This document shows, piece after piece, positions 1 to 64,000 of a stretch of 64,000 nt of DNA; within the stretch, counting starts at the first letter, position 1; each line of letters opens with the position of its first letter. The stretch spans positions 24,886 through 88,885 of the forward strand of contig MWDO01000001.1 in assembly GCA_002070605.1 (NCBI GenBank). Direction: 5' to 3'. A program made the translations under genes and the position numbers. The notes under the pieces are model-generated. The model saw only the letters and a program-made list of their open reading frames with translations. It was not told the DNA's origin and made no database searches. This DNA comes from Spirochaetes bacterium ADurb.Bin133. GTDB taxonomy: Bacteria; Spirochaetota; GWE2-31-10; MWDO01.

Positions 1-1011
1 ATCTTTTTTTATTATGCCATCATATTTAATACTGTATGATATTGGGATTGCCGGTACATTTGTAGAAAATGATGAAATTGATGGATGCATCCTTCCCGTT
101 ATAGTAAAAAATCCATTCTTAATTATTTCTCTTGCTTCTGAAGCTAACAAATGATCTTTAATGTAAATTATTCTGTCAGATTTAATATAATCAGAAATTA
201 CATTTATAATATTTAAATCACTTTCCGATAAAGGCTTACACACATGTGGGAATAAAACAATTTTGCAATCGTGAATATTTTGTAAGTTTAATAAATTATT
301 TATTAAAAGTTTCCAATTTTCTAAATATAATTCTTTATACTTACAATATTGTTTCCATGAACCGGATGGTATTATTGTTATGTATTTCTTTTTAATTTTA
401 TATTTACTTAAAACATATTTTTTATTTTCTTCGTTAGGAAGTTCTAAAAATGCCAAATCACTGCTAACAATAAAATTACTAATTTTTAACTCATTAATTA
501 GGTACTCTTTGTTTTTTGAATCTCTTAACGTTATATAACAGTTTTGAAAACATCTTTTCGCGCAATTTTTTCTCCAAGAGTAAAACGGACCTATAGTTTG
601 ACCTATTAGATAAACATTTGTAAATTTACTTAATTTTCTAATTATTAATAAATCTGTTATTATTGTCCACTTTTTATAATACTCGCTTAAGCCATCGCCG
701 CCCAAAAAAACTATTTTATCAAATTTTTCATTTTTTATTTGATTTATATGATTTAAAAGTTTGTTTTTAACTCCTATAATTTTATCAATTAAATTTTTTG
801 ATTTTATGCTTTTATTAAATTCAAATCTATTGATTTTTATCTCCGAGGGTAATTCGCTTTTTAGTCTAAATAGATCGTCTTCAGAATTTAGCGTTATGTA
901 ATAAGACAGATTACTATCCTTTTTATGGGTATAATAAACAAAATTAATTAACAGCATGAAAGCGCCATAGTTATAAGTATTCTCACCCTGTAATATCAAT
1001 ACTTTGGTCAT
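1..1011 (-). CDS. Polysaccharide pyruvyl transferase family protein, 5' part; the gene continues beyond the window start
   Basis: My own reverse-strand translation from the ATG at 1009-1011 shows no stops through to position 1. It contains the motifs LIGQTIGP and ITGRMHPSI, typical of the CsaB/WcaK pyruvyl-transferase family. The ATGA start overlaps the stop of the downstream ORF. It is not in the ORF track because it runs off the edge. Confidence 0.5.
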   Translation of the reverse strand, partial: MTKVLILQGENTYNYGAFMLLINFVYYTHKKDSNLSYYITLNSEDDLFRLKSELPSEIKINRFEFNKSIKSKNLIDKIIGVKNKLLNHINQIKNEKFDKIVFLGGDGLSEYYKKWTIITDLLIIRKLSKFTNVYLIGQTIGPFYSWRKNCAKRCFQNCYITLRDSKNKEYLINELKISNFIVSSDLAFLELPNEENKKYVLSKYKIKKKYITIIPSGSWKQYCKYKELYLENWKLLINNLLNLQNIHDCKIVLFPHVCKPLSESDLNIINVISDYIKSDRIIYIKDHLLASEAREIIKNGFFTITGRMHPSISSFSTNVPAIPISYSIKYDGIIKKD

Positions 1012-1490
1012 TTTAACATCCTTTTTAGCATTTTTTTTAGTTTATTTAATAAATATGCTGATTTTTTAATTTTTAAAAATTTATTTTCAACATATTCATA
1101 GCCATATTTAAAATAATTTCTAAAAAATAGTTTTCTTTTTCGTATTTCATAGTTTTTATATTTTCCGGAAATTATTCTTGGATTACCTTTAACAATTTCA
1201 TTAAAATATGTTGGCTTAACAAATAAACGATATTTAACTCTGTTAAAAATTGAATTTCCTTTTATTGAATATTTAAATACTTCCTTAATTATTTTTAAGT
1301 CTATATGAAATGTTTTTTCTTTTAAAAAAATTATAAATAAGATTGTTATAATAACATAATAAAAATTGTAACCTACAACCCCCCCATATATACTAAAATA
1401 TTTAACAAAAAAATATGTTAATACTATTGAAATTACGCCTCTCCAGAAAACATCAATCATCAAATGCTTGTGCTTTACTAACACTCTCAA
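1008..1490 (-). CDS. Hypothetical small membrane protein of the glycan locus
   Basis: 160 aa with two N-terminal hydrophobic helices and a Lys-rich tail. It is translationally coupled to the neighbouring genes. It contains a G7/C7 homopolymer at 1379-1385 inside the coding sequence. Confidence 0.4.
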   Translation of the reverse strand: MRVLVKHKHLMIDVFWRGVISIVLTYFFVKYFSIYGGVVGYNFYYVIITILFIIFLKEKTFHIDLKIIKEVFKYSIKGNSIFNRVKYRLFVKPTYFNEIVKGNPRIISGKYKNYEIRKRKLFFRNYFKYGYEYVENKFLKIKKSAYLLNKLKKMLKRMLK

Positions 1491-1519
1491 TCCTTACTTT
1501 TTCATCTTGAAATTAGCTA

Positions 1520-2548
1520 TTAACTTACTATCTTGGGCGCTTTTATTTTTAAAAAAATATCATCTTTTACTACTCTTTTAGATTGAACCGCTTTCCTTTT
1601 CCTTATTACCAATTTTATATTTTTAATAAACGTATAATGTCCAAAAAAAAATGTTGATATTATAAAAATATTTTTTCGTTGAATAGCCTGTTTGAGAGTT
1701 TTCAAAAAAGCAAAACCGCTAAAGCATAGTAAAGAAAAACATAAATTTTTAAATTTATAATTGACGAATATATTTGATAAGTGCGAGTATATCATATTTT
1801 TCCATTTAAAAATAAACACATCATCAGACTTACTATTATTTACGCCCAAATGAATATTCGATGATTCTGAAAATAAATAATTTTTATAACCATATAGGAT
1901 AGCCTTAATTCCTATGTCAGTATCATCGCCGCTGTAAATTAAATCATTATCATATCCTCCAATTTGTCCCCATAAATCTATATGAAAAAATAAGTTTGCG
2001 CCATGAGGAAATCCAATTTCAATCCCATTTAACTTTTTTAAATCTTCATTATTAATTTTTTTATTATAATTGATAAAAGTACTGCAAAAAAATCCGCCAT
2101 AATATCCCGATTTCGAGTATTCTTTTTCTACTAATGAAATGCTTACAAAACCCGGATTATTTAATTTCCTATAAAAATTTAACAACTTTTTTATCAAACT
2201 TGCATCTTCAATAAGCGCATCATTATCTAATAACAATATATATTCTCCGGTTGCTTTACTAATAGCAAAATTACAGGCAAAATTTTTCTCTTTAAATCTT
2301 GGACTTTGCAACAATCTAATGTTATTAAATGAACGAATATATTCTATACTTCCATCTGAAGATCCATTATCAACTACTATGACTTCTAGGTTATTGTAGT
2401 CTAATTTCATAATTCCCGGTAGCGTTGTTTCCAAATATTTTTTCCCGTTAAAATTAAGTACAACAATAGAAACTTTTGTATTCTTCAATATTTGCTCCCA
2501 TAATAATAATTTGTCCTGGTCAAGCATTTTTGTAACACTTTTTTCCAA
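1520..2548 (-). CDS. Family 2 glycosyltransferase
   Basis: VVLNFNGKKYL...VVDNGSSDGS plus a DxD motif (LLDNDA), which is the GT2 (GT-A) signature. Confidence 0.8.
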   Translation of the reverse strand: MEKSVTKMLDQDKLLLWEQILKNTKVSIVVLNFNGKKYLETTLPGIMKLDYNNLEVIVVDNGSSDGSIEYIRSFNNIRLLQSPRFKEKNFACNFAISKATGEYILLLDNDALIEDASLIKKLLNFYRKLNNPGFVSISLVEKEYSKSGYYGGFFCSTFINYNKKINNEDLKKLNGIEIGFPHGANLFFHIDLWGQIGGYDNDLIYSGDDTDIGIKAILYGYKNYLFSESSNIHLGVNNSKSDDVFIFKWKNMIYSHLSNIFVNYKFKNLCFSLLCFSGFAFLKTLKQAIQRKNIFIISTFFFGHYTFIKNIKLVIRKRKAVQSKRVVKDDIFLKIKAPKIVS

Positions 2549-2650
2549 GAATATCTATTAAAATTCTCTTTTCTCGCTTTACGCAAAAAAGCCAATACCT
2601 ACCAATAGCGCCTGAATTAGTAGCATAAGGAAATGTTATTGTTCGAATTT

Positions 2651-3510
2651 TCATGCTTTTACCTTCTTTTTCATCAAGTATTCAACCACGCCTATATCTA
2701 AATCTTTTTCTGATACAGTGTTAAGTTTAATTTTTTTCCTTGGAATATCCAAATTATATCTCCACAGTTTTTGATCCAACAATTCAAAATAATTACTAAA
2801 AAGTTGAATCCAATCGCTATGTCGAAGCCTGTTTGTATAACTTACACCTTCTTTAACTAAATATTTTTCCCAAACTTTATTTGAATATTTATAAAATAAA
2901 AATGGAGAATCGAAATTATAATGATCTCTCAAATCAATACGGCTAAAAACCAGACCTCCTTCATTCAAACAATTATACACCCCCAATATTGTCCCTTCAT
3001 AATTTTTAATATGTTCAAACACGCTTATACTTATAACTAAATCCGCCTTACAATTTAAATTTATATTACTTATATCGCCGGAAATATACTCAATTTTATC
3101 TTCTAAAAAATTTAGCCGGTCGTCTGTCTGTCTGTCTGTAAGCAAAATATTTTATCTTTATTTTTTTCTCTAAAATATGATAATTCTTCTTGAAAAAATA
3201 ATTTCTGTTTTTTATTTGTATAATTTCGCGGAAATTTATCTAATAGAATTACTTTTCTAGCTCCTGCTTGTAAAAAATTATATGCGTTTATATAAGAGTT
3301 TCCAGATCCCAATTCCATTACTACTTTATCTTTAATATCAAAATTTTGCCTACTCAAAAGTTCTTTTATATTGGGAAAGTAACTATCAATTATTTGACAA
3401 TTACTTGTATACCTTTTCCAAAAAAACAATCGATTTAATCTCATTTTTACATATAAAAATCTTATGATAAAATCAAATTTGATCAATATTAAATTAATTA
3501 ATTTTTTCAT
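2651..3510 (-). pseudogene. Class I SAM-dependent methyltransferase split into two ORFs (3112..3510 N-terminal, 2651..3145 C-terminal) at a tetranucleotide repeat; candidate phase-variable gene, currently out of frame
   Basis: The N-terminal ORF carries motif I (MELGSGNSY...ARKVILLD). The C-terminal ORF carries the post-I methyltransferase core (DLVISISVFEHI...LNEGGLVF). Both ORFs read through the same (CAGA)4 tract, translated as QTDRQT. Adding one repeat unit fuses them in frame. Confidence 0.7.
3123..3139. repeat. (TCTG)4 tetranucleotide simple-sequence repeat at the methyltransferase frameshift point
   Basis: Read directly: cgTCTGTCTGTCTGTCTGta. The only tetranucleotide microsatellite I found in the window. 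Confidence 0.9.
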
Positions 3511-4561
3511 TCAAACTCCTCCTATATAATTTATCCAATTCAACCGTATACTCATCTAACGAATACTTCTTAACATTCTCTTTTCCCGCTTCTACAAGCC
3601 GTTTTCTCAACTTTTCATCATTGTATAAGCGAGTTATCTTGTTTGCCAAATCATTTATATTCTTTGCTTCAAACATTAAACAATCAACTTGATCATTTAT
3701 AACTTCGTTTAATCCGGGAACATTAGATGCAATTACCGGAACGCCCATTGCTTGAGCTTCTAATTGAGTTAATCCCATTGGCTCAAAATGAGAAGGTATC
3801 ACAAAACAATCCAAACTATTATAAAATGATACCATATCCCTTACATTACCAAGGTATATAATGTTTGGATTATTATCTTTAGATATAAGATCATTTAATT
3901 TATTTGAGTCATTTCCATCTCCGGCAATTTTAAAAAAAATATTAGCATTGTTTTTAGCTATCAACATAGCGACATTATAAAAATCTAACCATCCTTTTCT
4001 AATTTCTAATCTGGCTGCGAATCCAACAGTAAACGTTTTCTTGCTTTCTAATTTTTCACAAATTTTTTTTTCCATGCTAAATAAAGTAATTGGATTATAA
4101 ATGATAGATATTTTATTTTTTGGTATTTTTGCATAGTTAATAAGCAATTTTTCTGTTGCTTTAGAAATAGAAATAAAAAAACTTACAAATTTATTAGAAA
4201 ATTTCAGAAATAAATTATAACTTTTTTTATTCAAGAAAATTTCTCCATGTTCATGAAATATAAGAAATAGTTTATTATTTAAAAAAATCTTTATAATTAA
4301 ACTCAATAGTTGAGATTTAAATAAGTGACAATGAATTATTTCTATTTGATTTCTTTTGATTATTTTTGAAATTTCAAATACAGATAATAAATTAAACTTT
4401 CCTCGACTTTTGGGAAATATAACATTATTTATTTGAATAATATTTGGTATTTTATTATTCAACCCTAAAAAAATATCATCGCTTCGTTTAGTTTGTATTC
4501 CTGCGATTATTCTTTGAGCGCCGCCGATACCATTATGATCAAAAATATGTAATACGTTCAT
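3494..4561 (-). CDS. Family 4 (GT-B) glycosyltransferase
   Basis: C-terminal EPMGLTQLEAQAMGVPVIASNVPGLNEVI, the GT4 EX7E-type motif. Confidence 0.8.
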   Translation of the reverse strand: MNVLHIFDHNGIGGAQRIIAGIQTKRSDDIFLGLNNKIPNIIQINNVIFPKSRGKFNLLSVFEISKIIKRNQIEIIHCHLFKSQLLSLIIKIFLNNKLFLIFHEHGEIFLNKKSYNLFLKFSNKFVSFFISISKATEKLLINYAKIPKNKISIIYNPITLFSMEKKICEKLESKKTFTVGFAARLEIRKGWLDFYNVAMLIAKNNANIFFKIAGDGNDSNKLNDLISKDNNPNIIYLGNVRDMVSFYNSLDCFVIPSHFEPMGLTQLEAQAMGVPVIASNVPGLNEVINDQVDCLMFEAKNINDLANKITRLYNDEKLRKRLVEAGKENVKKYSLDEYTVELDKLYRRSLNEKIN

Positions 4562-4637
4562 TTTCTACAACTTCCCCGAAAATTCTAAAATAAAGGCAAA
4601 AGCGCTTCGTTGTTTAACTGGCGAATTATACAATTCA

Positions 4638-6077
4638 TTATCTTTCACAATGTCCCTTCCATCCTTTAGAAGCTGCAAAATTTAAATTTAGATTTTTCCA
4701 ATCAATATTTGAATTAACTATAATCTCGTCATGGTTAAATTGGGTTAATTTAAAATATTTTTCTTTAAAACCTTCTCTGATTTTAGGAATTTTTATAAAG
4801 TTAAATCCCATTATATAACTTGCAACATAATCCACGGCAACAGGATGAAATCCTCCAATAAGAACTCCGCATTTCTTGGGGTAACCATCCATTGGTCCCT
4901 CTTTATCCATACCGATAATTCCGTCAATTATTGTCATATATTTCCTTTGCTGCGTTTCTTTCATTTCCCCATTTTTATTAGCAAAAAAGATAATATTATT
5001 CAAATCAAGAATTGTACGCCATATTGTATCGTTCCCATACCAATTTCCCTCCATAGTAGTTCCGCCATAAATAGCCCCATGTTCTTTTATTGTTTTACCC
5101 TTAAGGAAAATAATCCGAAATAGTTTTTTTAAAAGCGTATTGAAAAAATTTGGCATATACAGTTTACTATAATAATTTACGCGCCATTTTATAAATTCTT
5201 TTAGATTAAATTTCTCATATTCGTCAACTCCTCTTCGATGATGAGCAATCCATGATTTATCGCCATTTATACCGATAAGATTTTTCAAAGAAAGTGTAAC
5301 GCCTGCCTTTCTATGAGTTTTTAATTTTGGAACATTTATAAACAAATCAGCGTCAAGAATTGTTTTCGGAATTAGATATTCGTTTTTTTCATAGTTATGG
5401 CGCTTAGATACAGTTCCAATACCGTAATTGGTTATTTCAAGTTTTCTATAATCTTTAATTATTTCCTGTATATAACTCTTTTTTTTTAAGTCCACAGCCA
5501 AATAGCCTTTTGGATCTTGCGCCTTTTTTATTCTTTTATAATGGTGACCTTCCTTGTTTGATATTGCTATTTCATATCTTAAATCAAGTAAATTTATTTT
5601 AATTTTTTTTGAATCATAATACTTTACTAAATCTTTAAGTCCGTTTTGCTCTATCAAATTATCCCAATCAGCGTTTTGTAAAGGAACGTCGCAAATAGTA
5701 ATTAAACAATTATTATCTGTCGCTTTTAGCGCATAATCAATTACTGGTCTAATAATTGAGGCATGAGCGACCATAGATAAAATCCCCTCTAATCCAAATG
5801 GATGATTGTCAAAGACTAAATTGGGTTTTATAACTACATTATCGCCTTTTTCTACAATATTTTTTAATGGATTCCAGAATTTTGTATTATAATTTTCTTT
5901 ATCTAGACCTAGATTAAATAACAAGTTTCTTATTAGCGGATATATATTATTTAAGGTATCAGTCTCATATTCTAATTCTTCTAATTCAAATTCCGGATAA
6001 ATTTCAGGAGGATTAAACGGAGCTTTTGGATATTCTAAAGTTTCTGATTTTATTAACGATACTAATTTTTGATCCAA
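4638..6077 (-). CDS. DUF362 domain protein
   Basis: The C-terminal IIDGIIGMDKEGPMDGYPKKCGVLIGGFHPVAVDYVASYIMGF matches the DUF362 signature. It sits in the glycan locus. Confidence 0.5.
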   Translation of the reverse strand: MDQKLVSLIKSETLEYPKAPFNPPEIYPEFELEELEYETDTLNNIYPLIRNLLFNLGLDKENYNTKFWNPLKNIVEKGDNVVIKPNLVFDNHPFGLEGILSMVAHASIIRPVIDYALKATDNNCLITICDVPLQNADWDNLIEQNGLKDLVKYYDSKKIKINLLDLRYEIAISNKEGHHYKRIKKAQDPKGYLAVDLKKKSYIQEIIKDYRKLEITNYGIGTVSKRHNYEKNEYLIPKTILDADLFINVPKLKTHRKAGVTLSLKNLIGINGDKSWIAHHRRGVDEYEKFNLKEFIKWRVNYYSKLYMPNFFNTLLKKLFRIIFLKGKTIKEHGAIYGGTTMEGNWYGNDTIWRTILDLNNIIFFANKNGEMKETQQRKYMTIIDGIIGMDKEGPMDGYPKKCGVLIGGFHPVAVDYVASYIMGFNFIKIPKIREGFKEKYFKLTQFNHDEIIVNSNIDWKNLNLNFAASKGWKGHCER

Positions 6078-6078
6078 A

Positions 6079-7371
6079 TTAAACCTCGCTCCTTACATAT
6101 TCATACTTGCCGTTTTTCAACGGATCAATCTGATTTACTATATTCCATTTAATAAAGCAATCAGAATCTCCAAATTCAAGTTTAATCGACTTTTCAATAT
6201 TTTTCTTCTCTTTATCAAACCGATCTAAATTTTTTATAACTACATTAATCTCTAGATAATCAATTTTTTTTTGAATAACTTGAAATTTTGAAATTCCTGA
6301 GTCATTATGAACAACTCCGATAAAATGAATAAAAAATTCAGCCGGAATTATTTTGTTTAAATTAGTTCTAATTGCTGACATTTCTCTTCCTTCAACATTA
6401 GAAAAGGCTAATCCATCTGATGATAGTTTGCCGATATCTCCTATATCATATCTAATGAAAGGCATTGAGTAGTTATTTAACGCAGTTACATATATTTTGT
6501 TATCAATTACTTCTATGTAATGGTTCCAAAGAGATAATTTTAACTCCCCTGTTCCGCATGCCATATCTCCAACTTCGCGAGAGCCATACCTATTATATAC
6601 TTTGCATTTAAAAACCTCTTCGATTTTTTCTCTCATTTCAGGAAACAAAGTGCCTGCCGATGTAAGTATGCCATTTTTTGGCGAATGTATTTTCAGATTA
6701 TTATTTTCAATAAACTTTGCAAACTCAAATATTGATTGAACATAGCTTTCTACCCAGCATGGTTTATATTTATTCCACTTTTTTACATATTCAAGCATAT
6801 CTTTTTCTGACATTTTAAAAGTGTTAAACTCTTTTCTGTTATATAACCAATTTCTAAGCCGAATTGAGAGTTTTTCTCTGCCTTCAAGCAGATCTCTTTC
6901 AGATCCCCAAAATCGTAATTCCTTCATCCCCGGCTGTTGACCGGCCTTTAACTTGACATAAATCTTATTAGCAATATTCCAGTCGCTATAGTACTTATCC
7001 TGTAAAAATCTAACCGGTTCTCCCGTTGAACCGCCTGAAGTATTCTCATAAACGCCTTTTCTTTTTTCTTTAGAGTAAAGATTTGTTCCCTCTTGTCTCA
7101 TTATATCTTTTGTTAAAAAAGGTAGTTTTTTGAAATTATCAAGTTCGACTTTTCCGTTTTTTATTATGTCGCTATCATCAAATACCTTTTTGTAGTATGG
7201 TACATTTTTATATGCGTATTGTAATATATCAACAATTTTTTCTCTTTGATACTTTTTTATATCATTCTCGCTATATTTCGAAATTTTAATAATCTCTTTT
7301 ATGTTCCTATGAATATCAGAGCCTGATAAATTTAACATAGCATATATAATAGGTTTTCGCCAGTTTATCAA
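6079..7371 (-). CDS. CapK / phenylacetate-CoA ligase-like adenylate-forming enzyme (F390 synthetase family)
   Basis: YENTSGGSTGEPVRF AMP-binding P-loop. About 430 aa, typical of CapK-type capsule proteins. Confidence 0.7.
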   Translation of the reverse strand: MINWRKPIIYAMLNLSGSDIHRNIKEIIKISKYSENDIKKYQREKIVDILQYAYKNVPYYKKVFDDSDIIKNGKVELDNFKKLPFLTKDIMRQEGTNLYSKEKRKGVYENTSGGSTGEPVRFLQDKYYSDWNIANKIYVKLKAGQQPGMKELRFWGSERDLLEGREKLSIRLRNWLYNRKEFNTFKMSEKDMLEYVKKWNKYKPCWVESYVQSIFEFAKFIENNNLKIHSPKNGILTSAGTLFPEMREKIEEVFKCKVYNRYGSREVGDMACGTGELKLSLWNHYIEVIDNKIYVTALNNYSMPFIRYDIGDIGKLSSDGLAFSNVEGREMSAIRTNLNKIIPAEFFIHFIGVVHNDSGISKFQVIQKKIDYLEINVVIKNLDRFDKEKKNIEKSIKLEFGDSDCFIKWNIVNQIDPLKNGKYEYVRSEV

Positions 7372-8507
7372 TTTTTAACGCCTCCGTATGTTTCTATGTA
7401 TTTTTCGGCGCATTTCTTCCAACTCATCGTTTCAGCTTTAAGTCTACTATTATAACCCATTTTGGTTAATAAGTCTCTGTTATTATACAACAAATTAAGA
7501 CTATCTGTTATTGCCTTTTTTGATTCTTTTTGAATAATTATTCCATTTGATTCGTCAATTAGTTCTTTTGTTCCGCCCGTATCGGTTGCAAGTATAGCAA
7601 GTCCTGACGCCATAGCTTCTAATAATGCGTTGCTCATCCCTTCGTTTAGAGAGGGTAAGCAAAAAACATCGGAACTCTGATAATGTTTAGGAAGATTATC
7701 ATGATTTATCTTCCCAAGAAACTCTATTTTATCCTTTTCGCCGTTTTCACTTACAAGACTAATCAATTCTTCCTTTTGATTTCCATCTCCTATTACTATT
7801 AGTTTAACGTCATTTTTTCCTTTTGCAAATTCAATAAATCCGTCTATGAGATATTGAATTCCCTTTCTTTTAATCAATCTGGAAGTCGATATTACTGTAA
7901 AAATATTGCTCTCAATAACTCGAGGCTTAAATTCTTCTATATCTACGCCGTTATAAATAACTGAAATTATTTGATCGGGAGCAGTCTGTAAAGCCAGATT
8001 TTTCAAACCTTCCGAGTTTGTTATTACCGCATTTGATTTTTTCCATATCTTTATACTAAGTTTTTTAAAAAGTAATACATCTAAAAGTTTAAATCTTTTA
8101 TTATAAAAAGGTACATCGCTACCTCTTAGCGACACAATATAAGGCATTCCTAATTTCATTGCTATATAACCGCATGGAATGCCAAAAAAGGCATGAACAA
8201 GATCATATTTGTTGTTTTTCTTAAGATTTTTGCAAAAACTAAGGGCTTTAAAACTATAGGTTAATAAGTCTTTGTTCGATTGATAATGTATATTATCTTT
8301 TTTTCCAATATCTAAAAAATAAATTTTAATTTTATTAGAAAAAGATTCTTCGCGATAAGTATTTGTAGAGGATGTTACGAAGTCAACGGATATATTATCA
8401 TTTTTTGATAATTCTTTTAATATATATTTTGTAGCGTTAGCCGCCCCTCCCCCCAACGGCGGAAACTCGTAGTTTAGCATGAGTATTTTTAGTTTTTTAT
8501 TAGTCAT
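7368..8507 (-). CDS. Family 4 glycosyltransferase
   Basis: EGMSNALLEAMASGLAILATDTGGTKELI, a GT4 motif. Confidence 0.8.
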   Translation of the reverse strand: MTNKKLKILMLNYEFPPLGGGAANATKYILKELSKNDNISVDFVTSSTNTYREESFSNKIKIYFLDIGKKDNIHYQSNKDLLTYSFKALSFCKNLKKNNKYDLVHAFFGIPCGYIAMKLGMPYIVSLRGSDVPFYNKRFKLLDVLLFKKLSIKIWKKSNAVITNSEGLKNLALQTAPDQIISVIYNGVDIEEFKPRVIESNIFTVISTSRLIKRKGIQYLIDGFIEFAKGKNDVKLIVIGDGNQKEELISLVSENGEKDKIEFLGKINHDNLPKHYQSSDVFCLPSLNEGMSNALLEAMASGLAILATDTGGTKELIDESNGIIIQKESKKAITDSLNLLYNNRDLLTKMGYNSRLKAETMSWKKCAEKYIETYGGVKN

Positions 8508-8650
8508 AATGTTTGCCTAAATTTAATAATAATGGGTCAGATATAGTATCTGAAGAGTTATAAATAGTTTCAGGGTCTATATCTATACAGTTATAAGATA
8601 ATATTAGCGCGCTTTTCGATTTTATTCAAGGTTTTTTGTTTATTTCCGTA

Positions 8651-8700
8651 ACCCGTCGATTTTTTGGGGAAACAAATTGACACATATGCGTCGAATTTAT
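8651..8700 (+). repeat. Solo left end of the MITE-like CATATG repeat family
   Basis: cccgtcgattttttggggaaacaaattgacacatatgcgtcgaattt matches the left terminal repeat of the full 21775-22012 element. Confidence 0.6.
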
Positions 8701-8732
8701 TTCCTTCCCCCCAAAATACCGACGGAGATCTT

Positions 8733-9662
8733 TCAATTCTCCACAATCTCCTTGACGCTGTACGACGAGTCGTTTGTCGTTTCGTAATAGCTTTTTGACA
8801 GCATATCGGCGATAAGTCCCGAAGTAAACAGTTGTATGCCGGTTAATCCCAGGAATACGGTCAAAATAGGCCACGCCGAGTCGGACATACTGACTCCTCG
8901 AAAGAATTGTACTACGGTAGCGCAGCCGGATAAGGCTCCAAGGAGTATAAAAAATATACCGATACCGCCGAGCAGATGAAGCGGTCTGACCGCGTATTTA
9001 TTCCAAAACCAGACGGATATCATATCGATAAAGCCTTTTACCGTTCTTTTCCAGTTGTATTTGGTCTTTCCCGCGGTCCTAGGGCGGTGATTAACCTCGA
9101 TTTCTCCGACCCTAAACCCTTTTATTTCAAGGATCGCGGGTATAAATCTGTGCATCTCGCCGTATAAACTTATAGACTCAAAGCACTCCTTTTTATAAAT
9201 TTTTAGAGAACAGCCGCTGTCGTGTATTCCGTCGTTAATAATTATTTTTCGTAAAAAATTCGCGCCGCGCGACGTAAACTTTTTGATTATAGTATCTTTT
9301 CTTCGTCTTCTCCAGCCCGACACTACGTCCAGATCGTTTGATTCTAGATGTTTGATAAGATTAGGAATATCGTTCGGATCGTTTTGTCTGTCTCCGTCTA
9401 TCGTAACTATATATTTATACTTTGCCTCTTTTATTCCGGCGTCCATCGCGGCGGTTTGACCGAAGTTTCTCCTAAGACGAATATATTTTATCGGAGAGAG
9501 ATTCTTCGCTATCTGATAAGTTCCGTCTGTCGAACCGTCGTCGACAAATATTATTTCATAAGTATATCTATTAGCTTCGCAGGTCTCCTTTATTTCTCTA
9601 TGAAGTTCAGCGACGTTGTCTTTTTCGTTAAAAATTGGCGCTACTATCGATATTTCCGGCAT
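8733..9662 (-). CDS. GT2 polyprenyl-phosphate sugar transferase (GtrB/ArnC/DPM1-like) with C-terminal TM helices
   Basis: ISIVAPIFNE...FVDDGSTDGT...DGDRQNDP, followed by two C-terminal hydrophobic helices. Confidence 0.8.
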   Translation of the reverse strand: MPEISIVAPIFNEKDNVAELHREIKETCEANRYTYEIIFVDDGSTDGTYQIAKNLSPIKYIRLRRNFGQTAAMDAGIKEAKYKYIVTIDGDRQNDPNDIPNLIKHLESNDLDVVSGWRRRRKDTIIKKFTSRGANFLRKIIINDGIHDSGCSLKIYKKECFESISLYGEMHRFIPAILEIKGFRVGEIEVNHRPRTAGKTKYNWKRTVKGFIDMISVWFWNKYAVRPLHLLGGIGIFFILLGALSGCATVVQFFRGVSMSDSAWPILTVFLGLTGIQLFTSGLIADMLSKSYYETTNDSSYSVKEIVEN

Positions 9663-9818
9663 ATTTTATCCTGTAAATTTTCTAAAATTATCGTAAATAT
9701 AGCGCATAACGGTAAAATAATCAAAATTTTTAAATACGGATTACTAAATAATAAAAAAATAACTTTGCGTTTTTTGTTTTTTTATATATAATTAAGAAAA
9801 AATTTTTGGAGCTTATTT

Positions 9819-12284
9819 ATGGTCAAGGAAAAAAATTTGTTAAACAGAGATATAGTTGAAAAAATAAAAAAGTCTTTTTTGCATCATCGAAAATATTCTC
9901 TAGCTACCGACGAATATTCGGCAACGCCAAACGACGATTTTTTTTGTCTTGCTTATACGGTAAGAGATATGTTGATTGAAAGGTGGATCGGCACGCAACA
10001 AGCGTATTATGCAGGCGACGTTAAAAGAGTATACTATCTTTCTCTCGAGTTTCTTATGGGCAGATCGCTCGGAAATAGTCTTATAAATCTAAAAATATTC
10101 GACGAATGCGAAGTCGCTTTAAAAGAGCTCGGATTGGACTTGGATACTATAAGAGAAGAGGAGAAAGACGCGGGACTCGGAAACGGGGGGCTTGGAAGAT
10201 TAGCGGCTTGTTTCTTAGATTCGTTAGCTACGTTGCAATACCCCGCTTACGGATACGGCATCAGATACGATTATGGTATTTTCAACCAAAAAATTGTAGA
10301 CGGTTATCAAGTGGAAGAGCCGGATAACTGGTTGAAATTGGGCTGTCCATGGGAGATCGAACGCCCGGAACACGAAGTGAGAATTCAATTTTACGGAAAT
10401 GTAACGAGTTATAAAGACAAACAGGATAGAACGCGCTTTAGATGGGAAAATACGCAAGACGTTTTTGCAATACCTCACGACGTTCCGATACCGGGGTATA
10501 ACGTCAATAACGTTAATACTTTTAAATTGTGGAAAGCTCATGCGACAAACGAGTTTGATCTGCGCGAATTTAACTTAGGGAACTACGTCGAAGCGGTTCA
10601 GGAAAAAAACAAGTCTGAAAATATTTCAAAAGTATTGTATCCTAACGACAACACTGAGACCGGTAAAATATTGAGATTAAAACAGCAGTATTTCTTTGTT
10701 TCCGCTTCATTAAAAGATATTATCAGAAGATTTTTAAAATACCGCAAAGATTTTAAAGAATTCCCGAATAAAGTCGCGATTCAGTTAAACGATACTCACC
10801 CGGCTATAGCTATTCCGGAACTTATGAGATTGTTGGTAGACGAACACGACGTACAATGGAAAGACGCTTGGGATATAACCGTCAAAACTTTTGGTTATAC
10901 CAATCACACATTGCTGCCGGAAGCTCTCGAAAAGTGGGCAGTCCCGATGTTTGAGAAACTTTTACCGAGACACTTACAGATTATTTATCAGATAAATTAC
11001 GAATTTTTGAGCGCCGTTTCGATGAAATATCCGGGCGACGTCGGCAGATTAAGAAGAATGTCTATTATCGACGAATCCGGCGAGAGATACGTTAGAATGG
11101 CTTACCTTTCTATAATAGGCAGTCATTCGGTTAACGGAGTCGCCCGTTTGCATTCGGAGCTATTAAAGACGGAATTGTTGAAGGATTTTTCGGAATTTTA
11201 TGAAGATAAATTTAACAACAAAACAAACGGTATTACTCAACGAAGATGGTTGTTAAAGTCAAATCCAAGTCTCTCAAAGTTGATTACAGATAAAATCGGA
11301 GATAAATGGGTAACGGATTTATATCAACTTAAACAACTTGAAAAATACGCCGACGATATGAATTTTATAAAGAGCTGGCAAAATATAAAACTGGAAAATA
11401 AGAAAGTTTTAGCCAAGATAATTAAAGAGGAATTGGACGTAATGGTCGACATAAATTCAATTTTCGACGTTCAAGTAAAGCGATTGCACGAATACAAAAG
11501 ACAGCTGCTTAACGTATTAAATATTATCAGTATGTACATTGATATTAAGAGTAATCCGGAAATTGATTTTGTCCCGAGGACTTTTATCTTTGGAGCAAAG
11601 GCGGCGCCGGGATATTATATGGCAAAATTAATTATTAAGCTAATTAATAACGTCGGCTCTATAATAAACAACGATCCGGACATAAAAGGAAAAATCAAGG
11701 TTCTGTTTTTACCGAATTATAGAGTATCGCTTGCCGAAAAGATTTTTCCCGCTTCCGACGTATCGGAACAAATTTCTACCGCCGGAAAAGAAGCGAGCGG
11801 CACCGGAAATATGAAATTTCAACTAAACGGGGCTCTGACTGTCGGCACGTTGGACGGCGCAAACATTGAGATCGCGGAAGAGGTCGGCGATAAAAACATA
11901 TTTATATTCGGGCTAAAAGTAGAAGAGGTAAAAGATTTATCGGCAAAAGGTTATAATCCCCGAGAATACTATGAAAAGAACGTGAGACTAAAAAAAGTTA
12001 TCGATCTTATTTCATGCGGATATTTTTCAACCGAGTCGCCCTCTTTATTTCAGCCGATAATCGACAGTCTCTTAAACGGCGACCAATATTTTCTTCTTGC
12101 GGACTTTCAGTCTTATTACGACTGTCAACAGAGAGTGTCGCAAGAGTATAAAAGCTACGATAACTGGACTAAAAAATCTATAATTAATGTGGCTAATACC
12201 GGTAAATTCTCAACAGACCGAACTATCAGAGAGTATGCCGAAGATATTTGGAATATCAAACCCTGCGACTTTGATATGAAATAA
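9819..12284 (+). CDS. glgP: Glycogen/maltodextrin phosphorylase
   Basis: 821 aa with EASGTGNMKFQLNGALTVGTLDGANIEI, the pyridoxal-phosphate Lys region of GT35 phosphorylases. Confidence 0.95.
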   Translation: MVKEKNLLNRDIVEKIKKSFLHHRKYSLATDEYSATPNDDFFCLAYTVRDMLIERWIGTQQAYYAGDVKRVYYLSLEFLMGRSLGNSLINLKIFDECEVALKELGLDLDTIREEEKDAGLGNGGLGRLAACFLDSLATLQYPAYGYGIRYDYGIFNQKIVDGYQVEEPDNWLKLGCPWEIERPEHEVRIQFYGNVTSYKDKQDRTRFRWENTQDVFAIPHDVPIPGYNVNNVNTFKLWKAHATNEFDLREFNLGNYVEAVQEKNKSENISKVLYPNDNTETGKILRLKQQYFFVSASLKDIIRRFLKYRKDFKEFPNKVAIQLNDTHPAIAIPELMRLLVDEHDVQWKDAWDITVKTFGYTNHTLLPEALEKWAVPMFEKLLPRHLQIIYQINYEFLSAVSMKYPGDVGRLRRMSIIDESGERYVRMAYLSIIGSHSVNGVARLHSELLKTELLKDFSEFYEDKFNNKTNGITQRRWLLKSNPSLSKLITDKIGDKWVTDLYQLKQLEKYADDMNFIKSWQNIKLENKKVLAKIIKEELDVMVDINSIFDVQVKRLHEYKRQLLNVLNIISMYIDIKSNPEIDFVPRTFIFGAKAAPGYYMAKLIIKLINNVGSIINNDPDIKGKIKVLFLPNYRVSLAEKIFPASDVSEQISTAGKEASGTGNMKFQLNGALTVGTLDGANIEIAEEVGDKNIFIFGLKVEEVKDLSAKGYNPREYYEKNVRLKKVIDLISCGYFSTESPSLFQPIIDSLLNGDQYFLLADFQSYYDCQQRVSQEYKSYDNWTKKSIINVANTGKFSTDRTIREYAEDIWNIKPCDFDMK

Positions 12285-12302
12285 TTTTATTTATTAAATT
12301 CC

Positions 12303-12343
12303 CGGATAAATAGATCGTAACGGCTATTTATCCGATTTTATAT
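12303..12343 (+). terminator. Rho-independent terminator of glgP
   Basis: Perfect 11-bp stem cggataaatag / ctatttatccg followed by attttat. Confidence 0.7.
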
Positions 12344-12382
12344 CCGCGTAGCGGAATTACAAAGTAATTACGAGGAAGTATT

Positions 12383-12736
12383 ATGAAAAAATTGAGTCTT
12401 ATTTTTATTCTTCTAGCCGCTTTATCGTTTAGCGCCGTAGCCGAAGACGCCGCCGATTCTACGACTACAAATCCGGATTATACTGAAAAAAGTATGGAAA
12501 GTACGGAAAGTACGAAAAAGAGCTCAGAAAAAAGTTTTTTTGCAGAGTTGGAGAATTACATCGGTAAAAATATAGTCGTGTATATATCCGACGTAGACGT
12601 TACCGTCAGAGGGGAGTTATTAGAGATATTTTCAGAAGGTTTGTATATAAGAAATATTTTTAAAGTTTCAGTATTTGTTTCAAAAAGCTCTATCTCATAC
12701 ATAGAACTTAGAAATACCGATGCTAAAAAAAATTAG
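12383..12736 (+). CDS. Small secreted hypothetical protein
   Basis: N-terminal signal peptide MKKLSLIFILLAALSFSAVA. No recognisable domain. Confidence 0.4.
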   Translation: MKKLSLIFILLAALSFSAVAEDAADSTTTNPDYTEKSMESTESTKKSSEKSFFAELENYIGKNIVVYISDVDVTVRGELLEIFSEGLYIRNIFKVSVFVSKSSISYIELRNTDAKKN

Positions 12737-13409
12737 GATTTTTTTTTTATTTATAATTTTAATTTCGTGCCAATCAAAAAGTATTATCGACGAATATTCC
12801 GTTAAAGAGGCTAAAAACTACGGAAAATACGTTGATACTTATGATAAATATATATATAATAATGAAACCATAGCCTTTAGCGTAGAATTTGATTATAATT
12901 GGGAAATTAAGGTAAATTACGATAAATTTAATGATTTTGAAAAAAAGTATGCGGATTATATAACGACAGATTACGGCGAAGTCTTGTTTATAGGCTATAA
13001 CGATCTTAAGAAAATAGGCGTTCGATGCGTCTCGGAAGATTTAAATATTAGCAACGAGCAGTATCTTAAAGACTTTAAAAATAGCCTTTCAAGGGAGACG
13101 GTCTCTTACAAAATAGAGGTAGTCTCCGAGAAAAAGGTAGACTTCAAAAATTATACGGCGTTAAATTTCGTATATACGGCTAAAATTAGCCGTAATAATC
13201 TATTTTACTTCGATTCAATTCTCTTTAGAAACGGCAAATACAACATAAAACTGGATTTCTGGACAAACAAAGATTATTTAGAGACAAATAAAGAGGAAAT
13301 TCTAAAGATATACGACTCTCTCGAATTCCAAAGCGTTTACGCCGACGTATCCGCAGACCAATCCGACGACGCGACGTCCGATAAAACTGAAGAGATTCCT
13401 GATGAATAG
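12720..13409 (+). CDS. Hypothetical lipoprotein
   Basis: Signal peptide plus lipobox (ILISCQS) and an acidic C-terminal tail. Confidence 0.45.
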   Translation: MLKKIRIFFLFIILISCQSKSIIDEYSVKEAKNYGKYVDTYDKYIYNNETIAFSVEFDYNWEIKVNYDKFNDFEKKYADYITTDYGEVLFIGYNDLKKIGVRCVSEDLNISNEQYLKDFKNSLSRETVSYKIEVVSEKKVDFKNYTALNFVYTAKISRNNLFYFDSILFRNGKYNIKLDFWTNKDYLETNKEEILKIYDSLEFQSVYADVSADQSDDATSDKTEEIPDE

Positions 13410-14280
13410 CGATAATATCTTCAAAAAAGCCAAAGGGGCTTATCTATACGACATAAAAAGCGAAAAATTCTTCGATTTCAGATTTAATAGCGCCATTTTT
13501 GGATATTCATACAAAAAAATATCAACCCGTCTAAAAAACAGTATTTCAAACGCTATGAGCGTCGTCGGCGACTCCGTATATAGCCGAAGGTTATTAAAAA
13601 TATTCGCCAAAGATTTCTCGGAAGAATACGAGCCTTTTTTCATAAGTTCTCTCGAAGAGTTTATTTTAAAACTGGAAAATTTTGCAATTAATAATAACTA
13701 CAAACTTGCATACTTTGGCGAAAGATTTGTAAAATTCATAAGCCGCTTATTGGCGAAAAAAAAAATAAATTCCGACAACCCGGATATACGCGTTATCGAC
13801 GCGGCGCAGTATTATCTGGATGAGAAACAAATACTGGTATTTGAAGATAAAATAAATATAATAAATTACTACTATTATCCTGAATACGCCCCGGATACTT
13901 TTGGAGCGGATTTAATTATTCTACCCGAGTTTATGTCGGGCGGACTAAAAAATATTTATCTAATGATAAAAAAAAAATCCGTTTTAAAAAATATTTTTTC
14001 TCAAACTGTTTTTGAACTCCCCTCTTTTTACATAGAGATCGCTTTAAATTATTACAGGGTTATAAAATCGCCCGAATACCGTTTGCTTAACGTTCCAAAA
14101 TTAAAATGGAAAGACGTAGTTCAAAAAGGCAGAATTTTTAGTTTTACAAACGAGGACGACGAACTGGTAAACAAATTTAAACAAAACAACATACTTATTA
14201 ATCCGTTCCCCGATTATAATTACTTGCCATTAATTCTCGAAGATTATCAAAAGGAACGCCTGTTAAAAATTAACGTTTAA
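13402..14280 (+). CDS. Hypothetical protein whose N-terminus resembles a degenerate class-III aminotransferase
   Basis: AKGAYLYDIKSEKFFDFRFNSAIFGYSYKKI resembles the aminotransferase-III N-terminal pattern but lacks the GH motif. It overlaps the upstream gene by 8 nt, consistent with translational coupling. Confidence 0.35.
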   Translation: MNSDNIFKKAKGAYLYDIKSEKFFDFRFNSAIFGYSYKKISTRLKNSISNAMSVVGDSVYSRRLLKIFAKDFSEEYEPFFISSLEEFILKLENFAINNNYKLAYFGERFVKFISRLLAKKKINSDNPDIRVIDAAQYYLDEKQILVFEDKINIINYYYYPEYAPDTFGADLIILPEFMSGGLKNIYLMIKKKSVLKNIFSQTVFELPSFYIEIALNYYRVIKSPEYRLLNVPKLKWKDVVQKGRIFSFTNEDDELVNKFKQNNILINPFPDYNYLPLILEDYQKERLLKINV

Positions 14281-14424
14281 TCGTTTCATAAAATAGGATA
14301 AACTATACGCTCGATTTATAAAAATTCGGCAAAATGAAAAAAACAGAGAATTCTAAAAATAATCTAAATTTATTACCGATAATAATATTGAAATTACAAC
14401 AAAGCGTCCTAAGGAAAAATTATT

Positions 14425-14745
14425 ATGATGGAACTAATAATAAATTTGAAAGATATAGTAAAGAGCGAACTGTTTTTTATTATTTTAGACGTTATTTTAT
14501 GCAGTCTTATGGCTATAAGCGGAATACTAGTCTACGGGAAGGCAAAAAAAGTATCCCGCCTTATTTTAGTGATGGTCGCGCTATTTCTTTATATCGGCAT
14601 GATATTCAGAGTCTTGGAATATCTGGAAGTATTTTCAATAAAAGATTATAAGATCGACAACATACCGATTTATTATATGGCTATAAACTATTTAACCTCT
14701 TTGCTGATGTTATTCTCGTTTATAGCCATAACTAGAGAGAAGTAG
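14425..14745 (+). CDS. Small integral membrane protein
   Basis: Three hydrophobic helices in 106 aa. Confidence 0.4.
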   Translation: MMELIINLKDIVKSELFFIILDVILCSLMAISGILVYGKAKKVSRLILVMVALFLYIGMIFRVLEYLEVFSIKDYKIDNIPIYYMAINYLTSLLMLFSFIAITREK

Positions 14746-14918
14746 ATTACTCTTTATTCTCGACCTTATGCGATCCTTCGAGCTTATCTTTTTCAATAAT
14801 ACCGTTGTCAAATTTATCGACAAGGAGGTTTAAGGTCTTAATTGCCTTTTTTATCTGTTTAAAGAGTTTTACCTTCTTTTTTTTCTTGTTTTTTGTTGTT
14901 TTTTTTGATTTTTTTTTC
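14745..14918 (-). CDS. Possible small Lys-rich protein (57 aa), not in the ORF track
   Basis: My own translation: MKKKSKKTTKNKKKKKVKLFKQIKKAIKTLNLLVDKFDNGIIEKDKLEGSHKVENKE. It may be spurious in AT-rich DNA. Confidence 0.2.
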
Positions 14919-14956
14919 ATAAAATATCCTCAACTCCCCTCTTATTTTTTTTCCTC

Positions 14957-17326
14957 TTATTTTTTTATCAATATCATCCCTTCCGCCGGATTAATCGTTA
15001 TATTTCCGCCGGAAATTTCTTTTATCGCTTTGATCCCCGCCGTTTTACCGTCGACTACTACTTTATACGCGCCTTCGGGTATTGAGTATTCGGCGCTTTT
15101 TTCTACGTCCGAATTTACAAATCCGAAAATTTTATCGCCGATAATTACCCCTAAAGAATTTTTATTATCGTTAGTTAAAATTTTAACCTCTTCGGGCTTG
15201 GCGTTTCCGAGAAGTTTTTCGGATTTTCTAAGCTGAATCAACCCTTTGTAATAGTCAAATAACTCTTGATTTAACGAAATATTATCAAAATTTATAAAAT
15301 TTGTATCGTTATCCGCAGAGTACGAGTTGGGAGTAGGGGTAAGATAGATAAGATTATCGGAAGATTTGCCAAATTCCCCTTTGTTTGTAACTTCCGGGAT
15401 TTTGCCGGTCAGATCCGGAGTTATTTTACCCCTAGCCCACTCTTGCCCCAGATGCATCATTATAGGACCTTGACAAAGGAACAGAGCCAAAGCTCCGACT
15501 TTGGAAGCGTTCATTAGTCTTGGAGACAACTTGAGATACTGTTTTATATCGGTAATCCTGTTTATCTCCCCTTTTTCGTTTGTTATCTTATATTCTCCCG
15601 ATGAAAATCTTATGTTATCGCCGAGAGACGTATCGTCGTGAGACTCGATGTAGTTTACCGATTGATAAGAGCTCCCGCCGGAAGTCCCTTTCCAGTAGTC
15701 TGACAATTTAATTGCGTTATAAGCGTTGCCGAGCATAAACGACTTTGATTCTTTTATCGGTCGATTATCTCCTCTTACCGTTCCTCTTATACCGTCGTTC
15801 CAGTACGACCAACCGTTTTTTATGAAGTCGGTCTTGGTCGAAACGGATTTACCGGCAGTCCACGGCTCGGCGATTATAAAAGCCTTTGGATTGATTTTCA
15901 GCATCTCCTCTTTAATCAGCTTGATTGTCTCAACGTCGTGGCAACCGGCAAGATCAAACCTAAATCCGTCGATCTTATACTCGGTCATCCAGTATTTAAC
16001 GCTGTCCAATATCAATCTTCTAGCCATCGGACGTCGGCTCTCAATTTCGTTACCGCAACCGGTATTTACCTCTTTTTTGAAGTAAAAATCATAATCGGTA
16101 TATTTGAGCGAATTTTCGTCATATTGCGATACGTGGTTATAAACTACGTCTAATATTACCGCTATGCCGTTTTTATGAAGTTCTCTAACGAGCGTTTTAA
16201 ATTCGTCTACCGCTTTTCCCGACGTTCCGCTCCATTTAGACGGATCGATATTGCCGTCGGTCGCGTAATACGATTCGGGAGAGAAAAAATTAGAGGTCAT
16301 ATATCCCCAATAGTTTTGGGCGTACGCATTCCAGCTGTTTTTAGCGTAGTAAGGTTTGCCCTCTTTATTTTTTACGACTTCGTTGAAAGGCGCCTCAATA
16401 TTACAGAAATCCTGTATCGGAAGAAATTCAACGGCGTTTACGCCTAATTTTTTCAAATAGTTTATCCCTCCTACTTCGGCGTCTATCATTCCCAGATATT
16501 TTCCGGGATTTTTAGATTTGGAAGAGGCGTGGGCGGATATATCCTTTAGGTGCGTCTCCATTATTACCGCGTCTCTTATATCAATATCAATATGATTTGT
16601 CCCTTGCCAATCAAATTTTGTAGTATCGATTATTACGCTTCTACTTTTTTGCGGAAAAACGTTGCTCTGGACGATAGCCTTCGAGTACGGATCGGATACT
16701 ACTATGTCCGAGTCGATAAGCGGTTGAACGGGGTTAAACGCGTAGTTTCTCTCTACGATCTTATATCCATAATATTTCCCCCACAACTCCCCGTCGATAC
16801 TGCATTCAAACGTTTGATCTCCCGTATTGGTCATCTCGTACTCTTTACCGGACGCGTCGTCGTATTTATCAAAAATTACCAAAACGACCTTTTTACCTCT
16901 GGGAACAAAATATCTGAATATAGATTTGCCGTTTTCGTAGAAATACCCTAACGGTTTATCGCTATAAATAGTATTAAATTTCTCTTGAAGCAGAATAGCT
17001 TTGTCTATAACTACTTTACCGCTCTCTTTAGTAGATTTGCTTAAAAAAGTAAAATAGTAGTCTTTTTCTATATCGAAATTTTCTTTCGTTTTTATCTCTA
17101 TATAAGGTCCCTTTTTCTCAATTTTCTCTATCGCCATTTTTGGTTCGATAGAAAAAACTATTTTCTTAATATTTTGAGGCAATCCGGAAAAGTTCGCAAG
17201 AACAATTTGAGAGCTTTTTAACTCTGCAGATTTAATTACGATAGGTTTAACGTTTTTTTTCGGATAAATTAGAGTTATTGATAATAACGCTAATAAAATT
17301 AGTAAAATATTCCTTTTAAAATTCAT
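14957..17326 (-). CDS. Pullulanase-type alpha-1,6-glucan debranching enzyme (GH13) with signal peptide
   Basis: GH13 regions I (ILDVVYNHV), II (GFRFDLAG), III (AEPWT) and IV (YIESHDD). N-terminal signal anchor. Adjacent to glgP. Confidence 0.85.
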   Translation of the reverse strand: MNFKRNILLILLALLSITLIYPKKNVKPIVIKSAELKSSQIVLANFSGLPQNIKKIVFSIEPKMAIEKIEKKGPYIEIKTKENFDIEKDYYFTFLSKSTKESGKVVIDKAILLQEKFNTIYSDKPLGYFYENGKSIFRYFVPRGKKVVLVIFDKYDDASGKEYEMTNTGDQTFECSIDGELWGKYYGYKIVERNYAFNPVQPLIDSDIVVSDPYSKAIVQSNVFPQKSRSVIIDTTKFDWQGTNHIDIDIRDAVIMETHLKDISAHASSKSKNPGKYLGMIDAEVGGINYLKKLGVNAVEFLPIQDFCNIEAPFNEVVKNKEGKPYYAKNSWNAYAQNYWGYMTSNFFSPESYYATDGNIDPSKWSGTSGKAVDEFKTLVRELHKNGIAVILDVVYNHVSQYDENSLKYTDYDFYFKKEVNTGCGNEIESRRPMARRLILDSVKYWMTEYKIDGFRFDLAGCHDVETIKLIKEEMLKINPKAFIIAEPWTAGKSVSTKTDFIKNGWSYWNDGIRGTVRGDNRPIKESKSFMLGNAYNAIKLSDYWKGTSGGSSYQSVNYIESHDDTSLGDNIRFSSGEYKITNEKGEINRITDIKQYLKLSPRLMNASKVGALALFLCQGPIMMHLGQEWARGKITPDLTGKIPEVTNKGEFGKSSDNLIYLTPTPNSYSADNDTNFINFDNISLNQELFDYYKGLIQLRKSEKLLGNAKPEEVKILTNDNKNSLGVIIGDKIFGFVNSDVEKSAEYSIPEGAYKVVVDGKTAGIKAIKEISGGNITINPAEGMILIKK

Positions 17327-17445
17327 AAAAAACTCCTTCGTTAAATATTAATTTAGGATAAATAATTTACCGCTATTAGTCAATTATTTATTTGACAAAA
17401 TCGGGATAATTATATATTTTTTATAAAATTGCGGGATAGTAAAAT

Positions 17446-18432
17446 ATGCTGGCGTATAAATTCTCTTTAGAAACTTTAGAACGACTATATGTTAATCAAG
17501 TTCCTATCAAAATGTCGAATTTTGAAAATTTTATAAACGATTATCCGTTTGATAGCGAAGAAAAATTAATTTCAAGATTGTCAAAATATGAAATCGTCCG
17601 GATCAATTGGGGCGATATTGAAAAAACGATAGATAAATTTGATAAAGAATCTATCGAAACCTATTTCGAAAAAATAAACGCCGCCGCTAAAAACGGCTCA
17701 AAGGTAATCGCGGCGCTTGCCGATTCCGGTTATCCGGAGTGGTTCGACAATATGGGCGGCTGGGAAAATCCCGAATCCCCGCCGTTATTTGATAAATTCG
17801 TAGATTACGTTTCGGCAAATTTGATAGGCTTAGTTTCAAATTGGATAACTTTTTTAGAGCCGAATCTAAAATTAATTAATAAGTATTATGATTTTGAAAA
17901 AGGGACGTTTGCCGCAAAAGGGAAAGAAAAAGGAAAAGAAAAATATCTGAAGTCGGCGGCAAACGTCGTACGGGCGCATATCGGGTCTTACGGAAAAATT
18001 CACGAAGCGGCTCTGAATAAAAATATCGAAGACGCAAACGTAGGGATAGTCCTTAACTTCGGCGGGTTTTATTCAATCAAAGAGAATATTATTACAAAAT
18101 ATTTTAGGAATAGTATAAAGAGCATTTTTTTAGATAATTTTATATCCGGAATGATCGGCGGAACAGATTTTATTGCGAGTAAAAAAGATAGCCGTTCGGA
18201 ATCGGGAAGATATTCGGATTTCCTCGGCTTTACGTATAGAGAGCCTTACTACGTCGATTTTAGAGCGTCCCCTTTCGACGGTTTTAACGTCATTCGACAG
18301 AAAAAAGACGTAATCGACTATATTAAGCCAAAACATTCAAATAATAGCAATATAGACAATATTTTAATTGAATTGTATCGTAAATACGATATTCCTATAA
18401 TGGCTATTACGAAAGATAAAACCGGGGTATAA
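17446..18432 (+). CDS. Hypothetical protein, possibly a glycosidase-like TIM barrel
   Basis: No strong motif. It sits between the pullulanase gene and rluA. Confidence 0.3.
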   Translation: MLAYKFSLETLERLYVNQVPIKMSNFENFINDYPFDSEEKLISRLSKYEIVRINWGDIEKTIDKFDKESIETYFEKINAAAKNGSKVIAALADSGYPEWFDNMGGWENPESPPLFDKFVDYVSANLIGLVSNWITFLEPNLKLINKYYDFEKGTFAAKGKEKGKEKYLKSAANVVRAHIGSYGKIHEAALNKNIEDANVGIVLNFGGFYSIKENIITKYFRNSIKSIFLDNFISGMIGGTDFIASKKDSRSESGRYSDFLGFTYREPYYVDFRASPFDGFNVIRQKKDVIDYIKPKHSNNSNIDNILIELYRKYDIPIMAITKDKTGV

Positions 18433-18480
18433 GGGAAACCGTCCGGATCCAAAACGATTCAAATTTAGCGAAGGGAAAAA

Positions 18481-19092
18481 ATGCCGGAAGTTATTTATGA
18501 AGACGAATATATAATAGTAATTAATAAACCGGCGGGGATTTTGACCGTTCCGACCGATAAAGACAAAAAGAACGATCTTACGGCGAAACTAAACGGCGAA
18601 CTTGAGGCGAGAGGAGAAGTTTATAAAGCGCATCCTTGCCATCGGCTCGATAGGGAGACGAGCGGAGCGATAATCTACGCAAAGGGGAAGAGAAACCAGC
18701 AGATAATGATGAAACTTTTTCATAAAAATGAGATCAAGAAAACTTATATTGCGTTGGTTTCCGGCGTTCCCAATAAAAAAGAGGGGGTAATAAATTTTAA
18801 AATAGGCGGTAAGGAGGCGCTTTCGGGATATACCGTTATAGCGGAGAAAAAAGGATATTCCATTGTCGAAGTAGAGTTATTTACCGGAAGAACCAATCAG
18901 ATCAGAATTCATTTTAAAATGATAGGGCATCCGCTTTTAGGCGAAACTAAATACGCTTTTCGTAAAGATTTTGATATAAAATTTAAACGAACCGCCCTGC
19001 ATTCATATTCGCTCGAATTTGCGCATCCTATAACCGGCGCGCAATTAAATATAACCGCCGAGGTCCCAAACGATATAAAAAAAATGTTTTAA
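18481..19092 (+). CDS. RluA-family pseudouridine synthase
   Basis: HRLDRETSGAIIYAKG catalytic Asp motif. It lacks an S4 domain, so it is RluA/TruC-like. Confidence 0.85.
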   Translation: MPEVIYEDEYIIVINKPAGILTVPTDKDKKNDLTAKLNGELEARGEVYKAHPCHRLDRETSGAIIYAKGKRNQQIMMKLFHKNEIKKTYIALVSGVPNKKEGVINFKIGGKEALSGYTVIAEKKGYSIVEVELFTGRTNQIRIHFKMIGHPLLGETKYAFRKDFDIKFKRTALHSYSLEFAHPITGAQLNITAEVPNDIKKMF

Positions 19093-19239
19093 TAACTCCA
19101 GCGAATGAAATTTGTTGAAAAAATTAGTTATTAGTCGTATAATGAATTTTACGGTCTTTTATATAAAAAAAGTGTAATTATAATGCGTTTGTAATAAATT
19201 TGAAGTATTTTATTAGTATAGAAAATATTTGGAGTAAGA

Positions 19240-20379
19240 ATGAGCAGTAGTAAAAATACCGAAGGGGAAGTTTCAAAGGAGAAAATTGAAAAGAATTTGG
19301 CTTACGGAGGTCAGGCTCTTATCGAAGGTGTTATGATGAGAGGTCAAAACGGATACAGTTATGTGATAAAAAAACCGGACGGGTCTTTTCATAAAGAAAA
19401 GAAAGTTCATAAATCTCTTGCAAAAAGATATAAAATACTGGGGCTTCCGTTTATAAGAGGAGTCGCCGGTTTTATTGAAAATATGATACTGGGGCTCAGT
19501 ATTATAAACAAATCCGCCGAGATAGCGATGCCGGAGGAGATTGATAAAAGCGGCAAAAAAAAGGAGACGTCGAACGTCGCGCTTTTTTTTACTTTTTTAT
19601 TGGCGATGGTATTCGCCATGGGGCTTTTCGTCGTTCTGCCTTATTTTACAGCTTCTATATTCAAAATTAAACACAACGAAGAGCCGTTTATGTATAACCT
19701 TATCGCCGGTATAATAAGAATGGTATTTTTTTTCGTATATCTTCTTTTGATCTCGTTAATGAAAGATACGAAACGTCTGTTTGGATATCACGGCGCCGAA
19801 CACAAAACTATACATACTTACGAAGCAAATAAGGAGCTTACGATAGATAACGTAAGTAAATCCTCTCGGTTGCACCCCAGATGCGGGACTTCTTTTATTT
19901 TTATCGTATTTTTGATAACGCTTTTGGTTTTTCCGTTTATAAACAAGCTTTTCATCGATCAACAGTGGTATCAAAGTTTATCGTCGCTAGATAAACTTGG
20001 CGGAATTATTCAAAAACTAATAATCATCCTATCTCATATAGTAATCGGTATGCCCATCGTATCTTCGATAAGTTACGAAATTCTAAAATTGTCGGGCAAA
20101 TTTTATAAAAACTTCTTGATTAAAATACTTGTTTCGCTGGGGCTTTTTTTTCAATTGTTTACGACAAGAGAGCCGGAAGATAACATGATAAAGGTCGGAA
20201 TTTTGAGTTTGAATTTACTGTTAGGCGTAGAGAGTCTCGATACCCCAAGGACGGTAAACGACGACGTCTTTCCGGTAAAAAAGAGCGAAATAATCGCCGC
20301 AACGATATTGACCGCGCCGGCGATTATCGCAAATATGATTTTTGATTCTAAAAATTTTTATAACTATGAGAAGGATTGA
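19240..20379 (+). CDS. DUF1385 (YqhQ-like) membrane protein
   Basis: YGGQALIEGVMMRG and HGAEHKTIH signatures, with multiple TM helices. Confidence 0.7.
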   Translation: MSSSKNTEGEVSKEKIEKNLAYGGQALIEGVMMRGQNGYSYVIKKPDGSFHKEKKVHKSLAKRYKILGLPFIRGVAGFIENMILGLSIINKSAEIAMPEEIDKSGKKKETSNVALFFTFLLAMVFAMGLFVVLPYFTASIFKIKHNEEPFMYNLIAGIIRMVFFFVYLLLISLMKDTKRLFGYHGAEHKTIHTYEANKELTIDNVSKSSRLHPRCGTSFIFIVFLITLLVFPFINKLFIDQQWYQSLSSLDKLGGIIQKLIIILSHIVIGMPIVSSISYEILKLSGKFYKNFLIKILVSLGLFFQLFTTREPEDNMIKVGILSLNLLLGVESLDTPRTVNDDVFPVKKSEIIAATILTAPAIIANMIFDSKNFYNYEKD

Positions 20380-20951
20380 TGAAAAAGAAAAAAAAACTGT
20401 TATTGTCCGTAAAGAAAACCGCGGGATTGTATATTTTTATTTTGGGAATTATCTTTTTCTTAAAAATATTTTTCCCGGAAGAGTTGCGTTTAATTTATAT
20501 TTTACTTATTTTAATATCCGTAATTTCGCTGGATTTGATAATCAGGGCTTTTTATAATAAAAAGCGGGTTAAATTGCTTATTCCGGGGTTTATATTTTTA
20601 CCTACGGCAATATTTTTCCTGATTTACCTGATTTTTTTAGGCGAGGGCAAATCAAACATTAAGTTTATTTGGCCGATTATCGGTATATTTCCGGGATTAT
20701 CGCTTATTATTTACTATTTAAAATCGGAAAAGAGAAGCCCGTCGATAATAATTCCGGGGATATTTTTAATTGTTTTTTCCGGCGCTCTTCTTTTGTTTAA
20801 TCTGAAAATTTTTAATTTTAGTTTTCAATTCTTTTTAATAATGCTCGCTCCGACGGTTTTAACTCTATCGGGACTGTATCTGTTGTTTTCAAAAGAATTT
20901 AATTATTTAAAAAAAAATATAAATAAGAAAAAAAATAAAAATGAACGCTAA
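20376..20951 (+). CDS. Hypothetical polytopic membrane protein
   Basis: About six hydrophobic segments. Coupled to the upstream gene by an ATGA overlap. Confidence 0.4.
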   Translation: MMKKKKKLLLSVKKTAGLYIFILGIIFFLKIFFPEELRLIYILLILISVISLDLIIRAFYNKKRVKLLIPGFIFLPTAIFFLIYLIFLGEGKSNIKFIWPIIGIFPGLSLIIYYLKSEKRSPSIIIPGIFLIVFSGALLLFNLKIFNFSFQFFLIMLAPTVLTLSGLYLLFSKEFNYLKKNINKKKNKNER

Positions 20952-21768
20952 AATTGTTTTTAAATTAATTATGTTTTTTTCATTAATGATCGTTTCAAAA
21001 CCGGCGTTCCCGGAAAATTTATTATTAAAAAACGGTCAGATATTTAGGGGCGACTTAGCGTCGATAGAAAAAGATAAGATATCGATGATAATCGAAGGGG
21101 AACTTTACGACTTTTATTTTAAAGATATCGAATATTTGATAGCCGGTTCTAATCAGCCGAATTACTCTAATATTTTAATAAAAAGAAAAAACGGAGTTGA
21201 AGAGAACGCCAGCTTGATAAAAATGACCGACTCCGCTTTATACTTTAAACATACCGATCAAAATGAGTTGAAGATTCTCCGAATGACTGAGATTGACAAC
21301 ATAAAGGTCAAAACTTCAATTTTTATCGCGACCGAGCAAAAAAACACGGTCGTTATCGACTCCGACGTAGGCGAAATTAACGAAGACTTGGATAAAATAA
21401 TTGCTAGAATTGTTAATAATAAAATAGGGAAAAATATTACTAAAGAAGCGGTAAAAGACGCGGATAAAACTAGCGCTTTGGAAAATATAATCAAAATTGA
21501 TTCTGCGGATTTTTACGATAAATTTTGGTTAAAAATAAACAAATATTTAGATAATAATTCGACAAATTTATTATGGAATCTTTTAGAAAACTACTCTGAA
21601 AAAGAGAAGTTATTAAATATTATTTATAACGAAAAATTAACGGCGATATCAAAAAACAAATCCTCAAATGCGGAATTTGTAACGGCCGAACTAAAAAATA
21701 AGATCAGAGACTTAAGAAACGACTTTTATAAAAGGGCAAAAAAAATAATTCTTTCCGCGGGACAATAG
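20941..21768 (+). CDS. Hypothetical secreted protein
   Basis: Signal peptide MFFSLMIVSKPAFP. No known domain. Confidence 0.4.
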   Translation: MNAKIVFKLIMFFSLMIVSKPAFPENLLLKNGQIFRGDLASIEKDKISMIIEGELYDFYFKDIEYLIAGSNQPNYSNILIKRKNGVEENASLIKMTDSALYFKHTDQNELKILRMTEIDNIKVKTSIFIATEQKNTVVIDSDVGEINEDLDKIIARIVNNKIGKNITKEAVKDADKTSALENIIKIDSADFYDKFWLKINKYLDNNSTNLLWNLLENYSEKEKLLNIIYNEKLTAISKNKSSNAEFVTAELKNKIRDLRNDFYKRAKKIILSAGQ

Positions 21769-21774
21769 CGTAAA

Positions 21775-22012
21775 GTTCGTCGGTTTTTTTGACACATATG
21801 CGTCGATTTCTATCGCAGGGCAATTTAACGCATATGTTGCGTTTTTTCATCGGGGAGCGACGCGGCGGCTATGAGGCGCATATGCGTCGATTTCTATCAG
21901 GGAGCGCCGCGTCGCATATGCGTATTTGGGGGCGGCTTCTTAAAATGACACATATGGAGCTAAAAATAAAATTCGACGCATATGGGATGTCGTCAAATCC
22001 CAAAAAACCGAC
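21775..22012. mobile_element. Full-length MITE-like element of the CATATG-palindrome family, with imperfect terminal inverted repeats of about 35 bp
   Basis: Left end cgtcggtttttttgacacatatgcgtcgatttc. Right end tcgacgcatatggg...caaatcccaaaaaaccgacggg. Five internal CATATG palindromic units. It lies between convergent genes. The track ORF 21789..22049 is an artefact of this element. Confidence 0.6.
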
Positions 22013-22013
22013 G

Positions 22014-22068
22014 GGTACTAAAAAAATAGCGACGAGAAATCCCGCTTAACGCGAGGCGCTCGTCGCTA
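22014..22068 (-). terminator. Rho-independent terminator of pfp
   Basis: 10-bp stem tagcgacgag / ctcgtcgcta, with the plus-strand A-run aaaaaaa forming the minus-strand U-tract after the stem. Confidence 0.55.
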
Positions 22069-22090
22069 TAACAAAAATATTCAACAATAG

Positions 22091-23749
22091 TTACTCAGAC
22101 TCTAGTATTAATGTTTTGGTCGGTCTGTCGCACACTTCGGCCGGTCCGTAATATTGAACCGCGCCCGGATAAATAAAGGAGGTTTTGATCGCGCATTCTT
22201 CTCTTTGTTCGGCAAATTTCTTAAACGGTTTGCCGTCTAACTCTACCAGCGCTTTTTTTATAACGGGCTTGAGTTTGCCGCGTCTTTGTTCCATAGTCAT
22301 CATCATTGTTAACGGTATGCCTCCCGCCGCCCAATTGGTATGCGGTTGAGCCAAATTGGAAACGGACGACATATACCCGGTAAGTCCGTTGGCGATCAGA
22401 ATAAAAGCCGTATAACCCAAAGAGTAGCAATAATCCGAATCAAAATTTGACGGGGCGGCGCATCTCCCTTCGTATCCGAAGAAATGATTTTGAGCGGAAA
22501 ATTTACCTTTGAATTTACCGTTATTTTTCATTTCAGTCAATTTATCCTGAACTAAATCGATAATAAGCTTTTCTGTTTCAATTCTCGATACCTGAACGTT
22601 TCCGTGAGGATCTCTATCCATAAGAAGTTGTTTTTGAATATCGAACGGTAGAGATGAAAAAACGAAAGAGGAATCTCTACTTAAATTTTTATTTATCCAT
22701 TGCGTTTGTTCCGCAAAACTATTGAGCGTTTCAAAATGCGTAACGTTATTTGCAAGCAAATCGTTGAGTTCCGATATAAGGAGCTTCATTTCGGGAATAA
22801 ACTCTATTAATCCTTCGGGTATCAACGCAACGCCAAAATCCTCTTTGTTTTCGGAACGCGTGATAATTATTCTGACTATATCGTCTACTATCTCGACAAG
22901 CGTGATATGCTCTTTTTCTACCTCTTCGGAAATAATTGCTACGTTTGGCTGAGTCTGAAGAGCGCACTCCAAACCTATGTGAGAGGCGGATCGTCCCATA
23001 AGTTTGATAAAGTGCCAATATTTCTTCGCAGAATTTGCGTCTCTACAGATATTGCCGATTAATTCCGAATAGACTTTGGTCGCCGTATCAAAACCAAACG
23101 AAGTCTCTATATATTTGTTTTTAAGGTCGCCGTCGATAGTTTTTGGAACGCCTATTACCTGAACTCCGGTATTATTCTTTTTCAAATATTCCGCTAAAAG
23201 AGCCGCGTTAGTATTGGAGTCGTCTCCCCCGACGATAATCAAAGCCGATATTTGTCTTTTTTTGAAAACCTCGATACATTTTATAAACTGCTCTTCGCTC
23301 TCCAATTTTGTTCTTCCTGAACCGATCATATCAAAACCGCCGGTATTCCTGAAATTAAACGCAAATTCCGGAGTTATTTCTATCGCTTTATCTTCCAAAA
23401 TTCCGGACGGACCGCCTAAAAAACCGAAAAGTTTTGAATCTTTATTCGCTTTTTTCAACGCGTCCAATACCCCTATAATTACGTTATGCCCGCCGGGAGC
23501 CTGACCGCCCGAAAGAACTATACCGACGTTGACTTTATTGTTTGCGTTTGGGTTTGAGCCTTTTTTAAATTTAACGACGGGCAGTCCGTAAACGTTGGCA
23601 AACAGCTCTTTAATCTCCTCTTTAAAAGACGCAGGCTCCGTTACGCCGCTTTCTTCCGCTATAATGTTGGATATATCTCCCTTTATCATATCCGGAGTCT
23701 TTGGCTGATACTCCAATCGGGCTTTCTGCAACGCTGACAATTTTTCCAT
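22091..23749 (-). CDS. pfp: Pyrophosphate-dependent 6-phosphofructokinase, long (about 550 aa) type
   Basis: [10 protein letters not shown] (Asp rather than Gly, indicating PPi-dependence) and [10 protein letters not shown] motifs. 552 aa. Confidence 0.9.
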
Positions 23750-23854
23750 ATATGTCTCCTTACAAATTCTGATTTTATTTACATAATAAAATATTTTCTC
23801 GACTATATACTATAATAATTTGAGTTGTTTGTAAAATATTAAGTTAAAAAATTT

Positions 23855-23886
23855 TAAAAAAAGAGGCTGCCTTTTGGGACAGCCTC
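23855..23886 (-). terminator. Rho-independent terminator of the PEGA-domain gene
   Basis: On the minus strand: GAGGCTGTCCCAAAAGGCAGCCTC followed by TTTTTTT. Confidence 0.75.
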
Positions 23887-23903
23887 GTTATAAAATCAAT
23901 AAG

Positions 23904-25085
23904 CTATTTATCAAAAAGAGACAATCTCAACTCTTTTATTTTATTATTAAACTCAATGTTCATAGGACCGGTAATAAGGTTTTTGTATCTTATTTCAATC
24001 AAATCGGTTCTGCCGGTTTCAGAATATATTTTAAACTCTTTATACTTTTCTCTCTTATCGTTAGTATCTGTTTTGACGTTGTCAAATTTATTATCGTCCT
24101 TGATATTGCCCCAATTTAGATGATACGCTTTACCGTTGAGCCATAGCTTAGTCCCAACCGGCAACGAGAGAATAATATATTTTTGAGCGGTTAGCGGAGC
24201 GGTAATATTTTGATTTGAAGTTAAATTAATGTTTGTTCTATAGTCTAAGTACCCCTCGGACTTTACGGTTACGCTATACGCCGCCGGTTGCAATGATACG
24301 TTTAAAGGGGTTTTGCCGTATAACTTATTATTTATATACACGTCCGCTCCGGCGATATTAGACGACACGGAGAGAGTATAACTGCTGGGAGTCAAGTTTG
24401 CATTAATATTTTGGTTAGAATTGAGAGTAACGTTCGACGCAAAATCGGTATATCCGGCAAGTTTTACAGTTACATTATAATTAGCCGACGGCAAAGAGAC
24501 GTTGAGCGGAGTCTTTCCGTATGGTTGGTTATTTATATATACGTCCGCGCCGGAGATATTAGACGACACGGAGAGATTATAACTAATAGGAGCGAAATTT
24601 GCGTTAATATTTTGGTTAGAATTTAGAGTAACGTTCGATACAAAATCGGTATATCCGGCAAGTTTTACAGTTACGTTATAACTAGCCGACGGCAAAGAGA
24701 CGTTGAGCGGAGTCTTTCCGTATGGTTGATTATTTATATATACGTCCGCGCCGGCGATATTAGACGACACGGAGAGATTATAATTAATTTGAGGCGCGGC
24801 TAGCGGTTCGAGAGTTACATTTAAATCTCCGGTACCGGCTTTATAACTAATAGTTTTTGATTGATAGCCGTCTTTAGTAAAAACAAAAACATACGTTCTA
24901 TTTCTTAATAACGGAATGGTAACCGGCGTAGGACCGAATTTATTGACTTTGTCGCTTTCCGTAGAAAAGTAAATCCCCGAAGGATTTGTAACGACTTTAA
25001 CGTAAACCGTGCTTGCGCTTCTCTGAGCAAACAGATTAGACGATAGCAAAAAAGCAATAAACAGCAAATAGTAAATTTTTTTCAT
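23904..25085 (-). CDS. Secreted protein with four tandem PEGA domains
   Basis: The unit AGADVYINNQPYGKTPLNVSLPSASYNVTVKLAGYTDF (PEGA signature) is repeated. Three of the units are nearly identical at DNA level, forming about 204-bp tandem repeats across 24190-24790. Signal peptide present. Confidence 0.75.
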   Translation of the reverse strand: MKKIYYLLFIAFLLSSNLFAQRSASTVYVKVVTNPSGIYFSTESDKVNKFGPTPVTIPLLRNRTYVFVFTKDGYQSKTISYKAGTGDLNVTLEPLAAPQINYNLSVSSNIAGADVYINNQPYGKTPLNVSLPSASYNVTVKLAGYTDFVSNVTLNSNQNINANFAPISYNLSVSSNISGADVYINNQPYGKTPLNVSLPSANYNVTVKLAGYTDFASNVTLNSNQNINANLTPSSYTLSVSSNIAGADVYINNKLYGKTPLNVSLQPAAYSVTVKSEGYLDYRTNINLTSNQNITAPLTAQKYIILSLPVGTKLWLNGKAYHLNWGNIKDDNKFDNVKTDTNDKREKYKEFKIYSETGRTDLIEIRYKNLITGPMNIEFNNKIKELRLSLFDK

Positions 25086-25103
25086 TTATAAATCCTTATA
25101 ATA

Positions 25104-25586
25104 TTATTTTTTTTTAGAGATAGTTATGTTCCACTCCGTATCCGACGCATCTTGAATCTGTACGGAAAAAGCTAAATACTTTGAGTTATCGGCGTTTTGA
25201 ACTCTTATCCACACGACCGCGTCGGTATATGATACGCCCTTTTCAATAAAATTTATCTGAGGAACAACTTCGACTAACCCCGGAGCGGCCTGTAAATTTT
25301 TAGAAACGCTAATAGTATCCCAATCCGGTTCGATTTCTTTATCATAGTCGTTGGGATTGTCGTGTAAGAATATTTTATATTTAACCGATAAAGGTTCTCC
25401 TAACGTATTCTTAATCTTTATAGAATCAGGAGCCGCGCTACTTTCAAACGAATCCAGACTCGCCGTCCATCCAAATCCGTAATACGTATCGCCTCCTCCT
25501 CCCCCGACTAACATAATACAACCGGTCGGTATCAATAAAACCGTCAGTACCGTTAACGCCGCCAATAATTTAAACGCTTTTTTCAT
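25104..25586 (-). CDS. Hypothetical lipoprotein
   Basis: Signal peptide and lipobox (LLIPTGC). Confidence 0.45.
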   Translation of the reverse strand: MKKAFKLLAALTVLTVLLIPTGCIMLVGGGGGDTYYGFGWTASLDSFESSAAPDSIKIKNTLGEPLSVKYKIFLHDNPNDYDKEIEPDWDTISVSKNLQAAPGLVEVVPQINFIEKGVSYTDAVVWIRVQNADNSKYLAFSVQIQDASDTEWNITISKKK

Positions 25587-25851
25587 AAATATGCCCCCGT
25601 ATTATTTTTTTGTTTCACTCAACAAAACAATTATAAGGCGCATCTTCAAAAAAGCAATAAAAATATTTATAATTTTACAATTATGAAATTTGTCAAAATA
25701 TATTAAAATCTTCTTTATATCTCATCGCTTTATGGTATATTTATAGAAGCCGTTTAAATTACTTCAGATAAAATTCAAAGCAAAATCGGCTAAATATAAA
25801 AAATCGATTAATTAATCGATCCGAAAAGGATTATAAGAAAAGGATTATAAA

Positions 25852-26715
25852 TTGAAAAGAAGTTTGGCTGTTATTTTTTTTGTTGTCTCCCTATTTTCGT
25901 TGAAATCGCTGGATTTTAACGATTTGAGCGACGATTTTTTATTAGTCAAAGTCGGTAAATACGACATAACGGTTTTAGACTTTAAGTTGTACATTTTAGG
26001 GTACGGTTCTATCGACCGCTGGGATATTTATTCGGTTGAGGACGTATTAAATACTATGATTATGGATTTGCTGTTTTATAACGCCTGCGAAGAGGAAAAA
26101 ATAACCGTTTCCGAAGACGAAATAGCGCGTTACGCCGAGAAATATTTTACGGATAGAAGCGTGGCTTACGACAATCCTCAAGCGCTTCAATTGTATTTCG
26201 ATATGAACGATCCTTACAGTTCTATAGAAGATTTTTATATGAAAACAACTTACAATCTTATGAAAATAAAATATTTAGCGAAGCGCAATCACATAAAACA
26301 GGTAAAAAGCTGTTCGATATTCTTTTCGACGGAAAAGTTATCCAAAAAAGATATAGCGCTAAAAAAAGAAGCGGCGGTAAATTTGGCTAATAAAATATAT
26401 TCCGGTCAGGAGTCTTTTTTTAGCGCAGTCAAACTCTTTAGCGAAGATTCAATATCTAAAGAAAAAAACGGCGATATAGGAACGGTGTCCGACGGCAAAG
26501 AATCAAAAAAAATATTTAAGTCTGTTGAAATTAAAAAAATCTTACAAGCCGGTCTGTTTTTTCCGATTTTTATCGAAGGAACAAAGGGGTATCATATCGT
26601 TATGAATTACGACTACGTATTTCCGGACGACGAAAAGTACGTTTCGGATATTCTATTGGAACTATCAGATAAATACAAAGTTATAAAAATGGTCGATATT
26701 AATCCCAAGAAATAA
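25852..26715 (+). CDS. SurA/PrsA-like periplasmic chaperone with a degenerate parvulin PPIase domain
   Basis: Signal peptide. GDIGTVSDG...GYHIVMNYD resembles parvulin hallmarks (GDLGWF...GYHII). Confidence 0.4.
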   Translation: MKRSLAVIFFVVSLFSLKSLDFNDLSDDFLLVKVGKYDITVLDFKLYILGYGSIDRWDIYSVEDVLNTMIMDLLFYNACEEEKITVSEDEIARYAEKYFTDRSVAYDNPQALQLYFDMNDPYSSIEDFYMKTTYNLMKIKYLAKRNHIKQVKSCSIFFSTEKLSKKDIALKKEAAVNLANKIYSGQESFFSAVKLFSEDSISKEKNGDIGTVSDGKESKKIFKSVEIKKILQAGLFFPIFIEGTKGYHIVMNYDYVFPDDEKYVSDILLELSDKYKVIKMVDINPKK

Positions 26716-26730
26716 CATAAAATCTTGACG

Positions 26731-27483
26731 TTAAACGTCCCGCAGATTGATAATATTATCTAAAGTTGAAAGCTTCGCGTCAAATAAATTTGATAATATT
26801 TTTACTAATATTCTAAGTATCTCGTCAAATTTTCTACTATCTACGGTAACATTTTTCAGTTCGGAATATTTTAATTTTAAGAAATCTCTGAATATTTTTA
26901 CCGATTCCGCCGATATTCGATTGTTAAAATTTGCGGCGCATTTAGAACAAAAAACGCCCCCTCTTATAAAATCGTAAAAATAGTCCGGCGAAGAGTTTTG
27001 ACACTTGAGACACGATTCGAGAGCCGGATTAACTCCCGATAAATATAAAAACTTGCAGATAAAAAAAAGCAGAGCGTTTTTAAGCGCATCGCCGTTATGA
27101 AGCAATTCTAACGAATATTGCATTAGATAAAAGAATTTTTTATACTCTTCGGGATTAATATAAGTTTTCTGTATAATTTCAGAGAAAAAAGCGGCAATAT
27201 AAATCTTTCTTATATCATTTTTAATAAATTCAGAGCTTTCCGGTTCCGAAATATCCTTCAATTCAAAATATTCCGTTTTAGGATTTTTATAAAGATACAG
27301 CTTCAGTTTTACAAAAGGTTGTATTGTCGAACAATATCTGCTTTTATATTTACACGCCCCAAAGGCGACCGTTCTATTAACGCCGACCTCCTTTGAGATA
27401 AAGGTAAAACTTCTATCAATCTCTCTAGAGACGCCGACGTTTAAAATAATCGAATCCGTTACGATATGTCTTTTGTAACTCAT
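26731..27483 (-). CDS. recO: DNA repair protein RecO
   Basis: 250 aa with an N-terminal OB-fold region and a C4 zinc finger CLKCQNS...CSKC. Confidence 0.65.
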   Translation of the reverse strand: MSYKRHIVTDSIILNVGVSREIDRSFTFISKEVGVNRTVAFGACKYKSRYCSTIQPFVKLKLYLYKNPKTEYFELKDISEPESSEFIKNDIRKIYIAAFFSEIIQKTYINPEEYKKFFYLMQYSLELLHNGDALKNALLFFICKFLYLSGVNPALESCLKCQNSSPDYFYDFIRGGVFCSKCAANFNNRISAESVKIFRDFLKLKYSELKNVTVDSRKFDEILRILVKILSNLFDAKLSTLDNIINLRDV

Positions 27484-27490
27484 AACATAA

Positions 27491-28270
27491 TTAATCGCTA
27501 TACGTAATATTAAAAGCCCTTAAGCTATTATTGTAAAGAATTTCGCAAAGTTCTTCCGCCGGAATACCTCTCAATTCGGATAAGAAATTAGCGGTTTCTA
27601 CCAAGTAAGCCGGCTGATTTCTCTTTCCTCTATACGTATGAGGGGTAAGAAACGGGCTATCCGTCTCGATTAGTATAGACTCAATCGGCAATTTTAAAGC
27701 GACCTCGTGAAGGTTTTTGGCGTTTCTATAAGTAAGATTGCCGGCAAAGGATATATATAGCCCCAAATCGATCATATCTTTAGCAAATTGATAGTTTTCG
27801 CTAAAACAGTGTAAAATACCGCCGTTATGAGGAGTCTTTGACTTTAATATATTTTTCATATCTTCTCCGGCTTCCCTGTTGTGAATAACTACCGGAAGAT
27901 TATAGTTTGAAGCTATTTCTAACTGCCTAATAAAAAATTCTATCTGAGAATTTCGATCCCCGTATTTATGAAAATAGTCTAATCCTATCTCTCCTACGGC
28001 GACTACGTTTGGATAAGACAATCCCTCTTTCAAATCCAACTCCCAATCTCTCCCGGGGTTGTCTACTTCGGAAGGACTCAGACCTATGGTATGATAAATA
28101 TTTTGAATATTTTTTATATTTTTATAACTTGAGAAAAAGTCGGGAAGGTTAGTATTAACGCTAATAATAACTTCCACCCCAGCTCTTCTTGCGTCGTCGA
28201 TTACTTTTATCTGTTCGATAGGGTCTTGATACAGTAGCGCTATATGGCAGTGTGTGTCGCATAATTTCAT
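27491..28270 (-). CDS. tatD: TatD-family metal-dependent DNase/hydrolase
   Basis: N-terminal MKLCDTHCHI, plus EIGLDY and HCFS motifs. Confidence 0.85.
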   Translation of the reverse strand: MKLCDTHCHIALLYQDPIEQIKVIDDARRAGVEVIISVNTNLPDFFSSYKNIKNIQNIYHTIGLSPSEVDNPGRDWELDLKEGLSYPNVVAVGEIGLDYFHKYGDRNSQIEFFIRQLEIASNYNLPVVIHNREAGEDMKNILKSKTPHNGGILHCFSENYQFAKDMIDLGLYISFAGNLTYRNAKNLHEVALKLPIESILIETDSPFLTPHTYRGKRNQPAYLVETANFLSELRGIPAEELCEILYNNSLRAFNITYSD

Positions 28271-28497
28271 AATGAAGTCCTTACAATTTTTTTCAGATTT
28301 TTTTTTCGAAATATTCTGGGGCTCTCCGTAATATTAACTCTATCTGTTTTAAAAGTCAATAAAAATCGCTTAAAAATATAAAAAATATATAAAAAAAGCC
28401 GTTAATATGTATATATATGTTTTTTTTATTACAGAAAAATTTGACTAATAATATTAAATATGTTAGAATTCGAAAAAATTTTTATAACGGTGACTAA

Positions 28498-29514
28498 ATG
28501 AATCGTACAAATAACTTTAAAAAGGTAGAAAAAAGCGTTTTTGTTTACATTGTAAACGTTTTATCGTTAATAAAAAAGTTCCTCTCTTCGATTGTCGGCT
28601 TCTTTATTAACTCCGGGAGTCAGAAAATAACCATTATGATGATCCCTCATAATGAGAAGAGAGTTTTTAATTTTAAATTAAACGTTTTCGCTCTATTTAT
28701 CATATTTCTTTTTACGTCCAGCGGTCTTGGTATAATACTGTTTCTAACCGTCGCCAACTTTAACACTTCCCTCAAGTATAAAGACGCCAGTATCAAAACC
28801 CAGATAAATGAAAAACGCTCCAGAGAGTATGAAGAGTTGCTTAACGAAATTTTGGATAATCACAACATTTTTAAGGGAAAACTAAACGTTTTGATGTCGA
28901 AGTTGAGTTCAAATTCGTTACAGAATATTATGGACGACGAATATTTTAAAAACCAGGGGGGAGCGCCGAATCTTGTAGATTTTTCCGGATTAGACGAATT
29001 TGAACGCGAAAGAGCGGAGGTCGACAGACTTTTGGGAGATTACAGAAAATCGATAATAGCTTTTAGCGAAATCAATAAAATGGCGGACAACTATAATAAA
29101 ATACTCAAAGATATGCCGTACGGATGCCCGGTAAAAGGATTTTATACAATTACCTCCACATTCGGTTTTAGAATTCATCCTATTCATAAAGTATTGGATA
29201 TGCATACCGGATTGGACATGGCGTATCAAGCCGGTACCCCTATCGTATCGACGGCTCCCGGTATAGTGGATAAAGTCGATTTTGACGCCGGAGGGTACGG
29301 ATGGTATATAAAAATCTCTCACACTAAAGGGTTCTCGACTTTATACGCCCATATGAGATCCCAACCTATTGTTAGTCCCGGAGACAAAGTAAAGAAGGGA
29401 CAGATCATAGGCTATATGGGGTCTACGGGTTCTTCAACCGGAACTCACGTTCATTACGAAGTTAAACTTGGCAACGTTTTGCTCGATCCTTGGCAATTTG
29501 TGTCTAACAACTAA
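28498..29514 (+). CDS. M23 (LytM-type) peptidoglycan endopeptidase, membrane anchored
   Basis: HTGLDMA...GTPIVSTAPGIV...GSTGSSTGTHVHYEV (the HxxxD and HxH motifs). Confidence 0.85.
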   Translation: MNRTNNFKKVEKSVFVYIVNVLSLIKKFLSSIVGFFINSGSQKITIMMIPHNEKRVFNFKLNVFALFIIFLFTSSGLGIILFLTVANFNTSLKYKDASIKTQINEKRSREYEELLNEILDNHNIFKGKLNVLMSKLSSNSLQNIMDDEYFKNQGGAPNLVDFSGLDEFERERAEVDRLLGDYRKSIIAFSEINKMADNYNKILKDMPYGCPVKGFYTITSTFGFRIHPIHKVLDMHTGLDMAYQAGTPIVSTAPGIVDKVDFDAGGYGWYIKISHTKGFSTLYAHMRSQPIVSPGDKVKKGQIIGYMGSTGSSTGTHVHYEVKLGNVLLDPWQFVSNN

Positions 29515-29536
29515 CGCGTCTTGGGATATTTTATAG

Positions 29537-29941
29537 ATGAATAAAAAAATACCGTCTAATAACGATTTTACGATCAACTCGCTGATTGGAGAGGGAACCG
29601 AGTTTCGCGGAGAATTTAACATATCGGGTCCTCTGAGGATTGACGGGAATTTTAACGGCAAAATAAATTCGAGCGGCAAGGTCTATATCGGTAAAAAAGG
29701 GAAAGCCGGCAATCTCATTATCGCTAAAACGGTAGTGATTGGCGGGTTGGTAAAGGGCGACGTCTATGCGGAAGAAAATATATTGATTTTAAAAACGGCC
29801 GAAGTTCTCGGCAATCTTTATTCCGCCTCGGTAAATATGGAGTCCGGCGTCATTTTTGATGGAGATTGCCGGATTTTTTCAAAATCGGATATTATGGATT
29901 TGATAAATACAAAAAGGAAAGATAAATTCCTATTTTTGTAA
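29537..29941 (+). CDS. Bactofilin (CcmA-like polymer-forming cytoskeletal protein)
   Basis: DUF583-type beta-helical repeats: FRGEFNISGPLRIDGNFNGKINSSGKVYIGKKGKAGNLIIAKTVVIGGLVKGDVYA. Confidence 0.8.
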   Translation: MNKKIPSNNDFTINSLIGEGTEFRGEFNISGPLRIDGNFNGKINSSGKVYIGKKGKAGNLIIAKTVVIGGLVKGDVYAEENILILKTAEVLGNLYSASVNMESGVIFDGDCRIFSKSDIMDLINTKRKDKFLFL

Positions 29942-29966
29942 GTTTTTAGATAAAAAGCGAACTATT

Positions 29967-30470
29967 ATGTCAAGAATCGACGATAACAATTTATTATTCA
30001 ATCCAGGTTCAGTTTTTGCCCCCAAACAGATAAAAAAAAAATCAAATCTCAAAACAAAAAAAACAACCTCCGAAAAAAAATCTCTTTTCGCCGAAGCGTT
30101 TGAAGAACAAAACGATGAAATTTTGGTAAACGATAGTATAAATAACGAAACCTCTCTTGAAGAATCTTTAAAACAAATAGGTCTGCTTGGGGAAAAACTG
30201 AAAAGAAGTAAAAGTTTACAAGATCTTGACGATTACAAAAAAAGTATTAAAAGATATATAGATCAAATAATTGACAAAACAGTTAAATGCGAGACAAAAT
30301 ATGTTTGGAGCAGAGCAAAAAAAGAGAAAATACCTAAAATCCACCTTAAAATCATAGATAAAGAGCTTGAAGAACTGACAAAAATATTTTTCGACGAACA
30401 AAAAAACGTATTTCTTATAGCTTCAAAAATAGATAAAATAGAAGGCATGCTTGTCGATCTATCGTCCTGA
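29967..30470 (+). CDS. Hypothetical Lys-rich protein
   Basis: No recognisable domain. The coding sequence contains A8-A10 homopolymers. Confidence 0.35.
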   Translation: MSRIDDNNLLFNPGSVFAPKQIKKKSNLKTKKTTSEKKSLFAEAFEEQNDEILVNDSINNETSLEESLKQIGLLGEKLKRSKSLQDLDDYKKSIKRYIDQIIDKTVKCETKYVWSRAKKEKIPKIHLKIIDKELEELTKIFFDEQKNVFLIASKIDKIEGMLVDLSS

Positions 30471-30486
30471 ATTGTCGAAAAATATT

Positions 30487-30562
30487 GTCCTACGCGGACA
30501 GCGCAAAGGCGCTTCGCCCTTGACCCGTATATTGAAATCGACGCATATGTGTCAATTTTTTA
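30487..30562. repeat. Left direct repeat (about 70 bp) bounding the TA islet; member of the CATATG repeat family
   Basis: gtcctacgcggacagcgcaaaggcgcttcgcccttgacccgtatattgaaatcgacgcatatgtgtcaa is about 94% identical to 32226-32294. Confidence 0.8.
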
Positions 30563-30605
30563 TTTTTTAGCGCGTTGTCGTCTCTTACATTACAAGTTAA
30601 CTATA

Positions 30606-31028
30606 TTAATCCCAAAATATATTTTCTACTTTATATATATTTGATAGGTAATCCCTGCATTTGCTTATTATCATATTCGCGTCATTAAAACAGCTATTAG
30701 CCTGTTCATATTTGATATTACTTTCGATATCATAATCGCAGGATTGTCTTAAACGAAATAATCTTTCTATCATCTTATTAAAGTCTTTTGGAAAAATATT
30801 GGTAAAAATATATTCCTTATTAAAAGCGCCTATTACCTGATTATGCGAAGAAAAAGTCAAATTCTTAGTAAATAAGACGGCCGATATAATGTGAAATATA
30901 GCGTAATACGACCGAGAAATTGAATCTTCATATAATTTATTATCAAGATTAACTTTGGCGGCAATTAGTTTTTCTTTTGATTTCAAAATCATCATTCTTA
31001 CAAATTTAATGTCGGGCAGAATACTCAT
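30606..31028 (-). CDS. HEPN-domain protein (toxin partner of the MNT-HEPN pair)
   Basis: 140 aa with N-terminal SRSYYAIFHIISAVL and C-terminal RLRQSCDYD...EQANSCFNDA, a HEPN-like layout. It overlaps the upstream MNT gene by 4 nt. Confidence 0.6.
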   Translation of the reverse strand: MSILPDIKFVRMMILKSKEKLIAAKVNLDNKLYEDSISRSYYAIFHIISAVLFTKNLTFSSHNQVIGAFNKEYIFTNIFPKDFNKMIERLFRLRQSCDYDIESNIKYEQANSCFNDANMIISKCRDYLSNIYKVENIFWD

Positions 31029-31342
31029 AGTTCTATTCCATACTTGATAATATTTATACCTATCGGGATTTCTTTCTTAAATTCCCACTCTTTTTCATCC
31101 CAGACTATCGGCCCAATTAATTTACTGTACTTAGTTAAAATATTTCCGCCGACGGTATCTACGATATCTTCTATTTCATCGTTTCTTTTATCAACAATTA
31201 TCGCAAAATCATAATCCGACCATTCATTAAAATTTCCTCTGGCTCTAGAACCGAAAAGTATTATTTTTTTTAGGCGATCTTTCAAGCGGCGCTTTATCTC
31301 TTTTTGATATTCATTGATTATTTTATCGCGAACAATCAACAT
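31025..31342 (-). CDS. Minimal nucleotidyltransferase (MNT antitoxin)
   Basis: ILFGSRARGNFNEWSDYDFAIIV, the GS...DxD polymerase-beta-type NTase motif. Confidence 0.8.
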   Translation of the reverse strand: MLIVRDKIINEYQKEIKRRLKDRLKKIILFGSRARGNFNEWSDYDFAIIVDKRNDEIEDIVDTVGGNILTKYSKLIGPIVWDEKEWEFKKEIPIGINIIKYGIEL

Positions 31343-31457
31343 AACTTTTCCCTTTTTTTATAGCATATTGTCGTTATATTATTGCCAATTTTAATATTAT
31401 TATTAATTTAATACTTTTAAACAAGAATATCAATAAAATTTACTCCAAAAATAGTAT

Positions 31458-31598
31458 CCCGTCAGTTTTTTGGGGAATAGAAAATATCTGTCCCATATGC
31501 GGCATTTTTATTTTTGACACATATGCGTCGGACGCGCGCGGCAATTGTCTCAGAAAATTTAACGCATATGGGCTATTTACATAAAATTTATGACAGTT
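31458..31598. repeat. CATATG-family repeat element with left terminal repeat plus internal module C
   Basis: cccgtcagttttttgggg...ttgacacatatgcgtcggacgcgcgcggcaattgtctcagaaaatttaacgcatatgggctatttacataaaatttatgacag. The module also occurs at 32295-32350 and 38556-38632. Confidence 0.7.
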
Positions 31599-31801
31599 TC
31601 CTTAATTTGATTAATTTTCTCCAAACCTTCTAAATAACATACAATAGCTTCATTAGCATTTTTTATCGCATCGTCTAAATTATCGCCTTGAGTAAAGCAT
31701 CCGTCCAAAGCCGGCGCCGTAACATTGTATCCCCCGTCTTCATCCTTTTCTAAAACAATATTAAATTTCATATTCAATACCTCGCAGTTAATATAATACA
31801 A
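31577..31801 (-). CDS. HicB-like (UPF0150) antitoxin-fold protein, with no HicA partner detectable
   Basis: FNIVLEKDEDGGYNVTAPALDGCFTQGDNLDDAIKNANEAIVCYLEGL is the classic HicB/UPF0150 motif. Its last 8 codons are encoded by the repeat element. I found no hicA-like ORF in either flank. Confidence 0.65.
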   Translation of the reverse strand: MYYINCEVLNMKFNIVLEKDEDGGYNVTAPALDGCFTQGDNLDDAIKNANEAIVCYLEGLEKINQIKETVINFM

Positions 31802-31953
31802 TATCCCAAAAAAATCAAGTTAGATATAAGATTAGCGAGAAATATAACGCGCCATTATTGTAGCGCCTGTCAAAATTTGAAATTAACGCATATGGGGTTT
31901 TTGGTAAAACGCCGGAATTGCCGGGACTAAAGCTGAAGTATCAAAAAAATAAT

Positions 31954-32169
31954 TCAAATTCTATCCTCTCTTTCGGTTATAACCTCATTAGACCATGAGT
32001 CTTTAATACCCGATAAAAGAGAGTGAATTTCATTAATAGATTTATTATTCTTTTTTTGGCTTATCTTTTTCTTGTTACTCTTTAGCAACAGTATATTTTC
32101 ATAAACCAAGGAAAGTAAATTCTCATCTAAACTATAAATCTCATTTATAATTTTTTCTTTAAGAACCAT
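31954..32169 (-). CDS. Small hypothetical protein, possibly a DUF2281-like antitoxin
   Basis: 71 aa, MVLKEKIINEIYSLDENLLSLVYENILLLKSNKK. The resemblance to DUF2281 is weak. Confidence 0.3.
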   Translation of the reverse strand: MVLKEKIINEIYSLDENLLSLVYENILLLKSNKKKISQKKNNKSINEIHSLLSGIKDSWSNEVITEREDRI

Positions 32170-32225
32170 AATTTCCCACCTCTTGCATTAATTATACCCA
32201 AAAACAAAATTAAAGTCAAGAACTT

Positions 32226-32352
32226 GTCCTACGCGGACAGCGCAAGGGCGAAACGCCCTTGACCCGTATATTGAAATCGACGCATATGTGTCAATTTTTC
32301 ATCGAGGCGCATTGCGGCAATTGTCTCAGAAAATTTGACACATATGCGTCCC
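32226..32352. repeat. Right direct repeat of the TA islet plus module C of the CATATG family
   Basis: Direct repeat gtcctacgcggacagcgcaagggcgaaacgccc...gtgtcaa, followed by tcatcgaggcgcattgcggcaattgtctcagaaaatttgacacatatgcgtcc. Confidence 0.8.
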
Positions 32353-32559
32353 CTTGTTTACAGCCACTTATCTTCAATTTGACAATGATCTTTTATCCAA
32401 CAGTATTTACATAAACGAAAAGCCTTATCCTGAGTATTTTTATTATCTTCACTTTCATCTCTTCCTTTTTAGTTTTTAAAACGTCAAATGCGTTTTTCAA
32501 ATTCTAAGTTAGCCATCTTTTCTCCTTAATAAAATATAAATATGTTTATATGCTTCCCC

Positions 32560-32596
32560 ATACCCGGAAGCGACGCTTCAGGGTATGGGGGCTATA
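32560..32596 (-). terminator. GC-rich hairpin immediately 3' of the 1168-aa lipoprotein gene (terminator-like, no clear U-tract)
   Basis: ccccatacccggaagcg-a-cgcttcagggtatgggg, a 17-bp stem with one mismatch. Confidence 0.4.
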
Positions 32597-32602
32597 TAAC
32601 CC

Positions 32603-35600
32603 TTACTTTACCTCGCCGGTCGATATATCTATCGCCGCTATTCTGCCTCTAATCTTACCCCCTATAGTAGTAAAATAACCGCCAACATAGACGTTACTTC
32701 CAGAGACAGCCAAGGTATAAACTACGCCGCTAGCGTTTGGATTCCAATCCGTCGCTAAACCGGTAGTTATATCTATAGCCGCTATTCTACTTCTCGTCTG
32801 ACCCCCTATAGTAGTAAACCAGCCGCCCACATAGACGTTACTACCCGACGCAGCCAAGGTAGAAACTGTCCCATCAGCGTTGGGATTCCAATCCGTCGCT
32901 AAACCGGTCGATATATCTATAGCCGCTATATTACTCCTACTCTTACTCCCTATCGTAGTAAAATCGCCGCCCACATAGACGTTACTACCAGATACAGCCA
33001 AGGTAATAACTTCACCATTAGCGCTTGGATTCCAATCCGTCGCCAAACCGGTAGTTATATCTATAGCCGCTATATAATTCCTACTCTGGCCCCCTATAGC
33101 AGGAAACCAGCCGCCGACATAGACGTTACTACCCGATACAGCCAAGGTATTAATTGTATAGATAGCGTTTGGATTCCAATCCGTCGCTAAACCGGTAGTT
33201 ATATCTATAGCGGCTATATAATTCCTACTCTTACCCCCTATAGCAGTAAAATCGCCGCCGACATAGACGTTACTTCCAGACACAGCCAAGGTATTAACAC
33301 TAGTATCGTGGTTGTCGCCGCTAGCGTTTGGATTCCAATCCGTCGCCAAACCGGTCGATATATCTATAGCCGCTATATTACTCCTACTCTTACCCCCTAT
33401 AGCAGTAAAATGGCCGCCGACATAGACGTTACTACCCGATACAGCCAAGGTAGAAACGCTAGCATAATCGTCGCTACTAGCGTTGGGATCCCAATCCGTC
33501 GCTAAACCGGTAGTGATATCTATAGCGGCTATATTACTCCTACTCTGGCCCCCTATCGTAATAAAACTACCGCCGACATAGACGTTACTACCAGATACAG
33601 CCAAGGTATTAACGTAAGCATGATCGCCGCTAGCGTTTGGATCCCAATCCGTCGCCAAACCGGTAGTTATATCTATAGCCGCTATATTTCTCCTACTCTT
33701 ACCCCCTATCGAGTCAAAATTACCGCCGACATAGACGTTACTTCCGGACACAGCCAAGGTATAAACGTGAGCATAATAATCGCCGCTAGCGTCGGGATTC
33801 CAATCCGTCGCTAAGCCCGTCGTTATATCTATAGCGGCTATATAATTCCTACTCTTACCCCCTATAGTAGTAAAATCTCCGCCGACATAGACGTTACTAC
33901 CCGACGCAGCCAAGGTATAAACGTAATAGCTAGCGTTTGGATTCCAATCCGTCGCCAAACCGGTAGTTATATCTATAGCCGCTATTCTATTCCTCGCCTT
34001 ACCCCCTATCGAGGTAAAATAACCGCCGACATAGACGTTACTACCCGATACAGCTAATGCCCTAACCGCCCTGTCAGCGTTTGGATTCCAATCCGTCGCC
34101 AAACCGGTAGTTATATCTATAGCCGCTATTCTATTCCTCGCCTTACCCCCTATCGAGGTAAAATAACCGCCGACATAGACGTTATTTCCGGACACAGCCA
34201 AGGTATAAACTTCGCCGTTAACGTTGGGATTCCAATCCCTAACCGAGCCGTCGGAGTTTATCCACGCTATTCTATTCCTTGTATATGCGCCGACTTGCGT
34301 AAATCCGCCTCCTATAATCCAGCCGCCGCCTCCGTCTGATATTACGCGCCTAATTGAGCCGTTAACTGCGGGGAAATTTGCATCCTCATAATCGCTCGAC
34401 ATATCGAGTAACGCGCCTTGAGTAAATCTGCCGACTCGACTAAAACTCCCCCCTATATACAATATCCCGTCTTTCTGAACCATACAATTAATATTTCCAT
34501 CCGTTCCGATACCGTCTTTGCCGATATTTACTACCGTAGGATCTGTATCCCCCTGTTTCATATCGTAACAAGCCGTATTTCCAGCCGCATCTTTTACTAT
34601 CGCGTTAAAGTAATACGACTTTTTTTCAGATAACCCCGTCATATTATAACTTGTATTGGACGACCACTCCATAGCGACTATCCCGTTTGTCTCGCAACCG
34701 GTAACATCCCAGAGATTATCCGTCGTAGAGTAGTAGAGTTTATACTGTAGCGGTCCGTTATCGTCTGTAGCTTCGCCCCAGTTTACGGTAAAACCGCTTG
34801 TCGTCGTATTTGAAAACCATATAGCGCCGCCAATAACCGGCGGAGTAGTTTCTAAAACAAATTTATTTGAAGTAGCTTTTGATTCGTTACCCTTACCGTC
34901 GATAGCGTATATATGAAGGTAATAATCGCCGTCTCCGGTAGATCGACAAAGAGTATCTCCCGACGTAAATTGCGTCCAGGTCCCTTCGGCTGGAAAAGTC
35001 GCCGATTGAGTCCACTGATATTTGGGATAGCCCTCCGCCATACCGCTCTGATCGGTTACCGTTACGTCAGTAGTTTGCTCTTTTTGAGGAGCAACATTGC
35101 CGTTTCTACCAAAGGTTATTGAAGGAGGGTCGCATTTAGCGCTCGCTTCATTACTATACGCCGAACTCCCAAAACTATTTACCGCTTTTACTCTATAGTA
35201 ATATGTCGTCCCGATTACCGCCGTCGTATCGTCAAAAGTAGTCGTATTTGCGCTTAACGGCGTTGCGTCCGTCCCGCCGAGAGCAGAATACCCGCTTCCC
35301 GAACTCTCGCTTCTCTCCACTACAAAGCCCGTCTCTACTTTAGAGTTATCCGTCCAGTCGAGGACTATCTTGTTGTATCCCTCCGCCGCAGTCAAACCCG
35401 AAGGGGCGTTCGGAGCTTTGTCAAAATCGTTAGTAGTTAAAGTTATAGTTTTCGTAGTCGAATGATAGTCGTAAATATGAACGCTTTCAATTACCGAAGA
35501 CAACATTTTACCATTTTTCATCAACTTGAATATATATTTATAAAATCCGGACGAGACCGAGCCGTTTGCGTAATTAACGCTCGACCCGCCTGTAAAAATA

Positions 35601-36109
35601 TCAATAGTCGGATCGTTATTTATCTGTAATATTACCGAATCGACAGATACTATCGGATCCCAATCGATCGTTAAATCTACGCTTCCATAGCCAATTTGTT
35701 GATAATGGAGCGCGATATTTAAATCGGTAGTCGCATTTTCTATAATAGACGCGGAAGCGCTTCCTTTTGCTATCGTATTATTATTTGAGTCTTTTCCAAG
35801 AACCGTCAGGCTCCAGCTTCCAACAAGAAGATTTTCAATCTTTTTGGTCGTTCCTAATATGTTTGCAACGTTTATCGTATTGCCGTCGGGACCGTCGCCT
35901 GTCAAATCATAATGGTCTATACTTAAAAAATCAGGCGCTATCGTTCTAGAATTCTTTGTAATATTTATGTTAAGAGAGCCGTATTTTTCTGAAGTATTTT
36001 TAGAACCGTCGGAATTACCAACCTGCGGTATAATATTTTGAAGACAGTTTAAACCTAAAAATGTAGATACAATAATTATAAGATAAATCATTTTATTTGT
36101 TTTTTTCAT
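32603..36109 (-). CDS. Large surface lipoprotein with an FN3-like domain and 12 tandem roughly 48-aa beta-propeller (DUF5122-like) repeats
   Basis: Lipobox FLGLNC. An FN3-like segment (GLTAAEGYNKIVLDWTDNSKVETGFVVERS). The C-terminal half is made of repeats of the form VYVGGxFTxIGGKSRNxIAAIDITTGLATDWNPNA. Confidence 0.7.
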   Translation of the reverse strand: MKKTNKMIYLIIIVSTFLGLNCLQNIIPQVGNSDGSKNTSEKYGSLNINITKNSRTIAPDFLSIDHYDLTGDGPDGNTINVANILGTTKKIENLLVGSWSLTVLGKDSNNNTIAKGSASASIIENATTDLNIALHYQQIGYGSVDLTIDWDPIVSVDSVILQINNDPTIDIFTGGSSVNYANGSVSSGFYKYIFKLMKNGKMLSSVIESVHIYDYHSTTKTITLTTNDFDKAPNAPSGLTAAEGYNKIVLDWTDNSKVETGFVVERSESSGSGYSALGGTDATPLSANTTTFDDTTAVIGTTYYYRVKAVNSFGSSAYSNEASAKCDPPSITFGRNGNVAPQKEQTTDVTVTDQSGMAEGYPKYQWTQSATFPAEGTWTQFTSGDTLCRSTGDGDYYLHIYAIDGKGNESKATSNKFVLETTPPVIGGAIWFSNTTTSGFTVNWGEATDDNGPLQYKLYYSTTDNLWDVTGCETNGIVAMEWSSNTSYNMTGLSEKKSYYFNAIVKDAAGNTACYDMKQGDTDPTVVNIGKDGIGTDGNINCMVQKDGILYIGGSFSRVGRFTQGALLDMSSDYEDANFPAVNGSIRRVISDGGGGWIIGGGFTQVGAYTRNRIAWINSDGSVRDWNPNVNGEVYTLAVSGNNVYVGGYFTSIGGKARNRIAAIDITTGLATDWNPNADRAVRALAVSGSNVYVGGYFTSIGGKARNRIAAIDITTGLATDWNPNASYYVYTLAASGSNVYVGGDFTTIGGKSRNYIAAIDITTGLATDWNPDASGDYYAHVYTLAVSGSNVYVGGNFDSIGGKSRRNIAAIDITTGLATDWDPNASGDHAYVNTLAVSGSNVYVGGSFITIGGQSRSNIAAIDITTGLATDWDPNASSDDYASVSTLAVSGSNVYVGGHFTAIGGKSRSNIAAIDISTGLATDWNPNASGDNHDTSVNTLAVSGSNVYVGGDFTAIGGKSRNYIAAIDITTGLATDWNPNAIYTINTLAVSGSNVYVGGWFPAIGGQSRNYIAAIDITTGLATDWNPSANGEVITLAVSGSNVYVGGDFTTIGSKSRSNIAAIDISTGLATDWNPNADGTVSTLAASGSNVYVGGWFTTIGGQTRSRIAAIDITTGLATDWNPNASGVVYTLAVSGSNVYVGGYFTTIGGKIRGRIAAIDISTGEVK
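32620..34200. repeat. Tandem array of about 144-bp units encoding the beta-propeller blades
   Basis: The block ccaatccgtcgc(t/c)aaaccggt(a/c)g(t/a)tatatctatagc(c/g)gctat recurs about every 140-160 bp. Confidence 0.8.
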
Positions 36110-36124
36110 TTTTTACTCCCTTAT

Positions 36125-37666
36125 CTAATTAATAATAGTAAAAATAATGGACGCCGAATACATAATGCCGTTTTTATATGCAAAGAGAGTCAGATTATAT
36201 ACTCCCGGCTCGTAAAGAGCGCTATTTATTACGCAAGTATTTCCGGTATTTCCCAAAGAATCTCCTTCAAGATACCACTCCCATTGAGTCGCTCCATCTA
36301 ATACGGCGGAGACATCAAGAGTCTCGCCTTGCGATTTATCTAATTGATTATCAAACTCTCCGAAATCTATTACAGGATTATCGGGAGTAACAAGTTCGAT
36401 CGTAATATTAAAGTTACCCTTATCTATATTCGTTATGGTATAACTTACCTCGCCGCTCCAGTTGCCGACCGCGTCTTGCGCCTTTGCGTAGATTGTAGTA
36501 TCTTCGCTTACCGTAAAGGGAGCGGTATACGATTGATACTCGCCCGCTCCGATTTTATAGCGCTTTACCGCCGAGTCCGCTGAAAATGTTATAGTTACCG
36601 TTACGACTCCCGTTGTCGGAGTAGTAGGGCTTATTGAAATAGTCGGATTAGCCGGCGGAGTTTTGTCAATATTAGCGACCGTCGCCGTTACGCTACCCGC
36701 ATTTCCGGCGGCGTCCTTAAACTCAAATGTGAAACTTCCGTTAACGGTAAAGGTATAACTATTTGAGCCGCCGTTGTTCGTTATGGTTACAGGCTCGTTC
36801 GGAGTTATCGTAGCGACTACGTTCCCGTTAGTCGGAGCAGTCGTCGAATACGCTACCGTCGCAGTAGGAGCAGTTTTATCAATATTAGTGACCGTCGCCG
36901 TTGCGCTACCCGCATTTCCGGCGGCGTCCTTAAACTCAAATGTGAAACTTTCGTTAGCGGTAAAGGTATAACTATTTGAGCCGCCGTTGTTCGTTATGGT
37001 TACAGGCTCGCTAGCCGTCATAGTAGCGATTACGTTCCCGTTAGTCGGAGCGGTCGTCGAATACGCTACCGTCGCAGTAGGAGCAGTCGTATCTATATTA
37101 CTTATAGTTAAACTTCTTTCGTTACTCCAGTTGCCGACCGCGTCTTGCGCCTTTGCGTAGATAGTAGTATTCTCGCTTACCGTAAAGGGAGCGGTATACG
37201 ATTGATATCCGCCCGCTCCGATTTTATAGCGCTTTACCGCCGAGTCCGCTGAAAATGTTATAGTTACCGTTACGACTCCCGTTGTCGGAGTAGTAGGGCT
37301 TATTGAAATAGTCGGATTAGCCGGCGGAGTTTTGTCAATATTAGCGACCGTCGCCGTTACGCTACCCGCATTTCCGGCGGCGTCCTTAAACTCAAATGTG
37401 AAACTTCCGTTAGCGGTAAAGGTATAACTATTTGAGCCGCCGTTGTTCGTTATGGTTACAGGCTCGCTAGCCGTCATAGTAGCGATTACGTTCCCGTTAG
37501 TCGGAGCGGTCGTCGAATACTCCACCGTCGCAGTAGGAGGAGTCGTATCAGACTCCCCGCCTCTGTCCCCGCTATATATGACTTCTTCGGAGCAGTTAAT
37601 AGAGAAAAACAGAACGCCGATTAACGATAATAAAATAAATAGTGGAAACAAATTTTTCTTAAGCAT
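36125..37666 (-). CDS. Surface lipoprotein with repeated Ig-like and CHB_HEX_C-like domains
   Basis: Lipobox FSINC. The unit TPPTATVEYSTTAPTNGNV...NIDKT occurs three times. The unit RYKIGAGGYQSYTAPFTVSENTTIYAKAQDAVGNWS (chitobiase C-terminal-like) occurs twice. DNA direct repeats of about 330 bp lie at 36460-36800 and 37130-37465. Confidence 0.65.
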   Translation of the reverse strand: MLKKNLFPLFILLSLIGVLFFSINCSEEVIYSGDRGGESDTTPPTATVEYSTTAPTNGNVIATMTASEPVTITNNGGSNSYTFTANGSFTFEFKDAAGNAGSVTATVANIDKTPPANPTISISPTTPTTGVVTVTITFSADSAVKRYKIGAGGYQSYTAPFTVSENTTIYAKAQDAVGNWSNERSLTISNIDTTAPTATVAYSTTAPTNGNVIATMTASEPVTITNNGGSNSYTFTANESFTFEFKDAAGNAGSATATVTNIDKTAPTATVAYSTTAPTNGNVVATITPNEPVTITNNGGSNSYTFTVNGSFTFEFKDAAGNAGSVTATVANIDKTPPANPTISISPTTPTTGVVTVTITFSADSAVKRYKIGAGEYQSYTAPFTVSEDTTIYAKAQDAVGNWSGEVSYTITNIDKGNFNITIELVTPDNPVIDFGEFDNQLDKSQGETLDVSAVLDGATQWEWYLEGDSLGNTGNTCVINSALYEPGVYNLTLFAYKNGIMYSASIIFTIIN

Positions 37667-37864
37667 AAAAACCCCTTGAAATAAAATGTTTTATATTTAA
37701 TTGAAGAAATTTGATCTTGATTTGTCGAAATATATAATTGGATAGTATTTTTAAAATTACGAAAAATAAATTCTCATTTAGAGCGGATAGCGGACGATTT
37801 TATCATAAATTATCCTTATAAACTATATTATATTATTAAAAAAATTTTTGTCAAATTTAATTTA

Positions 37865-37990
37865 TATAAATATTGTAACCCGTCGGTTTTTTTAATTTGA
37901 CACATATGGGGCTTTGTTTTAACGCATATGCGACGATTTGCTCTTAACATCATATGTGTCAATTTTATTTTTTCATCAGGGCGCGTCGGG
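37865..37990. repeat. CATATG-family element with left terminal repeat plus module E
   Basis: cccgtcggtttttttaatttgacacatatggggctttgttttaacgcatatgcgacgatttgctcttaacatcatatgtgtcaattttatttttt. Module E recurs at 39205-39265. Confidence 0.7.
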
Positions 37991-38084
37991 GCGTATAAAA
38001 AATACCTTGAAATCAATATTTATTTTTGATATATTTGAATTTAGAATAAGTATCGGGAGTTTTATTTTGACAACCTCAGAAATT

Positions 38085-38378
38085 ATGATAAAAATTGCTA
38101 ATTCTTTCAAAAATGAGATCTCCGATTTTAACGGTCTATACCTTTACGGTTCCAGAGCAAAACAAATGAATAGTATTCTAAGCGATTACGATGTTATTTT
38201 TCTCTCCAAAAGAAAATTATTATCAGATGAAAAAAGCGCTATATATAAAATTGTCGGTAAAATAGAATTTGAGATGGATATTTTTATCGATATTCAAATC
38301 TTAACAATGGAAGAATTACTAAAAAATAGATTTTTCTATGAAGAGGTAACTAAATATGGACAATTTTATGCAGCTTGA
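38085..38378 (+). CDS. Minimal nucleotidyltransferase (MNT), second copy
   Basis: LYLYGSRAKQMNSILSDYDVIFL NTase motif. I chose an internal ATG at 38085. The track ORF start at 37938 lies inside the repeat element. Confidence 0.65.
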   Translation: MIKIANSFKNEISDFNGLYLYGSRAKQMNSILSDYDVIFLSKRKLLSDEKSAIYKIVGKIEFEMDIFIDIQILTMEELLKNRFFYEEVTKYGQFYAA

Positions 38379-38379
38379 A

Positions 38380-38530
38380 AAGAAGCTTTTGAAAACAGAC
38401 AGGGAGCCGATTATTCGATATTCGTCAGTTTTTCAAAGGAAGAAGTTGTTAAAAATTATAATAATGCAAAATTATTTATTGAAGAAGTAGAAATCTATAT
38501 ATTGAAGAAGTTGGAAAAAAGCTCTAATTA
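38380..38530 (+). pseudogene. Truncated or frameshifted HEPN remnant downstream of the MNT gene
   Basis: In a different frame, about 50 codons read EAFENRQGADYSIFVSFSKEEVVKNYNNAKLFIEEVEIYILKK. This is a HEPN C-terminal half (R...DY) with no N-terminal half. Confidence 0.45.
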
Positions 38531-38555
38531 GAATATTCAAAACGGGAATTCCCAC

Positions 38556-38640
38556 TTTTATCGAGGCGCATTGCGGCAATTGTCTCAGAAAATTTAACGC
38601 ATATGCGCTATTTGCATAAAATTTATGACAGTCTCCCAAT
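38556..38640. repeat. Module C copy of the CATATG family
   Basis: atcgaggcgcattgcggcaattgtctcagaaaatttaacgcatatgcgctatttgcataaaatttatgacagt. Confidence 0.8.
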
Positions 38641-38667
38641 ACGTTGTTATTATCTTATTTTTATTAT

Positions 38668-38937
38668 TTAAACGCTTTTATAAATATTTCCCCGAAAGTC
38701 AATATCAACAATTATTAATTCTTCGCCTTTTTGAGAAATAACAAAAAGAACTCTTATTTTTCCAATTCTTACTCTATAAGTATCGTCCTCGCCGATAATC
38801 TTTATAATATCAAGATTACAATCCGGAAAATCAACTAACAATTTTAATTTTAATTTGATTTTCTCTCTTTTAACGCTATCGATTTTCTTTAGAAATTTTT
38901 CAGCTTTATTTGATAGTAAAATATTAAACATCGTCAA
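38668..38937 (-). CDS. RelE/ParE-family type II toxin
   Basis: C-terminal TYRVRIGKIRVLFVISQKGEELIIVDIDFRGNIY, a RelE/ParE signature. Confidence 0.7.
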   Translation of the reverse strand: MTMFNILLSNKAEKFLKKIDSVKREKIKLKLKLLVDFPDCNLDIIKIIGEDDTYRVRIGKIRVLFVISQKGEELIIVDIDFRGNIYKSV

Positions 38938-39097
38938 TACTTTTTAATATTTTAGTTTTATCTTCAACTATCAATTTTTTTATTTTTTTTACTTCAAGAT
39001 ATTCATTTTTAGTGAGAATTGAATCGTTCAATAAATTTATTACAAAATCTAACTTTTTATTTATATCTGAAATTTCGGCGTTCATAAATTTCTCCAT
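38924..39097 (-). CDS. Putative cognate antitoxin (58 aa), unannotated and overlapping the toxin start by about 14 nt
   Basis: My own translation: MEKFMNAEISDINKKLDFVINLLNDSILTKNEYLEVKKIKKLIVEDKTKILKSIDDV. It is below the 60-aa ORF-track cutoff. Its position and overlap are classic for type II antitoxins. Confidence 0.45.
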   Translation of the reverse strand: MEKFMNAEISDINKKLDFVINLLNDSILTKNEYLEVKKIKKLIVEDKTKILKSIDDV

Positions 39098-39204
39098 AAA
39101 GACTGCTATTTCACAAATATAATATTTTTTTATCCAATATTCAATAAGTTTGTATAAATTTTCAAATTACCATTTACGAGGGGTAAATGGATAACATAAG
39201 CGTT

Positions 39205-39405
39205 GTTTTAACGCATATGCGACGATTCGCTCTTAACATCATATGTGTCAATTTTATTTTTTTGACACATATGGGCTATTCTTTTATCAGGGAGCGGCTT
39301 ACATGCAGCTCCATATGTGTCAAATTTTTAAAGCAGTAGAGCGCGCCCCGCTGTTTGTCGGTATCATATGTGTCAAATTTTTATTCCCAAAAAACCGGCG
39401 GGATA
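39205..39405. repeat. Composite CATATG-family element (module E, three TTGACACATATG units and a right terminal repeat)
   Basis: Six CATATG cores in about 190 bp. It ends in ttcccaaaaaaccggcggg, the reverse complement of the left terminal repeat cccgccggttttttggg. Confidence 0.75.
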
Positions 39406-39477
39406 CTTTCAAATCAGATTATTTAGTTGAAAATTAAAATTTTTTCTGTTATAAACATTCTAAAAAAAGGGGGCGCT

Positions 39478-40089
39478 ATGACTGTCGCATGTCTTGATCT
39501 GGAAGGGGTGTTATTGCCTGAAATATGGATAGGGGTGTCAAAAAAAACAGGAATAGAGAAATTATCTTTAACTACCAGAGATATAAGCGACTACGACGAG
39601 TTAATGCGCTTAAGGCTCGGGATTTTAAGAGAAAATAACATAAAAATGAAAGATATAAAGGAGGTCATAGCTACGTTATCGCCGCTTGAGGGGGCGTACG
39701 ACTTCTTAAAGCGACTGCAAAAAGTTTTTCAAGTTATTATTTTGTCGGACACGTATTATGAATTTGCTATGCCTCTTATGGAAAAGCTCGGTTCTCCTAC
39801 GCTTTTTTGTCATAAACTGGAGATAGACGACGAAGGATTTATAGCGGATTATAAGATAAGGTTGAAAGATTCGAAGAGAGAAGCCGTAATGAGGTTGAAA
39901 GAGCTGAATTTTAAGATAATAGCCAGCGGCGATAGTTATAACGACATTTCGATGCTTGGCGCCGCCGCCGCGGGTATACTATTTTGTCCGCCGGACAACG
40001 TTATCAAAGAATTTCCGCAATTCCCGGTTTGTCTTAATTACGACGAGCTATACGACGCTTTTATAGAGGCGGACGCTCGGACGTCGTAA
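39478..40089 (+). CDS. thrH: ThrH-type HAD phosphoserine phosphatase / homoserine phosphotransferase
   Basis: MTVACLDLEGVLLPEIWI...ATTRDI.DYD...ILSDTYYEF...GDSYND matches ThrH nearly residue for residue. I chose the ATG at 39478 with an aaaggggg RBS. Confidence 0.85.
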   Translation: MTVACLDLEGVLLPEIWIGVSKKTGIEKLSLTTRDISDYDELMRLRLGILRENNIKMKDIKEVIATLSPLEGAYDFLKRLQKVFQVIILSDTYYEFAMPLMEKLGSPTLFCHKLEIDDEGFIADYKIRLKDSKREAVMRLKELNFKIIASGDSYNDISMLGAAAAGILFCPPDNVIKEFPQFPVCLNYDELYDAFIEADARTS

Positions 40090-40238
40090 AGGCGTTTAGA
40101 GTATTAAAAATATTCGATTTCTCTTACGATTCGGCATAAATTTATGCGGCGCGTTACGATAGATTTGAGCGATAAAATTGGAGCGGTTTTTTCAAATTTT
40201 AGTTGCAAATTATAATTAATTTAATATAATCGGAACGG

Positions 40239-40970
40239 ATGTTCGTCTTTCGTGATAAGATTTATATAGAAGAAATAGATTCGACAAACTCATATCTAAA
40301 GAGTTTGAACGCCGTTGACGGGACTCTGCTCTATACTTTCAATCAGACTAAGGGAAGAGGGAGAGAAAATAGAGAGTGGTTGAATTTTAAGGATAAGGAC
40401 TTGGCTTTATCCGTATTATTTGTTCCGCAATATCCCGTTGAAAATTTTCTGTGGCACATAGCGGTTTTTTCTTTGTCTCTTATCGACATGCTAAAGGAAG
40501 AAGGGGTAGAAAACGGCTGGATTAAGTGGCCCAACGACGTTTATGTCGGCGATGGGAAAATAGCGGGTGTATTAGCGGAGTCCGTCTGGAACGGCGGCGT
40601 TATGGAGAAACTCATAGTAGGAATAGGGATAAATATAAACTCGGATAGAGACGATCTTTCCGCTATTGATAAAAAGACTACCTCGGTATATATTGAGACT
40701 AACAAATTTTTATCGCTAAATAGCTTTGCGGAGAGATACGTAGAAAAATTGGAGAGGTATTTCGGCGTTTTTTTTAGCGACGGCGGCAAAAAAGAGATAC
40801 GTAAGAGATGGATCGACAACAATAAATTGTTAGGTAAGAGAGTCGAGTGGATTGTTTGCGATAAGAAATATATAGGGACGATCGTCGATATAGACGACGA
40901 CGGGTATCCGACGTTAGACGACGGAGTAGAAACAAGGAGAGTTATATCGGGAGATATATTTTTGATATAG
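40239..40970 (+). CDS. birA: Biotin--[acetyl-CoA-carboxylase] ligase (group I, no HTH)
   Basis: KGRGRENREW and GWIKWPNDVYVGDGKIAGVLAE motifs. It lies upstream of the biotin-dependent oad operon. Confidence 0.85.
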   Translation: MFVFRDKIYIEEIDSTNSYLKSLNAVDGTLLYTFNQTKGRGRENREWLNFKDKDLALSVLFVPQYPVENFLWHIAVFSLSLIDMLKEEGVENGWIKWPNDVYVGDGKIAGVLAESVWNGGVMEKLIVGIGININSDRDDLSAIDKKTTSVYIETNKFLSLNSFAERYVEKLERYFGVFFSDGGKKEIRKRWIDNNKLLGKRVEWIVCDKKYIGTIVDIDDDGYPTLDDGVETRRVISGDIFLI

Positions 40971-41026
40971 CGCATAAAATAAACGGTCTATTTTAAGAAC
41001 ATATTTTAAGAACAAAGGAGGAGAGG

Positions 41027-41257
41027 ATGTCTGACGTAAGCAGAATTATTGGCGAGGCGGCGATAGTTATGGTTATAGGAATGGGAGTAGTTTTTGTATT
41101 CCTGATCATTCTGGTTTTTTTAGTTAATATTGTCGGCAAGTTGATAAAATTATCGGGCGCAGATAAAGTCGTCGAGGTAAAGTCGCCGTCTAAAGAAAGA
41201 GACGATTATCAGGCGACGATAGCGGCTATATCTTTTGCGTTTAAGCAAAGAATGTAA
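41027..41257 (+). CDS. oadG: Oxaloacetate decarboxylase gamma subunit
   Basis: 76 aa with a single TM helix, in the position typical of OadG. Confidence 0.7.
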   Translation: MSDVSRIIGEAAIVMVIGMGVVFVFLIILVFLVNIVGKLIKLSGADKVVEVKSPSKERDDYQATIAAISFAFKQRM

Positions 41258-41309
41258 AACAAGAACAGTATTTGAAAACAAAACGTTATATAATTAAGGA
41301 GAAAAAAAT

Positions 41310-43070
41310 ATGGCTAAAATTAAGGTTACGGACTTAGCGCTTAGAGACGCTCATCAGTCTCTTTTAGCAACCCGAATGGTTACTTCGGATATGTTGCCGA
41401 TAGCGGAAAAATTAAATAAAGTTGGATTCTGGTCCATGGAGACATGGGGCGGAGCGACTTTCGATTCATGTATAAGGTTTTTGAACGAAGACCCATGGGA
41501 GAGAATAAGAAAACTTAAAGCGGCTCATCCGAATACTCAGATGCAGATGCTTTTAAGAGGACAGAATTTGCTGGGATATAGAAATTACGCCGACGACGTT
41601 GTGGATAAATTTGTCGAGAGAGCGGCTATAAACGGAGTAGACGTATTTAGAATATTCGACGCTCTCAACGATACGAGAAATCTCGATAGATCGATAAAAG
41701 CGGTAAAAAAAGCGAAAAAACACGCTCAAGGGACTATAAGTTACGCGACGACTCCTTATCATACGGTAGAAAAGTATGTGGAGTTGGCTGAACAATTGGT
41801 AAAACTGGGCGTGGATTCTATATGTATCAAAGATATGGCGGGACTTCTCAAACCTTACGACGCGTTTAATTTAATAAAAGCTCTTAAGGGAAAAATCGGC
41901 GTTCCAATCAGCGTACATTCTCACTCTACTACCGGTATGTCCGTCGCAACTTTAGTTAAAGCGGTTGAAGCCGGAGCGGAGATGATTGATACCGCCATAT
42001 CGTCGATGGGTATGGGGACAAGTCATTCGCCTACGGAGACTATGGTCGAAATTCTTCAAAATACGGAGTGGGATACCGGTCTGGACGTAAAACTTTTGGT
42101 AGAGATCGCCGGTTACTTTAGAGAGATCAGAAAGAAATATAAGCAGTTTGAGTCCTCTTTCTTGGGGGCGGATACGAGAATTCTTATCGCGCAAGTTCCG
42201 GGCGGAATGTTGTCAAATCTCGAAAGCCAGCTGAAGGAGCAAAACGCGTCGGAAAAAATTGACGACGTTTTAAAAGAAATCGCCGTTGTTCAAAAAGATT
42301 TTGGATATCCTCCGTTGGTTACCCCAACTTCTCAGATAGTCGGAACTCAATCCGTATTTAACGTTATTTTTGGAAGATACAATAGGCTTACCGCGGAGTC
42401 CAAGAATCTATTAGTCGGCAACTATGGTAAAACTCCGGCAAAACCGAACGAAGAATTGGTTAAAAAAGCTATGAGCGAGCTAAATATCCAAAAGGTAACG
42501 GAAAACAGACCGGCCGATAATATTCCTAACGAATTTGACAAAATAGCCGCCGAGCTTAAAGAAAAAATGGGCGGTAAAGAGGTTCATGTAGACGACGTTC
42601 TTACGTACGCTCTATTCCCGCAAATTGCCGTAAATTTCCTTAACAATAGAGATAAAGGTCCGGTTGTATTTGAAGCTCCGGTAGAAGACGCGAAGAAAGC
42701 GGCTTCAAAATACGTTCTTAACGTTAACGGTAAAGAATACAACGTAGAATTTAAGGGCGACAATTCCGTAAGCGTCGACGGAAAAACCTATGAAGTAAAA
42801 TTCGGCGAAGGGGTCGCTAATACCGAATCGCGCCATGATAAGAAGATCGAAAAAGGCGCAAAAGTTATAGAGTCTCCCGTTGCGGGAACCGTTTTGAGAT
42901 ATAACTATAAGGACGGCGATTCTATAAAAGAAGGCGATACGTTGCTGATATTAGAGTCGATGAAAATGGAGCTTGAAATTAAGTCGACGGCTGCCGGTAA
43001 GATCGAGTATCTTGTAGATTTGGGAGACAAGGTTAGCGCCGGTCAACCTATAGTCGAAGTCTTATCTTAA
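41310..43070 (+). CDS. oadA: Oxaloacetate decarboxylase alpha subunit (carboxyltransferase plus biotinyl domain)
   Basis: N-terminal KVTDLALRDAHQSL and C-terminal biotinylation site LESMKMELEI. Confidence 0.9.
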   Translation: MAKIKVTDLALRDAHQSLLATRMVTSDMLPIAEKLNKVGFWSMETWGGATFDSCIRFLNEDPWERIRKLKAAHPNTQMQMLLRGQNLLGYRNYADDVVDKFVERAAINGVDVFRIFDALNDTRNLDRSIKAVKKAKKHAQGTISYATTPYHTVEKYVELAEQLVKLGVDSICIKDMAGLLKPYDAFNLIKALKGKIGVPISVHSHSTTGMSVATLVKAVEAGAEMIDTAISSMGMGTSHSPTETMVEILQNTEWDTGLDVKLLVEIAGYFREIRKKYKQFESSFLGADTRILIAQVPGGMLSNLESQLKEQNASEKIDDVLKEIAVVQKDFGYPPLVTPTSQIVGTQSVFNVIFGRYNRLTAESKNLLVGNYGKTPAKPNEELVKKAMSELNIQKVTENRPADNIPNEFDKIAAELKEKMGGKEVHVDDVLTYALFPQIAVNFLNNRDKGPVVFEAPVEDAKKAASKYVLNVNGKEYNVEFKGDNSVSVDGKTYEVKFGEGVANTESRHDKKIEKGAKVIESPVAGTVLRYNYKDGDSIKEGDTLLILESMKMELEIKSTAAGKIEYLVDLGDKVSAGQPIVEVLS

Positions 43071-43085
43071 AGAAAGGAGTTTTTA

Positions 43086-44558
43086 ATGATTAAGAATAAA
43101 AAAATTCCGTCGATATTTGTCAAGACTTTGGGAATGATAGGATGCGCGATAATTCTATCTTTTATATTCTCAAAGGTTGTAGACGGCAGACTGACGGGAA
43201 AAAATAGTATTAATAAAACGGAAGTTCTTTCGTTGGAAAAAAAGGAGCTGAAAGAGTTAGACAGTCCGATTATTGCGTCGCAATCTCCGGATTCGATAGA
43301 GGTTGTTACTACTAAGGCGGAAGATAAAGATAACGAGACGGAAGCTATAAATATGGGCTCTTTCTTTGTGAATTTAATCAGAAATACGGGCGTTTACGCG
43401 TTTTTTAACTACAAAGAAGAGACTATAAATCCGGCGGGCGAACCTACTACCGTTTTTGGTTGGCAAAATTTTATAATGATATTGGTGGCGTTGGTCGTTA
43501 TATATCTCGGCGCGGCTAAAAATTTTGAACCGTTACTGCTTATTCCTATAGGTTTTGGAGCGGTGTTTGTTAATATCCCGCTTGGGGGAACGTGGATCGA
43601 TCCTTCTACGGGGCATCCCGGATTTTTAAAGATCATTTACGACGCGGGGGTTGGAAACGAATTTTTCCCGCTGATAATTTTCATGGGCATAGGAGCTTTA
43701 ACGGATTTTGGTCCGCTTATCGCCAACCCTAAAACGGCGCTTTTAGGAGCCGCCGCTCAATTTGGAGTATTTACGACTCTTTTTGGAGCGGTATTGCTAA
43801 ATGCAATTCCGGGCGTGAGTTATTCGTTAAAAGAAGCCTGCGCTATATCGATTATAGGGGGAGCGGACGGTCCGACGACGATTTATATAGCGGCTAAACT
43901 AGCGCCGCACTTAATGGGGTCGGTTGCCGTAGCGGCGTATTCTTATATGGCGCTGGTGCCGATAATTCAGCCGCCGATTATGAGACTATTGACGACTAAA
44001 AAAGAGAAACTTATCAGAATGAAACAATTGAGACACGTAGGAAAAGTTGAGAAGGTCCTATTTCCTATGGTTGTATTTGGGCTCACCATATTACTGTTAC
44101 CCGCGGCGGCTCCTTTGTTGGGCGCGCTTTGCTTTGGTAATTTTGTTAGAGAGTCGGGAGTGGTCGAGAGATTATCGCAAACTCTGCAAAACGAACTTTT
44201 AAATATTATAACAATATTTTTAGGTTTGGGGGTAGGTTCTCAGATGAGCGCCGACAAATTTATGCAAGTATCGACGATAGGGATAGTGTTGTTGGGTCTG
44301 TTGGCGTTTTGTATCGCTACCGCCTCCGGCGTGCTGGTAGCAAAAGTGATGAATTTATTCTTGAAGGAGAAAATTAATCCTCTTATAGGTTCGGCCGGGG
44401 TATCGGCTGTGCCGATGGCGGCGAGAGTATCTAACAAGGTTGGGCAAGAATACGACCCGGGTAATTTCTTGATAATGCACGCCATGGGGCCTAACGTTGC
44501 GGGAGTTATCGGAACGGCGGTAGCGGCGGGCGTTATGATAGCGGCTTTTATGAAATAA
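43086..44558 (+). CDS. oadB: Sodium-translocating decarboxylase beta subunit
   Basis: Polytopic membrane protein with [11 protein letters not shown] and other OadB/GcdB-like segments. Confidence 0.85.
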
Positions 44559-44603
44559 TTAGTATTAAATTTTGGGACGAATGTTCTCGACCTATTTAGT
44601 CGA

Positions 44604-44657
44604 CGGATGCGTTTTAGAATAGTTTTAGAAATAAAATAAAAAACGCATCCGTTTTTG
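44604..44657 (+). terminator. Terminator-like hairpin after oadB
   Basis: cggatgcgtttt...aaaacgcatccg followed by tttttg. The loop is large. Confidence 0.5.
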
Positions 44658-44742
44658 ATTGATTTTTAGCGTTTTTAATATATAATTAATATAGAAGGAT
44701 TTTAAAAAAGGGTTTAAAAAGAGGGACTTTAAAGAGAGATAT

Positions 44743-45258
44743 TTGAAGGAGTTTTTTATGACAAATAAAACAGTTAAAGCGGCGCTATGTATTTCCATAT
44801 TTAGCTTGGTTTTTCTTATATCAAGTTGCGCCGTTCCTTTTGATATTACAAGCTCGAAAATAACGATCGAACTGCAAAACACTTGCGGATTATATGTCGA
44901 AAGCGAAATAAAAATACCGGAAGAGGTATTAAAGAGCAATGTTTCATTTTCCGAGATTGTGTTGTATTATACCGTAAGGAAAAACGGCTCGTTTGTTGCC
45001 AAAGTAGAGATGTATGCGTCTACAGATCAAAAGGCGGATAATTTGAAAGGCGGTAACGATGAGAAACTGATAGGCGTAGAACTGGGTTTGTCAGAAAATA
45101 AAAAAAGCGGGGAGGTCGTTTCAAATAAAATAAGAGAAGTCTTAAATAGTAAATTGCCAAAATTTGTCGTCGGCGGAGAAAACCTGTCGGCAAACCCCTT
45201 GTCTTCAATATTTATTGATTTGGAAGTAAGATTCGTCGGAACTTATTCCGCTTTCTAA
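44743..45258 (+). CDS. Hypothetical lipoprotein
   Basis: Signal peptide plus lipobox (LISSCA). Confidence 0.45.
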   Translation: MKEFFMTNKTVKAALCISIFSLVFLISSCAVPFDITSSKITIELQNTCGLYVESEIKIPEEVLKSNVSFSEIVLYYTVRKNGSFVAKVEMYASTDQKADNLKGGNDEKLIGVELGLSENKKSGEVVSNKIREVLNSKLPKFVVGGENLSANPLSSIFIDLEVRFVGTYSAF

Positions 45259-45301
45259 CGGAGCGGAATAATAAAGAAAAAAAGTCCAAGATTTAACTTT
45301 A

Positions 45302-45385
45302 TATGATCTGGAATTTGACGCATCGTTTGATATGAATGTTTATATTTCATTTTTGAATGGGAAAACGGTAAAAGCTATGAGATAA
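45302..45385 (+). pseudogene. Silent internal fragment (about 27 codons) of the 330-aa lipoprotein family
   Basis: YDLEFDASFDMNVYISFLNGKTVKAMR*. Compare IYDMEYDASFDTNPYIVLLNGKAIKL in 48259..49251 and YDASFDLNPYLLINNKLLKF in 51677..52663. Confidence 0.6.
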
Positions 45386-45411
45386 TAAATTAAATTTTTA
45401 CGGAGGTTATA

Positions 45412-45798
45412 ATGAATAAGATATACTTTATTCTTATTATTTGTTTAGTTTGCGGTTTAATCGGTTGTCCCTATATATTCGACGACTCTCTTGTCGGAGC
45501 ATGGGGCATTGAAGTTAGCGGCAATGTTTACAAAAGCGTTGAGTTTACCGTCGACGGCAATATGTCGCTTTACGACGTTACGTATTACTCTTCGGATAAT
45601 ACTACGGACTACGGTTTTCCCTTTGCGAATACCGGATATTCGACTTTGAGCGCGACTTTAAAATGCTTTTCTTACTGCGGCAAACTCGATTATTGGAGCG
45701 AAAATAACTATTCAGGGAAAATCACGGTCAATTATTTTATTTCAGGGGGGAGATTATCTATTCCGGAAATGTCGTTGAACGATCTTGTTAAAATGTGA
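45412..45798 (+). CDS. Small hypothetical lipoprotein
   Basis: Signal peptide plus lipobox (LIGCPY). Confidence 0.45.
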   Translation: MNKIYFILIICLVCGLIGCPYIFDDSLVGAWGIEVSGNVYKSVEFTVDGNMSLYDVTYYSSDNTTDYGFPFANTGYSTLSATLKCFSYCGKLDYWSENNYSGKITVNYFISGGRLSIPEMSLNDLVKM

Positions 45799-45817
45799 GA
45801 GAACTCAACGCGGCGCG

Positions 45818-45878
45818 CATGCGGTTATATAAGTTTTGGGCTCGAATATCGCATAGGGAGTATAAAATAAGTTGTCGG
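45818..45878 (+). pseudogene. Silent 3' fragment of the OMP-like partner gene family
   Basis: It encodes ...ACGYISFGLEYRIGSIK*. Compare the C-termini of 49248..49955 (GVEYRVGSIK*) and 52683..53324 (YGYISFGIEYRIGYCLDK*). Confidence 0.65.
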
Positions 45879-45991
45879 CAATATCGCGAAAATTTTTAAA
45901 TTGAAAATACAAGATTTTTGTTGTATATTATCCCAGCGACAAAGAATGACCGCCATCCTTTGTAATCATAAAACAATAAAGCGGAGATTTT

Positions 45992-46774
45992 ATGAATTAT
46001 TGGACTAAATTAAGTATAGATTTTGCGAATCAACGAAATTACTTAGATGAACTTTTTCAAATTTATCCAACTATTCCAGAAGGCATTCGAGATATAGATA
46101 AAGAAATTTGGAATAAAATTGAAAAGAGTTTTGAGAAAAAAGACAATATCGAGTTAATAAAAATGTTACTGGGCTTAAATTTATTTCCAATTAAAGATTC
46201 TTATGTTGCATATCTTAAAAGAGACCTGTCTTCAATAGAAAGAAATCCAAATACTATTAATAGACTTTGTGGAAGATTATACGAGATGGGTTTAGATAAA
46301 ATTTATGAAAAATGTTCAGAACCAAAGGAAACAAATCGTCAAATTGGACCATTATTTAAAAGATGGTTAAAAAAAGGTTCTTTAGGAATTGCCCCGGTAA
46401 ATATTTTTGATTTTGAAAAATCTAAAAACAATGCTATACTCGACGCTAGCGATGCAGAAATGCAATCTTGGTGTAAAAAAAACCTTAATTATAACAGAGA
46501 TAAAGGGTTAGATTTTGTTGGAAGATTTAATGGAAAGTATATAATTGGCGAAGCAAAATTTTTAACAGATTTTGGCGGACATCAAAATACGCAGTTTGCA
46601 GATGCAATAAGTACAATAAAATCTAAAAATGTTAAAGCAATAAAAATTGCTATTCTCGATGGAGTTTTATATATCAAGGGTGGTAATAAAATGTATCGAG
46701 ATGTAACAGAGACTTACAAAGAAGAAAACATATTAAGCGCCTTACTTTTAAGGGATTTCATATACTCAATATAA
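45992..46774 (+). CDS. Putative type II restriction endonuclease (cognate of the downstream methyltransferase)
   Basis: PD-(D/E)xK-like DFVGRFNGKYIIGEAKF. Its stop is 6 nt before the methyltransferase start. AT-rich and CpG-poor compared with the backbone. Confidence 0.45.
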   Translation: MNYWTKLSIDFANQRNYLDELFQIYPTIPEGIRDIDKEIWNKIEKSFEKKDNIELIKMLLGLNLFPIKDSYVAYLKRDLSSIERNPNTINRLCGRLYEMGLDKIYEKCSEPKETNRQIGPLFKRWLKKGSLGIAPVNIFDFEKSKNNAILDASDAEMQSWCKKNLNYNRDKGLDFVGRFNGKYIIGEAKFLTDFGGHQNTQFADAISTIKSKNVKAIKIAILDGVLYIKGGNKMYRDVTETYKEENILSALLLRDFIYSI

Positions 46775-46786
46775 GGAGATTTGATT

Positions 46787-47971
46787 ATGGAACTTAATTA
46801 TAAGGGTAAAAAAGATATAAATGATATAGTTAATAATACTCCGCCTGCCTTTTTAGAAGGAATTTGGAATGAATCGTCAAACAAATTAATAAAAGGAAAT
46901 AATTTACACACATTAAAAGCATTAATAACTAATTATAACTTAAAAGGAAAAATTGACTTAATTTATATTGACCCGCCATTTTCGACAAATACCGTATTTA
47001 CAATTGGAGAAGAAAGAGTAAGTACTATCAGTTCAAAAAAAGATGATGAAATTGCATATTCTGATAATTTAAAGGGAAACGAATTCCTCGAGTTTTTACG
47101 GGAACGATTAATATTAGCAAGAGAATTGATGTCAGACAAATCTTCTATATATTTACATATTGATTATAAAATCGGTCATTATGTTAAAATTATTATGGAT
47201 GAGATATTTGGAGTTGAAAATTTTAGAAATGATATTACAAGAATAAAATGTAATCCTAAAAATTTTGACCGTAAAGCTTATGGGAATATAAAAGATTTAA
47301 TTTTATTTTATTCAAAAACAAAAGATTTGATTTGGAATGACCCAAAAACAATTTTTACTGAAGATGATATTAATAGATTATTCAAGAAAGTTGATGAAAA
47401 TGGACGTCGTTATACTACAATTCCTTTACATGCGCCAGGCGAAACAAAAAATGGCGTTACATCGCAAGAATTTAGAGGTATTAAACCTCCAGCAGGCAGG
47501 CATTGGAGATGTGATCCTAAAATTTTAGAAGAACTTGATTTACAAGGATTAATTGAATGGTCAAGTAACGGCGTTCCTAGAAAAAAAATATTTGCAGATG
47601 AGCAAGATGGTAAAAAACTTCAAGATATATGGGATTTTAAAGATTATCAATATCCTGTTTATCCGACTGAAAAGAATTTAGATTTATTAAAAACTATTAT
47701 TTCAGCATCTTCTAATGAAAAAAGTATTGTTATGGATTTTTTTTGCGGCTCCGGTACTACATTAATTGCAAGCCAAGAACTTGGTCGTACTTGGATTGGT
47801 ATTGATCAATCAGAAAAGGCAATTGAAGTTACTAAAAAAAAGATTAATGCAATTCCTAATAGTCTTTTTTCATCAGTTAATTATGATTATTTATATGAAA
47901 AAAATATTGAGGAATATACGCCCACGCCTTCCTTGGCTTCGGCTTTAAATATCGCTAGGGTTGGAAATTAA
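46787..47971 (+). CDS. Type II N4/N6 DNA methyltransferase (beta-class)
   Basis: Motif IV DLIYIDPPFSTN lies near the N-terminus and motif I FFCGSGTT near the C-terminus. Confidence 0.8.
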   Translation: MELNYKGKKDINDIVNNTPPAFLEGIWNESSNKLIKGNNLHTLKALITNYNLKGKIDLIYIDPPFSTNTVFTIGEERVSTISSKKDDEIAYSDNLKGNEFLEFLRERLILARELMSDKSSIYLHIDYKIGHYVKIIMDEIFGVENFRNDITRIKCNPKNFDRKAYGNIKDLILFYSKTKDLIWNDPKTIFTEDDINRLFKKVDENGRRYTTIPLHAPGETKNGVTSQEFRGIKPPAGRHWRCDPKILEELDLQGLIEWSSNGVPRKKIFADEQDGKKLQDIWDFKDYQYPVYPTEKNLDLLKTIISASSNEKSIVMDFFCGSGTTLIASQELGRTWIGIDQSEKAIEVTKKKINAIPNSLFSSVNYDYLYEKNIEEYTPTPSLASALNIARVGN

Positions 47972-47984
47972 GAATTGCGCGATA

Positions 47985-48080
47985 CAACCGACGTCTATTC
48001 AATAATGAAACCCGCATGCGGTTATATAAGTTTTGGGATCGAATATCGCATAGGGTATTGTCCGGATAAGTAAGAGATAA
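47985..48080 (+). pseudogene. Silent 3' fragment (about 32 codons) of the OMP-like gene family
   Basis: It encodes ...TTDVYSIMKPACGYISFGIEYRIGYCPDK*, nearly identical to the C-terminus of 52683..53324 (KYTTDVYSIMRPAYGYISFGIEYRIGYCLDK*). Confidence 0.7.
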
Positions 48081-48258
48081 AATTGTAAGATTGTTTAATA
48101 AATGATAGGATTGTTTAATAAACAAGTAAAAATTATTTGAAATTATGCGATATTATAGATTGCGCTTCGGATATGTTTATCGAGAGAGCGAAAGAACTTA
48201 AAAATGCAACTCTCCGTTTCAAAAAAGCGGGGACTTCTTTTTTATTTAAGGAAAAGTT

Positions 48259-49251
48259 ATGAAAATAAAACTTTTTTTGCCTGCGATATTAATTTTTGTA
48301 TTGTGTTGCTGTTCCTGTTCCAACGAAATTGATCCGAATTATTTACCGTCGTTTGACGGCATAGAGGTAGATGAAAATACTATTTTCTTATCTAACATAA
48401 AAGACGATAAAAAACATATCATATATGCGGTTGATACGAGCAATGATAAAATATTGTATAAATACGAATTTAAAAATTTGATAATTTACGACATGGAATA
48501 CGACGCGTCGTTTGATACGAATCCTTATATTGTATTGCTCAATGGAAAAGCGATAAAATTAAATACAAAAACAGGGTTATGCGAGAAGTTTAGTATTAAT
48601 TTTACTCCCGAGCGCGTTGAAGTTGTTGGCGACAAACTCTGGATAACTCCAACAGGCGTTGGATTTGAAGGATCGCCTAAAGAATACTATATTTATGACT
48701 CTAAAACAAATAATACTGAATATATTACATTACCGGAAGGTTTGTTTCGTGGCGATTGGACATTTATTAATAACTGTTACTACTTAGCTCTTTCAATTAG
48801 TTCTTATGGCGACATATTATATAATTTAACTGAAAAAAAGAATATAGGCGGGAATTTTTTTAATAGAAATCATTCATTTTATAAATTGTCTGGAAATTAT
48901 TTGCAAGATTCATTTATCTCATCAGCGTCTGATTATGAAGAGGTATATTATATAAATTCTTTTGAACCTTTTAATTATAAATCTCTTTATAAAAGCGATA
49001 AATATTTGTTGTTAATTAATGTTTTTGAAAAAAATAATTATTCATATTTTGTTGAAATAGGAAATAATTATTTAAATATTACAAAAAGGGATATAATAAA
49101 CAACTATATAGAACTAAAGAATATACAAATATATGATTCTTGGAATTATCTTACCTATTGCAAAAACGGTTATATCTGGTGCGTAAGCGAAGATAACGAC
49201 GGGGCGTATAAGGTCGATATGGACGATTTGAGCTATGAGATAATAAATTGA
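48259..49251 (+). CDS. Variable surface lipoprotein, cassette copy 1
   Basis: The lipoprotein signal MKIKLFLPAILIFVLCCCSCSNE is identical to copy 2. The C-terminus YCKNGYIWCVSEDNDGAYKVDMDDLSYEIIN is also identical. The middle is divergent. About 45 bp of the 5' UTR match copy 2. Confidence 0.6.
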   Translation: MKIKLFLPAILIFVLCCCSCSNEIDPNYLPSFDGIEVDENTIFLSNIKDDKKHIIYAVDTSNDKILYKYEFKNLIIYDMEYDASFDTNPYIVLLNGKAIKLNTKTGLCEKFSINFTPERVEVVGDKLWITPTGVGFEGSPKEYYIYDSKTNNTEYITLPEGLFRGDWTFINNCYYLALSISSYGDILYNLTEKKNIGGNFFNRNHSFYKLSGNYLQDSFISSASDYEEVYYINSFEPFNYKSLYKSDKYLLLINVFEKNNYSYFVEIGNNYLNITKRDIINNYIELKNIQIYDSWNYLTYCKNGYIWCVSEDNDGAYKVDMDDLSYEIIN

Positions 49252-49955
49252 AAAAAACAATGTTTTTTTTTATTACATTTTTAATTTTTATTAATAACAA
49301 TAAAATAACTTCAAGCGGTATTACTCAGAATTTTAGCTTCGCTTCAGGGTTGTCTCTTAATTCTTTATTGATTCTTGAACCAAGTTATCAGGAGCCAAAA
49401 TATATAGAATATCATGTTTTGGTACATTTAACGATAAAATTTGACTATTTGTTTTTTAAAGAAGTCAGGAATAATTATAAAATCGGATTCGGTCTGGCGC
49501 TTGGAGACTCAATTAATGTATCGGCTATGGGGGGATACGGAGGAATCGGAACATATATAACTTCGGCGATTTTACTAAGCGGGCTGCTACCGGGATTTAT
49601 TTATACATTTTTTCAACAACGTTGTTTTATGAATAGACTATTTCAGAAAATTACATTTGTAAATTTGATAGGCAGCGATTATGAAAATAAATATGCTCTA
49701 ATTGAAGTTGGTCTTAATGCGGAATTTGTTTTCTTTTTTTATGAATTTCAGTTTTTTATCTCCCCCAATTTTTTTATAGGATTTTTGAAATATACGACTT
49801 CGTGGATGTTTTTAAACGTTAAAGGCGAAATTATAAATATCAGTCATATTATCGGCGGTTTTTTTGAGTTTGGTATAAATGTAACGCCTTATAGAAATTA
49901 TGACAATTTTTTTATAAATATTGGCGTTGAATATCGCGTAGGGAGTATAAAATAA
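49248..49955 (+). CDS. Cassette partner, copy 1: secreted beta-rich protein, possibly a small OMP
   Basis: Signal peptide. Translationally coupled to the upstream gene. Paralogous to 52683..53324 (shared motifs FSFA, YALIEVGL and EYRVG). Confidence 0.5.
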   Translation: MKKTMFFFITFLIFINNNKITSSGITQNFSFASGLSLNSLLILEPSYQEPKYIEYHVLVHLTIKFDYLFFKEVRNNYKIGFGLALGDSINVSAMGGYGGIGTYITSAILLSGLLPGFIYTFFQQRCFMNRLFQKITFVNLIGSDYENKYALIEVGLNAEFVFFFYEFQFFISPNFFIGFLKYTTSWMFLNVKGEIINISHIIGGFFEFGINVTPYRNYDNFFINIGVEYRVGSIK

Positions 49956-50052
49956 GAGATAGAAATTATAGATATTATAGATTATAAATAAAAACTATTG
50001 ACAAAATTAAATTTTTATTATATAATTTGATTAAATTATTAGGAGGTAAATT

Positions 50053-51618
50053 ATGATTCAAAAAGTGTCAGTAGTCTTTGCTCTTTTGCTATTATTGGGA
50101 TGTAGCAACCCCGCTTTGCTGGTTGACGTAAAAAATGATAGCGCCGTTGGTATATTAAAAATGAGGAATATACCGAAAAGGTCGGAAGTTATAAAAGATG
50201 AAAAAAATGTCGTAAGCGACAGGAAAGCGGTTTTAACCGGAGCGGATCTCTATCTTAATTCGAAATTTGTCAGATCTATAGTTCCCGCGTCGAGATTTCC
50301 CGGGATTACAAGAGGGAACGACGTTACTGAAGAGGGCGGAGAGTCTCTTGAGTATGTTGACGACGTTATGATAGACTCGTTTGTCGAGGAGATTTTTACT
50401 AAAGCGACCGATGAAGAAAAAGAGTATTTTATGGAAAATATCGACGAAATCTCGTTGGAATTTAATATAGTTGTCAAATACGACTCGACGGACGACGCTT
50501 CGGATGATATGTTTATCGAGGGAGCGAAAGAGCTTAACGCGGCTCAGGACGAGTTGTACAACAGTTTGCAGTTAAACGAGGTTGCGATTAAAGAAGAAAC
50601 GAACAGAAGCGGCTATGGCGCGACTCTGAATCCTCAAAAATACAGAGCGCTTAACAAACATAACAGATACAGAAATTCAAACGAAAGAGTCGTAAAAGCG
50701 TGGGAACTGGCAAATTATTTTTTAATGAACGGCGATATTGAAGAAGTTGAAAATATAGCTGAGATGTTTGGAGTAGATATAGATATGGATAAATTAAAAG
50801 CTCTAAACATACAGAGGAGCAAAAGTAGAAGCGGAACTCCGTGGTTCGCGTATAAAAGCGAATTACCCGGAGCTGTTGAATGGTTTAAGAAATATGGGCA
50901 AAATGGCGACATAGTATCAAGGTGCTTAGAGTGGGCATGTATATATGGATGGTTTGATCATACTGGAATGTTTAGTAGAGATAGATTTTACAATGTGAGA
51001 GATAGCAACCGACTTTCAACTGCTTCCAGATGTATTCTCGCTTCATATCCTACGATGGCATACCCAATACAGGAGGATAGAAAAGGCGAGAGAGCTGAAT
51101 ACGCCTCTTACGAACCGCTTGCTAATTTTACCGACGCTTACAGGATTACCGTAAACAGAGCGAGCAAAGATAAAGGGCAAAAAGCGCTTGATAAAGCTGA
51201 GTCTCATTTTTACGGGGACGGAAGTAAGCGGGATTATCATAAATGGTGCGACGGAACATATACGTACTGGATAGGGTGGTATAGTTTTACGGGCTATTAC
51301 AATTGCGTATCTGAAACGTTGCGAACCACCGATAGGTCAAATAAAGACCCTCAAAATGTAAATTACTGTAGTTATATAGCGTGGTATGGCTATAAATACG
51401 GAGCGGATATAGACCTCGACTCGGACAATTATTCAAGAAAAAGTACCGGTAATATGAAAGTTCCGGACGATATTGTTAACTCGAAAAATGATCAATACGC
51501 TGACTGTTGGGTGTGGGTAAAGAAAAACGGCGCATGCGGAGAGTATACCGCGTTGAGTTACGTAAGTAAGAAGGTATATAGCGCTAAGACTATATCTGTT
51601 TTTTCGGCTACAAAGTGA
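50053..51618 (+). CDS. Large hypothetical lipoprotein with an acidic N-terminal half and a Cys/Trp/Tyr-rich C-terminal half
   Basis: Lipobox LLGCS. The C-terminal region reads WCDGTYTYWIGWYSFTGYYNC...CWVWVKKNGACGEY. No known domain. Confidence 0.5.
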   Translation: MIQKVSVVFALLLLLGCSNPALLVDVKNDSAVGILKMRNIPKRSEVIKDEKNVVSDRKAVLTGADLYLNSKFVRSIVPASRFPGITRGNDVTEEGGESLEYVDDVMIDSFVEEIFTKATDEEKEYFMENIDEISLEFNIVVKYDSTDDASDDMFIEGAKELNAAQDELYNSLQLNEVAIKEETNRSGYGATLNPQKYRALNKHNRYRNSNERVVKAWELANYFLMNGDIEEVENIAEMFGVDIDMDKLKALNIQRSKSRSGTPWFAYKSELPGAVEWFKKYGQNGDIVSRCLEWACIYGWFDHTGMFSRDRFYNVRDSNRLSTASRCILASYPTMAYPIQEDRKGERAEYASYEPLANFTDAYRITVNRASKDKGQKALDKAESHFYGDGSKRDYHKWCDGTYTYWIGWYSFTGYYNCVSETLRTTDRSNKDPQNVNYCSYIAWYGYKYGADIDLDSDNYSRKSTGNMKVPDDIVNSKNDQYADCWVWVKKNGACGEYTALSYVSKKVYSAKTISVFSATK

Positions 51619-51676
51619 TAAATGTAAGTCCTCGTTTCAAAAAAACGGGGACTTCTTTTTTATTTAAGGAAAAGTT

Positions 51677-52663
51677 ATGAAAATAAAACTTTTTTTGCCT
51701 GCGATATTAATTTTTGTATTGTGTTGTTGTTCCTGTTCCAATGAAGTCGATCCCGATTATCTGCCGAGTTTTGACGGGATTGAAGCTAACAAGGACAATA
51801 TATTTTTTTTGGATAGGGAAAGTAAATGCAATAAAATATATGTGATTAATACGAAAGAAAACAAGAAGATAAATACTTATGAGTTTAACAATATTTATAT
51901 TGACTATTTGGTATACGATGCATCGTTTGATTTAAACCCGTACTTATTGATAAACAATAAATTGTTAAAATTTGATGTTGAATTTGGTCGTCTTATTGAA
52001 ATAGGACTAGATTATACTCCCGACTATTTAGAAATAGTTGAAGATAAATTGTGGGTAATACCGATGAGCGTTGGATATAAAAATGTTCCTAAGAGATATT
52101 TAACATACGACGCATCGATAGACAAGACGGAATATATTATAATCCCGGAGGGGCTTTTTATAGGATCGTATTTTATCTTCAATGGTAATACATATTTGCC
52201 AATTGTATTTCAATCCGATGCGCCGAAGATTTATAATTTAACTACTAATAAAATCATTAGTAATTTATTTACTAATGATAAAAGTTATTATGATTATTAT
52301 TTAATAAAAAGTTATTTATTTTCTGCATATTATAATAACGATAATAAATTAGTTTACGATGTTTATTTTGTGAACTCTTTTGAGCCGACGTTTAATTATA
52401 ACTACCTTTTTACGACTGACGAAGAATATCTTTTTGGCGCAATATATGAGAACGAAAATTATCTTTATTATATGGATAGGGATTACATAATGCTTATGGA
52501 TAAAAAAGATAATTATACCGTTAAAAGTTTTAAAGAGTTAAACGGGGATTCAAGAAATTTTGTTACCTATTGTAGAAACGGCTATATTTGGCTTGTAAGC
52601 GACAATAACGACGGGGCGTATAAGGTCGATATGGACGATTTGAGCTATGAGATAATAAATTGA
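51677..52663 (+). CDS. Variable surface lipoprotein, cassette copy 2
   Basis: Same signal peptide and C-terminal 30 aa as 48259..49251, with a divergent middle. Confidence 0.6.
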   Translation: MKIKLFLPAILIFVLCCCSCSNEVDPDYLPSFDGIEANKDNIFFLDRESKCNKIYVINTKENKKINTYEFNNIYIDYLVYDASFDLNPYLLINNKLLKFDVEFGRLIEIGLDYTPDYLEIVEDKLWVIPMSVGYKNVPKRYLTYDASIDKTEYIIIPEGLFIGSYFIFNGNTYLPIVFQSDAPKIYNLTTNKIISNLFTNDKSYYDYYLIKSYLFSAYYNNDNKLVYDVYFVNSFEPTFNYNYLFTTDEEYLFGAIYENENYLYYMDRDYIMLMDKKDNYTVKSFKELNGDSRNFVTYCRNGYIWLVSDNNDGAYKVDMDDLSYEIIN

Positions 52664-52682
52664 AATATTTTAAGAGATTAAA

Positions 52683-53324
52683 ATGAATAAAAAAAAGGTC
52701 TTAACGTTTTTTGTATTGATATTTTTAATATCGACAAATCTCTTTTCAAATGACGCCGAAAATGTAGGCGTACGCCAAAATTTTAGTTTTGCCGCTTCAA
52801 GCGGGGTTTGCTTGATTCCTTTTGAGTTTGATACGCTCGATTTTTATGAATTTGGCTTTAAGTTTGATTATCAGTTTTTTAAGGAGATCGGCGGTTATGT
52901 AAAACTCGGATTTGGCTTATCCTTTGGAGATTCAATCAATATAGGCGGCTTTATGACTTTGCTGATATATAGATATTTTACTTTCAACTTTTTTAACGAG
53001 CTCTCTCAGAAAATATCGTTTAACGCTCTCGTCGGCAACGATTGGAATAATAAATACGCTCTTTTTGAGTTAGGCGCTGTTTTTTCGTTTACCGCTTTTT
53101 TTTCTTCGTATTATGAATATTATTATTTGACCCTGTTTGTTTCCCCGTATCTTTTTATAGGTTTTGTAAATATAAGTTCGTCAAGCCACATATTCGGAGG
53201 TTTTTTCGAATACTCTTTTGACGTAGGAAAATATACAACCGACGTCTATTCAATAATGAGACCCGCATACGGTTATATAAGTTTTGGGATCGAATATCGC
53301 ATAGGGTATTGCTTGGATAAATAG
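52683..53324 (+). CDS. Cassette partner, copy 2
   Basis: Paralog of 49248..49955. Its 3' end is the template-like sequence for the fragments at 45818 and 47985. Confidence 0.5.
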   Translation: MNKKKVLTFFVLIFLISTNLFSNDAENVGVRQNFSFAASSGVCLIPFEFDTLDFYEFGFKFDYQFFKEIGGYVKLGFGLSFGDSINIGGFMTLLIYRYFTFNFFNELSQKISFNALVGNDWNNKYALFELGAVFSFTAFFSSYYEYYYLTLFVSPYLFIGFVNISSSSHIFGGFFEYSFDVGKYTTDVYSIMRPAYGYISFGIEYRIGYCLDK

Positions 53325-53327
53325 AGG

Positions 53328-54794
53328 TTGAAAAATATACTTTTTGTTTTATTTTGTCCCCTATTGTTTTATTGTTGCTCTGTTCCCATCGATCAAACCG
53401 AGGAGGATGATTCGGATAGAATTAGCGTAGATTGGACTATGATGTTTTATCTCGGAGCGGATAACAATTTGGAGTACGATTTGTTAAGGAACGTCAAAGC
53501 TATTAAAGGGGCTTATCAAGGGGGATGCAACGTTATAATATTCATAGACAGAAGTGCCTTTTATTCTATAAATTCTACCATTTTTGGCGAAAATTTCTCC
53601 GGATGTAGAATTTATAGAGTCAAAAGAGATAATCGGATAGAACTGTTAGAAAAAGAAGATTATTTTTATGATACAACGCCGGATAGCGGGGGTTATAACT
53701 TTAATTCGGCGGATATCCTTGTTTTAAAGAAATTTATTGAATATTGCAAAAATAACTTTCCGGCTCGCTATTACTCTTTAATTATCGGTTCGCATGGCGG
53801 CGGAGCGAGAAGCGCTAACGGCAGTAGAAACATAGTATACGACGAGGCGTATGACGAGTGGATATATACAGGCCAATGGACAGACTATTTATCTAAAGAG
53901 TATTCTGTCGATATATTGGGTTTAGACGCCTGTTTTATGGGAAATATTGAGTTTTTATATCAAATAAGGAGAAATAACGGTAGATTTAGCGCCGATTATG
54001 TTATTGCGTCGCCTCCTACGGAATGAGGGTACGGATGGAATTATTCGGGTATATTTCAAAGGATTACAGAAAACGAGGCGGTTGTTGTAGAAAATAAAAT
54101 GAACGATATTACGGGAGAGAAAAGATCAATTTATCCGTCCAATTTATTGGCTCCGGAGGATTTAGGGAGGATAATTATTGAGGAGCAGTATGATTATACT
54201 TCTTTGGAAACCGACGATCAAGCTCTAGCTCTTTACAATACTGAAAAATGCGTAGACCTAAAATATTCTCTTGACGCTTTATTTGTAGCTTTAAAGGATA
54301 ACTTAGCGGATATTGAGATTATTCGAGGGAAAGGGGAAATTAATCAGGCGGACGCGCTTTTTTATTTTGATAGTTCGTCGGTAGACGAATGGATTGATTA
54401 TTGCTATTTTGATATTTACGATATATGTAAAAAAATAATTTTATCAAACAAATTTTCTCAATATATAAATAATATGGCGGCGGAAGTTCAGGAAAAAATA
54501 AACGAGGTTATATTATACTCCTTTTCCGGTAAATATTTTCAACGATTTCAGAATAATGTCAACGGTTTGTCGTTTTTTTTCCCTGATGGAAATGCTCTTT
54601 ACGAAGGAGATAAAGTTTACCGGTATCAAAGCTGGTATAACGCGATAGAGGACGAAGATTCTTATGGCAAACTCTCTTTTTGTTCTGATAACGCTTTGAT
54701 GGGGAACGGCGTCGTAGAAAATTATTTTGAAGTATTAGACTACTGGTTTGATAATCAAAACGAAAACGGCGGTTTTAACGGTTATGGATATTAA
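53328..54794 (+). pseudogene. Clostripain-like (C11) cysteine peptidase lipoprotein interrupted by a single in-frame TGA at 54024-54026
   Basis: His-Gly (GSHGGGAR) and Cys (LGLDACFMGN) catalytic motifs. ORFs 53328..54026 and 54099..54794 are in the same frame. The C11-conserved GYGWNY follows the TGA immediately (compare clostripain ASEETEPGIGWDY). Confidence 0.6.
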
Positions 54795-55503
54795 TTTTTT
54801 TTCTGCAAAAAGTTCAAGTTTTTTTAAAACCTTTTCCGCGATTCATATATTAGCGCTTATGTCGATAGCTATTTTATCAATAAGTTTACTATATATCTTA
54901 AAAAACAAGTCCGATAGAGATAAAAAGATTTTTAGACTAATATTGGGGTGTTTTGCCTTAATTCTTCAAATATCCTACGATATTTGGCTTATTGTAAACG
55001 AAAACTTTACTATAAAAGAATCTTTACCTTTAAATATATGTTCTGTATCATTAATTTTGGTATTTATTTTATTTTTAACAAAAAACAGAATAGTCTTTAG
55101 CGTTCAATACTTCTGGGGGATAATCGGGAGTTCTTATGCTTTAATTTTTCCGAATATTATACATAATTTCCCTCATTTTAGATTTGTTGAATATTTTCTT
55201 GCCCATGGAGTAATACTTTTTTCCGTTTTTTATTTTTTGTTTATAGAAAAATATACCATAACTATAAAAAGCGCCGTTGCGGCGTATATTTTTTCGGTTT
55301 TTTATCTGGGTATTGTTTTTGTTATAAATCTGATAATCGGGTCTAATTACTTGTTTTTGATGAAAAAACCGCAATTTGCTAGTTTTCTTGATTTATTTGG
55401 AGATTATTATAGATTTGGACTTTTATTAGTAATTTTGATTATGTTCATTGTTTTATACATTCCCTTTATATTACGGGGAATATATATGAGAAATAGAAAG
55501 TAG
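54784..55503 (+). CDS. Hypothetical polytopic membrane protein
   Basis: About seven hydrophobic helices. I chose the ATG at 54784, which overlaps the peptidase stop by 11 nt. The track's earlier start lies inside the upstream gene. Confidence 0.4.
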   Translation: MDINFFSAKSSSFFKTFSAIHILALMSIAILSISLLYILKNKSDRDKKIFRLILGCFALILQISYDIWLIVNENFTIKESLPLNICSVSLILVFILFLTKNRIVFSVQYFWGIIGSSYALIFPNIIHNFPHFRFVEYFLAHGVILFSVFYFLFIEKYTITIKSAVAAYIFSVFYLGIVFVINLIIGSNYLFLMKKPQFASFLDLFGDYYRFGLLLVILIMFIVLYIPFILRGIYMRNRK

Positions 55504-55746
55504 AAATTTAAATTTACTAAAACGGCAACGTTCGCTTTTTTATATTATATATTTATCACAAAGCGCGACAATCCCTCGATTTTTTGCGCGATTTTAATCA
55601 TAAAAAATTCACAAATAATAATATTTATGATAGTATGTAAGTTCTTGATAAGATCGGATAAATGAGATTAACATTTTTCTGCGAATTTTTAAAAAAATAT
55701 AGAGTAGTTGGGCGCGAGCCGTAAATAGGACAAGGAGCGCAATATT

Positions 55747-57543
55747 TTGGACAGGATCAGAAATTTCAGCATCATAGCTCATATTGACCACGGTAAGTCT
55801 ACTTTGGCGGACCGTCTTATCGAGTTTAGTAATATTATATCCCAAAGAGAGTATAAGGATCAGATATTAGACAATCTTGATATCGAGAGGGAGCGGGGCA
55901 TTACCATAAAGAGCAACGCCGTTAGACTTCCTTATACCGCTAAGGACGGCAATCAGTATAGTTTGAATCTCATCGATACGCCCGGGCACGTCGATTTCAC
56001 TTACGAAGTCTCCAGGTCTCTCAAAGCGTGCGAGGGCGCGTTATTGCTCATCGACGCGACTCAAGGAGTCGAGGCTCAGACTTTAGCCAATTTATATTTA
56101 GCTTTGGAGTTGAACCTCGAGATTATCATAGTTATTAATAAGATAGACCTTCCTTCGGCAAACGTCGAAGAGGTAAAGAAACAGATAAAAACCGAACTTG
56201 GATTAGATCCGAAAAACGCTATATTAGCGTCGGGAAAAGAGGGCATAGGAATCGCCGATATATTTGAAGCTATCGTTAACGTCATACCCCCTCCGGAAGG
56301 AAAGACTGACAGTCCGCTAAAATCTCTGATATTCGATAGTCATTACGACGAATATAGAGGGGTAGTTATTCATACGAGAGTTTTTGACGGCGAGATCAAG
56401 GCGGGAGACGAGATACTTCTTATGCAGACCGGGACAAATTATGTTGTGGAGGAGACGGGGTATTTTAAACTTAGGATGGATAAGTCGGATAAGTTATCGC
56501 CCGGCGACGTGGGGTACGTAATAGCCGGAATTAAAAATATAGCGGACGTTCTAATCGGCGATACTATTACAAACCTGAAAAACCCCGCGCCGCAACCGTT
56601 AGCCGGATTTAAAGAGATAAAACCGGTCGTTTTTTCGTCAATATATCCGGTATCTTCCGACGATTATCAAGATTTAGCGGACGCGTTGTTAAAGTTAAAG
56701 TTAAACGATTCTTCTCTTATATATGCGAAGGACTTTTCATCGGCGTTGGGGTTTGGATTTAGATGCGGATTTTTGGGGCTACTTCATCTTGAGGTCGTAC
56801 AGGAACGTTTAGAGAGGGAATTTGACGTTTCGTTAATTTTAACGGCGCCTTCGGTTCAGTATAATATTTTTTTAAAGTCCGGCGATAGCGTATTCCTTGA
56901 CAATCCGTTAAATTATCCCGACGAGACGGAAATCGATTATATTGAAGAGCCTTATATAAAGGCGACAATTATTTTACCTCAAGAATATCTTGGCTCTATT
57001 ATGAATTTGTGTATTGAAAAAAGAGGTTCTCAGACGAATTTTAGGTATCTCGACGAAAAGAGAGTAGAACTTCAATACGATTTGCCTTTGGCGGAGATTA
57101 TTTACGATTTTTACGATAAATTAAAATCAATGAGCAAAGGATATGCCTCTTTTGATTACGAGATAACCGATATGAAAAGAACGGATTTGGCTAAAGTCGA
57201 TATTCTGGTGTCGGGCAAACCCGTAGACGCTTTGTCGTTTTTGGTTCATAAAGAGAGCGCAAGAAACAGAGCGAAGAAAATTTGCGAAAAACTAACGGAG
57301 CATATTCCGAGACAGCAATTTAAGATCCCTATACAGGCGGCTATCGGAAATAATATTATCGCGCGAGAAAACATAAACGCGTATAGAAAAGACGTAATTG
57401 CAAAGTGTTACGGCGGAGATATTTCTCGAAAAAGAAAGTTGTTAGAGAAACAGAAAGAGGGAAAGAAAAGAATGAAGATGGTCGGGAATGTCGAGATACC
57501 TCAATCCGCCTTTATGGCGATTTTGAAAACCGACGACGTTTAA
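55747..57543 (+). CDS. lepA: Elongation factor 4 (LepA), TTG start
   Basis: [23 protein letters not shown] (G1), DTPGHVDF and NKIDL motifs, plus the LepA-specific C-terminal domain. Confidence 0.95.
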
Positions 57544-57608
57544 TAAAATATCTTCAAATTTTATTGAAAATATAAAAAAAAAAGTTATAATGGCAAAGTT
57601 GTTTTTTA

Positions 57609-57682
57609 CGGGGCATAGCGCAGCCTGGTAGCGCGTTCGGTTCGGGACCGAGAGGCCGGAGGTTCGAATCCTCTTGCCCCGA
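57609..57682 (+). tRNA. tRNA-Pro (anticodon CGG)
   Basis: I folded the cloverleaf manually: acceptor stem CGGGGCA/TGCCCCG, U8 A9, D-stem GCGC/GCGC, anticodon loop TTCGGGA, T-arm GGAGG-TTCGAAT-CCTCT, discriminator A. No CCA is encoded. Confidence 0.8.
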
Positions 57683-57714
57683 TTTTTTTTCCGTAGCAGT
57701 TTGGAGAATTTTGG

Positions 57715-60700
57715 ATGCCGTTATATAAAGATATTAAAAAGGCGCTGGTTATCGGATCGGGACCGATTGTTATAGGGCAGGCTGCGGAGTTTGATTACGC
57801 CGGAACTCAAGCTTGCAAGTCTCTTAGAGAAGAGGGGCTTGAAGTTGTTCTTGTCAATTCTAACCCGGCTACAATAATGACAGATCTAAATATGGCGGAT
57901 AAGGTCTATCTGGAACCGTTGACAATCGATTCGGTTGAGAGGATCATCGCAAAAGAGAGACCCGACGGGTTATTGCCGACGCTTGGAGGTCAGACGGGAT
58001 TAAATCTTGCCGTCGAGCTTAGCGAGAACGGCGTTCTTGATAAATACAACGTTAGACTTTTAGGAACTCCCTTAATGGCGATTAAAAAAGCGGAAGATAG
58101 AGAGTTGTTTAAAAATCTGATGATAGAGATAAACGAGCCCATTCCTCCAAGCGCTATTGTTAATACCGTAAAAGGCGCCGTCGATTTTGCCGAGGAGATA
58201 GGATATCCCGTAATAGTAAGACCCGCTTACACGATGGGCGGATTGGGCGGCGGTATTGCCGACAATAGAGAAGATCTTGTTAATATTTCAATGAAAGGTA
58301 TAAAAAATTCCAGAATAGGGCAGTTGTTAATCGAAAGATCGGTAGCCGGATGGAAAGAGATAGAGTTCGAGGTTATGAGAGATTCCGGCGACGCTTGTAT
58401 TACTATTTGTAGTATGGAAAACGTCGATCCTGTCGGAATACATACGGGAGACAGCCTGGTAGTCGCTCCGTGTCAGACTTTGGCTGATAGAGAGTATCGG
58501 ATGTTGAGAGCGGCTTCGTTAAAGATAATAAGGGCTTTGGGGATAGAAGGGGGATGCAACATACAGTTTGCGCTTGACCCCTACTCTTTTGAATATATAG
58601 TAATAGAAGTCAACCCCAGAGTGTCTCGTTCTTCAGCGTTGGCGTCTAAGGCGACGGGATATCCGATAGCCAAAGTAGCTTCGAAAATTGCGATAGGATT
58701 GCGGCTCGACGAGATAGAAAATTCGGTAACAAAAAAGACGTTGGCAAGTTTTGAGCCCGCCATAGATTACGTTGTAACAAAGGCGCCCAGATGGCCCTTT
58801 GATAAATTTGTTTCCGCAGATAGAAGTCTCGGCGCGCAGATGAAAGCGACCGGCGAAGTTATGGCTATTGATAGATCTTTGGAAGGGTCGCTTATGAAGG
58901 CTATAAGATCGCTTGAGATGCGCGTCGACGGACCTTATTTAAAATCGATAGCCGATTGGGACGACGCAAAATTGGTCGAGTATCTTAAATTAGTCGACGA
59001 TAGAAGAATGTTTGTTATATTTGAGCTTCTTAGAAGAGGATATCCGATTGGTAAGATAGCAAGCGATACTAAAATAGATATGTTTTTTCTCAAGAAGTTT
59101 GAAAATATTATACTGCTTGAAAAAGAGATTAAAAATTATTTTACTAAAGAGACGGTTTTATCGGGTAAAAAACCGGAAGAAAAGGTAATAGCGTTTTTAA
59201 GGAAAATAAAAGATAGAGGATTTGCGGATACGTATATTGCGAGGATGATAGGAACGACTCACCTTGAGTTTAGAGCTTTTAGAAAGTTATGCGGCGTTAT
59301 ACCGGTTTACAAAATGGTAGATACTTGCGCCGCCGAATTTGAAGCTCATACGCCGTATTATTATTCGACATACGAGGAAGAAGACGAAGTAGTTGTAAAC
59401 GATAAAAGGAAGATATTGGTTTTAGGATCCGGTCCGATAAGAATTGGTCAGGGGATAGAGTTTGATTATTGTTCCGTACACTCCGTATGGGGGCTTGCCG
59501 AAGAGGGAATCGAGTCGATCATTATCAATAATAATCCCGAAACGGTATCGACAGATTTTGACGCGTCGGACAAACTGTATTTTGAACCGCTAAATATCGA
59601 AGATATTTTGAACGTTATAGATAAAGAGAATCCCGAGGGGGTTATCGTTCAGTTTGGAGGGCAAACTGCGATAAATTTGGTTAAACCGCTTTACGACGCG
59701 GGTATAAAAATATTGGGAACTTCAATAGACAGCATCGATATAGCGGAGGATAGAAAAAGATTTAACGATCTGCTTCATTCTTTGGGAGCGTTACAACCTG
59801 AAGGGAAGAGCGTAGTTTCTTTTGACGAAGCTCTTGGGGTGGCGAACAGATTGGGCTATCCGTTGTTAGTCAGACCGTCGTACGTAATAGGCGGTCACGC
59901 TATGGAGATAGTAAATAACGACGACGATCTTTTTCAATATATGAGGTTTGCCACAGACATTAGTCCCGAACATCCCGTATTAGTAGATAGATACGTTCTT
60001 GGTAAAGAGGCTGAAGTCGACGTTATTTGCGACGGAGAGGACGTGTTTATTCCGGGAATATTTGAACAGATCGAACGGGCCGGAGTGCATTCCGGGGATT
60101 CTATGGCGGTATTTCCTCCTTTCAATCTTACCGAAGACGAAAAGAGTACCATCATAAAAAATACGGTAGCTATAGGACGCGCGTTGAAAGTCGTAGGTTT
60201 AATGAATATTCAATACGTTATCAAAGGGGGCAAGGTTTATTGTATAGAGGTCAATCCGCGAGCCAGCCGAACAGTTCCTATAATCAGTAAAGTAACCGGT
60301 ATTGGAATGGTTAGTATAGCTACTAGAATTATGACCGGTAAAAAATTAAAGGATTTTGGTTACTCGACCGGACTATTAACTCCGCCGGATTTTTATACTA
60401 TAAAAGCTCCGGTATTCTCTTTTGATAAATTGAAATTAGTCGAGACCAGTCTAGGACCTGAAATGAAATCTACCGGAGAGGTTTTGGGGCTCGGATTTAA
60501 AAAAGTCAACGCGCTTTTTAAAGCTATGAGCGCTTCGGGGATTAATATTCCAAAAGCCGGAAACGCTCTTATCTCTATAGCCAATAGAGATAAAGAGGAG
60601 CTTTTTGATTTAGCTCAAAGATTATTAAATCTTGGATATAAGCTTTATGGAACGAAGGAAACTTATAAGTTTTTAGCCGATAAAGGGATTGAAATTAATC

Positions 60701-60984
60701 CGGCTTATTTGCCCGGAGACGGCGTTCCGAACGTTATAGAATTGATGAAGGATAATGTTATAGATTTGATTATAAACACGCCGACTAAAGGCAAAAACCC
60801 CGGAAAATTGGGATTCAAAATACGAAGACTTGCCGTCGAACTTCGGACGCCCTGTATAACTTCGTTAGATACGGCTATTAGCGCCATAACCGTGTTGGAA
60901 GAAGAAAAAAAAGGCAACGATTTGCGCGCGAATTCGCTTAACGATCTATTGGAAACGTACAAAGACAAGTCTATTATTTATTGA
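57715..60984 (+). CDS. carB: Carbamoyl-phosphate synthase large subunit
   Basis: 1089 aa with two ATP-grasp halves and a C-terminal MGS-like domain. N-terminus [28 protein letters not shown]. No carA in the window. Confidence 0.95.
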
Positions 60985-61045
60985 TTACCGACTAAGCGTC
61001 GTTTAACGTTTTATTGCGTTTGACGAAATAGGCTTCGATTATAGT

Positions 61046-61873
61046 TTAAATTTCTATAACGTCTTCTTCGCGCGCGCCGGATAGGGTCGTTAATCTTCCG
61101 GAGCGGGATATTTTTTCTGCAATGATATTTTCAAAATCGTCAATTTGATCGTCCGTTCTCTCCGGGTCGTGATGCGTAAAAAAGCCCGTTTGAATTTGCG
61201 ATTCTATTAATAAATCGCAAACGTCTTGTATAGAGGAGTGTCCCCAGCCTTTTTTATTTTTCATTTCAGCGTCTAAATATTGAGCGTCGTGAGCCAAAAT
61301 TGTTGAATTTGAGCAAAATTTTACAAAATTATCGTAGGTTTTTCTCTCTTTCATAATGCTTATCTCATTATCGGTTGAAAACGTGAATATTTTGTTTTTA
61401 TTAACAATTTTGATGGCGGAAGATCCGCCCGGATGAGCGTTTTCAAAAACTTCAACATATAGATTTGAGTCGATCTCGTATTTTTCTTCTATTTTAATAA
61501 ATTTAATATCGCAAGGAAGACTGTCAAACTGAATCGGAAAACTTTTGCCCGACATCTGTTTAAGCAGATCGGATTTTATTCCGTCGTAATAGCGGGCGTT
61601 TAGTAATATTTCGATTCTAGCGTCGGGGTTGAAAATTTGATTGAAAAAAGGCAAGCCTTGCAGATGATCCCAATGAGAGTGGGAAAAGAAAAGCAATATT
61701 TTGTCGTTAAATTGGGTTCGATTTATTTTTCTTATTCCGGTGCCGGCGTCGATTATAATCCTTTGTCCTTCGTCGGATACAAATTCGACGCAACTGGTAT
61801 TGCCGCCGTATTTGATAGTATCTATCCCGGGAGCGGGTATCGAACCTCTTGAGCCGTGAAATTTTATCTGCAT
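61046..61873 (-). CDS. MBL-fold metallo-hydrolase
   Basis: HSHWDHLQGLP (HxHxDH) motif. Confidence 0.75.
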   Translation of the reverse strand: MQIKFHGSRGSIPAPGIDTIKYGGNTSCVEFVSDEGQRIIIDAGTGIRKINRTQFNDKILLFFSHSHWDHLQGLPFFNQIFNPDARIEILLNARYYDGIKSDLLKQMSGKSFPIQFDSLPCDIKFIKIEEKYEIDSNLYVEVFENAHPGGSSAIKIVNKNKIFTFSTDNEISIMKERKTYDNFVKFCSNSTILAHDAQYLDAEMKNKKGWGHSSIQDVCDLLIESQIQTGFFTHHDPERTDDQIDDFENIIAEKISRSGRLTTLSGAREEDVIEI

Positions 61874-61901
61874 AAAAATATTCCCAAAATGTTAAAAATG
61901 G

Positions 61902-63134
61902 TTATTTTTTAAAAACCCCTTTTATGTATAAATCGTTCCTTTTGCTAAGATCGATTATTTCCCCTTCCGTCGCGCCGCTTGAATTTAAGATAATCGTTCT
62001 AACGATAGGTCTCATCGCTACTCCGGAGGTGCCTATGACCTTAGCCGGAATACCGTTTGACAGTCGGATCAGACTGCCAACCGGGTAAAAAGAAATATTT
62101 TTAACAAGCTCTCTCAATATGGCCGGGTCGTAAGCGGTGCCTCCGCTTTTTAATAGATCCTGCACGGCGTCTTTTGCGTGTAAAGGATCCTTAAAAGGTT
62201 TATCGGCGATTGCGGAGCAATAAGCGTCGACTACCGCTATAATTTTGGCTATTTCGGTGATCTTATCCGCCGAGACTCTGTTAGGATATCCTTTGCCGTC
62301 GACCCTTTCATGATGCTGAAGCGATCCGGACGCTATTATAACGGAATAATTTATCTCTTTTAAATACTTAAATCCGATTATTGTGTGATTTTGAACGACC
62401 GTTAACTCTTCTTTTGTTAAGGGACCGGTTTTTTGCAATATTGGCTTAGGAATTTTTATCATACCGAGATCGTGAAATAAGGTCGCTATCGCTAGATTTG
62501 AAACGGCGTAGTCGACTAAATTCATTGATTCGGCTAAAATAAAAGATAAAATTGTGGTTTCTATTGTTTTTGTGTAAATATAGGATATTCCTTCAATAGG
62601 TCTGCCGAACATCATAAGCGCGTCGTTTTTGTTAAAGGATATAGTCTGCTTAATCTCTTTTAAAAGTCCCAAAACTTTTTCTTTATCGAGAGTTTTTTTT
62701 GAGACTATATCGTTAAAAAAATTTACCGTCATCAAAATCCATTTTTTGTAAGCGTCTTTAAACGGTTCGTTAACGTTTGTTACAATCGATTCGCTTTTAG
62801 CGGAGGATTTTACTTCCGGATTTGAAGAATTAATTTTGCTTTTCTCGCCGGCTTTATTAACGTTCTCAGGAGCTTTTTCCGGACTTTCGTTTTCGTCGTT
62901 ATCAAACAAATCCTCAAGAAGTTTATTTGCCCCTTCCTTAGGAATTTCATCTTTTTCAGCTTTAAGGAGATTGCCGTTTGTGAATACGTTTTCTACGTTC
63001 CAATTTTTCAAAATATTAATGTGGGATTCGGAAACCGGCAGATTTTTCGGATAAAAAAACAAATTTTCGAAAATGAATATATCTTCCGTCGAATAAGAGC
63101 CGGAATTTAAATTTGTAATCGAAACGGCGTTCAT
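61902..63134 (-). CDS. HD-GYP domain protein (putative c-di-GMP phosphodiesterase)
   Basis: HD and HHERVDGKGYP motifs in the C-terminal half. Confidence 0.8.
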   Translation of the reverse strand: MNAVSITNLNSGSYSTEDIFIFENLFFYPKNLPVSESHINILKNWNVENVFTNGNLLKAEKDEIPKEGANKLLEDLFDNDENESPEKAPENVNKAGEKSKINSSNPEVKSSAKSESIVTNVNEPFKDAYKKWILMTVNFFNDIVSKKTLDKEKVLGLLKEIKQTISFNKNDALMMFGRPIEGISYIYTKTIETTILSFILAESMNLVDYAVSNLAIATLFHDLGMIKIPKPILQKTGPLTKEELTVVQNHTIIGFKYLKEINYSVIIASGSLQHHERVDGKGYPNRVSADKITEIAKIIAVVDAYCSAIADKPFKDPLHAKDAVQDLLKSGGTAYDPAILRELVKNISFYPVGSLIRLSNGIPAKVIGTSGVAMRPIVRTIILNSSGATEGEIIDLSKRNDLYIKGVFKK

Positions 63135-63522
63135 AAGCTCTCCTCCATTCCTCTATCGATAACTTCGGAAATTATATTTAATAAATTTAAAATTTAACTA
63201 TAAATATAATACAATTTAGTAAAAAAAGGAAAATATTAAGTAAATAAAATTTTAAAAATGGATATTATTGAAATTTTTTACTAAAAAAATATACTATAAA
63301 GAGAAGTATATTGAAGATATTTAAAGATATTACGAGATAATGGTCTTTAAAACAAAAATATGGTTATAATAAATATATATAAATATCTTTATCCAAAATA
63401 ATACCCTAAATCAAAAAATATATAAAAAATATTATTTTTTTTTTCAATATTTTGTTGACATTTTTATAAATAGAGGTATAATGAACTATATAGTTTATTA
63501 AAAATAGTAAGGAGAATAGGAT

Positions 63523-63657
63523 ATGAAGAAAATTAAGAATCTTCTTATAGTATTGCCGGTGGTAATTGTTATCGCTATCATGAGCTTAGTCGCTTGTCCA
63601 GTTGACCCTGTAGATACTACTTATAATAGTAATGTTAATATTGAGACTGTAGCTTAA
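63523..63657 (+). CDS. Small putative lipoprotein (44 aa), not in the ORF track
   Basis: Strong RBS (aaggagaatagg). MKKIKNLLIVLPVVIVIAIMSLVAC... It is followed by a perfect terminator. Confidence 0.5.
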   Translation: MKKIKNLLIVLPVVIVIAIMSLVACPVDPVDTTYNSNVNIETVA

Positions 63658-63678
63658 TTATCCGGTAATAGGAAAAAT

Positions 63679-63708
63679 AACACCTTGTCAGTCAAGGTGT
63701 TTTTTTTT
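63679..63708 (+). terminator. Rho-independent terminator
   Basis: aacaccttg-tcagtc-aaggtgtt followed by ttttttttt. Confidence 0.8.
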
Positions 63709-63720
63709 AAACAAAATTTA

Positions 63721-64000
63721 ATGCAAAATATCAAGTTAAATAAATTCTTAAAGTATTTTATTCCTTCGACTGTTTTTGTAATAGTAAACGTTATTAATAT
63801 ATCTATTTTGAATTTTTCTTTCAACAAAATAACCGTTAAAACAGAGTCCGGACCGCTGGAATATTTTGATAAAGACGGCAGTTTTTATTTCGAAGAAGGC
63901 AAATTAGTAATCGATTGCGCTTGCGAATTACAAAATTTCAGCAATGATAAAAAAAGTGTCTCCGGAATAGAAGATCTGTTTTTTTTAGAAAATTCTGATA
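63721..64000 (+). CDS. Hypothetical membrane-anchored protein, 5' part (runs off the window end)
   Basis: My own translation from the ATG at 63721 is open to the window end. There is an N-terminal hydrophobic segment. Confidence 0.35.
   Translation, partial: MQNIKLNKFLKYFIPSTVFVIVNVINISILNFSFNKITVKTESGPLEYFDKDGSFYFEEGKLVIDCACELQNFSNDKKSVSGIEDLFFLENSD

Follow-up and report, generated by a model that had tools for sequence, protein, structure and literature searches.

The array described here, in a window of 64,000 nucleotides from a contig of Spirochaetes bacterium ADurb.Bin133, probably reflects tandem amplification followed by partial decay of a lineage-specific envelope gene family, which would have evolved by birth and death with occasional ectopic gene conversion, its gene fragments being products of decay. 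No evidence for a programmed antigenic-variation machine was found in the locus, in its fragments or in nine other assemblies. The array occupies the slot between the oxaloacetate-decarboxylase beta gene (OADb) and lepA (Table 1). It contains two full pairs of a lipoprotein gene, A, and a partner gene, B (A1-B1, 48259-49955; A2-B2, 51677-53324), and alignment confirmed the preliminary description of these pairs as paralogues whose ends are almost the same and whose cores diverge; they are not simple paralogues with divergence spread uniformly along their length. The repeated unit is larger than the two genes first proposed, being part of an X-A-B-C11-TMEM164 operon in related MAGs, and the Cys/aromatic-rich 521-aa lipoprotein noticed between the copies is the X gene of this conserved operon.

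Table 1. Features of the array and its immediate surroundings (positions in the window).
Feature	Position	Strand	Evidence
A3 remnant (third A paralogue)	45275..45393	+	tblastn, DNA identity to L011 A
p128, small lipoprotein gene	45412..45798	+	ORF; orthologues 74-78% identical
B 3'-end remnant, B1-like tail ...ISFGLEYRIGSIK-stop	45807..45871	+	repeat families D2, D4; tblastn
Tsp45I-like type II restriction enzyme and N6/N4 DNA methyltransferase	45992..47971	+	Pfam
B 3'-end remnant, B2-like tail	47982..48072	+	repeat D5; tblastn
Remnant of conserved B-to-X intergenic region	48073..48160	+	identity to relatives' X upstream regions
Internal X-copy remnant (X residues 148-164)	48158..48208	+	DNA identity; tblastn match
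5' homology tract copy 1: weakened terminator hairpin, RBS, signal-peptide codons	48200..48323	+	
A1, 330-aa beta-propeller lipoprotein (predicted)	48259..49251	+	ORF; AlphaFold2; Foldseek
3' homology tract copy 1, 61 nt	49193..49253	+	100% identical to 52605-52665
B1, outer-membrane barrel paralogue, 231-235 aa	49248..49955	+	ORF; identity to B2
Consensus sigma-70-type promoter upstream of X	49998..50026	+	12/12 matches
X, 521-aa lipoprotein, lipobox LLLGC	50053..51618	+	ORF; homologues; synteny
5' homology tract copy 2: terminator-like hairpin, T-tract, RBS, A2 signal-peptide codons	51618..51741	+	
A2, 328-aa beta-propeller lipoprotein (predicted)	51677..52663	+	ORF; identity to A1
B2, 213 aa, signal peptide and 8-stranded beta-barrel (predicted)	52683..53324	+	AlphaFold2; Foldseek
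C11 (clostripain-like) peptidase gene, lipoprotein-type signal	53328..54794	+	Pfam, NCBIfam
TMEM164-like integral membrane protein	54748..55503	+	PF14808 on called gene

The A1 and A2 proteins are 46% identical (E 7e-93). In their core (residues 41-290) identity is 36% for protein, 54% for DNA and 41% at third codon positions, the last of which can be read as near saturation. The AlphaFold2 model of A1 (pLDDT 88) is all-beta with about 28 strands, and its Foldseek matches are BamB, YVTN and WD40 propellers, so that A, with its lipoprotein signal peptide ahead of a predicted all-beta propeller, resembles beta-propeller lipoproteins of which BamB is an example; no evidence was found for a tie to the Bam machinery. 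B1 and B2 are 35% identical (E 3e-29). The B2 model (pLDDT 76) has eight long strands and matches the OmpA TM domain, Ail, NspA, OmpX and PagL, and its signal peptide and predicted eight long antiparallel strands resemble those of small 8-stranded barrels (OmpA TM domain, OmpX/Ail, PagL), which at the level of structure prediction confirms the earlier suggestion of an OMP-like partner gene. For both A and B the Foldseek TM-scores (0.4-0.6) speak for no more than a common class of fold, and sequence identity to these structures is 8-15%. Neither protein matched any Pfam or NCBIfam family, in agreement with the view that the family is an unrecognised one. An outer-membrane or surface location of these proteins is suggested by the predictions, and A and B may pair physically. 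Gene callers disagree on the length of B1 (235 versus 231 aa); its start is likely the ATG at 49260, just after which lies a T9 tract (49263-49271). A protein identical to B2 occurs on at least 20 contigs. Orthologue dN/dS for A is 0.11-0.27, resembling that of the adjoining C11 and TMEM164 genes (0.17-0.25), with housekeeping genes at 0.03-0.07, and A thus appears to be under purifying selection.

The ends of the A genes tell a different story from the cores. As first described, the 21-aa signal peptides of A1 and A2 are identical, 62 of 63 nucleotides being shared (98%; 95% at third codon positions), and the 5' UTRs match as well (48200-48258 with 51618-51676), including a terminator-like hairpin (48211-48233 on the A1 side, 51626-51654 on the A2 side) followed by a T-tract. 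The hairpin upstream of A2 has a folding energy of -18 kcal/mol (fold z = -4.1). Within the aligned 5' tracts, the stretch 48223-48323 is about 98-99% identical, and the 3' tracts contain zero synonymous differences. An identical last 30 aa or so, as previously reported, was a slight overstatement: identity is complete over the final 18 aa, and of the final 31 residues about 27 match. A1 and A2 share a derived D in KVDMDD, a position at which N is encoded by the other members of the family that were inspected.

Plain ancient paralogy, with the signal peptide, lipobox and C-terminal blade kept by purifying selection and no recombination, would account for part of this pattern, since the mature N-terminus (CSNEIDPxYLPSFDGI) and the C-terminus (YCKNGYIWxVSEDNDGAYKVNMDDLSYEII) of A are kept across the whole family in all species. 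However, the hydrophobic signal peptide and 5' UTR are variable in the family, yet 98% identical between A1 and A2, and perfect identity over 61 nt leaves no room for synonymous differences. The A2 orthologue (L018, L028) is 88-90% identical in its mature part and only 57% identical in signal-peptide DNA, the reverse of the A1/A2 comparison (98% signal-peptide DNA versus 54% core). Signal-peptide DNA, the 61-nt tract and the A2 orthologue together contradict this explanation, which we regard as highly improbable. The orthologues of A1 and of A2 lack the hairpin and have different signal peptides, and the A1/A2 5' tract and derived 3' substitution are absent from every other genome sampled. This orthologue comparison shows the 5' tract of about 100 nt and the 61-nt 3' tract to be gene-conversion footprints; the identical ends stem from conversion inside this genome and not from constraint alone. 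The absence of the shared 5' tract from both orthologue lineages speaks against our main reading, which offers no donor for it. A further point against it is that similar sharing of 5' ends recurs among divergent paralogues elsewhere (signal peptide 97% and core 57% identical for Go_Ac and Go_Ae); rather than being accidental, this could be a sign that exchangeability is selected for.

All three gene fragments pointed out previously proved to be true homologues and not chance matches. The A3 remnant contains codons for A1 residues 68-100 (45275-45373; tblastn E 1.6e-6) joined out of frame to the last six codons and stop (SYEIIN; 45373-45393). In DNA it shares 89-95% identity with the third A gene of L011, which is intact, and the 3' end of the remnant matches A1 and A2 (repeat family D9). 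Intact A genes occupy the same position, upstream of p128, in L023 and L026; p128 orthologues directly follow intact A genes in L023, L026 and L027, and an intact B starts right behind p128 in L023 (A-p128-B; L026 has A-p128). The upstream B tail is 85-88% identical to other B tails, with tblastn matches, and for the downstream one DNA identity with the terminal part of B2 (53233-53323) is 93% (tblastn E 1.3e-12). Sandwiched between the two tails is a restriction-modification island of low GC (29%), with a Pfam match to Tsp45I (E 2.8e-125), methyltransferase matches and, on the called gene, PF01555; direct repeats flank it (45807-45858 and 48004-48055). An X remnant missed previously matches 50506-50537 at 30 of 32 nt (0 expected by chance). 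The B-to-X intergenic remnant next to it is 81-88% identical to X upstream regions in L011, L014, L015 and L026, and the alignment breaks just 5' of the consensus TTGACA...TATAAT, the -35/-10 part being deleted. The X remnant and its upstream intergenic region thus adjoin the 5' side of A1 with the promoter gone. The fragments, of 20-100 nt, comprise conserved segments, include no variable-core sequence and are deletion scars placed exactly where relatives have intact A, p128 and B genes. For these reasons we consider them by-products of decay, not donor cassettes. The architecture of conserved ends, variable cores and partial copies, from which antigenic variation had been proposed, is real, but its partial copies fail as silent donors of the vls/tprK/pilS type.

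The X-A-B-C11-TMEM164 operon, with X first and the TMEM164-like gene last, is conserved in other Spirochaetota MAGs (L013, L014, L015). X lies 5' of A in these three and in L011 and L026, and the TMEM164-like gene lies 3' of C11 in the same three and in L024. Other genomes show the arrangements A-A-A-B, A-A and A-B-A-B. Array content between OADb and lepA differs among close relatives: L011 has B-X-A-A-A-B, L026/L024 have OADb-(A tail)-B-X-A-p128-X'... and ...A-B-C11-TMEM-LepA, and the window segment 45260-49510 is missing from L028. The C11 gene, matched by Pfam Peptidase_C11 on both halves and by NCBIfam clostripain, is broken by TGA at 54024-54026 in this MAG only; the 8 other assemblies covering the site (L002-L007 and L010 among them) have TGG at 54026, and intact genes of 476-488 aa are present in L003, L005-L007 and L010.

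The C-terminal half of X is conserved and Cys/aromatic-rich. None of its 17 homologues carries a Pfam domain, the invariant columns include D302/H303/C327/C439, and no relatives of X were found in Pfam or PDB. The TTGACA-17-TATAAT block upstream of X is also kept in relatives. Upstream of A1, none of the promoter-like sites listed falls in 47972-48258; six weaker ones stand outside those listed. X genes of relatives contain (CTCTT)n, with 3-10 repeats, 14-16 nt past the ATG in the signal-peptide region. Alleles are found in frame and, more often, out of frame, with the remaining ORF intact. The repeat is absent from the X of the window. This opa-like repeat suggests that the X family behaves in relatives as a phase-variable contingency locus, the differences in repeat number having been seen among strains and paralogues and not yet inside one clone.

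We compared the locus with nine other metagenome assemblies, 4 covering all of A1-B2 and 5 more covering part. They are 99.97-100% identical to it, differing only by a small number of point changes and by a single small indel that causes a frameshift, and the locus is essentially invariant: no segmental change in the array was seen across the nine assemblies, which comprise at least four SNP haplotypes, and no A1/A2 recombinant was seen among the 4 full-coverage and 5 partial ones, these being consensus sequences of near-clonal populations (1-5 differences per 4-20 kb) from which rare recombinants would escape. The frameshift lies in A2 at 52147-52148 in L002, L003 and L005 (one haplotype), which fits redundancy or relaxed constraint.

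Two explanations involving recombination compete with birth and death. An active low-frequency recombinational switch like vmp (UHS/DHS) or bab, with A2-B2 as expression site behind the X promoter, A1-B1 as archival copy and the tracts as crossover points at which the variable propeller core is replaced non-reciprocally, would explain why the homology tracts bracket the divergent cores exactly, why the 5' tract, like the B. hermsii UHS, extends over RBS and signal peptide, and why A1 has no promoter match among the sites listed, its X promoter having been deleted; conversion has demonstrably happened at both ends, and relatives' X genes carry the phase-variation repeat. Against our main reading, a promoter-less A1-B1 and an expressed A2-B2 with the same 5' and 3' tracts may be seen as the layout of archival copy and expression site known from Borrelia hermsii UHS/DHS; X is also phase-variable in relatives, so the family is under variable-expression pressure in at least some lineages. 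Still, we consider a switch unlikely. A1-B1 is the sole candidate for an archival copy, so that one non-reciprocal event would be enough to wipe out the diversity; the assemblies contain no recombinant and the fragments no variable core; in other genomes the A copies follow one another head to tail, all have an RBS of their own, and seem to be co-expressed and not silent; and the dN/dS of A is 0.11-0.27. The relatives' record titles name sludge-digester and hydrocarbon metagenomes, not hosts with adaptive immunity, and the locus showed no recombinase, no G4 motif and no noteworthy flanking inverted repeats. Quite unlikely, too, is lateral homologous replacement, by which DNA of related strains recombined through the family-wide conserved ends and brought in the divergent cores, the mosaic arising by exchange between strains and not by conversion inside one genome. 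Synonymous distance to the Go_SlDig MAG is indeed uneven along the array (B1 0.23, A2 0.39, C11 0.38-0.41, X 0.78, A1 0.95), Go_Aa and Hc_A are 98% identical in the signal peptide and only 72% in the core, and the restriction-modification island shows that the locus takes up incoming DNA. Differential loss of paralogues can, however, also yield uneven dS, and exchange between strains leaves unexplained the A1/A2 5' tract and derived 3' substitution, whose absence from other genomes requires a within-genome event.

Helicobacter pylori bab/hop genes (babA/babB/babC) are a small set of full-length paralogues, nearly the same at both the 5' and the 3' end and divergent in between, subject to ectopic gene conversion between loci, and short 5' coding repeats switch some members on and off. 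The present array is similar in its conserved ends, divergent middles and ectopic conversion. It differs in that the protein families are unrelated, that a multi-gene unit (X-A-B) is present in tandem copies, one of them without promoter, and that neither exchange between assemblies nor any sign of host association was seen. The tprK gene of Treponema pallidum, another spirochaete surface-protein gene with conserved and variable regions and partial copies nearby, has numerous donor sites, which cover the variable regions. The silent vls cassettes of B. burgdorferi are also numerous and cover variable regions (PMC2780311). Spirochaete surface proteins with conserved and variable regions and nearby partial copies are common to vlsE (PMC2780311) and this locus, whose partial copies, unlike those of vlsE and tprK, are 20-100-nt conserved remnants syntenic with relatives' intact genes. 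In B. hermsii, about 60 silent vmp genes on linear plasmids serve a single telomeric expression site, with a UHS of 61-62 bp reaching 26 bp into the coding region and an extragenic DHS of 214 bp (PMC6011951). The vmp (vsp/vlp) system resembles the array in being spirochaetal, in encoding lipoproteins, in having a 5' element over RBS and signal-peptide start and a 3' element (PMC6011951), and in having one copy behind an active promoter and one without. By contrast, the array has two full chromosomal copies, a 3' tract inside the gene, partial copies of conserved ends only and no variants in the nine other assemblies. Neisseria opa genes carry (CTCTT)n in the leader-peptide coding region (PMC3745409), the same pentamer as in the signal-peptide region of relatives' X genes; X, however, is a lipoprotein of about 520 aa and not an 8-stranded Opa barrel, and the window's X lacks the repeat.

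Under birth and death with occasional conversion, the functional unit would run from a strong promoter through the orphan lipoprotein X and a leaky hairpin terminator to A, B, C11 (a cysteine-peptidase lipoprotein) and TMEM164 (a TMEM164-like inner-membrane protein), and co-transcription would pass through the hairpin. Its X-A-B part, in some units A-p128-B, would have been duplicated repeatedly, with birth and death of copies. The most downstream unit, X-A2-B2-C11-TMEM164, is the intact one and carries the promoter; the next unit upstream, A1-B1, would have lost its X gene and promoter through two deletions; and two further units would have been reduced to scars (A3 fragment, p128 and two B tails), with a foreign restriction-modification island between the tails. 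Ectopic conversion between A1 and A2 has made their 5' ends alike over about 100 nt (hairpin, RBS and signal peptide) and their 3' ends over 61 nt, sparing the old divergent cores. The products of this envelope gene family may act in proteolysis at the surface, in the capture of substrates or in remodelling of the envelope.

The array, which lies between the oxaloacetate-decarboxylase beta gene (OADb) and lepA, contains two full copies of the gene pair, as the preliminary description held. The predicted beta-propeller lipoproteins A1 and A2 are 46% identical (E 7e-93), and their outer-membrane partners B1 and B2 are 35% identical (E 3e-29). The proposed pattern of conserved ends and divergent middles is also genuine: repeat finding recovers a 5' block and a 3' block common to A1 and A2, and base-by-base alignment delimits the corresponding homology tracts (see table). 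The 5' tract comprises a hairpin with its T-tract, the RBS and the complete run of 21 signal-peptide codons, and its 48223-48323 portion is ~98-99% identical between the copies. An identical C-terminal stretch was confirmed as well, with a length of 18 residues instead of the approximately 30 originally claimed. The signal-peptide DNA of A1 and A2 is 98% identical; between the tracts (residues 41-290) identity falls to 54% for DNA, 36% for protein and 41% at third codon positions, which we read as close to saturation. These end and core identities rule out uniform ancient paralogy. An Rfam scan of the whole window returned one tRNA only; therefore, the shared 5' tract contains no known RNA element.

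Comparison of A2 with its orthologue Go_Ad, from the relative Go_SlDig, gives the opposite picture, with 57% DNA identity in the signal peptide and 90% over residues 41-290, and a further relative (contig L028) confirms that the signal peptide differs and the mature part matches. The A2 orthologues in L018 and L028 have the signal peptide MIRKIIIVFIIF... and lack the hairpin, the closest relatives of A1 (Go_Aa and Hc_A, the latter from the relative Hc) start with MYKKILIIFLF..., and A1 and A2 of the window alike carry the MKIKLFLPAILIFVLCCCSCS signal peptide and the hairpin. At the other end, the perfect 3' tract of both genes includes a derived Asp (KVDMDD) where the A family elsewhere has KVNMDD or a similar N-containing motif. 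The ends of A1 and A2 are closer to each other than to those of their orthologues while the cores follow orthology, as in bab-like concerted evolution, where paralogues have conversion-homogenised ends; judged from these alignments, both ends are footprints of gene conversion within this genome. Part of the conservation is ordinary constraint, because conservation of the mature N-terminus and of the C-terminal blade extends to all species compared. The 5' UTR and hydrophobic signal peptide show no conservation across the family, and constraint without any recombination is contradicted by the signal-peptide, core and 3' tract comparisons of A1/A2 with their orthologues. Shared 5' ends among divergent A paralogues recur in other genomes: signal-peptide identity is 97% for Go_Ac and Go_Ae, against 57% in their cores, and Go_Ab matches Go_Ac at 100% over residues 22-40, with 56% identity in the core. 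The 5' tract of the window (hairpin, RBS and MKIKLFLPAILIFVLCCCSCS signal peptide) is absent from A1-type and A2-type genes of every relative sampled, and the candidate donors are foreign DNA and a paralogue that has been lost or lies outside the sample.

The repeat, initially described as a two-gene unit, is larger and includes the 521-aa lipoprotein X, a piece of which lies upstream of A1. Contigs encoding homologues in three relatives (L013, L014 and L015) carry a conserved operon of X (~520 aa), A (~330 aa), B (~220-275 aa), a C11 peptidase (~490 aa) and a TMEM164-like protein (~240 aa). The promoter upstream of X matches the sigma-70 consensus at 12/12 positions, and a strong terminator-like hairpin between X and A2 has a weakened copy before A1. 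Among the promoter-like sites listed by the scan, all except six weaker ones, none is on the + strand in 47972-48258, so that A1-B1 appears to have no promoter of its own. Given these promoter and hairpin positions, the transcription unit is most likely X, a leaky terminator, and then A2-B2-C11-TMEM164. In L013 (4359-6052; GCA_020047475.1) the operon lies within a few kb of ParA-like (CbiA) and PF01672 "Plasmid_parti_N" genes and a type I restriction-modification S subunit, and may be plasmid-borne there. A literature search found no described spirochaete operon of a clostripain, lipoproteins and an OMP.

The partial copies, which had been described as silent fragments, are true homologues, each confirmed when the cassette proteins were searched against the window by tblastn (E 1.6e-6 for the A fragment and 1.3e-12 for a B2-like tail). 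E-values and synteny rule out chance matches. Upstream of the X piece is the conserved B-to-X intergenic region, whose alignment breaks just before the -35/-10 block; therefore, the promoter part has been deleted. The fragments span family-wide conserved segments (the YDASFDxNPY region, the last A codons and, for B, the ISFGIEYRIGY tail), and relatives have intact genes at the syntenic positions. The third A gene of L011, which is intact, shows 89-95% DNA identity to the A fragment. By these comparisons they are evidently deletion scars, and as donors they would add no diversity.

The chromosomal slot (OADb to C11-TMEM164-lepA) is the same in relatives, and array content varies. Hc (L026 with L024) has OADb-[A tail]-B-X-A-p128-X'... 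and ...A-B-C11-TMEM-LepA, where p128 is a small lipoprotein gene that follows A in some units. L023 has [X fragment]-A-p128-B, and in L028 a homologue of p171, the small ORF between OADb and the array, is followed directly by the 3' part of B1, without the equivalent of window 45260-49510. A copies are arranged as A-A-A-B in L011, A-A in L018, A-A followed by the TMEM164-like gene in L020 and A-B-A-B in L012. These layouts identify A fragment-p128-B fragment in the window as the residue of an A-p128-B unit. Relatives have scars of their own, for example the A tail upstream of B in L026. An island of 29% GC with a Tsp45I-like restriction enzyme and an N6/N4 methyltransferase lies between the two B tails of the window, bracketed by direct repeats of these tails that are 88% identical, and is missing at the matching place in L026 and L028. 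Insertion is one possible origin, and replacement of a unit via recombination between the tails is another. In L029 (1796-3606), two short ORFs of 77 and 83 aa come after X, and after them an IS256-type transposase (Transposase_mut). The ORFs may be remnants of A, because 1765-2322 of this contig shows 66-73% DNA identity to the regions of the A genes in L014 and L026. Array decay may involve IS elements.

Features of the array and of the X leader repeats in relatives (window positions unless a contig is named)
Feature	Position	Found in	Remarks
p171	44743-45258	window	lipoprotein-like; conserved as 166-aa gene in L028 and the other assemblies
A fragment	~45288-45399	window	repeat finding; equivalent of A residues 68-100 plus last 6 codons
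p128	45412-45798	window	small lipoprotein gene
B tails	45807-45871; 47982-48072	window	repeat finding; ~65-90 nt each
Direct repeats of B tails	45807-45858; 48004-48055	window
Restriction-modification island	45992-47971	window
B-to-X intergenic region	48073-48160	window	conserved
X piece	48170-48201	window	in ~50-nt fragment just upstream of A1; 30/32 nt match X, none expected by chance
5' homology tracts	48200-48323; 51618-51741	window
Hairpin before A1	48211-48233	window	weakened copy
A1; A2	48259-49251; 51677-52663	window
3' homology tracts	49193-49253; 52605-52665	window	61 nt, 100% identical
B1; B2	49248-49955; 52683-53324	window
T9 tract	49263-49271	window	directly after probable B1 ATG (49260)
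Promoter	49998-50026	window	upstream of X
X	50053-51618	window	521 aa
Hairpin between X and A2	51626-51654	window	strong, terminator-like
X SNP	50700	assemblies compared
A2 frameshift	52147-52148	L002, L003, L005	GG to A; splits A2 into 161-aa and 155-aa ORFs
C11 stop	54024-54026	this MAG only	TGA, SNP at 54026; TGG in the eight other assemblies covering the site
(CTCTT)3	L011:907-921; L028:6028-6042	relatives	out of frame
(CTCTT)5	L014:1307-1331	relatives	in frame, 527 aa; identical in L016
(CTCTT)8	L015:586-625	relatives	in frame, 532 aa; strain 96.8% identical to L014
(CTCTT)6	L029:160-189	relatives	out of frame
(CTCTT)5	L030:2501-2525; L031	relatives	out of frame; 16-nt offset
(CTCTT)10	L026:3930-3979; L027	relatives	out of frame

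The window matches contig JAKJFQ010000002.1 of the Spirochaetota MAG GCA_022704815.1 with full identity. For a population comparison we used nine further metagenome assemblies (L002-L010) from other samples that contain all or part of the array and represent at least four SNP haplotypes. Their source samples are JGI 3300010365, 3300036949, 3300025737 and 3300028567 and ENA ERZ764730, ERZ27257451, ERZ27257409, ERZ795063 and ERZ27249275. The assemblies are 99.97-100% identical to the window, and none of these consensus sequences shows a segmental replacement in 45200-54800, which speaks against the suggested switching; hypervariation of the kind seen at vlsE or pilE expression sites is likewise missing from them. 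Rare variants could go unseen because each assembly is a consensus sequence and the lineage is nearly clonal. Differences in this interval are limited to the A2 frameshift and one SNP each in X and the C11 gene. The frameshift lies outside any repeat, and the three assemblies that carry it also have SNP 55637 (G>A), to which it is linked; it is therefore a lineage mutation and marks a sub-lineage that has lost A2, and phase variation at this site was rejected. The TGA codon, a genuine inactivating change or else an error of the assembly, splits the C11 gene of this MAG into ORFs of 232 and 231 aa (intact, with TGG, 476-488 aa). Contig ends at 49213 and 51757 coincide with the repeat tracts, as short-read assembly would give. 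Orthologue dN/dS values (Nei-Gojobori) are 0.15 for A2, 0.27 for A1 and 0.11 for the C-terminal half of A2 against Hc, compared to 0.17-0.25 for the neighbouring C11 and TMEM164 genes and 0.03-0.07 for LepA and OADb; the array genes evolve fast, under purifying selection overall. Synonymous distance to one and the same relative ranges from 0.23 (B1) to 0.95 (A1), and such unevenness along the array indicates either mis-paired paralogues or lateral or ectopic exchange.

The most unexpected element was found in the X genes of relatives, where a (CTCTT)n repeat lies 14-16 nt after the ATG and just before the lipobox, within the signal-peptide coding region. Its alleles (n = 3, 5, 6, 8 or 10) are in frame in two cases and out of frame in five. 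In the latter, the ORF from the ATG ends after 15-27 codons and the rest of the gene is open, with alternative starts chosen by gene callers giving products of 491-545 aa. The leader sequences of Neisseria opa genes have the same pentamer in the same position (PMC3745409). A 5' coding repeat whose copy number sets the frame, as in slipped-strand phase variation, is present in X of relatives but not in the window array, where X has no CTCTT repeat. Scanning the array for short repeats gave only the T9 tract over the thresholds, constant in length in the five assemblies covering it, and tandem- and inverted-repeat searches of the array revealed nothing pointing to invertible promoters or short-repeat switches. 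T9 tracts also occur near B starts in L014 and L015; the window is AT-rich and has 17 tracts of at least 9 nt. The CTCTT leader pattern had 0 matches in a scan across metagenomes, the relevant contigs being probably outside that collection. The repeat in relatives suggests phase-variable surface lipoproteins in environmental spirochaetes. Elsewhere in the window (3112-3145, minus strand), a (GTCT)4/(AGAC)4 repeat at 3122-3137 marks the split of a methyltransferase-like gene, adjoined by a glycosyltransferase gene, into overlapping ORFs of 132 aa (ending ...QTDRQTTG) and 164 aa (starting MLTDRQTDD...); this gene may be slipped-strand phase-variable and now out of frame.

Pfam and NCBIfam scans assigned no family to A1, A2, B1, B2, X, p128 or p171, in agreement with the initial impression of an unfamiliar family. 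The structure predicted for A is all-beta (~28 strands, pLDDT 88) and matches generic beta-propellers (BamB, YVTN, WD40) at 8-13% identity. A and X are predicted lipoproteins by signal peptide and lipobox Cys: in A, the Cys is followed by SNE family-wide (C20-SNE at least 90% conserved, with L/S-rich residues before it, such as LLSC in P0016), and X has LLLGC|SN with conserved GCSN, invariant D302, H303, C327 and C439 and a Cys/aromatic-rich C-terminal half. Scanning 17 X homologues against Pfam and searching the PDB with a profile gave no credible relative; the best match, to an amidase (E 0.023), was noise. The description of B as OMP-like agrees with its AlphaFold2 model (pLDDT 76), a signal-peptide helix (3-19) and eight strands of 16-19 residues, with OmpA TM, Ail, NspA, OmpX and PagL as top Foldseek matches (E down to 9e-6); B is a predicted 8-stranded outer-membrane beta-barrel by fold class, not by sequence-family membership. 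It would, tentatively, be a membrane anchor or partner for A. The downstream gene encodes a C11 peptidase (clostripain; PF03415, E 1e-30 and 1e-16 on its two halves; TIGR02806 partial, under the equivalog cut-off). Considering the lipoprotein signals in X, A, p128 and the peptidase, the B barrel and the TMEM164-like protein, which we tentatively place in the inner membrane, the operon probably serves to assemble a module for proteolysis or substrate capture at the surface or in the periplasm, although our confidence in this function is low. The A family has 16 members in a collection of 5.8 billion proteins and, with clustering at 50% identity, 37 representatives in 1.84 billion; all named and taxonomically assigned relatives are from Spirochaetota MAGs, and record titles mention a sludge digester and a hydrocarbon metagenome. 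X, A and B are new and narrow orphan families in a conserved envelope operon with a C11 protease.

Taken together, we consider it probable that the locus is a tandemly amplified and decaying lineage-specific envelope operon with occasional ectopic conversion at gene ends. The X-A-B part would have been amplified in tandem, decay of the units would have left the fragments as by-products, and occasional ectopic conversion would keep the gene ends alike. The vls, tprK and pilS systems proposed as parallels have silent promoter-less cassettes over variable regions and segmental mosaics among isolates of one lineage; here the partial copies hold conserved segments, not the variable region, and no mosaic expressed copy occurs in the nine consensus assemblies with their at least four SNP haplotypes. 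A closer likeness is the vmp system of Borrelia hermsii, whose shared 5' and 3' homology elements (UHS/DHS) have counterparts on both A copies, although the 3' element here lies inside the gene (PMC6011951). By this analogy, the tracts could allow promoter-less A1 to replace the core of expressed A2. We regard such a switch as unlikely: vmp has one promoter and a large archive of complete silent genes, but the 64-kb window holds two complete A genes and thus a single archival copy, no variant was seen in the nine consensus assemblies, the fragments are uninformative as donors, and tandem A copies of relatives look co-expressed.

Lateral replacement of A cores may contribute, but is improbable as the explanation, since it fails to account for the features common only within the window genome. 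It is similarly doubtful that X-A-B forms a two-layer contingency system for surface variation in free-living spirochaetes of digesters and hydrocarbon consortia. Its first layer would be the opa-like (CTCTT)n frame switch in the X leader, seen in relatives; its second, UHS/DHS-like tracts that let the A2 propeller core be swapped from A1 or incoming DNA; and phages or grazers, not antibodies, would exert the selection. Amplification, decay and end conversion of a paralogous surface-protein family are of a known kind, and the locus offers a clean, datable example of array growth, decay and end exchange. Conserved ends, a variable core and partial copies can come from birth-and-death evolution with ectopic conversion, and this signature without population evidence is no ground for calling programmed antigenic variation. 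The interest of the family lies mostly in the opa-like repeat of the relatives and in the possibility that non-host-associated spirochaetes have a two-layer contingency system.
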